DNA from: Chrysemys picta bellii
Lineage: Eukaryota
NCBI RefSeq assembly: GCF_011386835.1
Contig: NC_088795.1
Coordinates: forward strand, 118,606,001-118,670,000
Reading direction: 5' to 3'
Length of the DNA stretch: 64,000 bases
The notes beneath the pieces were generated by a model. That model did not search any database and was not told the origin of the DNA. It was given only the letters and a program-made list of their open reading frames with translations. Positions 1 to 64,000 of the stretch are shown in pieces. The position numbers and the translations under genes were made by a program. How positions within the stretch are numbered: the stretch's first letter is position 1; the number at the start of each line of letters is the position of its first letter.

Positions 1-232
1 ATATGCAATAAAAATTTGAGCGATTTATTTATTTATTTATTGTTACTTATTCAGGAAGGGTTCAATTTGTGCCTCTCCTCTTAGTGAGTTAAGCTCTCCC
101 AGACACTTCAGTGACAGATCTGCCCCAGTTTTCCATTCTGTAGAACCAGATGATTCAGGGACACGTGAGGCATTTTGCGGGGTTCTTTTGAAGATGTGTG
201 CCTGTGCAGCAAGCACCCTATTGGCTCACAGT

Positions 233-633
233 TAAGGCTAAGATTTTGTTATGGATATTTTTAGTAAAAGTCAGGGACAGGTCACAGGCAATAAAGAAAA
301 ATTCATGGAAGCCTGTGACCTGTCCCTGACTTTTACTAAAAATATCCTTGACAAAATGGAGAGCCACTGGGCAGCTGCTGGGAGCCCGGCTGGGAGTTTT
401 GGGGCTCCCCACCACCCATGGGGGCTTAGAGCTCCAGGGTCCCCCTTCACCTGTGGCACCAAGCTGCGGGGTCCCCCCAGCCGCCTGTGGTGGCCGGGAG
501 CTCTGAGGGTAGCGGGGGTCCCCGGCCGCCTGCAGCGGCTTGGAGTTCAGGGGCCACAGGTACCCCGCAGCTCCCAGCCACCGCTGGCTGAAGTCATGGA
601 CTCCGTGACTTCCATGACAAAATCGTAGCCTTA
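233..633. mobile_element. Non-autonomous hAT-type MITE
   Basis: TIRs taaggctaagattttgt / acaaaatcgtagcctta; 8-bp TSD ctcacagt (225-232) / ctcacagc (634-641); GC-rich interior. Confidence 0.85.
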
Positions 634-2461
634 CTCACAGCATATAACAGTCCTCTGATGCTCAGCAAGATACTGAGTGATGCAGTTCCAGGATAAGAGC
701 TTCAATCTGGGCTCCCTGCACTCTCTCAGTTGCAGTTTTAGAGCGTGGAGAGTGGGGGGGGAGCACAGATCAGTGCTGTAATTCCCTGCTCTGCTTCCTG
801 AAAGCTGAGAGGGGAGTGAAGATTCATTTAGCTACCCAGATGTGAGGAAAATGAGGTTACAGGACTAGCCCAAGTCACACAATGAGTTAAAGGGAGATAA
901 AGCCTGGAGCAGAACAATTCCTCTGATACAATTTGGAAATCATCCCAGCAAATAAAAATACCTACTATGGGGTAAAGGGGAGAATGTAGAAGATACTTCA
1001 GCTAGTGAAAATAGCAATTCCTCGCTTTTTGTGTGCACCTCTATGCTTAGGGAAAGTATTAATGAAAAACAACCTCTAACAGCACTTGTAATCTATCTGT
1101 GGATACAGTGGCCAATCTTTTCATCTGTTGATCTGTGCTGCATTAGTGTAATTTTCTTATAAGGTCCCAATGAGGTCTGCTGGCAACATCTACTACGTGG
1201 CAGTTAAGAAGAGGCAGAAAGAAGATGACCCAGAGCTGCCAGCTGGAATATGCACTGCTGCTATCATTTGAATAACCCACAGAACTTTCTGTTTCTTTCT
1301 TTTCAGCCTTTGTTTCAAGTGACCACTATACTTCATTGTAATAGATGCTTCCTGAATAAGTTGGGGGTGGTGTTTAAAATGGGGGCTGTCTTTGGGGTTT
1401 ATGGAAGAGAGAGAAACTGAAAAAAACTCACTCAAAATAACTTTTTGTTCTGGCAATAAAAAGATTTGAAGGTTAATTGAAACAACACCACAACCCTAGC
1501 CTTATTTTTCTCTTTTGTCTTTAATCTGTATAAGCAACTGTATAAATAATCTGTATACATAACTCTCTTTACTATGCATTTCTGGTAACAAGCTAGATTG
1601 TTGTAAGATATACCTAGCTCAGTTCGGGATCTGAAACTTTCTGTTGGAATCTAGGAAAACACTGATACACCTGGTGCAGATCAATGGAATTGTAGCTACT
1701 TAGACCACAATTTGAGTTTGACCTCTTAAACCCATGTTAATAGTTAGGTGCATCTTTTACTGTGGCTATATAAAATATCCTTTTTCCTAATCTTTGGGCT
1801 ATCTGAGCATATTGACTTTTTAAATTATTTTTTAGCTAAATGGCTAGCAAAATGAAAAATGTACATTTGTTTTTGTGTGAGCACTACCCAATGTGGTCAG
1901 GGATCTAACCAGCAGCACCTGTCTCTACTGGATGGGGATGAAAGTAGCTCTTGCACCCCATCCACTCTTCTGAATGGCATTTTAGCAAGGAAGCACAAAC
2001 ATTTTTAAACATGTGCAAGGCTGAACCTCAGCCAAGGAAGATTGTGCTCCCACTTTAGGACATTGGAGGATTTCGTGAAAGCACTGTGAAGTCCCCTACC
2101 ATCAATTACAAGAGCTTGACTGTCATATGTGGCAATGGGTCTGTCCTGAGTCACACTGTTCCCTTGAGAAAGGGTAGGTGTGAAATGTCTAATGTATGAT
2201 TGTTACCACAATAAAGGATTCCATCATGAGCACTTTGATGCCCAGGGAGCCCACAGGACTTCAAGAGTTGTGTTTACATTAGAAAATTAAAAAGAACTAT
2301 CAGTTTCATTAGTTCTAACCTTTGGTATGAAATAAATGAACAATCACATTGCCAAGTACCCTGTCCTACTGCTAGTGACTGCAGTTTTGCTTTAGATTTG
2401 CTTGTTTGTGAGATAAGACTTTAAACTTAGTATGACATAGTTATGGAATGTAAGTGCATGA

Positions 2462-2590
2462 ATAGGTGTCTCTGTGCCACAGTTCCCCACCTGTAAAATG
2501 GAGATATTAAGCACTTCCCTACCTCACAGGAGTTCTAGGAGGACAAATACACTAAAGACCATGAGTGTTCAGATACTATAGTATTAGGAG
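2462..2590 (+). mobile_element. Degenerate MIR/CORE-like SINE fragment
   Basis: CORE-like stretch ctctgtgccacagttccccacctgtaaaatggagata...ctacctcacagg; recognised by eye. Confidence 0.5.
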
Positions 2591-3502
2591 TCAAGAAAAA
2601 ATATTTTAGTAATGTTTATCAAATCACTCAGTAGTTAATCTCTTGATAACTCTTTATATTCTTCTTACAGTTATCTTCAATTTAGCTTAGCAATTGTAAT
2701 TCATTTCAATCTTTCATTGTGCAAACGGATTGATTTTCAATACTTGTTGGCTTGACCGAATAGCCATTTTTCTTCTTCAAGTAATATTCCCCTCTCCTCC
2801 TCATACTAGGCTTTGGACTTCAAAGCTTACATTAAGTCCTGAACAAGCCAAGGTGTTGAATGGAGCAGACATTCTTTGGGGAAAGTCCACTCCTCCCGTG
2901 GAACAGCCAGTGCCCATCTTTTAACATGATCCCCCTTTAGTCAGTTATGGTCTCCAAATGGAGTTTCATCTAAGCCCTCATCCTAAAAGATGATCGTTTT
3001 GCTGCAATGTCGTGAGGGAAAGTTGGTTCAAGTGAGGGGGAAATATAAGAATTTGCATCTCTCCATCTATGATACAGACAGCATCCCTCTACAAGCAAAC
3101 AATTATTCATTCTAATTAAACAGTTATTAATTCTAATTAAAAAGAAACCTACATTGTGGATCCCAGTGACTCAAGTTTTGTTTTAAAACAAATGTTTTAA
3201 AAGACAAATTTTATAGAAGTGTACTCCTGATGTTTTTTTTAATACAACTGAAACAGATTTGCCTTCAAACATTCACCTTCATTGTTGCAACATTGTACTA
3301 ATGGATGAGACAGCCAGACTGTGAAACTGCAGTATGATGGCTTAGTTCTGTTTCTGTGTAAGCTAAGGCTTCTTCTGGCCTCAGTGGGAGCTGGATCAGA
3401 CCTCAAGTCTGTTTCCACTGTGAAAACGGTGTGAAGAGCAAAAAAGTAAACAAAGGGCATAAATGAGTTGGTAAGACAACTCCCACCTGTTCATGCTCTC
3501 TG

Positions 3503-3636
3503 TATGTGTGTATATATATCTCCTCAGTATATGTTCCACTCTATATGCATTCGAAGAAGTGGGCTGTAGCCCACGAAAGCTTATGCTCTAATAAATGTTA
3601 GTCTCTAAGGTGCCACAAGTCCTCCTGTTATTTTTA
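3503..3636 (+). mobile_element. Penelope-like element terminal-repeat fragment
   Basis: gaagaagtgggctgtagcccacgaaagcttatgctctaataaat...gttagtctctaaggtgccacaag, shared with the copies at 43256 and 63479. Confidence 0.8.
3547..3586 (+). ncRNA. Hammerhead-like motif with mutated core
   Basis: GCAU-UCGAAGA-A-GUGGGCU/AGCCCAC stem-GAA-AGCU-U-AUGC; the core reads UCGAAGA instead of CUGANGA. Confidence 0.45.
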
Positions 3637-3688
3637 AAGGGCATAAATGGTGTATGTATATAAAGTTAGATTTTTAAATCTAATCTTA

Positions 3689-3971
3689 GGGCTAGTCTAC
3701 ACTGGCAACACTAAATCGCTGCCGTGGCAGCGCTTTAACAGGGCTTGTGTAGTTGCGGCAGAGCGCTGGGATAGAGCTCTCCCAGCGCTCTACAAAAACC
3801 ACCTCCACGAGGGGCATAGCTACCAGCGCTGTGAGCGCGGCTCTCACCACTGGTGCACTGTCTACACTGGCGCTTTACAGCGCTGAAACTTGCTGCACTC
3901 AGGGAGGTGTTTTTTCACACCCCTGAGCGAGAAAAGTTGCAGCGCTGTAAATTGCCAGTGTAGACAAGCCC
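3689..3971. mobile_element. PIF/Harbinger-type MITE
   Basis: TIRs gggctagtctacactggcaa / ttgccagtgtagacaagccc; TWA flanks (tta 3686-3688, taa 3972-3974). Confidence 0.85.
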
Positions 3972-4059
3972 TAATATACAATTAGTAACACAGAAAGGGG
4001 TTAGGTTGGAGGGGAGTGCAAAATGTGATTCTTCTTTGAGTCTTTGTATGTGGCCCATT

Positions 4060-5420
4060 CTAGATACATATGTTCCTCATGTGTATAAGCGCTGAATCTT
4101 TGAGCGGCAGTGTCCATTGGAGCCATGCTTGTGCTCTGCGTGTCCTCGTGCCCTGCTCACCTGTAGATCTATAGAACAGAGCATCCCCGACCACCCTCTG
4201 TTCCCTCTTGCCATCTGGGGCAGCGAGACAGAACTCTGCCAGGTCTGCCCACTGCTTCATAGCAACCTCTCTTTGTAGCATTCTCCTGGACTTTGGCAGA
4301 TCCTTGTTTTTATTTCAATGAGTTTAATTTTAATAATGTGGTTCATTCTAGTGCCTCAGTACCTTCTGCCAAATGACTGAGCCCAAACCAGGTTTCAAGC
4401 CCTCCTCATCAGGCAGTGGTCTTAGCCCCTTAACCTTTGGACATACCCATTTCTGTTATTCGAGTGAGGGCCCCGTTCCAAGCCTTTGCTCAGCATATCA
4501 GTCCTCCTCCAAGAGAACCCACCTTTCCAGAGACACTCTGCTAACACTTTGTTCTGTTGGAACAATCAATGAGGGAGCATTAGATTTAGAAACATGTACC
4601 TCGCAGAGGCGCCATGTTCCCAGGAGATGCCCGACCCCCACTCCGCCCCAGTCCCTGCCCCCATTCCACCCCTTCCCACAAACCCCCTTCTCTTCCTGCC
4701 CCCGCACTGCCCCATTCTGTTCTTTCCCCCATCTCTTCCTGCCTGCACTCCTCCCACCCCTAGCCTCCTGCACGCCACTGAACAGCTGATCACAGCGGGT
4801 GGGAAGCGCTGGGAGGGAGGGGAAGGAGCTGATCAGCGGGACCCACTGGTGGGCAGAAGGGCTTGGGGGGGAGCAGGAGGAGCTGATCTGTGGGGCTGCC
4901 AGTGGATGCTAAGCAACCACTGTTTTTTTCCCGTGGAGCACCCATGGAGTTGGCGCCTACGGTACCTTGGACTCCAAAAAGGGATTATCCGCACAAAAAC
5001 TTCCATTCCTTCAGTGCCCCAGTAAGTACAGACTCTCCCCCAAAAGCTCCCTTGGCCAGTATTGAGAAGGGAACCTCTGTTCCTTTGACAAGCCATCAGT
5101 CCCACAAACTGAAGTCTGTACTAACTGGGGCTTTGGCATTGAAGCTTGGTACCACCTCTACCTTCTTAAGGCAGGGCACAAGTGAGCACTGTAGCAAGGG
5201 TGATTCACAGCACCCATCCTCTTCACCAGATCAGGAGAAACCTAACGAGGAAAAAAGATTAATGGGCCATTTGACTCTTCTAAATCTCATGGAAAGACCT
5301 GATCAGGCTAGTCTGACAGGCTCTTTGACTCCTCCAGCGCATCTGAAGCCAAGTCAACCCCAGTACCAAAGACCAGCACTAGTAAGGGCTCCCTCTCAGC
5401 TCTGGTACTGATATCAAGAC
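4060..5420 (+). mobile_element. DIRS-like retrotransposon remnant (5' end and ORF1), interrupted by a MITE
   Basis: ORF 4373 begins KPGFKPSSS...GHTHFCYSSEGPVPSLCSAYQSSSKRTHLSRDTLL, a decayed version of the Cys/His-rich N-terminus recalled for vertebrate DIRS ORF1; low-complexity S/P/K coding resumes after 4962. Confidence 0.55.
4602..4961. mobile_element. GC-rich hAT-like MITE inserted in the DIRS remnant
   Basis: Right end ggagcacccatggagttggcgcctacg; same family as 18581-18977; gtacct on both flanks but no clean 8-bp TSD. Confidence 0.65.
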
Positions 5421-5599
5421 ACACACACACACCCAAGTACAGGACTGAGTATTGATATCCAGGTCTTAGCTGTGCCTGTGGGATCTATTATTAACTACAG
5501 ATCTATGGTCCTGACCCCAATCACAGTGCGGATGTTACCAGTGCTAGCTTCTCTACTGCTGAGAAAATATAAGAAGACCCCAGCAACAGTACTCTCCCT

Positions 5600-5770
5600 T
5601 CTACTCTTCAGAGATCGTTTCTTTAAATATAAACAAGCGTAAACCACTCTGATCTGACAGACAGCAGGAGTATTTCATTTGAAAAGTAACATCAACTTGC
5701 CCAAGATCACATAGGGAATTTGTTGCAGAGAAGGACACTGAGCCCAGGTTTCCCAAATCCCAGGCTAATA
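5600..5770 (-). mobile_element. Degenerate MIR-like SINE fragment
   Basis: aacttgcccaagatcacataggga...gagcccaggtttccc resembles the reverse complement of a MIR head and core. Confidence 0.45.
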
Positions 5771-8368
5771 CCCAGATCCAGATCCAAACTTCATCCAAAG
5801 TGTGGGTGTGTTTGGAGCCAGAGGTTGGGCTAGGGCTATTTCTATATCTATATCAAATTTATTTTGCACTGAACAGTGAGCCTAACTCTTGTTAAAATAA
5901 GTGGGAGTTAGGTGCCTCAGTACTTTTAAAAATCTGGGCCTCTGTGCCTTACTTCCCTTAACTGTATAATGGGTGTAATACCACCTTTCTACTTCAATAG
6001 GGTAGTGTGAGGATAAATACATTTAAGACTGGGAGGGCTCAGATACTAGGCAGTGGAGGCATATAAGTACCTTTGACAGATGAACCAAGATGAACCAATA
6101 CAAACTCCGCCTTGAGAATGTATTGTTATTCTTTATATTGTGTTAGTATCTAGGAGCACTAGTCAGACACCAGGACCCCATTGTGCTAGCATTGTACAAA
6201 CAGAACAAAAAGTTAGTACCTGCCCCCCAAAGAGCTTACAAATCCCTCTTTGTGATATAGCTGAATTGATGTTTGTAATATGAGGGTTTGGGGAAGCTGC
6301 TTTTTCTAATTACTTTAACTTTTCTATAAAGACTCAAATTTTCCCATGAGTATCACCTGGCAAATAATATGCATTTTTACCCTCTCCCTCTAACTGTAGA
6401 GAATGTTTTAGCAGAGACGAATGAGGTTTTTGGGCGCCATCTGGTGGGAGCTTTATAAATGTCAGATGCTTTTAAGGTTTTAAATAATGGGCCAAATTCT
6501 GCTCTCCTCTATATTAGCAAAACCCCAGTCAAGTTACAGTGATAAAATAAGTGAGAGTAGACTGTCACCTAATATATTTTTTGTCTTATGTTTTATAGTC
6601 AGGTCAGAAGCTTATTTTATAATATGGCAATTTCACATTGTAAAAAATCTTAATTGTACCCTAAAAATATCTTACAACATCCTTTATGGTAAAGGTATTC
6701 AAAATTAAGATATGCTGATTAAGCTTCCTATGCAGGGATCATATGTGACCTTACAGAGAGAGAGAGAAATATGGGGATAAGTTTGCTGGCATGTACCAAG
6801 TGAGGATTTGGAGCCAAGCAAAACAGCTTGTGTTCTTGGAGGAGGAGAGTAGTTAGCTTGTGCCTGTGTCGTGCAGTTTAGAAGAGCACAGATGGGAGCC
6901 TCAGCAGAAAAGTTTTTCACTCTGCAGCTAGACAGAAATGCTTTAGTCAGACCAGTGTGGGCTGAAACTGAGCAACTGAACAAGAGGTTGTGCTTAGCTA
7001 AAGTTTTATTCTGTTGGGGTTAATCATTTTAAAATGTATTTGGTGAGTCTGTGAATTTTAGAGCACTCTTGTGTGAGTGTCACAACAGTAGCTCAGAAGC
7101 CAATAAGTCTGATGCAGAGCTACACCGGTTCACAAGGCGAAATAAACATTTTACATTCTGGGGTTCTTGGAGGGTGTTGGAAATTCCCATAGTTACCAAA
7201 ATATCTCATGGGCACATGAAGGAAAAGCTAAACCAAATTCTTTAGAAATACCGGCAGATTTGTAAGTTCTATTTTCCTCTTACTGGTTTGGGTTTTTTCC
7301 CTTTTTTAAAGGAGAGGTAGGAGTTAGTAATCCATAAAAGACAGTTAGGCATATATTGTGTAAAACATGTGGCATATATGTCTTTTTAAGCTGGCAGCCA
7401 GCTCCATGGATAGAACGCTCTAGGCTTTGATGAATCATTTGTTGATGGATATAGCATTCATTTCCACTAGAGGTCACTACGTGCAAATGATTACGTCTTC
7501 ATTTTAATATCAATTACTTTTATTGGTTTACATGAGAAAATTTGTAGCACATTTTGCAATTCAAGAGGTTAATGGGGCCCAGCTGCATGAAATGTACCAA
7601 TTGACTGAAGACATGACATTTTTTATGGGCCCCAATTAAGCCATAGATTATTTCATTCTAAAATAAGGGAAGTTGGCTCAGCCATGTACATTTTATATTG
7701 AAGAGTGTCAAATTAGTTTCAGCCAGAACCAAACCCCTACTAACATTACCTAACTTTAGGAAATTTCAGATCCAAATCCAAACGTCACTGGTGGCCTCTT
7801 TTTTTATAATGATCTGAGCCATCGTTTCTGATCCAAGTATCCAGGTACGCTGGGAAAGATTGGATTTTAGACAGTAGCATGTAGAGTGAAAGATATTTTG
7901 ATGCAGAGGCCACTGCAGTTCTCATAGGCCCAAATGCTGATGCCACTGCAGTTAACAATATCAGTAGAAGCAGTGTTTGGCTCTTAGTGAAGTTGTTATG
8001 TGGGGGGAAAAACTCTTTCACCCTTATAAAATTCCAGTATGCTCCTAGTTAGACAGAAGCAAATTCTGGCTAGAGCAGTAGCTGCAGCATTTCTCCATCT
8101 TATTAATCAAAACAAAAACAATTCAAATATAACATTATTACTTAATGATGCCACAGAGGCAATTTACTTATCTAAATTAAATGAGACATACTGTATATTG
8201 AGTGTAGAAGCTTATACTTGGTTCATCATCATTGTATCTGACTGAGTTTCTCCCAGTGATTAAATAAATAAGCAATTAACATGTTCTAGGATACATAAAA
8301 GCCCGTTGGCCAGGGCAAAATCAAAAGATATTTTAATAGGGATTTGACACATCCATTTTTGTAGTATT

Positions 8369-9854
8369 TATTGGATATAAAATATGTTTCTTCACTGGTG
8401 AGGAGTGGGATGAAAGGAAGTTGCGCCTCTGGGGAGAACTTGGTTGGGATGGAAAAAATAGCCAGAAAAATGTGAATGAAAATTGGGAGTTCATTAAGGA
8501 GAGTTTATTGGATGGCAATGATTCCACAATCAAGAAAGAGGATAACGTTGGCTAAAAGCCCATCTTGGTTCAGTGCAAAGTGAAAGCAGCAATTAGAAAT
8601 AAAAAAGCAATATATAACAAATGGGGGGAAGGGAAATAGATAGCAATCAATATAAAGTAGATGGTATGAAGTGTAGAAAATTGGTAAGGGAAGCTAAAGA
8701 TATCAGGGCAAAATCTATGGCTGGCAGGACTAAGGACAATAAGGACTTATTTAAGCATATTAGGAACAAAAGAAATCCTAACAGTAATATAGACCAATTG
8801 GTAGGTGGAGATGATAAAATTGTTAATAATGATGCAGAAAAGGCATAAAGGTTCAATAAATATTTCTGTTCTGTATTTGGAAAGAAGGAAAATGTAATCC
8901 TCTCAAATGAAGTACTTCACAGTCCATTAGTAACTAAGGAGGAGGTTCAATATCATCTAAGGATAAATATTTTTAAATCAGCAGGCCCAGACAACATGCA
9001 CAAAAGAGTCTTAAAAGAGTTGACTAAGGAGATCTCTGGCCCACTGATGTTAACTTTAATAACTCTTGGTGTGAAGGGAAACACCCTCACTCTAGTGGAA
9101 AGGAAACTAACAAACTTTTCTGGGCCTGTTCAGCACTAAAGAGGTGCCTCTGCAAGTCTTGCTCTGCCTGGAGGGGGAGAGGAAAACCTGCCACAGGAAG
9201 GAGTGGTGAACAGAAGGACTGCTCAAATTCAGAGACTACTGACAGCAGACAGGTTAGCTGAGAAGCCCTCACCACTCCTGAAGCTGCATGGACTAGTTGC
9301 AAAGCAGTACACCTCAGGAAAAGAAGACAGAGGTAGACCCCACTAAGGGACAATAGACCCTGATAGACCAAGCGCAAAGAGCTGGATCCTGAAAGACTGC
9401 TTGAGAGACAGGCTACCTTTCTTTTTCTTTATTTTCACTTAGATTCCCCTCTCATAAGAGAAAGAGAGGACCTTTCTTTTGTCTGTTTGTTTTACTCCAA
9501 GAACTCCTCATGTGCTACAACGTGGGGAGAAGGACAGTATAAATGACTGGCAGCAGTGTCTGGAGAGGGCTTGACTATGGAGCCCCTGCCTCCCACACTT
9601 GAAATACCAGGAAAATTTCAGAAGACTAGGAGAGTACCCCCATATTTAAAAACGGCAGCAGGCTTACCCAGAAACCATAGACCAGTTATCCTGTCATCAA
9701 CCCTGGGCAAAATTATGGAAAGGCTTAATCAGGTTTCAGCTGATAAAGAATTAAAGAATTGGAATATAAGTAATGTCAGTCAACAGGGCTTTATTAAAAA
9801 TAGGTCTTGTCAAACGAACCTGATTTCATTCTTTGATGAGATTACAAGTTTGAC
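8369..9854 (+). mobile_element. CR1 LINE ORF2 fragment, split by a solo LTR
   Basis: Translated pieces KCRKLVREAK..KDLFKHIRNKRN..DAEKA and RPVILSSTLGKIMERL..QQGFIKNRSCQTNLISFFDEIT; stops and frameshifts present. Confidence 0.9.
9070..9597. mobile_element. Solo LTR inserted in CR1
   Basis: tgtg...caca termini; 5-bp flanks cttgg / cttga; CR1 sequence rejoins across it. Confidence 0.7.
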
Positions 9855-10110
9855 CAGACCACATGATGCTGAACTCTATTTTGGTACCTATATTTTTCCA
9901 CAAACTGGACTAGGAACTGAGTTTGGAACAGAGGGTTCCCACCATATGGAAAAGCTATATAAGGTGAGGAGTGACATAATTTCTGGGCCTCACTCCCCAC
10001 ACAAGAGAACTCCTGGAAAAACCTGAGGAGCAAAGACTGAACTGGGGGAAGTGCTAGTCCCAGGCTAAAGGAATTTCTAGCCTATGTATGGAAATCTAGG
10101 ATTTGAATTA

Positions 10111-11205
10111 CACCTCTACCCCGATATAACACAGTCCTCAGGAGCCAAAAAAATCTCACCGTGTTATAGGTGAGACCGTGTTATATTGGGGTAGGGAGAG
10201 GAACCGCTCCCCACCCCAGCTCATCTCTGCTCTGCCTCCTCATCCTCCCTGAGCGCACTGCTGCCGCTCCACTTCTCTCTCCCTCCCTTAGAGGCTTTCT
10301 GCACCAATCAGCTGTTTGGCCTGGCAAGCCTGGAAGGGAGCGGGGGAGAAGTGGAGCGGCGGCGGTGCGCTCAGGGAAGGAGGCGGAGATGAGCTGGAGC
10401 AAGGAGTGGTTCCTCCACCCCCATTATTTGCTGTGGCCTTCCCCGGGACCCCCCCCACCCACCCCAGCACACCTCCGTTCTGCCTCCTCCCACGAGCGCA
10501 CCGCGGCTCCGCTTCTTCCCCCTCCCTCCCTCCCAGGCTTGCCGCGCCAATCAGCTGTTTGACACGGGCAAGCCTGGGAGGGAGAAGCAGAGCTGAGCGA
10601 CGTGCTCATGGGAGTAGGCGGAGGTGAGCTGGGGCGGGGAGAGGTTCCTCTGCCTCCCCCCTTATTTGCTGCGCCCCCCCCCGCCCCAGCTCACCTCTGC
10701 TCCGCCTCTGCCTCCTCCCACAAGCACGCTGCAGCTCCGCTTCTCCTCCCTCCCAAGCTTGCAGTGCCAAACAGCTGACTGGCGCAGCAAGCCTGGGAGG
10801 GAGGAGAAGTGGAGCTGCAGTGTGCTCATGGGAGGAGGCAGAGCGGAGGTGAGCTGGGGCGGGGGGGCCCCAGGGAGGGACGCAGCAAGTAACGGGTGAG
10901 CTCAGAGGAACCGCTTGCAGTAACACAAATTCAGATATAACGAGGTAAGGCAGCCCCATCCTCCGAATTCACGTTATATCGGACTGCATTATATCGGGGT
11001 AAAAAAAAATGGAGATAGCTTATCTCCTAGAACTAGAAGGGACCTCAAAAGGTCATCAAGTCTAGCCCACTGCCTTCACTAGCAGGACCAAGTACTGATT
11101 TTGCCCCAGATCCCTAAGTGGTCCACTTAAGGATTGAATTTACAAGCCTGGGTTTAGCAGGCCAATGGTCAAACCACTGAGCTATCCCTCCCCAGGGTAG
11201 AAGTG
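10111..11205. mobile_element. Tc1/mariner (Tigger-like) non-autonomous element
   Basis: TA flanks (10109-10110, 11206-11207); left TIR cacctctaccccgatataac; right TIR ttatatcggggt..agaagtg split by a SINE; internal GC-rich repeated blocks. Confidence 0.8.
11001..11193 (-). mobile_element. Tortoise-type Pol III SINE (tRNA-derived head, CR1-derived tail)
   Basis: Minus strand starts gggagggatagctcagtggtttgaccattggcctgctaaaccc (A box) and ends in a CR1-like 3' tail plus T-run; gggta duplicated on both flanks. Confidence 0.9.
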
Positions 11206-14200
11206 TAGTAATTTCTCACCCTGACTGATGATACAAGCAGACCCTAATATACTAGATAGTGGAATCTTGCAGTTTTTTGTCTTTGTTTGTTTGTTTGTTT
11301 GTTTTGTTTTTGGCTAGGTAATCTACTTTGATCTGTTTGCTATCACTTATCACTTAAAATGTATCTTTCTGTAGTTGTTTTGAGTGAAGTGTCTGGAAAA
11401 ATCTCAGCTCAGTTAGCAAGGGCTGGTGTGCATAGTCTTCTGCACATTGTGAGAGATGCAAACTGGGTAATTAATTCATACTGGTTGGGTTTTTGACCGG
11501 GCAGGACAGTACAACTCTAGGGTCCTAGGCTGCAGAGTTGGGGGTATTTTGTCTGTGGCCTTTCTATTGTTGGTTCATGCAGTGGCTGGCCAGAGCCTGA
11601 ATGTAACTGCAGTTGGGTATGTCCCTACATGTGTGAATGCTGGTTTGAGTGTAGGACCAGGAGCAGTCTGCAGTTTGTCACAGCAGCACAGTGTGAGCGG
11701 GAACCCAGACTGGTGAGTTAGAGGGCTCAGTGGTACCCCAGTTCCAGGTTGCACCAGGGAGGGGACACATCACACCCTCCAATCTCTAATAGCCAATGGG
11801 GGAAGTGGCCTAGACTTTGATGCACCCCAGAAGGGAAACTGAACTCTTTAATGGCCCAGCAGGAGAGTTAGGGCCTGAAAGGCCCAGAGAGGGCAAGGAC
11901 ATTTCCTCTAGAGGAAGCCCTGGAATATGGTCTCAGCCCTGGTATTGAGCCATTTATAGGCTGCGGGATTAATTAAGGACCTAAGACCAAGGAGGGCTAT
12001 AGGGAAAGAAAGTGCAGGCACACACATATTTGACCGGTGGCGCTCATGAGAGGTGAGTGCACCCCATTTCGGTCCCATTCTTGGTTGGTCCCTAGGTACT
12101 ACCATAATATAGAACCTCAGTTGTTCAGGGTGTGTGCTAGAGCCTACACTCTAGATCCTCTTCCCACTACACCAGTTTTATGCTGGTGTAATGCCAATGA
12201 AATCAATACAATTTTACTGGTGTAAACTGGTCTAATGGAGTAGACAGTCAGGCCCAAGTCTGGATTGAATGGAAGACAAAATATAAAATCTCTATTATAA
12301 TCTTTGAGACAACTTTGAGAACAGATCATTTGAGATCATTCAGCTATTACAAGATTTACTTCTTACAGTGCATCGCCTCTCATAATATATCTGATTGTGT
12401 ACACTGAATGTGCAGATGCCACATTGCCATGTATTTCTGAATCCTTACCCATTTCACATCAACAGACCTCTAACTAATGCTGCCTGAAAATGTTTAATTG
12501 CTTATCAGCTTCTAGAAACAGTACCAGTCAAGTACACAAGGCTTGTATATATCCAGATGAATAAAATCTAATCCATTTCTGATTGTAACATGGGATGATA
12601 GAAGAGATCTTTGTTTAAATGTATGGTGTATTTGCATAGTGTAGAAGGGGAATAGACCAGAGTAAATACTGTTCTCTTGACTAATCTGTCAAAATTATCA
12701 CTAAGAATTTCTTTCTCATAGGAATTGTGGGTTGTTACTTTCTCCTCTGTACTGGTATGATGTGACCCAGAGGTGGCCGCATTTCAACAGCGGTGGAGGG
12801 AGATAATAGTGAAGTGGGTTTTTTTATTATTATTTTAATCATTAAATGTCTTTAGAAATCTGAAGTATTATAGTTCACTGTCATCCCTTCTCATGCCAAA
12901 TTATCTTTGTGATGGTATGCAAAACATACCTCTAATGTTACTTGATGTCCCCTTTGGAGTATAGATAATCCAGTAGAAAATCAGAACTTCAAAGCCTGCA
13001 ACATAGTTTACATCCAAAGTGAGGTTGAGCAGAGGCCCCCAATGTAAGGGGTTAACAGATTCACCTAATAACTTATCTTCTCTGTTCCTAGAGTTCACTG
13101 ATATATTGTATGTATACTAAGAAAGTAATTTATTTCTGCCTGTATGCCAAGTACATGGTATATATGGTCAAGCAATTACTTGTATTACTGTCTATCATAT
13201 CTTGAGTAAAGTATTTAAAAGAATTGGCCAGAGGCAACTAGTACTGACTCTGTAACTTTATACAGTATTTGTGAAAGTGATTATTTTGTTTCTGCACAAA
13301 ACGACATGGAGGGCTCAATTATGGGATCCTTTGTTCTTGTTGCCATGGCATTTTGTATAAGCACAGCAAATGTCTAAAATGGGCTTGTAATCAAAATTCT
13401 TACAATATTCTGACTTTTGTCTTCTCTTCAGATGCGGTGACTGTCAGCTAAGCTACTGCAAAATCTGACAATGGCAACTGCAAACCAATCGTGCGTGATA
13501 AAACTCACTGAGCCAAAATGAAGCCACTGGAGTTGACAATGGAAGTTTACACCATTGGTGAATTTGATTCATTTTCAAAGTATATTTTCAGCATGTTATA
13601 TTGTATTTTAGCTGTTTATTTCTGTAGAAGTTAGTGAGCCAAATTCAGCAGTGATGTAAACTACATCTAAATTTACATATTAGATGTAAGCTTGCCATAA
13701 GTGGCAATGGAGTGTACTTTGCACCAACTTTTGCACTGAATAGTTTAGTGCAATGAGTGGGAGTTACTGCATGCTGCCAAGACCGTATTCAGCCTTGAAG
13801 TCAGTGGGAGTGACTTATACCATGGGTGAATAAAACCTTTGGAATAGTATGGGCATAAGAAGCAGAGGAAGGCTTCATTTTCATTTTACACCTTGGTGCT
13901 AGTTGTTTTCCTGCTACCACCCTCACTTCAGCATGTAGGTTACACTTGTTATGCACACCCACTGAATGCCAAATCAGTTGTATAGAATTATATCTTAAAG
14001 CAGGTGTAAATTGGTGGGTGGGGGAAGCAAATTGCAGTAGCAGGAGTCCTATCTAAATAAAACCAGACATCCAGCCTAAGGAAGCAACTGAACAAATAAC
14101 ACAATACATATATTTAAGTCCCTGATAAAAGCCATATTAGGTTCAGACTACAAAAACTCACTTTCTTAAAAACAGCCTTGTTTTACTAAAATGTCATTCA

Positions 14201-14360
14201 CTCGAAGCAATTAGAATTTTAACTGCATGGCTGCTACAGCCAGTAAACTTTTCAATTTGCCTCTGAGGTAAGGAAAGAATTAATACCGACAAGACTTCCA
14301 AGTGGTCAGAAAAAATTGGAATACAGGGACCATACCTTTATCTCTGGGCAAAACACATAT

Positions 14361-14973
14361 CAGGGCCGTCCTTAGGCATACGCAGCTGCCTAGGGCACCA
14401 TGAAATTTGGGGCACCAAATTGCCCCAAATTTCATGGTGCCCTAGGCAGCTGCGTGCTGCATATGGCAGCACCAGCCCTGGCGACCAGCCCTATCCCTCG
14501 GCCACCCCCACAAGGGGCAGGGCCGTCCCTGGGAGCGGGGGCCCGGACAACTCCCTCTGCCCTGCCTCTTACCCTTTCCCCCTGCTCCGCCCCCGGCCCA
14601 CCCCCATTCCACCTCTCCCCCCCCCCCCCCCGCACTCACCAGCAGCGGCAGGAAGCGGAGCAACCTGGCCCCAGTCCGCTCTACTCCGCCAGCTCCCAGC
14701 TGCAGCGCTCTGCTTCCCGCCACCAGTGAGTGCAGGGAAAGGATCGCCCCCCGCCCCTTCCCCTAGTGATACGGCTGGGGCCGGGGCGAGGGAAGCGGAG
14801 CGGGCCGGTCCCAGCCCCCCGCTAATCCCCCGGGCCTTTCTGGGCCTCTGGGGCTCCCAAAGGTGGCCCCCCACAGCTCCTGCCTCCCAGACCTGGTGGG
14901 GGGAGAGGTCTGGGACCCCACACAGCCCCGGGGGTGGCTGCGTAGGGCACTCAAATGGCTAGGGATGGCCCTG
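14361..14973. mobile_element. GC-rich hAT-like MITE with internal perfect hairpin
   Basis: TIRs cagggccgtcc / ggatggccctg; TSD not preserved. Confidence 0.75.
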
Positions 14974-16594
14974 GGAGAGATGTCTATAAAATGGAGATAA
15001 ATGACAAGATTTTCAAAAATTGGAGCCAAAAATTAGCCTCCCAAATTCAAGGCATAATTATTATAGCTCTGGTTGACCTGTTGCGTGCACAGAAGTTTTG
15101 AAAATCAGGCGACTACTTTAGCTTTGTAAATATGGATTTAGGAGCTTACATTTAAGCTCCTATTTCTGAAAATCTTGGCAAATATTCACATGGCTGTGTA
15201 AATATTTATTTTTAAAGCACTTCGAAGATAAAAAGTGATTGTATAAATGCTAAATATTATTCCAATAAAACTTAATTTAGTTCCAACATAGCAGTAACAC
15301 TACAGCACAACTATAAAGATACACCCTTTCAATACACTCTGAACCCTATAGTCTTCTGTTTCCATGAAGTTTTATATCATGGTGTGACACCATGTTATTA
15401 ACCATAAATCCTATGCACAACTAGGAGATATTTTTCCCCTATTCCCACAGGAGCTCTTCAAACATGCTGTTAATCTTACCCAAGAGACCTTCAGTAGAGT
15501 ATGCCCAGAGGGCAAGAGATTAAAACACATAAAATGTCTCAAATTGTTTAGTTTCCTCTGAAGAGCAGGAAAAAACTGAAATGGGTTAATCTGTTTATCT
15601 GGATTCAATTGCTTTCAATAAAAAGTTCAAATTTGTTCAGACTGTATTGCCAGTTGCTCCTGAAATGAACTCTAATTTATATCAAATTTCAAACCCATCT
15701 AAAAGTCCCAATGATGTGGAAATAACTGACCTTTTTTGTGATTCATATCACTGACTAAATATTACTATACAAGTGCAAAGTAGTGGTATTAGTGTATTGC
15801 AGACTTCCCAAGATTCCCCTTGGAATCTGATAGATGCTGTAGGGGAATCATTGCAATATATACCTTTTCAGATTCTCCACGATACATAGAATAAAATCGC
15901 AGGTACAGTGGATTGAGTTTGTGATCTTCATAAAAGTGCTTTAGTTTCTAGAGATAACTTCTCTATGCTCTGTTTGCCCGTCTTATCCCACCTATTATCA
16001 AGTTCTGACTAATGGCTGCTGTCAGGAGTGAGTAACAGTGCAAAAAAACAAGGACTAAATCCTCCTACTGCACTAAAAAAAAAAAAAAAAATCTAAGGAC
16101 CCCCAAGATAGGCCGAATGTCAGAAATATTTGGTTAGGAGCAATTCAAGCAGAATCATTCCCATAGACTGACAGAAATTAAGTGTTTAACATATCACAAA
16201 TGTAACCAAGCAAAGAGATAAATTACAAAGAAATGTAGGGATCTGAAGCACAGTCCAGAAAAAATATAGAGAGCAGGGATATATACTCAGAGAGGAAAAA
16301 TATATTGTAAAAATATATTGTTTATGTATCTTCATTACATTAAGAGTTAAAATTATTTAATCAAATTAAATCATGGAAAATATGATTTACATAGAGATAG
16401 GAACAGTTTCATTTCTGTGAATTGTTTTATTTCTGAAAATGACATTCATAACCATACATTTGGAAATATACAAATGTTAATATTTCAAAATGTATAACTA
16501 TGAATGTCATTTTCAGTATATATCACATTTTCTTCTCACTAGATGACATTTATTTAACACTTATTGCATCTGTTCATGTTTTAAAATAACAATT

Positions 16595-17995
16595 CATATA
16601 AGAACATAGGAATGGACATACTGGGTCAGACCAATGGTCCATCTACCCCAATAGCCTCTCTTGTTACAGTAGCCAGTGAAAACTACTACAGAAGAAATGA
16701 ACATAACAGGGCAATTATCGAGTAATCCATCCACTGTGTTCCAGTCCTAGCTTCTGGCAGTCAGAGGTTTAGGAAGACCCAGAGCATGGGGCTGTATCCC
16801 TTGCCATCTTGGCTAATAGCCATTGATGGACCTATCCTCCATAAACTTATCTACTTCTTTTTAACCCCAGTTATACTTTTGGCTTTCACAACATCCCATG
16901 GCAATGAGTTCCACAAGTTGGCAGGAATTGTGTGAATGTCTTATGTTTGTTTTTAAACCTGCTGCCTATTAATTTCATTGGGTGACCCCTGATTCTTGTG
17001 GTATGTGAAGGGATATATAACAATTCCCTATTCATTCTCTCCACCATTCCTGATTTTATAGCCCTCCTATATCGCCCCTTAATCATCCCTTTTCTAAACT
17101 GAAGAGACCATGTTGTCTTAATCTCTCTCCTCATTTGGAAGCTGTTCCATATCCCTAATGATTTTCATTGCCTTCTCTGTACCTTTTCCAATTCTACTAT
17201 ATCTTTTCTGAGGTGAGGTGACCAAAACTACATGCAGTACTCAAGGTATGGGTATACTATGGATTTATATAGTGGCATAAGGGTATTATCTGTCTTATTA
17301 TCTAACCTTTCCTAATGGTTCCTAACATTGTTAGCTTTTTTGACTGCCAGTGCACGCTGAGCAGATGTTTTCAGAGAACTATCCACAATGACTCCAAGAT
17401 CTTTTTCTTGAGTGGTAACAGCTAATTTAGACACCTCAGACTGTATGTATAGTTGGGATTATTTTTTTGCAATATTCATTACTTTCCATTTATCAGTACT
17501 GAATTTCATCTGCCATTTTGTCACCCAGTCTAGTGAGATCCCTTTGTAACTTTACTATCCTGAGTAATTTAAGTATTTGCTAATTTTGCCACCTCACTGT
17601 TCTCCCATTTATCCAGATCATTTATGTTGACCAATACAGATCCTTGAGGAACCCTGCAGTTTACCTTTCTCCATAGTGGAAAACTGACCATTTATTCCTG
17701 CCCTATTCCTATCTTTTAACAAGTTAATAATCCATGAAAAGACATTCCCTCATATCCCATGACTGCTTACTTTGCTTAAGAGCCTTTGGTACAGGACCGT
17801 GTCAAAGGCTTTCTGAAAGTCCAAGTAGACTGTATCAGCTGGATCACCCTTGTGTACATTCTTGTTGACCCCCTCAAAGAATTCTAATAGATTGGTAAGG
17901 CATGATTGCCAGTTACAAAAACTGTGTTAACTCTTCCCAACATATCCTGTTCATCTATGTCTAATAGTTCTGTTCTTTACTGTAGCTTTCAACCA
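16595..17995 (-). mobile_element. CR1 LINE 3' portion
   Basis: Plus strand opens with the reverse-complement CR1 3' end aagaacataggaatggacatactgggtcagacc; RT-region remnants follow. Confidence 0.9.
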
Positions 17996-18580
17996 ATATG
18001 TTTCCACTGTGCATGTATAATATTTCCACTATGTATGTTACTGTGCTTGTTTAACTGATCTAGGGCTTTTTTTCCCTTCTTGAGTCTTGCACAAAAGGGT
18101 GTTTTGGCCTAAGTCAACAATGAAATGTTCTGCACTAGCTTAGATTCTATGATTGATTTTTGGCCACTTAGACAGTGAGACAACTTCACCAGTTTGCTCT
18201 GGATTGTATCCACTTGCTGCATGGCCATGTCTCAAAGTTAGGCTAAAAAAACCTTCTGCTCTGTGCAGATTGAGTACTTTGCAATCCCATCGTATGAGCC
18301 TTATTTCTGTACATACGTGGAATTTGACTCACTTTCTAACTTTGTACACTTTCTCCCACTCAATGATTTTTTCAGCTTAGAAGTGCCAGCATAGAACATT
18401 AGCACTTCATAGAATGCTGCCTTCCTTCAACCAGAGAAGAAAAAATACACTAAAGACTTAGCGAAGGGAGTAAGAAATGGCACCCTTCCTTGGTTTCCAG
18501 CACTATGCAGATGCAGACACCTTTCTTTAATGCTGAACAGAAGGTACAGAGGTATCACTTTCATGGAGCATACTGGGGCA

Positions 18581-18977
18581 CATATACACCGACTTCCCCT
18601 CTTTCCGTGGCTGCTCGACCCCCACTCTGTCCCTGGCCCCGCCCCCACTCCACCCCTTCCATGAGGCCCCACCCCTGCCTCGCCCCCATTCCAACCCCTT
18701 CCCCCAAGTCCCTGCCACAACTCCGCCCCCTCCCTGCCCCTATTCCAACTCCTTCCCCAAATCCCCGCCTCCTCCCCCCCCCTCCCAAAGCATGCTAACG
18801 CTGTCAAACAGCTGTTTGGTGGCGGCCGGGCGGGAAGCGCTGGGAGGTAGGCGGAGGAGCGGGTATGCAGCACACTCAGGAGAGGAGGAGGAGGAGGTGG
18901 GGGCGGAGGGTGAAGGGGGCTTGGCTGCCAGGGGTGCAGAGCATCCACTAATTTTTCCCCGTGAGTCAGCACCTATG
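18581..18977. mobile_element. hAT-type MITE
   Basis: Perfect 8-bp TSD ctggggca (18573-18580 / 18978-18985); right TIR gagtcagcacctatg; decayed left TIR catatacaccgact. Confidence 0.85.
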
Positions 18978-19400
18978 CTGGGGCAGGCTCTCAGCAAGCA
19001 AGAAACCCGGACAGGGGAAGGCAGTAAATTAACTGTATTTAACCGACATAGGAAAGAAAAAAGCAATTAAAAAAACGTGTATGATCTTTGATATTCAAGA
19101 CCAGCTCCTACTATGGTCTTTATTAAAAAAAAAAAAAAAACACATTTAGGGTGAAATCTTGATCCCCACTGCAGCCAATTTTGCTATTAATTGAATGGGG
19201 CTAGGATTTCACCTTTTTGAGTATGTGTGCGCATCTATTTGGAGAAAACATTTCAGGGAGAATAACACACATGCTGACCCCAGTGAAATATCCATCTGTA
19301 TATCAGAAGGCACAATTTAGCTCATAAAACAGGAGATGGGGATTAGAAAACAAACGTATGATGGAGACCTCATTTTTTAAGGAAAGCAACACAGATCTCA

Positions 19401-19648
19401 GGGTATGTGTACACTACACGCTCTATAGTGGCAGCAAGTTCTGCAGTGCTGTATTATAAACACAAACGGTAGAGGTACTTTTGTTGCTGTAGTAAATCCT
19501 CCCCCATCAAGAAGCGGAAGCCAGGTTGACAGAAGAATTCTTCCTGATACCTAGCAGTGCCTATACTGGGCTTAGGGTGGCTTAACTACATCTCTGAGGT
19601 CCCTGTGCGCCAGTTAGGTCAATCTAAGTTTTAGGTGCAGACCAGGCC
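19401..19648. mobile_element. Degenerate Harbinger-type MITE
   Basis: Ends gggtatgtgtacact / aggtgcagaccaggcc; body resembles 3689-3971 and 50809-51047. Confidence 0.6.
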
Positions 19649-19760
19649 ACTCACACAAAACGTAAACAACTCTGCCTCCTAAACTAGTCAAGATATTTCT
19701 CCTCCCCAGCAGGAAGAAGAAGATTGGAATCTGTAAACATGTGGGTAGCACTCAGATATA

Positions 19761-20316
19761 CAGAGGAACCTTAGAGTTACGAACACCAGAGTTACGAACT
19801 GACCAGTCAACCACACACCTCATTTGGAAATATGCAACCAGGCAGCAGCAGAGACGAAAAAATAAAAGAAAGCAAATACAGTATAATGCTGTCTTAAATG
19901 TAAACTACTAAAAAATAAAGGGAAAGTTTAAAAAAAGATTTGACAAGGTAATGAAATTGTTTCTGTGCGTGTTTCATTTAAATTAAGAGGATTAAAAGTA
20001 GCACTTTTCTTCTGTGTAGTAAAGTTTCAAAGATGTATTAAGTCAGCATTCAGTTGTAAACTTTTGAAAGAACAACCATAACATTTCATGCAAAGTTACA
20101 AATATTTCAGAAGTACGAACAACCTCCATTCCTGAGGTGTTCGTAAGGGTGAAGTCTTCGTGAGTATGTACAACATGCCTCGGGTGGCACCTGACCAGGA
20201 TTTATCACCAACTTTGGTCCGCTGGTTGGACCATTAGCTTCCCCGGCCTGGGTCAGGCACTAACCAGGAGTGTGACATGAACACTGATCCCTTCCCCGCA
20301 CTCTGAGGTTCTCCTG
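19761..20316. mobile_element. Tigger-like Tc1/mariner MITE with interrupted right TIR
   Basis: TA flanks; left TIR cagaggaaccttagagttacgaacacc; right TIR ggtgttcgtaa[154 bp]ctctgaggttctcctg. Confidence 0.75.
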
Positions 20317-21269
20317 TATACTGATGGGGACCATATTAGTACATAGATAAAGCTATTATAGAGGAAGTTATGAACTACTCCCTTGCACCAGTCATGTATC
20401 CGCCTCCTTGTGTTTCTGAACAGACAAGTCTGGGCAAAACATGTTACAGTTTGTTATATTTATTGTCTGTCCCACCAAGCCCTATGGCTCAGGCACTGCT
20501 CTGGGACATTGGAGAGCTGGCTTCAGTTCCCATACCACAAGCCTTCCTGTGTGACTTCGGTTCCCCCCCCAGGAAGGTGATGCTAGGATGCGCTGATTAA
20601 TATTTGGGCAGGCACTAGGATCCCCAGTTGATGGTAGTTATTAAGTACTGTGAAAGCTGGGCTCCGGGCTTTCTTGGCAGATGTTCAGCCCTCTCTCGGG
20701 GAGGCACTTCAGCGCCACACGGAATCTCTGCAGGCTCAACTCCGGGCGCATGTAAACTCCACCGTCTTCCTTTGCAACCAGGGGCCGGACTTCGCTCCCG
20801 TAGTCTTGCAGCGCGGTAACGCCTCTGATTCCAGCGTGTGGGCGCGGAGGGGGAGGCCCGGGGTGAGTGAGGACCTGTTGTGCCAAGGGCGGCCCTTGGC
20901 AGGTCACGTTGCACAGCCCCATCTGTCCCGCCCCCGGCCCTTGCCCTGCCCCCAGCGGTTCCCAGGCCCGCTCTCAAGGCCCAGCAAGTGCAGTAACCTC
21001 CAGCCGCCTCCCTCTCTCGCTGCAGGAAAACACGCAGCGCAACTCTGCCCGCCCCGCCCCAAGCCCGGGCCCCGCCGCACTGGCTCTGCAAGGTCCCACC
21101 CACCCTGCTGCTCCCCAGCCAGCGCCGGGACAAAGCAGCTCCCCGGGCGGCTTTCCTGGGGAGCGGGGGGGCGCGAGCGCGGTGAGTGGCAGGCGGGCTA
21201 CCCCTGCGCTAGGCGCCGGCTGGCTGCAGCCGCGGCGGGGGCCGGGCAGGGAGAGGGGGGCGGGGTCGG

Positions 21270-21381
21270 CAGCTTCCCAGGCTAGGGCTGTGGGCTGCAC
21301 CGGCGCCGCGCTGAGTCTGCGCGCAGCCGCGGGAGGAGCTGGAGCCCAACTTTGCTGGGGACTCTGCCCTGCCGGGCTCAG
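21270..21381 (+). other. WFS1: Probable non-coding exon 1 (start unknown and approximate; 3' end fixed by the donor)
   Basis: Consensus donor CAG|GTGAGT at 21381/21382; mammalian WFS1 has a non-coding first exon and exon 2 here has only 5 nt before the ATG. Confidence 0.6.
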
Positions 21382-21478
21382 GTGAGTGCTTGGAGCGGCA
21401 GCCGGGGCTCTGAGCCTCCTGCAAACAGGGAACCCCCTTGTTCCGCTGGACACCGTCCCCGCAGCTCTTGGGGGGGCT

Positions 21479-21810
21479 GCCTGCACCCTACCGCGGGACC
21501 GGGACCCACCGCCTGCGCCCACCCCATTTCCCCCGCTGTGCACCCCCTCGAGAGGTGGACCCTCTGCCTGCGTCCCCCCCAGCTGTGCACCCTCCTCGGG
21601 AGCAGGGACCCCAGTCCCCGAGCCCTCCCCAGCTGTGCACCCTTCTCGGGAGCAGGGACCTCACCCACGAGACCTCCCCAGGTGTGCATCCCCCTCGGGT
21701 GCAGGGACGCCCCTTCCCCAGCTGTGCACGCCCTTCGAGAGCAAGACCTACTGCCTGCGTCCCCCTAGCTGCGTATCCCCCTCGGAAGCGGGACCCACTG
21801 CCTGTCTCCC
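21479..21810 (+). repeat. Degenerate GC-rich minisatellite, about 40-50-bp unit, about 7 copies
   Basis: Recurring gctgtgcaccc..ctcgggagcagggacc unit at about 21535, 21582, 21632, 21682, 21721 and 21768. Confidence 0.75.
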
Positions 21811-24663
21811 TCTCGCCTTTCTGTGCCCGTTGGAAGCAGGACCCGGCACTGGGACCCTGGACCCAGCCCCGGGCAGTGCAGTAAGTTGCATTGTCATGTC
21901 CAGCTTCTTTTCTATGAGCAGAGATCCAGGATCTCCCCAGCTTCATCCATTCCCGGGGCTGCTGCTCACTGTGGAAATCTGCCTCCTAACTCTCCAGCCT
22001 ACCCCACCAGGAGGAGACTGTGCGGGCCAGACGGTGGCAGCCCCTAAGATGCTCTCAGTTTAGTCTCGGGTTGTCCATGCCCCCAACCTGCTAGCCTCAA
22101 GCAGCCATCAAAGTACCTGCTGTTCCAGAAGGATACAGCTTCCCTCCCTCTCCTGTGCTGCCACTTTGATGGATGCCCCAGGGCTGCCAGGTTGTAAGGG
22201 GTTGGCTACATCAGGAAGGACTGAAACTTTGGGCCCCACACTGCTGAGTTTCAGTGGGGTGCCCCCAGGAAACTGTTCTGACTGGGGCAAGCAAAACATC
22301 TGCTCTTCCTCGCCCTTTTGAGATAGCTGCGCTGGCTCATCGGAGTGTGTGCCAAACACCCTTTTTTGGTAGGGAGTCCCAAACAATCCAGCCTCAAACT
22401 CTGTTCTTTGCATTTGTATTCAGTATTTTACACTCCTTCCTGTCCTTTGCAGGATCACTTTAACTGTATTAATGCTTATTCAGAAAGTATTCTGAGCATA
22501 TACAAGGCTTTATACATGCTGGCTTAGGACCTTTTTTAAAACTCGACCCTTACCAGCCATCCCCTTTTCAGGATTTCACAAGCAAATCACGGGATGGGTA
22601 TTGTCACTGGAGTTGTCTGTTGCTGAGGGCTTTTAACATGAAAAGATAGTGAGAGCACATGAGAGATTAGGTCACTGAATACATACTTGTAATGTTTTGC
22701 ATTTTTAAGAGGCTGGTCATGTTATAAATCACATGTTGTAAACCAATGTGCCTATTCTACTTGTAACCCTTTAGGTCATAAAGGTAAGATTTGTTTTAAA
22801 ACTCCAGTTCACTTTTGTCTAAGCTCTTTGTTTACTTTCTGTATTTCTTTCAGCTTGGGCAATGAAGTCAGTTAAACTTTTATTCATGCCCAGTTTCACA
22901 TTCAGACTGTTGGTGCTACAATGGCTGGGTTTTAAACACTTCAGATGAAAGTTTACTTGTTTAAAAACTGTCTTCATTAATACTTTTTAATTTAAAAACA
23001 CTTCTAAAGGGCTTGTATTTTATAAAAACTTTTTTTTACAAAGTTATAATTTTTGGCCTAATTGAAGGTGGCAATGTCTCTTTATTTTTTATAGTAAATT
23101 ACATTTTCATCCTCCCTTGGAAATGCTGGGGAGATGCTTTCCTCACCTGTTGAAGTAAAGAACTGAGAGGAAGCCCCCAATCAGTTATGGAGAATTCAGT
23201 TATCTGTGGCCAGGGAAAAGGATTCTTTCTTACTCTTTACTGTCAGGGATCCTATCTTCTGCCTTATTTTCCCCACCCGTGTTCCCCTTTAAAGTAGCAG
23301 GGTTAAGTATGAATCCAACTGAGAGAGAACTTTTGTATCATAATGATTAAAAATAATTCTGCTGCTTTATTGGGAAAGGACATTTTAATCTCTGCATTTT
23401 CATGCATCTGTTAAGGCAGAACTGTTTTAGTTATTCGTGTTATGAAATACAAGTTATAATATAATACAGACAGTGAGTAGTCACCATTACTGTAATCTTT
23501 TTTCTTGATAAAAAGAACACAGCAAGTGAGTTGTCTAAATTACTTAGTACATTAGAAGGTAAATATTTATCATAGACATGTTTATTCCTTTATGAGTTAG
23601 GATTTTTAGTGATCACTATACAAGCAGAATTCAAGTTGTCAGCCCAAATCATTGAAGTCAGTATTGATCTTTGAGACTATAATTACAGTTAATATTTTTG
23701 GGCTGTGTGTTCATAGCTTATTTTTATTACACATGGGTATGCATGTTTTTGGAAAATCAAGGATTAGAAGAGAGAGTTTAATAGGCTGACTATGTTAAAG
23801 TTGCTTCTGCAAAGTTTGTTCTGCTCAGACTTCAAATTCAGTTAAGTCAGTTTCAGACATGATATGACTTATCACACTTCTTGCTGTGGTGACACACATC
23901 CTTCTGCTTCCAGTCCTATAAAAGAAAAAGTTCAGCTAACTTTTTTCTGTAAAGGTTACATATTTAAGGAACCTTTTACAAAATAGCAGTGACCTATTGA
24001 TCTTCATGGGGGAGATTTTCAATGGGAGTTTTGTTCCTAACTGCCCTTTATGCCTTTCAAAATCCACCCCCTTAAAGATTTTATCAAATGTTTTTCCATG
24101 AAACAGTGTTTACTTTGGGGGTGGGCAGGAAGGCAAAAGGAGTTTGCTCATTTTGGATAAAATTCACCCCTATGTACGTAAATCCGAGTCCTTCGGTTAA
24201 AGGATTGGGGTGGGGAGTTGGAATTTTTCTTCCCAGCCATCTCAGGGGCATGCCTCAGGGTCTGCAGCACATCCCTTTCATGATCTGAATACAGAGTGCA
24301 GATGGGCAGCCCCTGTTTTTTGTATAGATATTTGTACACTGACACAGGTATGAGAGTGGATTTGATAGTCCATCTGCTGATCTGCATTTCAACCAATTGT
24401 CCCTTCTGCATTAAACTATTTAGGGGCAGCAGAGAAGCACTAGCTATTTCTGAATAATTCCATGTGTAAAAGATGCCTTAGCAAGCTTGCCAACGCTTTT
24501 ATGTTGATTCTGACTTTTTGTACATCTTGTCAGAACAAGAATCATAACATTTATTTGGGCTTAAAGAGGTTTGCACTTTGGTTTTACATAAGATGCATGC
24601 CATCTCATTATTAGTGTGTGCTTTTTTCTTAATTATAAATTTAACTCTTTGCTTGCAGCTGAA

Positions 24664-24865
24664 ATGGATTCAGATCCTGATCCTTCAAGTCCTTCTCACC
24701 CACAGCCACAGCAAGGAAGGTCTCAGCTAAATGCAGCTGCTACTGTGGGCCATAGTGAGAGTAATCAGAAACCTGGTTCACCTTCAGGAGATTCATTGTC
24801 CTCTGCAACTTTTTCCCCATCAGCTACCAGCCATTCTAACAGCAGGGACAGAGCTGAAAGAAGCG
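24664..24865 (+). CDS. WFS1: Wolframin coding exon (exon 2, start codon)
   Basis: Acceptor ttgcag|ctgaa at 24658/24659; strong Kozak gaaATGg; MDSDPDPSSPSHPQPQQGRSQLNAAAT...SRDRAERS resembles the wolframin N-terminus (RSRLNATA..RSRERADG); phase-1 donor G|GTGAGT. Confidence 0.9.
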
Positions 24866-25224
24866 GTGAGTCTGAAATACTAATTATGCAAGATTTGCAT
24901 ATTCTAAAATCAAGACAGTAAAGTATTGTCCCTTCAAGTATAGGAGTTTATTGCAACATCTTCAATTTGAAAAATACATTACTGTGTGATTTTTTTTTAC
25001 GTACTATAAGATGGAAGATGAGAGAAAAAAGTTTTTGTGTATAATTGTCTCTATTTCCCCTGTGTAGTTTATCTATTTCTCTGTTTGTGTTCACACAGCA
25101 ACAAGAAAGAGAGAGGGTTTTTTAACCACAAAAAATAAGGGGATTCAAGCACAAAGGCAATACAATACCAGAAACTGCTTTTAACTAACTTCTTAAAATT
25201 GTCTCTCTAATGTGTAATCTAGTT

Positions 25225-25800
25225 AATGAGGGTGAGATAATATTTTGTATTGGGTCAATTTCTGTTGATGAAAGAGACAAGATTTCGCACTTACACAGCT
25301 CTTTTTCAGGTCTGGGAAGGGTACTCCAATGTCACAGCTATATACAAGACTGTTAAGCATAAGGGGTTAACACATGTTGCAAGAGACCATTCAAGGTGAG
25401 GTAGGCAGTTAACAACTTTGCCTTTGTAGGACAAAGGAGAGTTAGTGGGTTACAGATTGTTGTAATAAGCCATAAATCCAATGTCTTTGAGTCCACGATT
25501 TTTAATGTCTAGCAAAGTTATGAACTTAAGCTCTCAAGCTTATCTTTTGAAGGTGTTGTGCAGGTTTCTGTTGAGGACAAGATCTGAGAGGTCCGATATG
25601 CAGTGATTGCTTTGTGAAAAGTGTCCACCCATGGGTGATATGGTGTTTTTTGTCTTTTATTTTTCTGTATGAGTTCATCTGAGAGTATAGTGATTGTCTC
25701 GCTTCACCCACTTAGTTGTTGTTGGGGAATTAAGTGCACTAGATGAGGTACACCACATGTTGTGATAGGCATGTGTGAGTGCACCTATGCTCTTGAATGA
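25225..25800 (-). mobile_element. Penelope-like element 3' fragment with GIY-YIG endonuclease remnant
   Basis: Frameshifted minus-strand translation contains MGEARQSLYSQMNSYRK and downstream GIY-YIG-like residues; terminal repeat has a decayed hammerhead-like motif at 25276-25312. Confidence 0.85.
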
Positions 25801-25831
25801 ATTCACGTGGAAAAATGTGGATGGGTTAGTA

Positions 25832-27184
25832 CAGGGGTGGGCAAACTTTTTGGCCCTAGAGCCACATCGGGAACAGAAATTGTATGGAAGGCAGGGGGAG
25901 GCTATGCCTCCCAAAATAGCGAGGCAAGGCATGGCCTGGCCCCTGCCCCCATCCAACACCCCTCCCCCCCGATCCCCACCCCCAACTGCCCCCTGGGACT
26001 CCCGCATCCTATCCAAACACCCCTGCTTTCTGCCCCCTGACCATTTCCCCAGGACTCCCGCCCCCTATCCAACCCTCCCTGCTCCCCACCCCCTGACCGC
26101 CCTCCTGGAGGCCCCTTGCCCCCTATCCAGGCGTGAAAGTAACTTAAAGGACTTACTGGTATGCCGGAGTCCTGAGTGGGGGCGTGGTCTCCCCCAGAAG
26201 AGGCGGGGCCTTTCAATATTTAAAGGCCCTGGGGTTCCGGCTGTGGCTGGGAGCCCCAGGCCCTTTAAATCACCCTGGAGCTACCAGCTTCAGAGGCGGC
26301 TGGGAGCCCTGGGACTCGGGCGGGGATTTAAAGGTCCTGGGGCTCCAGCCGCCATGGAGCTCCGGGCCCTTTAAATCACCGTGGGAGCCCGGCTGCCGGA
26401 GCTCCAGCTGCGCTTTAAAGGGCCTGGGGATCCACACGGCGGCCGGAGCTCCGGGCCCTTTAAATTCCCGCCCAAGCCTGGCTGCCGGCGCTCCAGTGGG
26501 GATTTAAAGGGCCCGGGGCTCCCCGCAGTGGCTGGAGCCCTGGACCCTTTAAATCACCGCCGCAGAAGCAGTCCAGTCCGGCACGGTGTACTGGCTCCTG
26601 CCGGTACGCCGGACCGGACCGGCTTACTTTCACCTCTGCCCCTATCCAACCCTTCCTACTCTTCCCACCCCATGTTACCTGTGGGGTGGGGAAAAGCGGG
26701 GCTCAGTCCTTTTCCTGTGCGTTTCCCCTGCTCATTTGGTTGCTCTCCCTGGCAGTCGGGCAGGGCTCGCTCCCTGTCTGGGCTTGGCTGCTGGGGACAG
26801 GGGCGAAGCATGCTGGGAGTAGCGGGGGGCCCTGGCTTGCTCTACCCCTGTCCCCGGCAGCAGGGCCCAAGTCCCTTGATCACCCCCATACGGCCCCCCC
26901 CTAAACTCCCCCTGCTCCCCGCCTCTGACTGTGCCACCCTGGAACACCAGGTCACTATAGCTGTGCCGCCTGGCCGGAGCTGCAGCTATGCTGCCGAGGC
27001 ACTGGGGGAACTGTGACTGCGAGGGAGGGAGGGAAGCAGAAGGGGAGGGGCCAAGGGCTAACCTCCACCCGCTCACCGCGCTGCTGGGGAGTTGGGCTGG
27101 CTCCTCCGCAAGCCTGGCCTGACCCCGCTCCCTGGCAGGAGCTCGGGGGCCAGAGCGAAGGGTCCTGCGGGCTGGATATGGCCC
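25832..27184. mobile_element. GC-rich hAT-like element lacking its right TIR
   Basis: Left TIR caggggtgggcaaactt; flanked by direct repeat atgggttagta (25821-25831 / 27185-27195). Confidence 0.7.
26128..26638. mobile_element. hAT MITE nested in the preceding element
   Basis: TIRs caggcgtgaaagtaa / ttactttcacctctg; perfect 8-bp TSD cccctatc; internal ccctttaaatc repeats. Confidence 0.9.
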
Positions 27185-27476
27185 ATGGGTTAGTAGGTAT
27201 GTAGGAGTTCTGATCAGAATTCGTGATACATTTTGAAAATCAAGATGGTGTTTTCAAGTTGCATGGAGAGAGACTTAATAAATTATTAAAAGTAATGGAA
27301 AGTGAAGGTGCTCTCTCCATAGGTGCTCTCTCCTGGAATGAGACATGTGTCATCTTGCAGTATTCTGGACCCCTGAAGTCAGGTTTTAAACTTAGTCTGG
27401 AATCTCACACCTACGTGCCACACCTAAGTTCCCGACTTAACCAGACCACTGGGGGGTTTTTTTTTTTTAGCTCTTT

Positions 27477-27524
27477 TAAGTATTTGCAGGACTGGGGCTC
27501 GGATTTAAATTTTTTATTAAAGCT

Positions 27525-27555
<31 letters not shown>

Positions 27556-27694
27556 GTAATACATAGGTTGTGAAAGGAGTGACTATGCCCAGATGTACAG
27601 ACACTCCTTTCTCAACCTATGTATTACATAATTTATTTTTAACATTAGCTTTAATAAAAATTTTAAATCTGGGCCCAAGTCCTGCAAATACTTA
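27477..27694. repeat. Local inverted duplication, arms about 93-105 bp, 20-nt spacer
   Basis: 27477-27581 is the reverse complement of 27602-27694, with 5 substitutions and an expanded A-run. Confidence 0.9.
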
Positions 27695-28639
27695 CATGCT
27701 TGCTAACTTTAAACCTGAGTAGTTCTATTGAAGTCCCTGAGATTATTCATAAGCATAAAACTAAGCACCTATATATGTGTTTGGTTGGGTTTCCTGGTAG
27801 GTCCTCAGTCCTACAAACTGCTGCTCTTTCTTATTCTGGGTTTAGGATGGAATTCCATATGAAATTTGAGTGATTTAAGTATATTAATAATCCCGTTTCT
27901 AAAATAGTCTTGTATTTCTCATTTAGAAGTTCCTAGAGGCCTTAATCAGAAAACAGGAACCCATCATGCTAGGTACACACAATAACAAAAAAGACAATCT
28001 CTGACCAAAGAATCTGTGATCCAAGTAAGAGTTTACAATCTAAGTAACTAACCTTTTGCTTCCCTAACTTCTAACAGTTTAAATTACTGATTCCCCAGAG
28101 TGCCACAAAACATAATTTTAAGCAAACGTATTGTTGGTTTTAAGCCCATAGTTTTCAGATTTACAATTTTCACGTAATTAGGGAAGGGTAACTCTGGAAT
28201 TGAAGCAATTCCCTTGGGCCAATGAGCAGTTCCCTTGGGCCAAATTTTTTGGGGGAAATCATTTGTTGAATTCCTGACTTTCTAATTTGCATCCTTAATA
28301 TATCATTATCAGTTTTCTAATCTCGCCCACTAATTAAGTAGTACGGAGCTGTCGAAGAATTGACACTTTTGACGTTAATTACATGATGATTAAATTAGGA
28401 TTAGAGTTAGCAGGTACTTGTTTCCCCTCTCCCTCATCCCCCAGTTTTTTAGTACTCTTCAACATGAAGAAGAGAATAGCAACAATAGGAGAAATGGAGC
28501 ATTGAAATGTATCAGGTTTTGTTATAGCATCATTTTAAAACAGAAAGGCATGGCTTCTATTCATGAATTATGCAAAATTATGAAAATATATACCTACTAT
28601 CAATCTACTGGTATTCTATATAAAGGATGCTGGCAGGTA

Positions 28640-29230
28640 TGATATTCTCCCTTTCCAGTCAATCTGGGTAATTTCTGATTCTGTATAAATGTCATTTTTT
28701 TAAAAATCCTACTAAACTCTTTGTTTCAATTACATCTCTTTGCAGGCCCTCAGTATGTTGACAGTGCATTCTGTTAATTTAAAAAAAGCATTTACTTTTA
28801 TTTTAAATATGTTGCTTCTCCATTTTATTGAATATGCTCTTGTTCTTGTATTATGAGGATAAACAGGAGCATCTGAATAACCTGTATAATAATCATTTTG
28901 TATACTTCTATCATGTTTCTTCTCTAAATTATGTATGTTAATCCTTTTAATTCTCCTCATTTTGGAAGTCTTTTTTGATGCTTCTAATCACTTTAGTCAC
29001 ACACCCCCTTTTTTTTCTGGAACCGTTCTCTTTCTTTTACGATTCTTGAGATATGAGCAAAACTGAATACAGTATTGAGTGTGCAGATATACCATCAATT
29101 TATACGGTAGTAGTATGTTTTCGGTATGATTCTCTATCCCTTTCATAACTTACCCCAACATTTTAAACATTGCTGAAGATTAAGCATCTATAACTGTCTA
29201 CCAGGATGCATGGGTCTTTTTCCTGCATCA
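28640..29230 (-). mobile_element. Old CR1-like LINE fragment
   Basis: Minus-strand translation HNTRTRAYSIKWRSNIFK resembles the CR1 C-terminal TRGH..KL motif. Confidence 0.7.
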
Positions 29231-30199
29231 TTGATTACATTTAATTTAGGCAATGTGGTTGTCTAGGTCAAATTATTTCATGCACTATGATGAATTGGCA
29301 TTTTTCTACAACAAATACTACCTACCATAATACTGGTTCCTTGGATTTTGGGGAAGGAAAGTCCCCTCCGCCCCCTCCAAAAATACCACCAAACATGCAA
29401 CAAAACCCAGCCTAGAGCCTTATTTGAAACAGGGAATAAAGTAGTAGCACTGAAAGAGAAGGTATTCCCAGTAGAGAATGGTGGAAATCAGAATATCTTA
29501 AAGTTGTTTTTAAGTGGAGAGATGCTTTGTTGCTGATGGGCCAAGGAAGAATGAGAATCCAAGCTGTAAGTACCAATGTTTAATTATATAGCCTTTCTGT
29601 TTTTGAAAGGAAAAATATAGGATAGCAGGCTCCTCATGAGGGGGCAAAGCTTGACTTTTTACTTGGGTGGATTAAGGAGTCATTTACTTGGAGCAGCTGC
29701 TAAGTGTCATTAATACCTTTTTTGGTAGTGACTGAAACTGTGAATAGGTAAAAGAGAATGGAAAAGTCCACCAAAGTGTCATTGAGAAATATATGCGGAG
29801 CTGATTATTGTAGATAACTTTTAATAATTTCAGTGGATTGTCACTATAACTCCAAATGAAATAGTTAGAATTTGCAAAATATTAAAGGTATTGACCACTT
29901 TCAGCTGACTCATTACATATATTTTACCTATTTCTGTCAACTCTAAAGACTTAAATTTGTAATTGAAGTGATTTAGAAGCAGTAATTTCTGAGTAGACTT
30001 ATTGTGAGGAGGGAGAATTTATATATACTGTGTTCTTTTAAGAATGTTACCTGAAAACATGCTTACAGTATCTCAAGCTCTGTATACCTCGATAGTATGG
30101 TATAAACATATTAGCACTTGTCTGGGATGGCCTACATAATTCCCTTGTGACTCTAGCACTTCCATACGCCTGCCAATAAAATTTCAGAGAACATGTCTA

Positions 30200-30548
30200 T
30201 TTAGCTTAACAAAGAGAAGATTGAGATGACTTGATTAGTCTGTAAGTGTCTGCATGGGGAACAAATATTTGATAATGGACTCTTCAGTCTAGCAGAGAAA
30301 GGTAGAACATTATCCGATGGCTGGAAGTTGAAGCTAGACAATTTGAGACTGGAAATAAGTCATACATTTTTAACAGTGAGAGTAATTAACTGTGGAACAA
30401 TTTATCAAGGTAATGATGGATTTTCATTAAAATCAAGATTGGATGTTTTTCTAAAAGATAATCTCTTGGAATTATTTTGGAGAGATTCTGCAGCCTGTAT
30501 TATATAGGTGGTCAGATTAGATGATCACAATGGCCTTGGAATCTATGT
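30200..30548 (+). mobile_element. CR1 3' end fragment
   Basis: ggctggaagttgaagctagacaatttgagactggaaataag...gatcacaatggccttggaatctatg. Confidence 0.85.
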
Positions 30549-31801
30549 ATCTGTGTAGTATATTTTCCATAACTTCATCTGAATATGCTGTGTTTAAAGG
30601 TACAGTATAATAACCTTATGGAGATGTGACGACAATTTGTGTGTTCTGGGTAATCTTTCTCTTGATCTAAGGGACAGTCCTGCAAGGTGCTGAGCACTCT
30701 GCCCCGATTCAACAAATACTTATGCACATGCTTAACTTTGAGACTACAAGTAGTCCCATTGGATCAAGCTCCTGTGTTGAGGGATTTTGCATCAACCAGT
30801 CATGCAATTTCTCAGTACCTCTATTAATTTTCTGTTAGGAAATCTGTTTGCTTTTCAAAGGTTTTTCAAATAGTTGATTTTCACAGTGGGTGGTAACAAT
30901 AACATGAAGTTTCTTTATATAAATCAGTACTGATTTGAATGTAAACCGCAACATGCAACTGGCAGAGACTCAGCAAACCAAAAGCATAGAGTCTGTTTTC
31001 AATAGAACAAACATTCTCTCCCAACTCCCCCTGTCAGGAATGGTTAAAGTCCTTTCTGGAGAGCACCTGCAGAAATAAGTTTGTGTATAAATTAGGAATG
31101 GGAAAAATGGTACGGGCTGAATACTAAATAAAAATCAGAGTAGTTAACTTTCTATTGATTTAGCAAAAAATGTGCCTTGACAGGGAATTTGTCAGTGAAT
31201 GATGTGCATACATGATTAATTAAGGCTTCTGGAGCTTGGAATCAATGAGTCATCTGTATACGTGTCTGCAATATACAGGAAAGCTAGTATCTGCTTAAAA
31301 CAAAAACAGTCCTGGCATACCTCAGAATTGCAAGAGGCGGTGAAAATACACAATACCTTGGAGAACATGGGAATTGGCTACGAAGACCAGTCTGGACCCT
31401 TCCGTCCCGCTTATAACTTTTATGTGGTAGCTTGCAAATAGCTTCTGACCAGTTAATGCAACAGTCTCTCCTAAAGGATGTTGACTGATAAGCTCCCTCC
31501 CCATTAATGATAGGGACATCCTGGGGCCTGGAGAAAGCCAGAGAATGGAGTGAAGGAGATTCTCTTTGTCCATATTCCCTTGCACACAGCAAAAATACTT
31601 ACCGGCCATTGTGTTCCACCACTCAGCAGGGTTTGAGGGGACTAGTAGGCAAAGGGGGGATCAGAAAGTGTAACAGTTTGTCTGGGGAGTTTGAAAAGAT
31701 TTTGAGGGGTTATGGCTTTAGGGTTTAAGAATTAGATGATGCTTCGTCCGTGTATTTGCTCTTACAGGTATTTTGTTTATTACAAGTCTATTAGAGAAGA
31801 G

Positions 31802-32099
31802 AAATAGGGTTCTGGAATCCTGAGCAGTCAGATGAAGCCAAGACTATAACAGGGTTCAAAAAAGAGCTAGATAAGATCACAGAGGATAGGTACATCAATG
31901 GTGGTTAGCCAGGATGGGCAGGGATGGTGTCCCTAGGCTCTCTTTGCCAGAAGCTGGGAATAGGCAGCAGGGGATGGATCACTTGATGATTATCTGTTCT
32001 GTTCCTTCCCTCTGGGGCACCTGGCATTGGCCACTGTTGGAAGACAGGATACTGGGCTAGATGGGCCTTTGGTCTCACCCAGTACGGCCATTCTTATGT
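31802..32099 (+). mobile_element. CR1 3' end fragment
   Basis: gggttcaaaaaagagctagataag...ggtctcacccagtacggccattcttatgt. Confidence 0.85.
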
Positions 32100-32370
32100 A
32101 GTGTTTGTACAAATTGAGAACCCTATGAATGGGGGTTATCTTTTACACAATGTTTGTACATATATTTGGGGTTCTACACATGCTTGGAGGAGTCTAGTTA
32201 TTGTGTATATTTTACAGAAGAGTTAAGTTTATAAATTGTTGTGATGGAGGCCAGGACTACACTTAAAACTTAGGGGAACATAATTACAGTACTTACCCCT
32301 GAATGCTGTAGCTATGGCCGACCTAACCCCTGGTTAGATGCAGCTATGGCAATCTAGCTGCGGTCACTTG

Positions 32371-32723
32371 GGAAGCTGGAGCCCCAGGCCCTTTAAATCA
32401 CTGCCGGAGCCCCAGGGCTCCAGGCTACCGCTACCCCAGGACTCTGACGGCGATTTAAAGGGCCAGGGGCTCCGGCTGCAGTGAAATCACCGATGGAGCC
32501 CCGTGGTAGCGGTAGCACAGCGGCGGCCGGGAGCCCCGGTGGCGATTTAAAGGGCCATGGGCTCCGGCCACTGCCGGAAGCCCCAGGCCCTTTTAAATTG
32601 CCAGGCCCTGGGGAAACTGCCCCTTTTGGTCCCCCTCATCAGTGGCCCTGCTGGTACGGTCGGCTGTGTACCAGTTCTTACCGGTATGCCGTCCTGGACC
32701 GTACCGGCTTACTTTCACTTCTG
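32371..32723. mobile_element. 5'-truncated hAT MITE, same family as 26128-26638
   Basis: Right TIR ttactttcacttctg; ccctttaaatc / gatttaaaggg repeats. Confidence 0.75.
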
Positions 32724-33369
32724 GGACCAGGATTTTAGACCTGAGAGTAGATGTGAGTGGCTTAATATATATGGAGGATAGCTTCTCCAAAGTTAGTTGC
32801 AGCCATTTTCCAATTATAAAATGTATATTCATTCCTCTGGTAACTCCCATCCCAAAAGATACTTATGCTTTTCATTTGTGGAGTTAAGTATCTTTGACAA
32901 CTATAGCATCTGGAGGTAATTTTATAGAGAAAAACTTTAAAATGTTGTGGGTTTTTTTTTGTCGGGGGGAGGAGGGGGGATAAGTTTCTAATGTTTCTTT
33001 GTGTCCTTCTGTCTGCCCTACAAAATTCTCATTACACCACAAAAATTAAAACATGGGGAAGTTTTGATATTGGCTAATGCAAGGAGCGGCCTTCAAGACA
33101 GGGATAGTACAAATGTTTTAAGAAACTGTCCGTTATTTGAAAACTGGATACAAGTATTTGCCAGTGAAGTTTACTGAGAATACTTTCATTCACTACTGCC
33201 AAAACAGCATCGGCTACTCCTCAATAGTGAAATGAAATTCCACGGTCTTGTTTTTTGTGGTTTGTGTATTCTGAGATCTCAGGTAACTGACCCAAATCAG
33301 TACTATTCTTTTAAGGTTGTAATCTAATAATTAATCATTTGACCGTTAATGTAATTAATGTAATGGTCA

Positions 33370-33664
33370 AAGGTGTAAAGTTCCAGTGGCTTGAAGTTGG
33401 AAAAATCAAATTGGATTTGACACAGCTTTTATCTATGAGGATAATTAAGTGGTGGAACTTACCACATTGATCATCACTTGGAATCTTTAAACTGAGTTTG
33501 TGTGTCTTTCTTAGAAAGATGCTCTATTTCAACTGTAATTCAGTACTATTCACTTATGTAATAAGGAAGAATAATTCCCTCCATTTCAGGAATTATTGAA
33601 ATTGTGTGGTGTGCAGGAAGTCAAACTGGATCATAGTTGTCTCTTCTAGCCTTAAAATCTATGA
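33370..33664 (+). mobile_element. Old CR1 3' end fragment
   Basis: gtggcttgaagttggaaaaatcaaattgg...ctcttctagccttaaaatctatgaat. Confidence 0.7.
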
Positions 33665-34602
33665 ATGTCTGAGGGGAATGTCAGATTTATGATCATAACT
33701 ATTCAAGCTCTTGGATTTTTTAAATTCTGTAATAAATTGCTAAGTAAAAATTATCCCTTTTAAATAAAGATTTTGTTTTATGGGCTATATTAATGACTTA
33801 TCTTGATCCTAGAATATAGAGATCAAGAGTTTGGTGAGGGATATTTCTGCAAAAAGAATCTTGTGCAGGAAAAAAAAGGCATAACTGTTTTTATAATTAT
33901 AGTTGTGTGTGTGACTTATTTTAAATGTCTTAAATGTTCATTGTACAATAATAGCTACACTGGAAAGAAATGCCAATGTAATGCCTTTGGAATCTTGCTT
34001 TTTTTGGATAACTTTTAAAATATGTAGCCTATATGATATCACCGCTTTCATTTTTCCACCTACACACTTTTTTACTGCTCTCTTCATGATTTATCCTCAT
34101 CTTGTGGGGACGCAGAAGTTGCTCCCTTTGGAGCTTAATGCGATTTGATGATTTGCAGTTGTGGCGTGACTAAGACTATTAACATAACTACAGAGACACT
34201 ACTGCTCCTGGAGAAAGTGGGACTGAGTTTCTAGACTCTTAACAGCCCTGTCAGTGTCCCCCTACTTGATACTGAAAATGGAATATCTGACAACATTCAT
34301 CATGAAAATGCTTTATTCACAGTATTAAAAAAATTATATATATTCCAGGCTTCATTTGCTCAACAAGTTGAAAAGCTGCTTGAAAGGTTACACTAGCAGT
34401 GCCTTTTATGGTTTTAAAAGGCTTTATATTAAATTTTATTTACCAGTATGGTTAGTATTGTTTGTTAAGCTGCTTTCCTTATGCTTTGACCCTGGGTTCT
34501 GAGACTCAATACCATGGGTTTGGGTAAACTGTAGCCCATAGAACTAGCTTTCGCATTTTATTTTACTTAGCAGTAATGCAAGAAACCAACAGGCCTGTTT
34601 CC

Positions 34603-35400
34603 TGTAAGACATTGGCTTAAGCAAGTTAGCATAAGGCTTGAGACCTATGAACTTCAGCATAGATAGATGGCCCAACGATTGCCCCAAGGTTTTGGGGAAC
34701 TGGGAATAGAGTGTTTAAGGGGGAGGTTTGTATATAAAGATACCAGGCAACAGCAGGAATGTTAAACTGATACCAGGTTTGGTTATTCTAGGATAAAATT
34801 GTTGGTAGATGCCTAACCACAAATTTGCTTTAGCGATTAATTGACATCTATGGTCATAAGGTAAAGCCATTAATATGCTAACCTATAAGATAAAGGCACC
34901 CCAACATTATTAGAGTGAGGAAGTTAGATGTGGAGATGGGAGGCTGGGCGTCTGCATGAATATTCATGACAATCATCCTTAGTCCCTATAATAGACCAGG
35001 CCACCATGTAGAGGGATTTGATCTTCAGTCATCAGGTAGGTCAGTCTGGACCATTGGACGAGATTGGCATGTCAGGGACAGAGCGGGTCTTTTCGCTCTC
35101 ACTATCTTATCAAAGGAAGCATGTGAGTATATAGGTATATGAGTATATGCCAAGAATATCAAAGATATCACTAATTCTATATTACTGCTATTTGCTTATT
35201 TGGTTTGGAGCTTTCTTGTCTTTTCTAATTGTGCTGATTGGGCTTTGCCCTCAGTGTGAGTGGTGTTGTTGTACATGATGGGGTTCCCCACCAAATATTG
35301 AACTTGTTAATTTTAATTCCGTTGTGTCTGATTCTGGGACTAGAACCCTACTATCCCCAGCTCTTTAAATCGGTATTAATCAGCAATCAGGAATAATTAT
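34603..35400 (+). mobile_element. Possible solo LTR
   Basis: Starts tgtaagac, has a TATA-like ccctataata and LTR-like composition; ends and TSD not resolved. Confidence 0.35.
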
Positions 35401-36472
35401 TAACCACTAAAGAATCAGGCTACAAAATGTATCCTACACGTGCTGCAGTTACACCCTCCAGCTGTAGTGTGGACATACCCTACCCTCCAGTTGCAGTATA
35501 GACATATCCTAAAATCATGTAACATGGAAGCTGAATTTGTGGAATTAAAATATGATATTGCACCTGTATATATGGCCTTGATATTGCAATGAGATCTGCA
35601 TTGGCAGACCTCTGTGCCTGCACAGAGCTCAGTTGAAACCACCCATGCAAAATAAGTCTACCCTCATGAATGAGCAGCTAGTGAGTTCAAGGCTAGAGCT
35701 AGCTGAAGAACAGCAGTAATGCTTTGCAAAAATACATTGTGACCATCTCCAGTCAGGGCCTATGTCTATGTGCATGCTTTCTGTATTCTTTAAAGCATGT
35801 GTGTGAACATAATGCTTAAGATCTGCTTTTAAATACTTCATTCCTATATTGGCACAATGCAGAACAGTAGAGAACTTTTTGGAACCTGTGGAATGTGAGT
35901 AGGAGTATTTCTCCAGGGAGGCTGAAACTGGCTCTTCTGAATGCTTAATAGTACAATCTGATGACACTTAAAAGCTATTAGAACACTAATTTTTGTTACA
36001 GAATGTACAGATCACTCTTCAAAAAGTGCATTGGTAATAGTCTAAATCTGCACCAGAGTGATTTAAAATGGTTCTTACTTCTAGCAATTTTGCCTTCCCA
36101 AGGGAATATATGCCAAACGCCTTACTTTTCCATATATTTTGTAGCTACGTTTTCCGCAGCACCTGTTTGTAAAGTAAATCTTTTATTTTGTCATATGTTT
36201 TTATCTGCATCTAGAATCCGGATGGGAGTTTAAAAGTAGCTTATTTCATTGCTCAAACCATCCCGATTAAAGAACCACAGACTGTTACTGGATAGAGTGA
36301 GATGCAGCATCACTTTGTAATTCTTTTTTTTTTTCCCCTCCTGAGTGCTACTTCTTCTTTCCCAAACACAAACACACTATTTTTGTTTTTGAATTCTCAA
36401 CATGCGGGATGAGAGAGGTTGCCATCTCAGCTCAATATTATTATGAAGGGTAGCTAATAGTGACCCTATAGT

Positions 36473-36654
36473 TAAGGCTAAGATTTTGGCATGGGTATTT
36501 TTGTAAAGTCACGGATAGGACATGGGTAATAAACAATAAATTGCGCATTTATTGAAGCCAGAGTCCCTCCGCCGCAGGGCTGAATTATTGGAATTTTCAG
36601 GAAGTCATGGAGGTCTTGTAAAATCACAGAATCTGTGACTGACTCATAGTCTTA
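36473..36654. mobile_element. Internally deleted hAT MITE, same family as 233-633
   Basis: Left TIR taaggctaagattttg; right end catagtctta; 8-bp TSD cctatagt / cccatagt. Confidence 0.8.
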
Positions 36655-37430
36655 CCCATAGTCTGCCTAGCTCTTGTGACCTTTTCTTTGAGAAGCTCTC
36701 AGCCCTCCATTGTTTGCAGCAGGCCTTTGATGTTTGGCAAAGGGAACTCCCTCAGGAAACAAAAGTTCCTTTTCATGTCCCATTAAATTCCATTCAGCTT
36801 TTGCTGACTGAGAAAGTGTTTAAATAAAATTCCCATTTCCTTCTCTTGCTTACATTCTTCAGGAAAATTGTCTATCTGCCATAATAACTGAACATATAAA
36901 CATTCTAAACTGTACTGATGCTGTCCTTAAAGCAACAGCAGCAGACGCTGTACTAGTAATAGTTGGAAGCTGTCACAGCAGCTGGTAGCGGTGGAAGAGG
37001 AAGAACATAAGAAAAGCCATACTGGGTCTGATCAGTGGTCTGTCTAGTCCAGTATCCTCTCTCCAGCAGTGGCCAAAACCAGAGGTTCAGAGGGAACAAA
37101 CAGAACAGGGCAATTTATCGAGTGATCCATCCCTGTCTTTCCCTCCTGTCTTCTGGCAGGCAGAGGTTTAGGTTGCCCCGAGCATGGGGTTGCATCCCTG
37201 ATGCTCTTGACTAATAGCCATTGGTGGATCTATCCTACATGAACATCTTTTTTGGACTCCGTTCTATTTTTGGCCATCACAACATCTCAAGGTAATGTGT
37301 TCCACAGGTTAATTGTGGATTGTGTGAGAAAGTACTTGGTCTTATTTGTATTTCATCGAGTGACTGCTGGTTTTTGTAAAAAGCAACAGAGGGTCCTGTG
37401 GCACCTTTGAGACTAACAGAAGTACTGGGA

Positions 37431-37471
37431 GCATAAGCTTTCGTGGGTCAGAACCTCACTTCTTCAGATGC
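37431..37471 (-). ncRNA. Minimal hammerhead-ribozyme-like motif (tandem copy)
   Basis: Minus strand GCAU-CUGAAGA-A-GUGAGGU(UCUG)ACCCAC-GAA-AGCU-U-AUGC. Confidence 0.65.
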
Positions 37472-37482
37472 AAGTACTGGGA

Positions 37483-37523
37483 GCATAAGCTTTCGTGGGT
37501 CAGAACCTCACTTCTTCAGATGC
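37483..37523 (-). ncRNA. Minimal hammerhead-ribozyme-like motif (tandem copy)
   Basis: Identical to 37431-37471, offset by 52 bp. Confidence 0.65.
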
Positions 37524-37532
37524 AAGTGACTT

Positions 37533-37573
37533 GCATCTGAAGAAGTGAGGTTCTGACCCACGAAAGCTTATGC
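37533..37573 (+). ncRNA. Minimal hammerhead-ribozyme-like motif (sense to WFS1)
   Basis: Stem I GCAU/AUGC; core CUGAAGA 37537-37543; stem II 37545-37561; GAA 37562-37564; palindromic AGCU; predicted cut after 37569. Confidence 0.65.
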
Positions 37574-38886
37574 TCCCAGTACTTCTGTTAGTCTCAAAGG
37601 TGCCACAGGATCCTCTGTTGCTTTTTACAGATTCAGACTAACACAGCTACCCCTCTGATGCTGGTTTTTGTATTGAGTCAAAGGGCAAAAAACACTTTTC
37701 TATTCACTTTTTCCACACCATTCATGACTTTACAGACCTCTATCATATCCACCTTAGTAATCTATTTTCTAAGCTGACCAGCTCTAATCCTTTTAGTCTC
37801 TCCTTGTTTGGAGCCATTCCATACCTTTGATAATCTTGGTTGCCCTTCTCTGAACCTTTTCCAGTTCCACTATATCCTTTTTGACAAGGGTTGACCAGAA
37901 CTGGACACAGTATTCCAGGTGTGGGCACACCATGGATTTATATAGTGACATGATGCTATTTTTTTTCTTATTTTCTTTCCCTTTCCTAATAGCTCTTAAC
38001 ATCCTGTTTGCCTTTTTTGATCGCTGCTGCACAGTGAGCTGAAATTTTCAGAGAACTAGCCATGATGACTCCAAGATTTCTTTCTGATGTGAGTTAACAG
38101 GAACACATTATGACTTAATGCTTCCTGTACAACTCTTATTTGACCCCCTTGCTTATGAGTTTTATCAGGGCAAGTGCCAGATTTGTGGCAAGCATCTTTG
38201 TACATGATGCAAAAACACTCATATTTACAATTTTTCTAGCTATGTATTAAATAGACTGGAAGCTAGTTACTATTGGCCAAGTATGAACTTAACTTGCATA
38301 TTTACACATATAGATGCAGTTGATTTCTTGGCTCTCCCTGACTATTAGAGGGTGTTTCTGAAGTATCTGCTGTGATGTTAAAATGTGACTCTAGTACAGA
38401 AATTTTCATATTTTGTCATCTAAAATTTTTCCAAACGCTGATTTCTTCCTTCTTCTACAAGTCCTTGTCACTTTCTCCCCTGAGCCCACATATGATGCTT
38501 GTAGTCGTGATCATGAAAAATGGGTATGCCAAACAGGTTTCCCTCATACACTTAGTGTGGGTGTCACCTAATGCATTAAGATCTTTTGTTCAATAGTATT
38601 TTCCATGCAATTTTAACTTTCACTTGTAAAACCTATAATTTCTTTTAAAGTTACATATACTACAAATGAATATTTTGCCTCCCTTATTGCTTCCTGTTTG
38701 AGAAGCTTCTTTAGTGCACAAGTTGGTGCTCATGTCATCTAATTATTTATTGAAGTTTCCAGTCCAAAAGGACTTCAGGTCCTTGACCTGTGTTTGTGTA
38801 ATACACTGACTTAGTATGTGTGAAAGCATGACTCCCTCTAGCCCCACTGTACATCTGATCATTTTCTCACAGCCAAACAAGAAGTT

Positions 38887-38955
38887 CTTTAGCTCAAATG
38901 GTAAAGGCTCATGACTTTCGATTTCAAAGGTTGTGGGTTTGAAACCCCTCCACCC
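38887..38955 (+). mobile_element. Decayed tRNA-derived SINE head
   Basis: A-box-like tagctcaaatggt and B-box-like ggtttgaaacc; no intact cloverleaf. Confidence 0.5.
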
Positions 38956-39911
38956 CAAGCTTTTTTCTTGTCCTGGGGAGAAAGGGTTGTCTAGTGGTTA
39001 GAACAGGGATAGGAGGCAGTTGTTGGGGTTATTATTTCTGACTGCCACTGATTTATTATTGTGACTTTAGGCACATCACTTAATCTCTACCTGTTTCCTT
39101 ACCTGTAAAAGATGAATATTAATACCTAACCTTTCCTAAAGCACTTTAAAATTCACAAATGGAAGGGACCCACATGCTCCAGTGGAGGGCAACATATAAA
39201 TACCTGTAATATAAAATGCAACATGCATTAAGAAAAACAATGGTAGTATGTGTTAATATGTCTGTGTAATATATTTTCTGCTGTTCTGCTTAAATTGATG
39301 TATGTGACTAGAGTCAGCTTAGTTACTATGACTGACTAAGACTTCTATCTTGCCCAACAATGGGAATGGGCGAATCTGGAATTCCGCTGCCATTGACTTG
39401 CCCTGTGATATTGGACAGGAGACTGTATAACCTATAATCATAGGTATTTCTGCCCTTTTTAGTTTTGGTGAACCTTGGAAACCTTTTACATCTTAGACTC
39501 TTGCATCAGAAAAGCTTGCCCCTTCCAGATATGTGCTTTTTCGAAAATTTATATAGTTTAATCTTCCAAGCGCTGTAATACTTTGGTCTAATTTTGGTTG
39601 TTGGGTATAGTGTGAAGGTGTTCAGTGGTCTGTGCTATATAGGAAATCACACTAGATGATTTGGTCGTCCTGTCTGGCCTTAAACTCGGACTCTGTTAAT
39701 GCTGAAGAGGATTATCTTGCTGTCTCCCAAAAATGGTGTTCATACTCGGTGCTTAATCAAAGTTTTCTCTCCATATTTTTTACTTCGATGTTATGCAGTA
39801 AAAACATCACAAGCTCAATCTGACTAGGAGACACATAGCAGACTTCTGGCTTCTGTAAATTAGCAAATAAATGAACAAATATGGGGGGGGGAGGATGTAC
39901 TGCATCATAAT

Positions 39912-40297
39912 TAGGCTTGGAAGGATTAGATTTTTATTTGTAAATGTTGGTAAATGTCAGTTTCACCCAACACCCACAAACCCATGAAAAAATATTTCTA
40001 TTGACCGATGGGCAAAATAATGCTGCTTGAGAATGTATTAGTTTGATTTAAGGTTATTTACTCTGCGTGTTTTGACAAATGATGTTGACAATTTGTGTTT
40101 TAATGGCTATAAAGCTTGAACTTTTTGTATCTGTCTCTACTGTCATTAAATAATTATTGTCTTGGCCCCATAATTTCCTGCGATTGTGAAAATTTAAATA
40201 AACTTCTGAAACAAATGCTTAAAAATAAACATAGATAATATCTACCAAAATTATAACATCAGATTCTGCCAAGCCTAATCGAATTCTGCCAAGCCTA
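39912..40297. mobile_element. AT-rich hAT-type MITE with duplicated right end
   Basis: TIRs taggcttgg / ccaagccta; perfect 8-bp TSD atcataat (39904-39911 / 40298-40305). Confidence 0.85.
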
Positions 40298-43255
40298 ATC
40301 ATAATGTGCTTTTCATTTTCGCAAATGTAGTTTAATTATCCTTAGTATTTACTAGTAAATGCAGTGTAGTATTGTTTTTAATACCTAAGAGTTTACTACT
40401 GCATTCTCTATTAAATTTTGCAGATAAGTGGAATGGGATGGCTGGGGGATAGATGCTGTAAAAATAAGTGCCTGCTTCTACTGAAAGTTAAGGATAACTT
40501 TCACAGAATTTTTTGTAACATATTTGAGTGCCACTCTGCATTAAAGTCTTATTAAGACAAGTTATAGTTAATGGATACAGTATTTAACAAATCTGTTTTT
40601 ACAGTTATATTGTACATGTAATTTATGGCTCTGTTTTCACCAAAAGATCTTGTATTATTTTTTTCAAACAAATACCATATGTGAAGTACCGTATAAAATT
40701 CTAAAAACCAAATAAGGATAATGGTCTGGTAGTTTTGCTCTACTTATTCTATTCTAAAAAACTATATTTACATTTAGCTTGTATTTTGAAAGTCTTCTAT
40801 GAGAATGTATATAAATGTGTTTACCATTTGACAAAAATTGGTCTAATAGCCATATCTCAATAGTAGCTTAAAATCCGATTTCAGTTAGTTTGTTGAAACT
40901 TGTAAGAGTTAAAAAAAAATTGTACACAATTCCTGATGATGTGAAATATACCACATCGTATAGGTTTCATTATGGGGGTCTTTCAGTAGCCGTTCACAAG
41001 GCATTTCTGATTAAATAACTCTGAATCCTCCTCCTGAAGCATATTTGATGTGACAGCTTTAACCTTTAAATGAAACACTTAAATGCCTACAGTAAATACT
41101 TCAGCAGCCATCCAGGGATCAAAATATCTTTTAGTAACATGAGGGCATAAAAGCAGCAGAGTGGAAAATATGCATCTGCTCACTCCCATGCACTTCAGAA
41201 ATCATTTGTATTTGCCTCAACTTCTACACACTTCTTTAGCGCACAAATGATGTGAAAAACTAGTAGCCCATATTTTGGACCCAGTTCGTTAGACCCTTCA
41301 GGGTGTTTGTTTCCCCTTGGTTTGTGCAATATTTGAAGAGAACACTTTGTTTTCTGAGGAAGTCTTTTGATGTTTTGTATTCAGTTTAGGGGAGTTCAGG
41401 AAATAAAACTGGCTTCTAAATGGGAGCAAAATATTGTAAGTAAATGTTTACTTAGTATAATGTGGATATACCATATGACAAATTACTGTGACAGATGCTG
41501 TCCTTCTATAGACCAAAAGGGTAAAGATGACCTGATAGCTTTCTGTAGCAGCCTGCAGAAAAAATGGTGATCATTCAGTTTAGTGACTGTCGTTTATTGT
41601 GTTCCATTGCAATGGCAAGCTAAGAAAAGCAAAAAGGTGCTTCACAAAAAATTTTGTGCCTGAGATAACTTTATTGCACTTTATAGTTAATTTATTATAG
41701 CAACTGTTATGCATTGAAAATCAAGTCTGACAATAACATTAAATTTCAAAAGGAATTCTCTAGCTAAGGTATTTATATGGCCCCCATCCCAATAGCATCT
41801 GAACACCACATAATCTTTAATATATTTATCTCAGAAGAGAGAAGTGGCTGGGGGGCTGAGGCACAGAGAAATTAAGTGATTTGTTCAAGGTCACGCAGAG
41901 GGAGTCCATGGCAGAGCTGGGAATTGCACCTGAAACTCTCAGATCGAACCAGGATCTCTCACTTTCCAGGCTAGTGCCCTAACTACTGAAAACTGTCCTT
42001 TCTCTCTGCTTTATCTTATAGGCAGGTTACGAGTAACACCTGCCCAGTTGTGTCCTCTCTTGCATCCTGTCACATGAAGGATCATCACTCAGGCCAATGC
42101 TGTTACGTAGAGCAGTAACTGATGGATGTCTCTACTGATACCAAACAGCCAGAAGAATCTGTGTTAATTATCAGAAAAGATGCATGAAATTTTATGCATG
42201 GAGCATTCATTTTTTCTGGATAATTTTTATATTCAAGATGGAGTGGAATTTAGCATTTTAAAAAAATTCAATGTTTTTAGTGAGGCTGGAAACTAAAAGC
42301 TTTTACTGACAGCATTTCCATTGTAACACTTTAGTGTGGGAGTAATACACATCGAGAGGTTTTCTAATGAAATGCGTGTTAAGGAACAAGGATGATAGAT
42401 TACAAACTGTCACTTAACCTTTTTAAGTGTGGCATAGTTGCTCTTGTGTGGTGTTTGTCCTCCCAATGTTTGAAAAGTTGTTGTTTGCATCATCCATCCT
42501 AGTTCTCAAATGTTTCTTGATGCTTTTAACTTCAATGGTTGATCTAAATTGGCAACCACCCAACTTGAATCTTTTTACACTTTATCCCTTCATTCAATCT
42601 TTTGTGTCAGGCCTGCCAGTAGACAAAGGGAAAATATTGTTTCTGCTTTCAAATCTCAATAAGGCTAATGTTCTGCTGGTCTTTCTTGCTAATATTTTAA
42701 GCCTTGCTTAGTTAGTCTCTCCAGAACGTGCCAGATGTAGGCTTTTCACCTCTGTTCTACCACTACAGAACACAGTCTAAAGATGTAATCTTAATTGTTT
42801 ATTATGCCCACCATCGTTCCCATCTATTGATGTTTATAGAACATATGTGGAAATGAGATATATTGCGATATTTTTGTATGAAGTGAGGTTCAGAGTGGCC
42901 TATTGGGTTAGAACAGGATGCTGAAAATCAGATCAGAACTGTAGTCCTGTCTTTGTGTCTGGCCCATTGTATGGCTTTTGGCAAATCACTTTCTGTGTCT
43001 CATTTTGTGTCATGTTTAAAAACAAAAACAAAAAAATCACCTTACTTCATTAAGTGTGTTGAGATAATCTGAACAGTGTTCAGACTTAGTGCTACCAAAC
43101 CAGTTAGTGGTTTGCCCTTTAAAAAGCTTTCCAATTTTGCTTTAGATAACTAAGTAACACTGCTACAGTATTTTCACTTTATCCAAGAAGTGTAATGAGG
43201 GATAGAAAAAAGTTGGCGGTGGGGACCAGGACCAGTATGGCTGCAAATTACGATT

Positions 43256-43378
43256 ATGAAGTGGGCTCGTAGCCCACGAAAGCTTATGCTCAAATAAATT
43301 TGTTAGTCTCTAAGGTGCCACAAGTACTCCTGTTCTTTTTGCGAATACAGACTAACACGGCTGCTACTCTGAAACCTG
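43256..43378 (+). mobile_element. 5'-truncated Penelope terminal-repeat fragment
   Basis: atgaagtgggctcgtagcccacgaaagcttatgctcaaataaatttgttagtc...ctactctgaaacctg; possible gatta duplication on the flanks. Confidence 0.85.
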
Positions 43379-45099
43379 ATTAAACTAAAGCTGTCTTTAT
43401 TTAAAAAATAAAAATCAGAGAGGCGTAATCTTTACCCACGTTTTATGACTGAGATAGGTAGAGTGAGGTAAATGCCAGTTTCTTTAAACATTATGCGGTT
43501 TGTTTTCAGTCATTTCTTTGTTTGTAAGTTGAGCTCATGAGTGAAGTGCAGCGGCTGAGCATTGCCATCTGGAAAGTCATCCACTTTAGAGTTCAGCTCT
43601 CTAGGTTATAGCTAAAATAAAGAATACTTAGCCGTTAATTTAAGTGGGATAATATTTACTTGTTTTATACTAATATATGAATCGTGATCTGAAAAGATAA
43701 AGAACTGGATGATGATAGTGATTGATAATTATGACATACTATAAAATATTAGAATTGTACCAAGTAGAGGTTGGTAGACAAAACTGTGACATGGTGGAGG
43801 AGAGTACTTATTTCATGGTGTGCTCATGTTAAAATATAGCCAATTGAATTAAACAATTGACTTCCTGCCAGATCTTAATTGGAAAGAGTACCAGTGAGAT
43901 TTAGAGGTTCTGAAATGCTGTTTGGTGTGATTTTTATTTAGCTAATTTGAAATTTTGTGTGTTGTCCTCAGACCTCCCCCTTCTTTGAAAATAATTGACA
44001 TGATACAGTGCCTCATTTAGATGGCATGCTTGCTGAACCCCTCCATTTTTGCCACCCATGTTAGACAGAGGCTGAAGTCAGTTTCTTTGAGTAGATACCA
44101 GCATGTCTCTCTAAATCACTTCCTATGATTATGAAACAGTTACTCACCCTATCTTCTCATTCTGCTTATGCCTTAAATATGAAGCTTACCCAGTGTAGTA
44201 AAGTGCCTGCTGACCTTGCAAGATTGTGTGGTGCAGGTGAGGTTTTGGAATAAGCTTTGGAACTTGCAGCTCCCATGTGGCTATGGTAGAGCTGGTTGGG
44301 AATCTTTTGACAAAACAGTTTTTTGGCAGAAGTAAAACTTTTTTAGCCGGGAGCATATCATGGAGTATTGGTATCTGCTACAGACCACCAAATTATGCCA
44401 AGGAATAGTATGACAGTCTCCTTATGCACCTATGTATAACGTGTAGGGGGGAAATGCTGTGCAGTCATGGGGGATTTCAATGAGTGACATTTGCTGGAGA
44501 TCTGTTGCTGCCAATACTAAAAAATCCTTGGAATTTCTAAATTCTATAGATGGCAGTTTCCTAACTCAAAAAATGTTGCAGCCAACCCAGGTGACTTCTT
44601 TCTGTTAGGACAAGGTCTAATAAAGAGGCATGATCACAGAACTAAAAATTAATGTTGGATTTGGATTCACTTACTCAGCGGACGGGTCTAACAAATTTAT
44701 TACGGCAAAACACTCAGCAAGTGGACAATGCAATGGACAGTACAGCTTCAACCTCTCTTTGTTACACGAACCTCTCTGTTACACAAACTTATAAATAAGT
44801 CTTTTGTTATTTTTTCTTATACATATGTATTAGTGTCTCATTTCCATGTTAACTTTTCTCCCCTGTCGGTACTGATTTAATGTTAGTTCAAACTGGTATT
44901 ACCTAGCTTTTTAGTTTATCTTTTCTTTTTCTCACAACCATGATTACTCTACAATTTCTTATATATGCACAGTTGTTCTTATGCGTATGCTCTTTAATGT
45001 TATCAAAAGAGACTCTTAAAATTCTCATCAGACTTCTATTAGGCCTAAATATGCCTTCCGTCCCGACACTTCCCACTATGAAGCCATAGAATCCTTCCT

Positions 45100-46400
45100 G
45101 GTGCTTAGCTGTACCACAGAGTCCAGGGCAGCACCAGCTTCAGATGACACATTGTGGATTTCATGCTGGGGAACTGGAAAAATTACCTTATCCACTATTC
45201 CGGTAACCTTTCTTGGAACTAAGCAGAACAGTGGCCAGTCATAACATGTTTGTGTCCCATATTAGAAGTATCCGACCCATGAGGTTAACCAATATTTGGC
45301 TTCTCCAGCCTTTGCTGGACCTTGTTCCCCATTGCCTCAGCCATATTATGCAATTTCAGGTTTCTTCATCCTAGGTGAACCCATGTGCTGGAATGCACTC
45401 TGCAGTACATCACGACATAACCAGATGTACCACCCCTCTTGGAACAACATGTGGAATCTGGGGCTTTCCCAACACCTCTAGCCCATCCTTAAGAGTATCT
45501 GAGGATGAGGGACATACTCCTTTAACCATGATAGGTTCCAGTATATCTATGATCTGAACACCATACACTCTTAATAGCTCACTTGGTGCTGCCAGTACCA
45601 TAGGAATCCATGTTTTGTCTAGCTTGCATCTTTTCTCAGCATAATAGACCCTTGAGTGGCGCCTAATCTGGCACCAATCTACTCCTTTTATTTTTGTCCA
45701 TTATTCCAACATCTTATTTGTTATGAACCCAGGCATTTCCCCACCTTGAATTTCCTTTAGTCCTACCTATAGTTCCTGTATTAAGAAACTGCCATGCCAC
45801 AAACAGGTCATTGCCTTTGATATATTAGGATGGTTGGTGGCGGTTGTTTTTTTTTCTTTTTTTCTTTTTTCTATTTCATTGCTAGCTGTTTCCACTTTCC
45901 TAATCAGATGTCCTGTTATACTAGTTTCCTGAACATCCTTTAAATCCTTCCCTATATACTCATTGTTTTGTTTAACTGTACTGTAACAGGTTTTGTAATT
46001 TGAACTTTCATTTTCTGATTTTCTTCCCACAATGCTGTGGTACTCATGTGATTCCCTGCTGACATTCCCAATGCCCCACCTCCTAGTACTGTACCTATAT
46101 CTCTTCTATCTCTCTTCCCCTGAGTAAGACCGAGCTGCTGTGGTAATGTTAAAATTGGTTAAATTCAATACTACAGGTATCATTTGGTACTGTACATTAT
46201 TATACATAATCTAATGTTCACGATTTATTACTAGTCCATTGTCAAGTTCTGTTTCTGGCCATGGGTAATCATCTTGCTTCAATTCTGGAGCAGGAGGTAT
46301 TTTTAGTCCAGTATGTTCAGGAGTGGTAGTGGTACTCGGTCAGTCTTTAATCTCATTCAGAGAGGTGGTCAAAGTCTCAGACTACGTTCTGACATGATAG
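45100..46400 (-). pseudogene. Decayed retroviral env-like ORF
   Basis: ..IMYNNVQYQMIPVVLNLTNFNIT.. / GKRDRR-DIGTVLGGGALGMSAGNHMSTTALWEENQKMK / ..CLWHGSFLIQEL*VGLKEIQGGEMPGFITNKMLE*WTKIKGVDWCQIRRHSRVYY; stops and frameshifts present. Confidence 0.7.
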
Positions 46401-48148
46401 GGAGGCTCATAGGTAGTTTGGTGATCTGGTAAAGTTACTGTAATACTTCCTGTATGTTAACTGCACTCTATGAATGCTTAGGTTAGCCATTACCATTCCA
46501 TTTAAAAATTCCATTCCAAGTCCCTGCTCCTGAGAGTTGCTTGTGCTGCAGGATCCTCCACCTACCTTGGCCACAGTCCAGTCTGTACCAGAACACTGTG
46601 GATTTTCCTGCATGTTTACTTGGGAACCATAAGGCTAAGGTGGCATTCTACCCCTTGTGCACTGTCACCACCTTGTTTCTCTGCTGTATCATAAATTCCA
46701 TGGATCCTGATGTAGTAGGTATTATGCCTCCCATGGTGATCAACACGTCAAAGAGAAAATAAATATTCTCGCTTCCCTCTTTTAAAATTAGTAGATTGAC
46801 TTCTGTCTTGTATGATTTCATCTGCATAGCATGCAACCACCCCTTTTTATCCTTCACCTGAATGAGATACACTGATGAACTATCCTTGTCCATTATGTAG
46901 CAAGGATCCTTCCAACTGGGTTTTGGAAAGGGTTTTGTATCTGAGACGTACTGCACAAGTATGTGATCTACAACTTCATACTCCTTTCCAGAGATGTGAC
47001 CATAAATCTTTTCAGTTTTCACTGGGCTTCCCCTAAATTAAGCAGCTCACATTTTATTTTTATATTTCAGCTTTGAAGACGTTTTTCACAGGTGAAAACC
47101 TTTTTTTTTTTTTTATTATTTTATTTTGGATGCCTGGGCTCTCTTAACTGCTGTATTCCATTTTGCTGCTGCTTTGATTTCTTTTCAGAGTCTTTACCAA
47201 CTTAGATATCAGTAAGTTGTGACACTTAAACTGTTCTTTTTCTAGCCCTGTTTGCTGCTGCTGTTCATTTTTTTTCTATTGAACTTACCCCTCTTTCCCC
47301 CTCCCCTCCCCAGTTCTCAGAGCCAACTCCTTTCTATAAAATTCTCAACCAGTCTTCTCTAGTCTTGAGATCACAAAATTCAACCTACTTTCTAGTGTTC
47401 ATAAGCTGCTTTATCAATTCCTCTATGCCCCTGGTTCTGGGACAAGGTCCTATTTCTTTAATTATGTCTAATATCTCCTCTGATGAAAATTTTTAACCTT
47501 CATCTCTGTACATGTACCACCCCAATTGTTTGGACTGTGGATGTGAATTGTAAGTGTCATAGGGACAGCTTTAGAGTCCAGATTACTTAAGGAAGGAAAA
47601 AAGTGGAATATAAGGAGGTGGTTGTGCCCTAGACAATACAGCACTGTCCACATTAATGATTTCTCCTTCCAAAAGTCTCACTGATTTAAGAGCGCCTGTC
47701 AGTTCTGTATTCTTCAATGGCACTGTTTCCAGCAGTGCTTGCAGAACCCCGTTCTGCTCCTTGAGAGACTCAGGTTCCAGAGCTTTCTCAATCAAAGCCT
47801 CAACTTGTACACTGTAGCACCCCGTAGCTCAGTGGCCTTGTCTCTCAGTTCTTGTCTCTCACCCTTCTGCATTTCTTTAACTTACGTTTTATTTCTTTCT
47901 GCATTCTAGTGTCAGTGCTTCATTTTGCTTCACAAAAGCTCTGGCTGTCATTACCCAACCCTCAACAAACAACCGTTTGGTTGCCAGAAAAGTTGCTTTC
48001 AAGCATGTCAGCCACCACTTCAAACAGATTCTGCCTTTTGAGAATGTCCACCTCCTTAAGTGGACCCTTACCATGTCTGGCCAGATATTCATTTACATAT
48101 CTCCCCAGTGATTCCATTGTCACTTAAACCCCATCAATACCTTAAGTC

Positions 48149-48526
48149 TAGGGTTACCATACGTCCGGATTTTCCCGGACATGTCCGGCTTTTGGGAGCC
48201 GGGCCGGCGGGGAGCCGGGGGAGCCGGGCCGGCGGGGAGCCGGGCCGGGCCGCCGGCAGTGCTGGGCGGGCCGGGGGTGGTCGGCCGGGGCCGGCACCCC
48301 AGGGCCCGAGCTGACCCAGGCTGGAAACGCCGGGGGGCCAGCCTGGGCCGCGCCTCCTCCCCCCACACCCTCCTTACCTGCTTCAGGCTTCCCGCGAATC
48401 AAATATTCGCGGGAAGCAGGGGAGGGGGCGGAGACTTTGGGGAGGGGGAGGGGTTGGGCGGGGCTGGGGCGGGGCCTTGGGCCGTGGAGTGTCCTCCATT
48501 TGGAGGCACAAAATATGGTAACCCTA
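48149..48526. mobile_element. hAT MITE inserted in the proviral leader/gag region
   Basis: Perfect 13-bp TIRs tagggttaccata / tatggtaacccta; perfect 8-bp TSD cttaagtc. Confidence 0.92.
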
Positions 48527-50808
48527 CTTAAGTCGTGGTCCCTTGGATACTGGCTGTTAGCCCAATTTGCAAACTGCCTGGTTCATTGTGATGTTGGATT
48601 GAGACTCCCTTATTCAGCAGATGGGTTTAACAAATCTTTATTAAGGCAAACCTTTCAGCAAGTGGTAATCAATTACTTACAAGTGGAAAGCTCATCAGTA
48701 CGATCTCCTCAGTCACCTCCAGTACTGGACAATACAGCTTCAATCTCCCTTTGTTACTCAAAATTTATAACTTTTTTTATCTTTTCTTATACATCTGTAT
48801 TAGTGTCTCATTTCCATGTTAACATTACTTCCCTGTCAGTACAGGTCTAGCATTATTTCAAACCCATCTTTTCTAGCTTTCTAATGACTTTATCTATTTT
48901 TAATTCACAGATGTGATTATTCTGCAATTTCTTACATGTGCAGTTTTACCTATGTTTACTCTGTTAAATATTATCAGAACAGTTTTAAAATTCACAGCAG
49001 GCTTCTATAAGCCAAAATATGTCTTTGCTCTCAACAGTAGTTTAGGTACAAGTGATCATGACTTGATCACATTTATAATAAGCAAGTAGAGTAAAGTCCA
49101 GAGCAGTAATACATATACTTGGTGCTTGAATAGGGCCAATTGTACAACGCTAAAAACAATTGAGAGCCAGATCATCTAGGAGGAATAACGTAATCAGAAA
49201 AATTTGAATGATAATTGGGAATCATTTAAGAACCTTACTAGATACCCAAAAAGCTACAATCCCTCAGTTGAGGAAGGAGGGCCATGTTGGTTAAAAAATT
49301 GGCCTGGTTTAGAGGCAAAGTGAAGGCAGCTATTGAAAAATATATAACAAAGGAGAAGTTAATAGTAATGAGTATATATCAGGAGTTAAGAATTGTAGGA
49401 AATTGGTAAGGGAAGCCAAGAGACATTAAGAGAAATCTGTGGCCAGCAGAGTTAAGGGACAATAAAGAGGAGTTTTTAAAATATGTTAGGAACAAAAAGA
49501 ATCCAGCAGTGATATTGGTCTATTACTAGATGAAAATGGTGGTAGAATTTTTGATGATAATACTGAAAAGACAGAAGTGTTCAATAAACATTTCTGTTCT
49601 GTATTTGAGGGGGGGGAAAGATTAGGTAGTCTAATCATATGGTGATAATACTTTCTATTCCACTAGTATCTCTGAAGGATGTTAAACAGCAGCTACTGAA
49701 GTTAGACATTTTAAAATCAGCAGGTCCACTGCATCAGGAGTTTTAAAAGAGTTGGTGGAGGAGCTTGCTCGTCCATTAATGTTGATTTTCAATAAGTTGT
49801 GGAGAACTGAGGAATTTCCAGAAGACTGGAAGAAAGCCAATGTTGTACCAATTTTTAAAAAGGGTAAATGGGCTGACCTGGGGAATTATAGGCCTGTCAG
49901 TCTAACACTGATCCCTGGCAAGCTAATGGAGCGGCTGATTTTAGGACTCAATTAATAAAGAATTAAAGGAAGAGTAACTAATGCAAATTATGCAAAATAG
50001 ATCCTGCCAAACTAACTTGATTTTTTTTTTTAAATAAGATTATGGGTTTGGTTGATATAGCTAATAGTGTTACCATGATATATACTTATCCTTCTCCAAA
50101 GATTTGACTTGGTATCACACGACATTTTGCTTAAAAAAACAAGAATGATATAAAAATAATATGGTAAACATTAAATGGATTAAAATTTGGCTAGCAGATC
50201 TCAAAATTTAATTGTAAATGGGGACTCGTCATCGAGTGGGTGTATTTCCAGTGAAGTCCTGCTGGAATCAGTTCTTGACCCTACACTATTTCAGTTTTAT
50301 CAATGACTTGGAAGAAATTATAAAATAATCACTGATAAAATTTGCAGATGACACAAAAACTGGGAGAGTGGTAAATAATAAAGAGAATAGTTCACTGATT
50401 CAGAGCGATCTGGATCATTTGGTAAACTGGGCGCAAGTGAACAATATGCGTTTTAATGCAGCTAAATGTAAATGTATCCATCTAGGAACAAAGAATGTAG
50501 GCCATACTTATAGGATGGGGGACTCTATCCTGGGAAGCAGGGACTCTGAAAGAGATTTGGAAGTCATGGCGAATAATCAGCTGACCATGAGCTTCCCAGA
50601 ATGATTCTGGCCAGAAAAGCTAATGCAGTCTTGGGATGCATAAATGGGAATCTTGAGTAGAAGTAGAGGTTATTTTGAAACTGGTGCGACCGCTGCTGGA
50701 ATACTGTGTCCAGTTCTGGTGCACACAATTCAAGAACGATGTTGATAAATTGAAGAGGAGTCAGAGAAGATCCACAAGGACTATTAAAGGATTCGAAAAT
50801 TTGTTTTA

Positions 50809-51047
50809 GGCTTGGTCTACACTGCTGCTTAAATCGATGTAAGCTACGTCGCTTGGAGGTGAAAAAATCACCCCCATAAGCGACCTAGCTTACGTTGACC
50901 TAACGTGGTTTCTACACCATGCTATGTTGGTGGGAGACGCTTTCCCGCCAACTTACCTTCTGCCTCTTGGGGAGGTGGACTACTGAAGTCAATGGGAGAG
51001 CACTATCTTCACCAGACCTGCTAAATCAACACTGCTGCATCGATCGA
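50809..51047. mobile_element. Harbinger-type MITE fragment inside CR1
   Basis: Left end ggcttggtctacactg after tta; right end missing; CR1 resumes afterwards. Confidence 0.7.
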
Positions 51048-51438
51048 TCAAGAGGTGACTTGATTACAATCTATAAGTATCTACATGGGGAACAAATATT
51101 TGATAATGGGCTCTTCAATCTAGCAAAAAAGGGTATAACACAATCCAGTGGTTGCTAGTTGGAGCTCAACAGATTCGGACTGGAAATAAGATGTAAATTT
51201 TTAACAGTGAGGGTAATTAACCATTGGAACAGTTTATGAAGAGTTTTGGTGGATTCTTCATCACTGACGATTTTAAATTCAAGATGGAATGTTTTTTCTA
51301 AAAGATATGCTCTCAGAATTATTTTGGGGAAGCTCTGTGTCCTGTGAGCACAATGATCCCTTCTGGCCTTGGAATCTGTGAACGAATTTCTACAAAACTT
51401 TCAACAGGAAGGCTGTGTGGGTCAGATGGAGAGAGAGC

Positions 51439-51602
51439 CCCCAGAATAGCCAATAGCCTAGTGGTTAGGGCACTCACCTGGATTATGGGAGACAACCCAG
51501 GTTCAAGTCCCTGATACAAGTTAGGCAAAGCAAGGACTTGAACCTTGATGTCCCACATCCCAGGTGAGTACCCTAACCACTGGGCTATTGGCTGTTCTGG
51601 GG
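51439..51602. repeat. Inverted pair of tRNA-like SINE heads
   Basis: 43-bp arms (51439-51481 / 51560-51602) with 3 mismatches; inverted B boxes ggttcaagtcc (51500-51510) / ggacttgaacc (51534-51544). Confidence 0.75.
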
Positions 51603-51629
51603 GTGGGCAGGTCTTTCATTTGTCATGAC

Positions 51630-51979
51630 CAGGGCCGGCTCTGGCTTTTTTGCTGCCCCAGGCAAAAAAGCCTCCGGCCGCCCCCCAGCGCGGCAGGGGA
51701 GGGCGGCCAGAGCGCCGGGGGGAGGGCGGCGAGCCCCAGTCGGGGCTCCGCTCTCCCCGGCGGCGAGCCCCAGTCGGGGCTCCGCTCTCCCCGGCGGCCA
51801 GAGCGCCGGGGGGAGGGCGGCGAGCCCCGGTCGGGGCTCCGCTCTCCCCGGCGGCCAGAGCGCCGGGGGGAGGGCGGCGCGGGGCTCCGCTGTCCCCGGC
51901 GGCCGGAGCGCCGCGCCGCCCCCCTCCAGGTGCTGCCCCAAGCACAAGTTTGGTGGGCTGGTGCCTGGAGCCGGCCCTG
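51630..51979. mobile_element. GC-rich hAT MITE with internal tandem repeats
   Basis: TIRs cagggccggctc / gagccggccctg; perfect palindromic 8-bp TSD gtcatgac. Confidence 0.92.
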
Positions 51980-53204
51980 GTCATGACAAATGTTGAAAGG
52001 TCTGTTTCATCCCAATGAGTAACTAGAAATTTTTTTGGAAACTCTTTCCATCCAGTTCTAGGCTACAGTTCTGGGCTGGCTAGTAAAGGTGCTTTACTTC
52101 CTGTGAATTAGTGGTAATTTTTCCAACTCTTTTTTCCCCTCCCCACCCTAATCTCTCTCACTCGTATGAATATTGAGCGTCTAAATTTTGATGCTTGATA
52201 TTTGAAATCAAATTAGCGAGAATTTTTAAGATGCATCCTCACAGAGCTTTCGCAGTTCTGCCAAGCTTCAACTTTTCCAAGAAAGTAGAAGGCAGTAACT
52301 CATCATTCACAAGATAAATCAGGTCATGTGATTCCTAATAAACACAAAATGAGTTACAATCATGCAAAAATCTGATTACCTTGTTTTTGGCGGGATACGT
52401 GGACAGCATTGTTGTTTTTCTTTTTAGGAATGAAAGCTAAAAATCACTTTGATCTGGTAAACGTGGAAAAGAATGGGGAGGCAAACAGAAATGTGGGACA
52501 GGATACAAAACAATGAGTTGTTTAAAAAGAAAAAGACATTGATACTGGTGTTTCATTTACTCCAAGGATTAAAAAACTGATCTTTCAAATGCACTGAATG
52601 TGTTTTTGAAGAGTAGCTTCTCATTCCTCAGATTCAAAACACTCTGAAAGGCCCTGTTTCTGCCCAAAAAGAACAAATTCCCTAAGGACTCAGGAACTCT
52701 TCTGGATTTTTTTTGTTCTGTTTTTTTCTTATTGGTTTTGAACAGTGACAAGATGATTATTAATACAGACAAGCCATAGTATTGTTAAATACAAATGCAG
52801 ATACTTACCACATAGAATGAAAACTTTTCTAATTGACAATTTTATCCTATATAAGTAGTTGGGATAGTGTTAACAATATGTGTTACTATTTGTAAGGGAT
52901 GCCAAATAAAACTTAAGTTTTCTGAGACACATCTTGGTTAACATAATTTAATTTCATATTATCTTAAAGGATTTTTTAAATAGAAATGTTGCATCTTGAG
53001 TAACATTCCAGTGAAAATTATTAAGGTTTGAATAATTACAGCTATAAATGTAATAACTTGCTAGAACTGCATTGCTGTTCCTATAAAACATCATGCTCTA
53101 CATTTAGATGTGCTCCTTGAATTCTCCAGCCAAATGCACTGAGGACTGAAGAAAATCACTGAGTATTGCTAATAAATCAGTTTTGTTCTTGGGTTGCTTT
53201 GTAG

Positions 53205-53287
53205 AAGCCATGAAAGAAGAACCTGAAGTACTCTTTGAGGATCTGTTTGAAAAGGCCAAAGCTGGAGAACCAAAAGCCCAGACGGAG
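53205..53287 (+). CDS. WFS1: Wolframin coding exon (exon 3)
   Basis: Acceptor ctttgtag|; 83 nt; (E)AMKEEPEVLFEDLFEKAKAGEPKAQTE matches wolframin FEEVLERARAGDPKAQTE; donor GAG|gtaatt. Confidence 0.95.
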
Positions 53288-53616
53288 GTAATTTTATACT
53301 TTTTGTCACTACTTTTTTTATACTCTTTAGAGGCCATTTATTGACTATAGATAAATAAAATAAAACGTTTGTTAGCTGTATCCGAAATCATATCTGCAGA
53401 GAGCACTGCAAACAGCTTTGAACATCTCTGAACACTGGCGAAACTTCATCCAGCATTGTTGTGGTTTAAAGTCAGAAAACGTTACTACACACTTCCAACT
53501 CTTGTGGAGTTCTCTTCCAAAAATGGTTCAGTTGAACCACATCCTCTGTTAGAATTTTAAATTGTTCAAAGTGAGATGATGCCAAATAGCTCCTTGGCCT
53601 GGAGAAATTTATATAT

Positions 53617-54110
53617 TTATTTATATAGTCACAGCGCCTAAGAGCCGTAGTGCTGAATGAGGTTTGCATTTTGTTCCAATGGTGGTAAATTAAAATCAAA
53701 ACAGTATCCAATAGTCATTATATGGACACTTCCCTCTTATCTCATTGTATTAGACACTGGACAAAAAACGAAATGACACTCCCTGCCCCAAGATGCTTAC
53801 AATCTATAATTAACTTTCACATCTACCCCAAAGGCTGATACTGGACTGGAACCTGGGAAATCTGATATAAATTAAAAATAAAATATTTATCAGCCTTTGG
53901 GGTAGATTTGAAAGTTAATTATAGATTGTAAGCATCTTGGGGCAGGGAGTGTCATTTGTTTTTTGTTCAGTGTCTAATACAATGAGATAAGAGGGAAGTG
54001 TCCATATAGTGACTATTGGATACTGTTTTGATTTTAATTTACCACCATTGGAACAAAATGCAAACCTCATTCAGCACTACGGCTCTTGGGCGCTGTGACT
54101 ATATAAATAA
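53617..54110. repeat. Long inverted duplication, 224/223-bp arms, 47-nt spacer
   Basis: 53617-53840 is the reverse complement of 53888-54110, with about 4 substitutions and one 1-nt indel. Confidence 0.95.
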
Positions 54111-55049
54111 TGACTAATACTAGAGGAATGCTATAAACACAGTAATTCTGAGTTGTTTCAAGGTTTGCAAATGACTCAACAGCACCAACCTTGAGCCATT
54201 TGAAAATGTACAAAGTATGTTTCCTGGTGGATTAGTAAGGGCATTCATATATACAGGGTTGAGCTCTTTCTGTAACTTTCCCCATCTATGCTGAATAAAT
54301 GCATTTTTAAAAACCCTTTAGGTACTGAAACTAGCTACCATTTGGCTGTTCAATTGCCTATGAGAATTGAGTCGATCTTAGTTCTGTCCCTGAAGGTATT
54401 TGTTAGCAGTTTTACGGTTTTTCTATACTAAAAAATTGCATCGATTTCATTAGATCAGTTTAAAATTCTAAATAAACCGATACAAACACCTAATGGAGTT
54501 GCACTTAAACTAGTTTAATCCTCACTTTAAATCACTTCTGCTAAACTTGTTAAATTACTGACTTAAATTAAATCAGTAGAAACATGTATATGGTCAAACA
54601 GATGTGCTAATTTAGTATAGATAAGGCCTGAACGACACTGAGACTGAACTGTCATCTCACCCTCACAAATGGTCCTTCTAAGCTGAGATGCAATGACATT
54701 TAAAAAAAAATTGGAGGTGGGGGTCAGGAGTGAGAATTGAGTGCTACTGCACTGAGAGATATCCCAACAGAATAGTAAAATAATAATAATTATCTCTAGA
54801 ACTGGTGCAAACATCCTGCACACTCACCCATATACTTCAGACCTCGTATTTGAGGGCAGCCTCAAAAAGGGATCAGTCTGAAGAGTTCCTAGCCTCTGAA
54901 ACAGCAAACACCTTTGTGGGTAATGGTATTTTGAACTTGGAGGATCCTTGCCACCAGAACCCTCAGTTTGGTTCCAATTCCAGCAAAGAACAAAAACCTG
55001 TAATTTCTAGTTGCTTAAGAAATATGTAAGCCAAAATAGTAGGCGAGTA

Positions 55050-55830
55050 AAGCTTGTGGAGACACAGAGAAAACTAACGTGTTGATGATTTGTCCATTCT
55101 GGCTGACAGCAAAGAGGAATTGGTAAATATGGTATCAGAATGGACATCTGTTTGAAGATCATGATTTGAAGGTGAACCCAAAGAAAACTGAAGTGCCTAT
55201 GCATGTAGGCAGATGGAAGAAGAGAAGCAGTTGACTGAAGTTTCAGGAGAGAAGCTGAATCAGAAGAATTTGTGTACTTGAGAACTACACAGTGCCATCC
55301 TGAAGAGATCTTGAAAACTGAAAAGAACCCACTGTGCCTGGGTGACCGTGAAAAAGGTGGTAGGAGTATTGTGGAACCAGCAATTAAGGAACAAACTGAA
55401 GGCAAAATTGTATCTTGTGTGTGTTTATCCCTGCCTGCTGTATGGTTTGGAAACAGTAGGTCTTATGGAGATGGGGGAGTGGGGGGGGGAGAAGACACTG
55501 GTAGTAGAAAATAATATACTGAGGAGAATGACAGGCAAGCAGAGCGTAGACAGTGTACATGGAAGAAATTAGGGGCAAGATGAACTTGGGACTCCTAGCA
55601 ATAGGCTGGACATATGATAAGAATGGGAGAAGAACAACCATTAAAGAAAGCATGGGAGGAAGAGGACAGCAAGAAAGGATATATTAGACTGAGGATACAA
55701 TAAGAGACTTTAAGGGAAATTTGAAGAGAAAAGACTGGAACTCCAAGACAGAACACAGGGGTTTGGAAGGAGTGACCCAGAGTCGTGGGCACGGATGACC
55801 CTGTGTAAACGGGAACAGGAATCATGAAGT
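55050..55830 (+). mobile_element. RTE-clade LINE 3' fragment (decayed)
   Basis: Frameshifted KVNPKKTEV..GEKLNQ..FVYL and LRNKLKAKLYLVCVYPCLLYGLET..VVENNILRRMTG, typical of the RTE post-RT region. Confidence 0.7.
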
Positions 55831-58059
55831 GTAAGAAATATATAAACAGAACCCCTGTGTTACTGCTGGAAAATCCTTCTCTGTTTTCTTCTATAAAATC
55901 AAAACCTGTTTAAATAACAGCAAGCCACAGTCCCCGTTAATGAGATTCTGGACTAATAAACTGGCTATCATCCTAGGAGTTTATTAACCTAGAATATGGG
56001 CTTTGCATTCTTGTCAGGAAGATGTTACCGTTGCACTGCAGCTTTAAACATTTTTAAATGAAAGTTGAGCAATAACAAGCAAAATGGGCTGTCAAAATGC
56101 AGAGACGATAATTGGTTTTAAAAAAAACAAAACCTGAAATCTCTCTACCTTTCCTGGTTCTCTCCACCCTTATTCCCCCTCCTCTGATGCCTACATGTCA
56201 ATAAGGCTCTTGTCTTGAAGATAACAGTATGTTTTCAAGTTTAATTGTGTTCGTCTCAAAATAAACAAAAAAAAATAGTTAGGAAGTTGGAGCTCTATTG
56301 TCCAGTGGAGAGGGACAAGAGGAAGGAGGAAAACGAGATTAAAAAAAAATCTTGTTTAAAATATTTAAATAGATTCATTCTTGGCAGTTTGATAGCCAAG
56401 AGTGTGTCCATTATGTGGGTGGGGCAGGGTGGAGAGAGTGCATCTTCAGCAGAAGTGAGTGAAAAGCTGAGGTGGTGGTATTTGTAGCTTGCTTATGGCC
56501 TAAAAAATTGACTAGAAAAATATCACTCAATTCAGGAACTTGGACAAATCACTGTAAGGTTATACTGAAATAACCCTGCACTCTGTGTGTCTCAGACTCT
56601 GTTACAGGGATTTGCGTACAGTACTTTTATGGAAAAATACCTGTATAGTAATTATGCAGATGAGACACCCAGAGTCAGAGCTGCATAATGGAGAAGAGGC
56701 AGTGATGTCTGTTACTGTACAGGGTCTCTGCACTCTTGACTGGTTGTGACCACTCTATTTCAGTTAGCAGAACACAGCGATATGAGGGAGTGAGCGCTCA
56801 TGTTAGAGGAGTAACCTGAAGATGTACACTGTTAATTTGATTCTAAGTACCTCTTTCTGCCTCCCAGTTTTAGCTCACGATCTAAACAAAGAGCATCCTC
56901 AAGTTAACATTAAAACCACCTGATAAGCTGGAATGAGCAGGAATGGATATTCTATAATCCCCTCGAGTCAAAAGGCTTCTAGCCATTTTAAATTTTGGTA
57001 ACTTTAAAATGAAAATATTTGTGCAAAAGTTTTATCACCAATCTCATTTTAAAGCCACTGTTGCACAATACTCATTCAGAAAGGACAGATCACAGCCTAG
57101 CATATAGCATCTTTCAGTGCAGTTTCATGGAAAGACTAAATATAGTTGCTCTGGTTTTTCTGTTAATTTAAAAAAAACCCATTAATTCCAAGAGCTTATG
57201 TATCTTTAGAACCAAAATAAGGGTAAAATGTTCTCTTCAGAAGGTAGCTACTTACAGATGCTGCTACTGTACCTTAAACAGAAAGCTCTATCGCAAAACC
57301 CAAGTATTAGGCTGTGGTTCCTTGTGAAATAGTCATTCTTATGGCTGATTCCATGATTTGTGTGGTAGATATCAGTTTCTGGGACTATGGGATATGTGTA
57401 GAGGAGCTGTATTAAGTGCTGCTGTTTTGGGATGGCTATAAATATAAACACACTGTAGGAATAGCTGTTCTTGGGACAGGTTTTATTGACACAATAACTT
57501 CCCTATAAATCTTGCTAACGCTGTCTACGGTGATGACAAACTGCCAGTATGGTACTTGTACCTAAGCTACATTCTTGACTTTCTGCCATTTACTCTCTTC
57601 TGTCATCTGCTACTGCATCAATGTGCTTTTCCACTTCATTGAGTTGAAATATGCCATGGTAGTGATTGTACACTATCAGTTTGGTTTACTTGGTCTGAGT
57701 TTCTCTTGCCTATTTGCATCTTTTCTGGTAGCTTCAATTTTATGTAGTGTACATTTAATCACAAAGGTCCTCATCCTGCAACTGGATCTGTGTGGATTGG
57801 TAGTGTAAGAATCCACCTGTGTCCATCCAACCTGAGAATTGGGGCCCAAGTCAGACCTGCTAATCTGCCAAGAAAGGTCAGGTTTTTTGTAAGGTGGTGA
57901 TGTTTAGCACTGCAGAATCATTCAAAAGTTTAATTATTAGCAATTCAGTTCTACAGCATAGATTCAGTATTTTGGGGTTCATAATGGTATACTCTAGGGG
58001 GTTGCATTTATTTTCCTTTCATGTGTAACCATCAACATGATGATCTCCTCCACACTCAA

Positions 58060-58375
58060 CCATCATGATGGAGGGTAGGCCAAATTTGAGTGAGTTGCAC
58101 TGCAACCCCATGAGCCAGGTCACAACTCCGCTCATACAAAGTTGGTCCAGTCAGGGGGGCGGACCTGCGGTGCAACCGTGGAGGTTCCAATGCCTGGACT
58201 GGAGAGCCAAGCCCAGCCAGCCTCACAGAACAGGAGCTGCTACTATGAGGTGAGTGCGGGGCAGGACATGACTGAAACCACCCCAGGGCCTGCACCCCCA
58301 AATTATGTACTGGGTCACAACAGGCCGTAAATATTTTCAAATGTGTCCTGACCCCAAAAAAGTTGAGAACAACCA
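58060..58375. mobile_element. Degenerate hAT-like MITE
   Basis: Right end gtcctgaccccaaaaaagttgagaac; left end eroded. Confidence 0.45.
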
Positions 58376-58825
58376 TCTCAAGGCCCTCTACAGAGATTAC
58401 TTCGTCTAAATTCCTGTCCATCACTGATACCTTGCTATGGCACTTCATTTTGCATTTTTAAAGTTGATCTAGCTGTATTGTATAAAAATGAATTAGCTTA
58501 GCATCTGCTCCTTCTGTCTAGCATTAGTAGCATTCAGTGTTGCATTTAGCCATATACTACCTAATGTTAACTCATTTGTTTACTTAATCAAATGTGCCAG
58601 AAATCAATCATTGCTTCTGCTTGTATCTTGTTCTGGAAGTTGATCCCTGATCTCTTGCCAGTTTGCTGAGGACAACTTACAGCTGTGTGCCTTAATGTTA
58701 ATTCAGCCTATTTGACCTCCTCCTTCACAGATATAGCCTTCACTAGCTGAGATAAAGAGAACAGAAGATATTTAAATAGCTATTGAACTAACTAAGGAAT
58801 TCTGTTTGCTCGCCATTCTTTCCAG

Positions 58826-58970
58826 ATGGGAAAACACTACCTGAAATTAGCAGAAGAACAGGATGAAGAACTCAACAATTGTAGTGCTGTTGACTGGTTG
58901 ATTCTTGCTGCTAAGCAGGGTCGAAGGGAAGCTGTCAAACTGTTGCGGAGATGCTTAGCAGACAGAAGAG
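58826..58970 (+). CDS. WFS1: Wolframin coding exon (exon 4)
   Basis: Acceptor ttctttccag|; 145 nt; [48 protein letters not shown]; donor G|gtatgg. Confidence 0.97.
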
Positions 58971-59249
58971 GTATGGGTTCTTTAGGAGCTTTAACTCTTA
59001 TATTTTTAGTCTGTACTTTAGCTACAAATAATCATCCATTAAAATATTGGGGAGACAGGTTAAAATATACTTTAAAATCTGGGTATATTTGGAGCAAAAT
59101 TATTTGAACAGCTGCTGATAGAATGTTGGAGTAGTTAATTAAACGAATAACATATGATTTTGCATATAGAAGTATTAGTGTCAATCATGTACTTGAATTC
59201 CTTCATTAGATTCTTATTTCTTACCAAATCTCATTGAAACTCTTCATCC

Positions 59250-59630
59250 TTGCCTTTAAGGTTAATTTCACACCCCGCCTACATATCTGCTGTTGTTCTC
59301 TTCTCCTGTCCCTCTCATTCTCCCTTTATTCTTCTCAATCCTCTCGCCTAATTGGTTCCCTCTACCATATTCTCCCATTTCAAGATTCACGCCTTCCTTC
59401 ATCCCACTTCCTACGCTTGGAATAGTCTTCCTCATGTCTGCCAAGTATCTGATCTCGAAACCCATTTCTTTACATAATACTTCCTACCTTGTTCTCATCA
59501 CCAGTGCTCTATCAATGTCATCTTTTACCTGAATTGTTGTCCTTGTGTCTTGTCTTCAGGCAAGATTACAGACTCTTTGTGGCAGGGAACATATCTTATG
59601 CAATCCATAAAGTGTACGGTACATTTTAAG
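59250..59630 (+). mobile_element. Old L2-like 3' fragment
   Basis: cttcctacgcttggaatagtcttcc...gattacagactctttgtggcagggaac resembles an L2 3' end. Confidence 0.45.
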
Positions 59631-59827
59631 ATGTGTATTTTTTGTTGGTAAACCCTGAACACAGAACAATGTAGGAAAAATTTAGTTATCTTGAGAAGAT
59701 GACATGTGAATCAGCTTGTCCAAAAACTTAGAACTAAAGTGGGAAAAAAAGAACAAATTGTGAGCATGTCTATCACTTCTTCCCGAGATGTGGGATGATA
59801 ATATCTAATACACTTTCTTTTCTTGAG

Positions 59828-59998
59828 GCATCACTTCTGAGAATGAGCAAGAAGTGAAGAAATTATCATCTGAGACTGATCTGGAGAGAGCTGTGAGAAA
59901 AGCTGCCTTAGTTATGTATTGGAAATTAAATCCAAAGAAGAAGAAGCAGTTAGCAGTTTCTGAACTGCTGGAGAATGTTGGGCAAGTTGACAATGAAG
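59828..59998 (+). CDS. WFS1: Wolframin coding exon (exon 5)
   Basis: 171 nt; (G)[56 protein letters not shown]; acceptor ttcttgag|; donor G|gtaggc. Confidence 0.97.
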
Positions 59999-60840
59999 GT
60001 AGGCATCCAGTACCCCAGATACGAAACTGATCCTATCTAAAACGAAAATTAAAAGCAGAACACAACTTAAAACCTAAATGACCATATAAAAAAATAAAAT
60101 AAATAAGTGTGTAACCCATTCATGGAAAAATAGTTGTGATAATGACCTTTATCAGCTGCTCACTCTAACTCATTAAAGCTGATTCATATGCTGTCAGGAG
60201 TTTTGCTTATGCATGGTGGCTCACTTAAGTACCAATGAGAACCACCAAAGATTAGAAATGACTAACCTTTTAATCAAAACTCAGTGTTTTTGAAAAACAC
60301 TCTTATTTACTTTGATTTTATCAGTAACAAAGCACTCTGAGTATCTTGCCAGATATTTGAAGTTACTAACTTAAAAATGCATCACAAAGTAAGTATATAC
60401 TAATGATCTAAACACTATTTCTCTTTTTAATGCTGTAGCTGAAATCAAAATGTACTGTTACGGCCACTTTTTCCTCCACTTTTTCAAAAAAGTACATGAT
60501 GAAATGAGTTCTGTTTTTAGTCTAATCTTTGTGTTGCCACTCAATCTATGCAGTTCTTTCAAGGAATTCAGCAGATTCTCACTCAGTGTCATGTTGTTGC
60601 AAACAGGTGGTGGACCCTAAGGATCACAGCTGCTCTGGAGGCAGCTTTGCTTGTCCCTAAGTAGAGCCTTCTTAGAGGTTTTCTGCCACAGTAGGACCTG
60701 GTAGCATATGCCCTTGTGTAAACCTTTATCTCATTGGTTTGAGGTGCTACTGTCCTCTATATTTTTGCTACTTTAGCTAATGACATTTGTTGGAGTTTGT
60801 TCACTTAATGACTACTTTGTGAACTTCTGTTATATAGCAG

Positions 60841-60921
60841 ATGGTGAAAAACAACCTGGCCCAGTTCCAAAGTCTGTACAGAAGCAAAGAAGAATGCTGG
60901 AACGATTAGTAAGCAGTGAAT
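60841..60921 (+). CDS. WFS1: Wolframin coding exon (exon 6)
   Basis: Acceptor tatagcag|; 81 nt; (D)[26 protein letters not shown]; donor T|gtaagt. Confidence 0.97.
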
Positions 60922-62129
60922 GTAAGTGCACACATCCCTTTTGAAATGTAATGACCATGATTTCATTTTGCTTTGTTTTGCTAAATAATTTTGCACCAGC
61001 TGTAATTTTTTTCTCAACTACAGGATGTTAACCTAATACGTTTTTATCTTCTGATTACACTGCATTTAAGCTTAGCATTTAATGTACACAGCTCTTCAGC
61101 TTCTGTTACCTAGCTGTAACTGTTAAACCACACCCCCTCACTGAGGATTTCTCTCTAATATTTGTCTCCTACATAAATACTTGATTTAAACAGACCTTCC
61201 ATACCCCACCAGCCCCAAAAAAGCTGTCCTTGTGATTAGCTGTCTTCACCCATCACTCAAGAGACCCAGATTCAAGCTGTTGGACTCCAGGCTTAAATTT
61301 AAGGAAGAAACGTTTCTTCTTATGACCAAGTAAGATAGATTTTTCCTGGCGTCTGAAGGGCACGTCATCCAGCCCTGCCCAGCCGAGAGAGGTCACAGTG
61401 CTATTCGGTTCTGAAAAGGGAGGAGCAGCAACTGAAGACACATCAAAATTATTACTGTCTTGGCTCTTGCTGAGGAGGGAGAGCCTCATTCACTTTTTAA
61501 CTGGTAAAAATGCTACCGCTAGAAGGAAGCTGTGTCTTCTATGGGTTAAAAAGTTCTGGCTCGACTCTTATGACACCTGTAGAAGAAAACTAACAGGTTT
61601 TAAAATAAAAATAAGCTTAAGCTTTAAAATTCTGATCTGGGGCATGAAGATTCCAAATTGTTGCGAGGGAAGAGGGAAGGACCCGACTCCGAACTAGTTC
61701 TCTAAATCAGGACTGCTACTTGCTTAGTACATGAGATAGAAAGGTAGATAAAAATGATCAATGTAGAGGAAGGTGCTCTGTTTAGCCTTTCTTGCAGTAC
61801 AGGAACAAAGAGATACCTGACTCTATGAAAAGGCAGCAAATTTAAAACGATGAAAGGAAATACCCTCCTCACTCTCATCCATTTGTCCCCACAAAGCATT
61901 AAGCTGTGATACTTTATTATCGAGGACGGGGTGTCATAGGGTTGAAAAAAGGGAAGTAAAAATTACACTAGCTAGGATTTAAAAACAAAACACGTTTATA
62001 AGGGATATCAACCTTCCTCCTTCAGGATGCAAGGCAACAGTCCATTGCTTGGTGTTAAAAAGATAATCCCTTCCCTTCATTCCCCTTTCGGGTATGTAGG
62101 TATGTTAATGCATAATTATGAATTATGTG

Positions 62130-62230
62130 GTTTACCTCTTCCTCTGAAGCTTCTGATACGGGGACTGTCAAACAGGATGCCAGACTGCATGGAGTCTTGG
62201 TCTTGATCCAGCATGGCAATCCTGTATTCC
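62130..62230 (+). mobile_element. CR1-type 3' tail fragment (LINE or SINE)
   Basis: cttcctctgaagcttctg...caggatgccagactgcatggagtcttggtcttgatccagcatggcaatcc. Confidence 0.55.
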
Positions 62231-63478
62231 AACCATTGCACTGCAGCTGCTAATCTTCATATACATTACCTATTTTTTTTTTTGAAAAAGGAAAATGTGA
62301 AGAAACGATAGGAGGATTTAAAGACTGAAAACGAAGATGGCCAAGGAACATAGTTACAAACAATGCATATTGTACTGAGTGCATTGTAGTAAACCTAAAC
62401 TTCAGTTAAGGCCATATACAGAACCATTCTAATTCCATTTTCATACTAATGTATAAAATGTAAAAATCCATATAAAGTCAGTCTCACTCTTTTTTAGGGC
62501 TGTTTTAAATGTCCTACAGTTTAAAAACTAGTACTATATACTACTAAAACTTCCCAAACTTCAGGTTGAGATTCAATAAGTGTCACTGTAGTCCTCTCCT
62601 TCCAGGTAGCTTGTGACTGATCAGATATATGTGAGACTCAGCACTGAAAGTAACTTTCTCAAGATGAACTGGGGCTTTTTACATTAACTTGTCATATTTA
62701 TGAAAAGTTCTATAGTATGGTGCATGTAAGAGAGAGGAAAGGACAATACTCTGGATAGAGATGGGAGTCAGGCCTGAATTTTATTCCCAGCCTTGACAGA
62801 CTTTTCATATGGACTTGAGCCACATAGAGCTTAGTGTGACCCAATTTCCATTTATTGAAAAAATGTTTAGGGCCAAGACTGCCACATTTCCTTTTTCTCT
62901 CTCTCTCCATTGGAAAGTGTGCTGTGGTCTGAGTTCGTTGGAGAATCTTCTGCTTTGGCATCTATTGGATGATGCTATTGCACATTCCATCCCTTAGCTG
63001 CTGATCTTCTGAATCAGTGCTTCGCCTTCATTCTGATAGCAAATACATGCAAAACAAGCCACTTTGTTCTGAATCCTTCAGCAGCTCATAGTGTTGGGGG
63101 GGGAGGGGAAAGGGGGGTCAGTAATTTTCTGAAGGCTTAAATGGCTGATGAAATAACAGGAGGGTAAATGAACCTGCATGTTAAGTGTAGGCAGAAATTG
63201 ATGTGCACATTTCTTTTTTTACTGCAAATGGGGGAGGCAGGGAATTTGTCATAACCAAACTGAAGAAAAATCTGAATAATAAAGTGGAACCTACAACATA
63301 TGCTTTTAATATCAATTGAAGAGAGACTTGGGTGTCAAGTTACTAATGGCATTTAAAAATGAGAAGTTTTCATCAAACACTTAAAGTAGGAGGTGGGCTG
63401 TTCTCTCCTCTCCAGAGATGGAGTTGGCTGTCCATGCATGAGTAGAAGCAGCTATTACAAGCTAATATTAACTTCCCT

Positions 63479-63660
63479 AAAAAGAAGAACAGGAGTACTT
63501 GTGGCACCTTAGAGACTAACAAATTTATTAGAGCATAAGCTTTCGTGGACTACAGCCCACTTATGCTCTAATAAATTTGTTAGTCTCTAAGGTACCACAA
63601 GTACTCCTGTTCTTCTTTTTGCGGATACAGACTAACACGGCTGCTACTCTGAAACCTGTC
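63479..63660. mobile_element. Fold-back Penelope terminal-repeat insertion
   Basis: 12-bp TSD attaacttccct (63467-63478 / 63661-63672); 61-bp inverted arms (63479-63539 / 63560-63620) with 1 mismatch. Confidence 0.92.
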
Positions 63661-64000
63661 ATTAACTTCCCTGTGCATTTTGTCAGAGGCAAGTTTTCTT
63701 CTGATTTAATGCATTGCCAACACTTGGAAGCTTGATTTAAGCCTGTTTGCAAAGATTTGAGATGGTGTGAACTCAGTAGAAGCATATATAGGCAATTACA
63801 GGTGACATTGTCTGACTGTGGACAATGCCTGAGAATGTAAATGTCATTACATTTGATTTAATATGTCAGCCATGCATTATAAACTAAGAACTCTCCCCAT
63901 CAGTGTATCCCAGAAGTCCTGTCAAAGATTTTTGCTCTGTTCCAACCCTCTCCTCTTTTTGAAAACTTCCAGTGAAGGAGATTGCATGACTTCCCTAGGC

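What the first reader, a model, noticed from the sequence alone, without database searches (positions are those of the whole stretch)
37365..37672. Palindromic Penelope insertion carrying three hammerhead-like motifs, two as an exact tandem pair
Seen: a 14-bp TSD brackets a fold-back insertion with 101-bp arms, 1 mismatch and a 1-nt loop at 37528. The left arm has an exact 52-bp tandem duplication (37421-37472 / 37473-37524). That unit contains one whole 41-nt motif, GCAU-CUGAAGA-A-[stem II]-GAA-AGCU-U-AUGC. So the minus strand has two motifs head-to-tail and the WFS1 sense strand has one. Established: Penelope-like elements carry minimalist type I hammerheads in their flanking repeats; a very short palindromic helix III suggests they work as dimers, and in vitro activity is low. 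Inference: the duplication builds the dimer arrangement in cis on an antisense transcript, resembling a minimal retrozyme-like unit. The sense copy in WFS1 pre-mRNA would be buried in the long hairpin and silent. Caveats: there is an extra A between the core and stem II, stem I is only 4 bp, and N17 is U.
Basis: partly seen in the sequence, partly recalled or inferred. Interest (0 to 1): 0.8.

Follow-up and report, generated by a model that had tools for sequence, protein, structure and literature searches.

The report
Ordinary fold-back Penelope retrotransposon insertion
This is a young, truncated copy of a very abundant Penelope-like retrotransposon, inserted head-to-head in an intron and carrying the minimal hammerhead motif already described for this element class; its 52-bp duplication looks like an insertion or replication by-product, not a working ribozyme device.

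Summary
The sequence observation is correct. There is a 14-bp target-site duplication, inverted arms of 101 nt with one mismatch, an apex at 37528, an exact 52-bp tandem duplication, and three identical 41-nt motifs.

The motif meets every feature of the published minimal hammerhead of Penelope-like elements (PLEs).

The fold-back layout is the textbook PLE insertion structure: an inverted 5'-truncated copy, with the 29-nt "tail" at one end only. It recurs at 63467-63672 in this window.

The element ends 60 and 89 nt after the predicted cut. The 89-nt end falls in the 85-92 nt range derived for the reverse-transcription start in an Anolis PLE.

The retrozyme-like reading is weak:
- On a read-through antisense RNA the long hairpin buries one of the two tandem motifs. 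Freeing all motifs costs about 76 kcal/mol.
- Helix III would be only 4 bp.
- The unit is 52 nt, against 150-450 nt for described retrozymes.
- No transcript evidence was obtained.

Public contigs from three organism labels show the left junction. None spans the duplication, so it remains unverified. The scan had already noted the sister fold-back at 63467-63672 in this same window. Interest is low.

The parts
37365..37378 (.). Left copy of the 14-bp target-site duplication. Its last 4 nt (TGTA) are also readable as element sequence, giving microhomology at the junction.
37379..37527 (-). Inverted, 5'-truncated, tail-less PLE copy. It is sense on the minus strand and contains the extra 52-bp unit.
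37420..37523 (.). Exact 52-bp tandem duplication (37420-37471 and 37472-37523). It is bounded by AAGT at 37420, 37472 and 37524, and the array ends exactly at the palindrome apex.
37431..37471 (-). Min-hammerhead motif copy. The predicted cut lies between 37435 and 37434.
37483..37523 (-). Min-hammerhead motif copy. The predicted cut lies between 37487 and 37486.
37528..37528 (.). Apex of the fold-back, a single unpaired G.
37529..37629 (+). Direct 5'-truncated PLE copy (right arm), sense on the plus strand.
37533..37573 (+). Min-hammerhead motif copy. The predicted cut lies between 37569 and 37570.
37586..37643 (+). Stem-loop closed by a 9-bp stem (37586-37594 with 37635-37643) that encloses the tail-less boundary. 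The stem recurs in the older copies, with one compensatory A-T to T-A change just outside the 9 bp.
37630..37658 (+). 29-nt AC-rich PLE 'tail', present at this end only.
   Evidence: PMC8557442; PMC11167929
37659..37672 (.). Right copy of the 14-bp target-site duplication.

Best explanation
The stretch 37379-37658 is a young, severely 5'-truncated insertion of a very abundant reptile-type Penelope-like element (PLE). It landed in an older interspersed repeat inside an intron, probably of WFS1, which lies on the plus strand.

The element's endonuclease made staggered nicks 14 bp apart, which gave the TSD.

The favoured route to the fold-back is priming of cDNA from both nicked strands (inferred):
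- The top strand primed at the proximal internal start, helped by TGTA/UACA microhomology. This gave the tail-less inverted left arm.
- The bottom strand primed at the distal start. This gave the right arm with its 29-nt tail.
- Both cDNAs stopped at the same template position, 4-5 nt upstream of the hammerhead, and were joined there.
- The left cDNA re-copied 52 nt after slipping between two AAGT/ACUU sites. The same microhomology could instead have produced the duplication later, by replication slippage at the palindrome tip.

The three hammerhead motifs are ordinary passengers of the element's pseudo-LTR/ORF junction. At this locus they are most likely inert. In a host pre-mRNA or in a read-through antisense RNA, the dominant structure is a perfect double-stranded RNA hairpin of about 100 bp.
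For: Motif (shown):
- It has helix I of 4 bp, the CUGANGA core, one extra base, then G10.1...C11.1 closing a 6-bp helix II with one bulge, then GAA, a palindromic AGCU and U17.
- This matches the four emergent features listed in PMC4209133. That paper also reports such motifs in turtles and snakes, and pairs of motifs on opposite strands 100-700 bp apart.

Architecture (shown):
- PLE insertions often carry an adjacent inverted 5'-truncated copy, and a 30-40-bp tail often at one end only (PMC8557442).
- The window holds a second fold-back at 63467-63672 with a 12-bp TSD, a tail-less left arm and a tailed right arm.
- It also holds a solo tail-less copy with a 14-bp TSD at 3452-3649 and a solo tailed copy at 43258-43372.

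Geometry:
- The two ends lie 60 and 89 nt after the predicted cut.
- In the Anolis element, reverse transcription starts 111-118 nt into the ORF and the cut is 26 nt into the ORF, which is 85-92 nt after the cut. There is a second start a tail-length away, and both DNA strands are cleaved and extended in vitro (PMC11167929).

Public contigs:
- Contigs 37172-37398 (X2, X5) and 37256-37396 (X12) have no differences and run from the unique flank 20 nt into the element. They come from three organism labels.
- Word depth over the element is 1e4-1e5 times that of the unique flank.
- Loose ends of other copies pile up at 37373-37375 and at 37659, and the sequence beyond them is AT-rich.
- The hammerhead letters match the family majority, except at two CpG sites.

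Other:
- A paralogous empty site exists.
Against: - No Rfam hammerhead model matches, even at E up to 10. This is expected for a motif without helix III, but it means the call rests on a descriptor and on the literature.
- No PLE reverse transcriptase ORF was found in the window, so the family assignment rests on the 3'-end structure and the motif.
- An exactly symmetric apex is explained more simply by a single cDNA snapping back on itself than by two independent cDNAs.
- The internal part, 37398-37713, is not spanned by any independent contig. The duplication could therefore be an assembly error.
- Inertness is inferred from thermodynamic folding only. PLE hammerheads can be protein-assisted (PMC11167929).
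Confidence: 0.85

Rival explanations
1. One reading: the 52-bp duplication creates a cis hammerhead dimer on an antisense transcript. This would be a minimal, possibly nascent, retrozyme-like unit able to release or circularise a 52-nt RNA.
For: - Two complete motifs lie head-to-tail with cut sites 52 nt apart.
- PLE min-HHRs are thought to act as dimers (PMC4209133).
- A 2026 preprint derives animal retrozymes from PLE pseudo-LTRs and reports family consensus lengths down to 51 bp. This locus passes its operational screen: a TRF array, at least two units with a motif, and a motif MFE of -8.9, which is below -5.
Against: - A read-through antisense RNA buries one of the two motifs (P about 1e-7). 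The competent state costs about 76 kcal/mol.
- The isolated tandem has an MFE of -26.2 in a different fold.
- Helix III would be only 4 bp, roughly -2 kcal/mol by my nearest-neighbour estimate.
- Described retrozymes have canonical hammerheads with loop-loop contacts and units of 150-450 bp, and are multi-copy (PMC7229834).
- There are only two units, at a single locus.
- No RNA evidence was obtained.
Confidence: 0.05
2. Same element, different origin of the fold-back. A single target-primed cDNA from the bottom strand turned around at its 3' end and copied itself (snap-back). It was then joined to the upstream target end through TGTA microhomology. The duplication arose during that synthesis or later.
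For: - The two arms end at the same template nucleotide, leaving a 1-nt apex. Snap-back gives this automatically.
- There is a 4-nt microhomology at the left junction.
Against: - The inverted arm stops exactly at the recurrent tail-less boundary. The second fold-back and a solo copy end there too, and loose ends of other copies pile up there. That fits a defined reverse-transcription start better than a random joining point.
- The second fold-back has an asymmetric junction.
- Extension of both strands has been shown in vitro (PMC11167929).
Confidence: 0.3
3. The exact 52-bp duplication is an assembly or polishing artefact next to a palindrome.
For: - PLE tandem and inverted structures are known to trouble assemblies (PMC8557442).
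- No independent contig spans 37398-37713.
- The two units are 100% identical.
Against: - The duplication is bounded by a clean 4-nt microhomology and ends exactly at the apex. That is the signature of a real slippage or template-jump event.
- The surrounding insertion junction is seen in three organism labels.
Confidence: 0.1
4. The hairpin is a functional small-RNA precursor, of microRNA or hairpin-siRNA type.
For: - The stem is perfect, 56-101 bp long, with an MFE of about -220 kcal/mol.
- Several Rfam miRNA models give sub-threshold hits.
Against: - All hits are well below the gathering scores (best 66.5 against 90) and occur on both strands, which is the behaviour of any long hairpin.
- The sequence is a copy of a very abundant transposon.
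- No small-RNA data were examined.
Confidence: 0.04
5. It is a fold-back DNA transposon or MITE with terminal inverted repeats.
For: Inverted arms flanked by a TSD.
Against: - The arms are homologous to non-palindromic solo copies that have their own TSDs.
- The ends are asymmetric, with the tail on one side only.
- TSD length varies among copies (12, 14 and 14 bp), as in target-primed insertions.
Confidence: 0.02

Closest known systems
Minimal type I hammerhead ribozymes (min-HHR) of Penelope-like elements (Cervera & De la Pena 2014, PMC4209133)
   Same: CUGANGA and GAA boxes; one unpaired base between 9 and 10.1; a G10.1-C11.1 pair; a long helix II; a 4-bp helix I; no helix III, but a palindromic AGCU at 15.1-16.1. 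The motif lies near the 3' terminus of a PLE copy. It is dispersed in huge numbers and sometimes occurs as pairs on opposite strands.
   Different: Helix II carries one bulged A, a feature also described for the Drosophila virilis variant. Position 17 is U. Here two copies lie only 52 nt apart, because of a local duplication rather than a tandem of whole elements.
Canonical PLE insertion architecture: inverted 5'-truncated copy plus a one-sided 30-40-bp tail (Craig et al. 2021, PMC8557442; Frangieh et al. 2024, PMC11167929)
   Same: Head-to-head truncated copies, a TSD of variable length, the tail at one end only, ends at two defined positions about 30 nt apart, an AC-rich 3' end, and AT-rich target sites.
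   Different: The copy is extremely short (130 nt plus an inverted 149 nt) with no ORF. The apex is symmetric to the nucleotide, and there is an extra 52-nt re-copy.
Metazoan non-LTR retrozymes (Cervera & De la Pena 2020, PMC7229834; Li et al. 2026 preprint)
   Same: Head-to-tail units, each with a type I hammerhead. A likely PLE origin, and a TSD longer than 4 bp.
   Different: The unit is 52 nt against 150-450 nt. The hammerhead is minimal rather than canonical and lacks loop-loop contacts. There are only two units at one locus, embedded in a long hairpin. No circular RNA was shown.

Membership tests
PLE min-HHR (Cervera & De la Pena 2014) | Conserved boxes CUGANGA and GAA, with U16.1 and H17 | tested here: met
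   CUGAAGA, GAA, and AGCU followed by U17
PLE min-HHR (Cervera & De la Pena 2014) | [quoted passage not shown] | tested here: met
   an extra A, then G...C closing helix II
PLE min-HHR (Cervera & De la Pena 2014) | Helix II longer than canonical (6-8 bp), helix I 4-5 bp, no helix III, palindromic 15.2-16.2 | tested here: met
   helix II of 6 bp with one bulge, helix I of 4 bp, AGCU palindrome
PLE min-HHR (Cervera & De la Pena 2014) | Self-cleavage, as a dimer or assisted by protein | not testable with these tools
   Needs an in vitro assay. Published activity of such motifs is low or protein-assisted.
Rfam Hammerhead type I (RF00163) and other Rfam hammerhead families | Score at or near the family gathering threshold | tested here: not met
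   no hammerhead hit even at E up to 10, for the whole region or for the isolated motif
Penelope-like element insertion | TSD of variable length, 5' truncation, an adjacent inverted truncated copy, and a one-sided 30-40-bp tail | tested here: met
   compared with PMC8557442
Penelope-like element insertion | Derivation from an element encoding a PLE-type RT and a GIY-YIG endonuclease | not tested
   Ten of the 33 window ORFs of at least 110 aa were scanned against Pfam with no hit. The parent element was not sought elsewhere.
Metazoan non-LTR retrozyme (Cervera & De la Pena 2020) | Tandem units of about 150-450 bp carrying canonical type I hammerheads with loop 1-loop 2 contacts | tested here: not met
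   52-bp unit; minimal motif with an open 4-bp helix I and no loop 1
Metazoan non-LTR retrozyme (Cervera & De la Pena 2020) | Expression as linear and circular RNA | tested here: inconclusive
   only contigs were available, no run is on record as RNA, and neither strand nor ends could be seen
'Active non-LTR retrozyme', operational screen of Li et al. 2026 (preprint) | A TRF-detected array with at least two consecutive units, each holding a canonical or minimal type I motif with MFE below -5 kcal/mol | tested here: met
   (motif MFE -8.9). This is a screen, not proof of activity.

The most novel reading that the evidence does not exclude
The locus captures the birth of a retrozyme-like unit. 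A template jump or slippage at the 5' end of a PLE RNA placed two minimal hammerheads 52 nt apart. A transcript starting inside the element, or two hairpin-tip monomers pairing through AGCU, could then self-cleave with help from PLE protein and yield a 52-nt RNA. This would be a direct intermediate for the proposed PLE-to-retrozyme transition.
Probability: 0.04. Interest if true: 0.55.

Novelty: already known. Interest (0 to 1): 0.15.

Why it matters
It matters little as a discovery. Minimal hammerheads in PLEs, fold-back PLE insertions and one-sided tails are all published.

It has modest value as a clean, young genomic example. One arm ends at the tail-less position and the other at the tailed position, 60 and 89 nt after the ribozyme cut. 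This agrees with the in vitro findings that a PLE enzyme extends both DNA strands and starts reverse transcription at two internal sites.

For the host gene, the practical consequence is a perfect double-stranded RNA hairpin of about 100 bp in an intron. Such a hairpin could attract RNA editing or processing, but that was not tested.

Tried and rejected
- Rfam scans of the region, the isolated motif and the whole window gave no hammerhead hit. They gave only sub-threshold miRNA-model hits, typical of any long hairpin, and one tRNA-like hit elsewhere.
- A scan of metagenome contigs with a degenerate motif pattern, meant to collect family members for covariation, found nothing.
- Read laying on four runs gave only short k-mer contigs. 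They break inside the repeat, so they could not confirm the duplication, the right junction, an empty orthologous site in organism D, or any RNA property. The many 'joints' it lists come from other copies of the family and have short sides, so I did not build on them. I note only that several begin at 37530-37533.
- Pfam scans of ten window ORFs and of the putative WFS1 exon gave nothing usable. The WFS1 assignment and strand therefore rest on my memory of the human protein around the peptide ending KAQTEV at about 53200-53285.
- The bacterial promoter/terminator scan is irrelevant to a vertebrate locus and was disregarded.
- Lunse et al. 2017 could not be read.
- A cis double hammerhead cannot be scored with nested-structure folding because it is a pseudoknot. 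I used constrained folding and a hand estimate instead.

Full report
**1. Observation**

- The 14-bp direct repeat TGCTGGTTTTTGTA lies at 37365-37378 and 37659-37672.
- Inverted arms 37375-37475 and 37529-37629 are 101 nt long with one mismatch (37393 G against 37611 T).
- Inner perfect arms of 56 nt meet at a single base, 37528.
- The exact 52-bp tandem pair is 37420-37471 / 37472-37523. TRF gives 2.1 copies, 100% matches, score 216.

The 41-nt motif occurs three times, twice on the minus strand and once on the plus strand, with none expected by chance. A min-HHR descriptor I wrote requires:
- a 4-bp helix I;
- the CUGANGA box and an optional extra base;
- a G...C-closed helix II of at least 4 bp;
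- GAAA, a self-complementary 15.2/16.2, U16.1 and H17.

It finds exactly these three sites in 64 kb and none in 200 simulated windows.

The stretch between the repeats really is an insertion. The flanks belong to an older repeat, and its paralogue at 16600-17421 aligns colinearly across the reconstructed empty site.

**2. The motif**

The motif parses as follows:
- helix I of 4 bp (GCAU/AUGC);
- core CUGAAGA;
- one extra A;
- helix II closed by G10.1-C11.1, 6 bp with one bulged A and a 4-nt loop;
- GAA;
- AGCU at 15.1-16.1;
- U17, with the cut at 37569/37570 on the plus strand.

Cervera and De la Pena (PMC4209133) defined the minimal hammerhead of PLEs by these same traits. The traits are a helix I of 4-5 bp, a long helix II, a conserved unpaired base between 9 and 10.1, G10.1-C11.1, no helix III and a palindromic 15.2-16.2. 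They also report:
- such motifs in turtles and snakes;
- motif pairs on opposite strands 100-700 bp apart;
- a bulged helix II in the Drosophila virilis variant.

Rfam's hammerhead models give no hit, even at E up to 10. That fits a motif lacking helix III, but it means membership rests on the descriptor and the literature.

In public contigs of three organism labels, the letters of the motif are the family majority. The exceptions are two CpG positions, 37442 and 37561.

**3. The architecture**

The window holds other, older copies of related families.

| Copy | Type | TSD | 3' end(s) |
|---|---|---|---|
| 3466-3635 | solo | 14 bp (3452 / 3636) | ends at the T-run, no tail |
| 43258-43372 | solo | not found | continues through an AC-rich tail of about 38 nt |
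| 63467-63672 | fold-back | 12 bp | left (inverted) arm ends at the T-run; right arm has the tail |

The finding has the same layout as the third copy. The left arm ends at the T-run, with 3-4 nt of TGTA microhomology to the target. The right arm carries a 29-nt tail at 37630-37658.

This is the published PLE insertion structure. It consists of high 5' truncation, often an adjacent inverted 5'-truncated copy, and a 30-40-bp tail often present at one end only (PMC8557442).

Frangieh et al. (PMC11167929) showed for an Anolis PLE that:
- the protein cleaves and extends both DNA strands;
- reverse transcription starts at two internal sites separated by the tail;
- the start lies in an AC-rich stem-loop 111-118 nt into the ORF, with the ribozyme cut 26 nt into the ORF, which is 85-92 nt after the cut.

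Here the two ends lie 60 and 89 nt after the predicted cut.

A 9-bp stem (37586-37594 with 37635-37643) encloses the tail-less boundary. It recurs in the older copies, with one compensatory A-T to T-A change just outside it.

In the contig data, loose ends of other family copies pile up at 37373-37375 and at 37659, and the sequence beyond them is AT-rich. That matches the endonuclease's reported AT preference.

**4. Most likely origin (inferred)**

- Staggered nicks 14 bp apart left two 3' overhangs.
- Each overhang primed cDNA on PLE RNA, one at the proximal start and one at the distal start.
- This gives two outward-facing 3' ends and a head-to-head centre.

Both arms, and the repeated unit, end at the same template nucleotide, 4-5 nt upstream of helix I. 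That suggests a hard stop such as an RNA 5' end. A single cDNA snapping back on itself explains the symmetric apex more simply, so it stays a live alternative. It does not explain why the inverted arm ends at the recurrent tail-less site.

The 52-bp array is bounded by AAGT at 37420, 37472 and 37524, and it ends exactly at the apex. That points to a microhomology-guided re-copy during insertion, or to later slippage at the palindrome tip. Either way it looks like a by-product.

The single arm mismatch is a change in the right arm, because the family majority at 37611 is C, the left-arm state. With 1 difference in 101 and identical tandem units, the insertion is young.

**5. Does the tandem pair work as a cis dimer?**

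Folding results:

| Transcript | MFE (kcal/mol) | State of the hammerhead motifs |
|---|---|---|
| Minus strand, whole element | -218.4 | one tandem motif free at the hairpin tip (P about 0.99); the other buried in the stem (P about 1e-7) |

- Forcing all motifs into a competent local fold costs 74-76 kcal/mol.
- The complementary arm is transcribed first on the minus strand. It should therefore capture the first hammerhead copy as that copy emerges (inference).
- Even the isolated 116-nt tandem prefers a different fold, with an MFE of -26.2.
- The shared helix III would be a 4-bp AGCU duplex, worth about -2 kcal/mol by my nearest-neighbour estimate.

A cis dimer would therefore need a transcript that starts inside the element, and nothing suggests one.

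**6. Retrozyme membership**

- Described metazoan retrozymes have canonical type I hammerheads with loop-loop contacts, in tandem units of 150-450 bp, and are expressed as circular RNAs (PMC7229834). A 52-nt unit with a minimal motif fails the first two criteria, and the third could not be tested.
- The locus does pass the operational screen of Li et al. 2026. That screen asks for a TRF array and at least two units with a motif whose MFE is below -5. The authors report consensus lengths down to 51 bp.
- Passing the screen shows that it would flag incidental duplications like this one. It does not show activity.

**7. Independent data**

Two searches for sequencing runs found holders under three organism labels (A, B, C) and partial holders under two more. 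All are stored as k-mer contigs.

What they show:
- Contigs 37172-37398 (X2, X5) and 37256-37396 (X12) have no differences. They run from the unique flank through the TSD and 20 nt into the element, so the insertion is present in all three. This is short of the tool's 31-nt bridging rule.
- Summed word depth over the element is 1e4-1e5 times that of the unique flank, so the family is very abundant.

What they do not show:
- No contig spans 37398-37713, so the duplication and the right junction are unverified.
- No empty orthologous site was seen in organism D.
- No run is on record as RNA.

**8. Context**

A plus-strand reading frame at about 53200-53285 ends in KAQTEV. It resembles WFS1 exon 3 as I remember the human protein. 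Pfam gave no support, so the gene and strand assignment is plausible but untested. An earlier scan note gave the lead.

**9. Verdict**

The identity as a PLE insertion with hammerhead motifs is confirmed and already known in kind. The retrozyme-like function is not supported. Interest is low.

Noticed in passing
window 63467-63672: A second, older fold-back PLE insertion. It has a 12-bp TSD (ATTAACTTCCCT), 66-nt arms at 95% complementarity, a tail-less left arm and a tailed right arm. The junction is asymmetric. The right arm begins about 2 nt upstream of the predicted hammerhead cut site, which could mean a cleaved RNA template or could be chance.
   Followed up: partly
window 3452-3649: A solo 5'-truncated tail-less PLE copy flanked by a 14-bp TSD (AAAGGGCATAAATG). 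Its hammerhead core reads UCGAAGA instead of CUGANGA, so it is probably inactive.
   Followed up: partly
window 43258-43372: A solo tailed PLE 3' fragment with a decayed core (AUUAUGA). No convincing TSD was found.
   Followed up: partly
window 37586-37643, 63578-63637, 43301-43358: A conserved 9-bp stem (UGUUAGUCU with AGACUAACA) encloses the tail-less boundary in all copies. One compensatory A-U to U-A change lies beyond a C-C mismatch. This is a candidate for the AC-rich stem-loop where PLE reverse transcription starts.
   Followed up: partly
window 37000-37364 and 37673-38100; paralogue at 16600-17421: The PLE landed inside another abundant interspersed repeat. Contig depth there is 1e3-1e4 times that of unique sequence. 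A 73%-identical paralogue in the window serves as an empty-site proxy.
   Followed up: partly
window 53617-54110: A large inverted duplication with arms of 156 nt at 97% and 77 nt at 96%, downstream of the putative WFS1 exon 3. It shows no similarity to the PLE 3' end in my BLAST of the window.
   Followed up: no
window 51531-51587 (minus strand): The only Rfam hit above gathering score in the window is a partial tRNA match (36.8 bits). It lies in a stretch with overlapping ORFs on both strands, so it may be a tRNA-derived SINE.
   Followed up: no

What the first reader, a model, noticed from the sequence alone, without database searches (positions are those of the whole stretch)
44653..49036. 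Old antisense provirus with an env that does not look gamma-type
Seen on the minus strand, in order: LTR, gag remnant with PPPY late-domain motif, integrase C-terminal remnant, env remnant, polypurine tract, LTR. Protease, RT and RNase H are not visible. The env has N-glycosylation sequons (NLT, NIT), a furin site RDRR and a Gly-rich fusion peptide DIGTVLGGGALGMSAGN, followed by roughly 1 kb of further sequence. I saw no CX6CC or immunosuppressive motif there. Inference: a long post-cleavage subunit fits spuma-like/class III or lokiretrovirus-type envelopes better than gamma-type. QIRRHSRVYY loosely recalls foamy-virus TM, judged by eye only. This may be a poorly described reptile lineage.
Basis: partly seen in the sequence, partly recalled or inferred. 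Interest (0 to 1): 0.7.

Follow-up and report, generated by a model that had tools for sequence, protein, structure and literature searches.

The report
Reptile retrovirus fossil with RSV-like envelope
This is a dead, heavily deleted copy of an old multi-copy retrovirus family, likely related to snakehead-fish retrovirus, whose envelope gene has intact shark and frog relatives predicted to fold like the fusion proteins of RSV/measles-type and foamy viruses, which would widen the set of retroviruses known to use that entry protein.

Summary
LTRs (K2P 0.23), gag with PPPY, integrase tail and env with RDRR plus fusion peptide are present, with no CX6CC or ISD. The provirus interrupts a CR1-like repeat. 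Sibling copies (17 of 20 fetched loci hold env pieces) supply what this copy lost: protease, RT, tether, second RNase H, integrase core, the env membrane anchor, an Arg-tRNA primer site and 5-bp target duplications. By-eye motif comparison puts pol with snakehead retrovirus and CrocERV37-40/Ovex1 (clade Huo), not with lokiretrovirus, foamy virus or ERV4; no labelled tree could be built. The env has intact homologs in sharks and frogs (best E 2e-18). A modest-confidence model of the shark protein best matches pneumo/paramyxovirus F and foamy Env. An N-terminal Ig-like domain is likely but scored below threshold. The scan noted this type before in shark DNA; this adds a reptile family. Ten literature searches found no paper describing it. 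The locus itself is a fossil.

The parts
48592..49036 (-). 5' LTR (445 nt, TG...CA)
48574..48588 (-). decayed primer-binding site for tRNA-Arg(ACG): 9 of 15 nt match here, 11-13 of 15 in four siblings (hand count)
   Evidence: LTR ends; host tRNA-Arg ACG genes
48149..48526 (.). later insertion: 378-nt GC-rich MITE with inverted ends and a perfect 8-bp target duplication (hAT type, label recalled)
   Evidence: absent in one contig of run X7
47290..48117 (-). gag remnant with stops and frameshifts, QPPPY at 47624-47610, 3' end deleted
   Evidence: no Pfam hit, named from position and sibling context
47030..47289 (-). 3' part of an AT-rich non-pol segment that stands where RT, RNase H and integrase core were; shared with 7 of 31 fetched loci
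   Evidence: no Pfam hit in six frames
46800..47037 (-). integrase C-terminal remnant
   Evidence: contiguous with integrase core in siblings L020 and L026
46380..46800 (-). env N-terminus: hydrophobic signal-like run, then a likely Ig V-like domain
   Evidence: Pfam V-set E 5.8e-4, 0.01 and 0.089, all under the curated cut-off; model inconclusive
46114..46379 (-). env Thr/Pro-rich linker and F2-like segment; about 110 nt missing against siblings
46051..46113 (-). furin-type site RDRR and Gly-rich fusion peptide
   Evidence: aligns with RKRR/DLAEWIGIGA of shark P0002
45078..46050 (-). F1-like env ectodomain (heptad repeat A, helical and Cys-rich beta domains), broken by stops and frameshifts; heptad repeat B and membrane anchor deleted
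   Evidence: tblastn of P0002 on the window E 1.8e-14 and 8e-5
45069..45077 (-). short polypurine tract
44653..45068 (-). 3' LTR (416 nt, TG...CA)
49037..49955 (+). host repeat interrupted by the provirus (CR1-like LINE, label recalled from ORF motifs); continues below 44652
   Evidence: ORF 49686-49955; many contigs join 44651-44654 to 49037-49050

Best explanation
The locus is a dead, internally deleted provirus of an old multi-copy retrovirus family, likely of the snakehead-retrovirus/Ovex1/CrocERV37-40 group (clade Huo), whose env is predicted to be an F-type class I fusogen with a likely Ig-like domain at its N-terminus. Shown: LTR-PBS-gag-(pol)-env-PPT-LTR anatomy, many degraded siblings, a retroviral pol with tether plus second RNase H in siblings, and homology of env to intact shark and frog proteins. 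Inferred mechanism: the parent virus primed on tRNA-Arg and integrated with a 5-bp duplication. Its Env would be cleaved by furin at RX(K/R)R, bind a receptor through the N-terminal domain and refold through two heptad repeats as paramyxovirus F and foamy Env do. This copy belongs to a non-autonomous subfamily in which most of pol had been replaced by an AT-rich segment, so it was probably copied with enzymes from complete relatives. After inserting into a LINE it lost more of gag/pol, part of F2 and the membrane anchor, and gained a MITE. It is unlikely to make a working protein.
For: Anatomy. Family: 60 matches in the own genome (40 of 64 candidates scored); all 20 loci fetched match the element, 17 with env pieces. 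Pol: Pfam RVT_1, RT_RNaseH (tether), RNase_H, Integrase_H2C2 and rve in L020, RVT_1 E 1.8e-13 in L056; 5 of 31 loci hold RT/RNase H/integrase core. Placement by eye: VAS.PE, LDISNGFW and GFH.S..IFH shared with SnRV; the stretch before RT, the tether and integrase resemble CrocERV38/39. PBS and TSD. Env: the profile search gave 8 hits at E<=0.001 among 1.84 billion proteins, best P0002 2e-18 and P0004 1.5e-13; named ones are from sharks and frogs; hhalign 99.9% over 276 columns. Fold of P0002: all Foldseek PDB rows listed are pneumo/paramyxovirus F, best E 1.1e-9; VIA-align NDV F Z 8.1 (rmsd 13.5, 251 aligned) and foamy Env 8rm0 Z 8.0 (rmsd 15.4, 238 aligned), first unrelated row Z 4.9; walleye epsilonretrovirus Env E 1.6e-8 and 1.2e-7, feline foamy Env 3.4e-4.
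Against: The fold was obtained for the shark homolog, not the window sequence; the model is weak (mean pLDDT 44.9, pTM 0.30), TM-scores are 0.13-0.26 and rmsd is high. Direct sequence links to F are nearly absent: PF00523 E 0.11 in 1 of 14 pieces, no F protein among PDB sequence hits. The Ig domain is not proven: V-set scores are under cut-off, its model had pLDDT 41 and matched beta-barrels, and it did not align significantly with the matching region of a second family (probability 0.2%). Pol placement rests on hand comparison; in one 21-residue block SnRV matched 11, SFV and CrocERV37/40 10, Loki 7, so it separates Loki better than foamy. PDB RT hits do not discriminate and the tree was unresolved. 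No intact TSD at this locus.
Confidence: 0.8

Rival explanations
1. It is a turtle lokiretrovirus, one of the degraded reptile Loki elements already reported.
For: Loki Env is F-like with RXKR site, fusion peptide and coiled coil; Loki has tether plus RNase H; degraded Loki elements were found in 9 of 11 turtle genomes (PMC7947760).
Against: The Loki RT rows seen have C/L-PFGY.N motifs and a WP(M) block; siblings here have LP.GFHNSPAIFH and VAS.PE, as SnRV does. Hand counts: Loki-Str 10 of 29 and 7 of 21 against SnRV 15 of 29 and 11 of 21. Loki-Str Env has no long N-terminal extension before the F2-like part.
Confidence: 0.06
2. It is a foamy-like (clade Tu) or ERV4 element with its native envelope.
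For: Foamy Env ties for best structural match; a 5-bp TSD, no evident zinc finger and a retained env fit ERV4 of turtles and crocodilians (PMC4299795); PQKQYP occurs at the RT start.
Against: The two ERV4 RT passages seen differ around the LPQG motif; foamy Env (981 aa) is longer than the 677-754 aa homologs; no foamy Env Pfam hit; pol resembles CrocERV37-40, which that paper keeps apart from ERV4.
Confidence: 0.08
3. The N-terminal domain is a captured host Ig-superfamily gene fragment in a separate frame (as nectin3 in CrocERV31), not part of Env.
For: Ig-gene capture by reptile ERVs is documented; V-set-like signal here.
Against: In L018 the end of the domain runs in frame into the F2-like part and past the furin site; intact homologs carry 170-200 residues ahead of the F core in one ORF, one named Ig-like by UniRef and one with V-set E 0.045; no host Ig protein was hit among PDB sequences.
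Confidence: 0.05

Closest known systems
CrocERV37-40 (Repbase ERV-1/2/3/5_AMi and relatives), Ovex1 and SpeV (Chong et al. 2014, PMC4299795; PMC2717909)
   Same: By eye, pre-RT stretch, RT, tether, RNase H and integrase motifs; 4-5 bp TSD; env present. Ovex1 ORF3 lacks ISD and CX6CC. The CrocERV39 env fragment shows a similar helix / Cys-rich pattern by eye.
   Different: Those papers give no fusogen class or Ig-like domain in the passages read; Ovex1 ORF3 is longer (873-874 aa) and its env identity was left uncertain. No computed alignment to these sequences was made here.
Snakehead retrovirus (SnRV) and clade Huo (Xu et al. 2018, PMC6001957), including CmiERV lineage I (PMC4422223)
   Same: Closest RT motifs among the named viruses viewed; an Arg primer is recalled for SnRV, not checked (paper not held).
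   Different: SnRV Gag has a zinc finger and SnRV has accessory ORFs; neither was seen here. SnRV Env was not among the 50 BFVD rows listed and was not compared directly.
Lokiretroviruses (Wang and Han 2021, PMC7947760)
   Same: F-type Env with furin site, fusion peptide, coiled coils and TM; dual RNase H.
   Different: RT motifs differ; no smc gene seen; Loki-Str Env lacks the long N-terminal domain.
Foamy virus Env (PDB 8rm0, 8rm1) and paramyxo/pneumovirus F
   Same: Predicted core fold of the shark homolog.
   Different: 10-14% identity in structural alignments; shorter than foamy Env; carried by a non-foamy pol.

Membership tests
Retroviridae (ERV) | LTR-PBS-gag-pol-env-PPT-LTR order | tested here: met
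   pol core only in siblings
Retroviridae (ERV) | tether plus second RNase H | tested here: met
   L020: RT_RNaseH E 2.3e-4, then RNase_H E 3.9e-6
Gamma-type Env | ISD and CX6CC in a short TM ectodomain | tested here: not met
   pattern scan of window frames and 5 intact homologs; post-cleavage part about 460 aa in P0002
F-type class I fusogen | furin site, fusion peptide, HRA, helical and Cys-rich beta domains, HRB, TM; F fold | tested here: met
   via homolog P0002; model confidence modest
Lokiretrovirus | RT inside the Loki clade | tested here: inconclusive
   motifs by eye argue against; no tree with named references
Lokiretrovirus | Env similar to PF00523 | tested here: inconclusive
   E 0.11 in 1 of 14 pieces, none in 8 homologs; fold agrees
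Clade Huo (SnRV / Ovex1 / CrocERV37-40) | RT phylogenetic position | tested here: inconclusive
   by-eye motif match favours it; unlabelled 14-row tree unresolved
ERV4 (Chong 2014) | 5-bp TSD | tested here: met
   1 of 5 solo LTRs perfect, 2 of 5 at 4/5, 2 none; L022 4/5, L020 none; not exclusive to ERV4
ERV4 (Chong 2014) | pol phylogenetic position | tested here: inconclusive
   two ERV4 passages look unlike; the paper's tree file was unreadable
Spumaretrovirinae | foamy RT clade, long Env with leader peptide, accessory genes | tested here: inconclusive
   fold tie with 8rm0 but no Pfam foamy Env hit, shorter Env, and no accessory region between env and LTR
Ig V-set domain (env N-terminus) | Pfam V-set above cut-off or Ig fold | tested here: inconclusive
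   E 5.8e-4 to 0.089, all under cut-off; models low confidence
Catalogued Repbase/Dfam family | end-to-end match | not testable with these tools
   no Repbase or Dfam library available

The most novel reading that the evidence does not exclude
Clade Huo retroviruses from sharks to reptiles carry an undescribed envelope class, an F-type fusogen tipped with a captured Ig V-like receptor-binding domain. With lokiretrovirus, foamy and walleye epsilonretrovirus Env this would make the F-type fold the ancestral retroviral envelope and gamma/beta types later replacements. It would also identify Ovex1 ORF3 as such a fusogen, and the 86%-identical intact shark genes as a co-opted host gene.
Probability: 0.4. 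Interest if true: 0.72.

Novelty: new variant of a known kind. Interest (0 to 1): 0.47.

Why it matters
Envelope surveys of non-mammalian ERVs searched for gamma- and beta-type Env only (bioRxiv 2021.11.23.469661, parts read), and F-like Env is presented as a lokiretrovirus peculiarity. An F-type Env on an SnRV/Ovex1-grade pol, present in several families of one reptile genome and intact in sharks and frogs, bears on the open question of where retroviral env came from (the four scenarios of Wang and Han). It also gives natural intact proteins on which that can be tested. The locus itself is only a fossil witness.

Tried and rejected
Two word-indexed protein searches with turtle env pieces found nothing; a third, with the homolog alignment, added one protein. 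PDB sequence searches with env profiles or proteins gave no fusion protein. One search used a wrong frame and is only a copy finder. Atlas: one lead at score 0.82, an 874-aa chordate cluster, the length of zebra finch Ovex1 ORF3; below the 0.9 level, lead only. The Ig-domain model (pLDDT 41) and its fold search were uninformative. The RT tree on 103 columns, 14 unique rows, no named references, had an open backbone. Pfam found no V-set in the second family's N-terminus. The AT-rich segment had no Pfam match. No RNA holder listed; guessed-RNA contigs cover only small pieces. Recombination between two distant proviruses, suspected from the missing TSD, was rejected because both flanks join in uninterrupted copies of one repeat. 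A co-opted gene at this locus was rejected: every frame is broken and the anchor is deleted. The SnRV genome paper was not held. The ten paper searches were made; none showed a description of F-type or Ig-tipped Env in SnRV-related ERVs. Subscription papers, bioRxiv supplements and the tree figure of PMC4299795 could not be seen and may bear on novelty.
Full report
Observation. The element is real and lies as described on the minus strand: 5' LTR 49036-48592, 3' LTR 45068-44653, both TG...CA, K2P distance 0.233 over 388 columns. QPPPY, the integrase tail, NLT, RDRR, the Gly-rich peptide and QIRRHSRVYY are at the places listed under parts. No CX6CC or ISD pattern occurs in the three env-strand frames. 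The NIT sequon lies past a frameshift and is not in the siblings aligned there. A 378-nt MITE with an 8-bp duplication sits in the leader and is absent from a contig of run X7. In that call many contigs of other repeat copies join the two flanks directly, so this is one insertion into a multi-copy repeat, CR1-like by its ORF motifs (label recalled). No intact target duplication remains here; the letters between the joined flanks suggest a 5-bp one with one copy lost (inference).

Family. The host genome is 2.37 Gb with large and small chromosomes; a turtle is my inference and was not tested. A 2.5-kb query gave 60 matches (40 of 64 candidates scored). All 20 loci fetched next match the element, mostly at 70-80% identity, 17 with env pieces. 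Of 31 loci, 5 hold RT, RNase H or integrase core: L020 has RT end, tether, second RNase H and integrase; L056 has RVT_1 at E 1.8e-13. Seven of the 31 loci and the window share an AT-rich segment of about 650 nt in place of most of pol with no Pfam match. This points to a non-autonomous, env-bearing subfamily copied in trans (inference). Four siblings match host tRNA-Arg(ACG) at 11-13 of 15 nt after the 5' LTR, the window at 9 of 15 (hand count). Of 5 solo LTRs one has a perfect 5-bp duplication, two match 4 of 5, two none. LTR distances between copies are 0.17-0.25 and 0.15 within L020. At the crocodilian rate used by Chong et al. (3.9e-10) 0.233 gives about 300 My; a rate two to three times faster gives 100-150 My. 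The age is of order 1e8 years and wholly rate-dependent.

Pol placement. I could compare with named references only by eye, from supplements. In a 29-residue RT block of L057, identities were SnRV 15, CrocERV38 15, CrocERV40 15, CrocERV39 14, Loki-Str 10. In a 21-residue block of L056 they were SnRV 11, CrocERV37 10, CrocERV40 10, SFV 10, HERV-L 9, WDSV 9, one ERV4 passage 8, Loki-Str 7. The stretch before RT, the tether and the integrase also resemble CrocERV38/39. Chong et al. leave CrocERV37-40 unclassified and group 37-39 with Ovex1 and SpeV; Xu et al. call the SnRV-related clade Huo. PDB RT hits did not discriminate and my tree was unresolved. So clade Huo is likely, and Loki is the best excluded rival.

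Env. Ten of ten siblings shown carry about 300 nt more before the LTR, with a heptad repeat, a Trp-rich stretch and a hydrophobic anchor; the window also lacks about 110 nt before the furin site. A profile of 14 in-frame pieces hit 8 of 1.84 billion proteins at E<=0.001: 739 aa from bamboo shark (2e-18; UniRef name Ig-like domain-containing), 723 aa from Pelodytes, 677 aa from Mantella (16-member cluster), a 749-aa unnamed protein, a sawshark fragment, a second Mantella protein and two short unnamed pieces. A catshark protein is 86% identical to the bamboo shark one. Profile-profile probability is 99.9% over 276 columns, and P0002 hits the window itself at E 1.8e-14. The P0002 model is weak overall (pLDDT 44.9, about 45-78 per block over residues 360-600). 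Every listed Foldseek PDB row is a pneumo- or paramyxovirus F (best E 1.1e-9, TM 0.13-0.26). VIA-align ranks NDV F (Z 8.1, rmsd 13.5, 251 aligned) and foamy Env (Z 8.0, rmsd 15.4, 238 aligned) first; the top 12 rows are all F or foamy Env and the next is a coiled coil at 4.9. BFVD adds insect mononegaviral and baculoviral F, walleye epsilonretrovirus Env (1.6e-8, 1.2e-7) and feline foamy Env (3.4e-4), and lists no gamma-type Env in 50 rows. Against: sequence-level links to F are nearly nil.

N-terminal domain. Weak V-set scores appear in the window (5.8e-4, partly read in a frame that siblings do not support; 0.01 for the clean piece), in L023 (0.089) and in P0007 (0.045). A second family shows a V-set-like strand motif by eye but no Pfam hit. 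Folding failed and the two families' domains did not align significantly. I rate Ig-like at about 65%. An IgV-like receptor-binding domain is known in gamma-type Env (bioRxiv 2024.03.17.585361), which would be a parallel.

Breadth. P0002 matches 65 places in this genome (61 of 229 candidates scored). Of 12 such loci fetched, none matched the window element at nucleotide level and 5 also hold pol pieces, so F-type Env is carried by more than one family here.

How it worked. Inferred from F and foamy Env: furin cleavage frees the fusion peptide, the N-terminal domain binds a receptor, and the two heptad repeats zip to fuse membranes. The copy here cannot do so: env is frameshifted and lacks its anchor, and pol is gone.

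Prior knowledge. Papers seen: PMC7947760 (parts 1-3 of 4 and supplement passages); PMC4299795 (abstract, passages, supplement 1, part 41 and passages of supplement 5; tree file unreadable); bioRxiv 2021.11.23.469661 (parts 1-2 of 6); passages only of bioRxiv 2024.03.17.585361, bioRxiv 2023.10.26.564294, PMC11521997, PMC2717909, PMC4422223, PMC13709493, PMC6001957 and PMC12456133. Ovex1 ORF3 was reported to lack ISD and CX6CC, with uncertain identity. None of ten searches showed this env class described for SnRV-related ERVs. Two earlier notes of this scan report the same combination in shark DNA. I had reached the reading before seeing them, and they are unchecked AI notes, not support.

Verdict. 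A real, ordinary-looking fossil that witnesses an under-described envelope class: new variant of a known kind, interest 0.47.

Noticed in passing
window 48149-48526: 378-nt GC-rich MITE with inverted ends and perfect 8-bp duplication; very high copy by contig depth and absent from one contig of run X7, so recent.
   Followed up: partly
L016 about 4700-5310; window 47030-47289: AT-rich segment of unknown origin replacing most of pol in 7 of 31 loci and the window; no Pfam match.
   Followed up: partly
L099-L101, L104, L106, L107, L109, L110: A second, less decayed ERV family in the same genome with an F-type env resembling P0007 by eye and a V-set-like motif at the N-terminus.
   Followed up: partly
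proteins P0002 and P0025: Intact env-like proteins of two shark orders, 86% identical, each on record from one contig; possible co-opted gene.
   Followed up: no
proteins P0005, P0010-P0023: Mantella aurantiaca has a 16-member cluster of mostly full-length 677-aa env-like proteins, suggesting a young expansion.
   Followed up: no
L082-L092: At least 11 identical RT matches with open frames up to 1219 aa: a young multi-copy ERV family, not examined.
   Followed up: no
BFVD rows Q9WHI8 and A4GTG3: Walleye epsilonretrovirus Env models match the F-type model at E 1.6e-8 and 1.2e-7.
   Followed up: no
L035 596-2410 (-): 605-aa open frame resembling a hAT/SPIN-type transposase (label recalled).
   Followed up: no
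window 51438-51603, 51617-51992, 53727-54000: Several inverted-repeat elements, probably MITEs, beyond the 5' flank.
   Followed up: no
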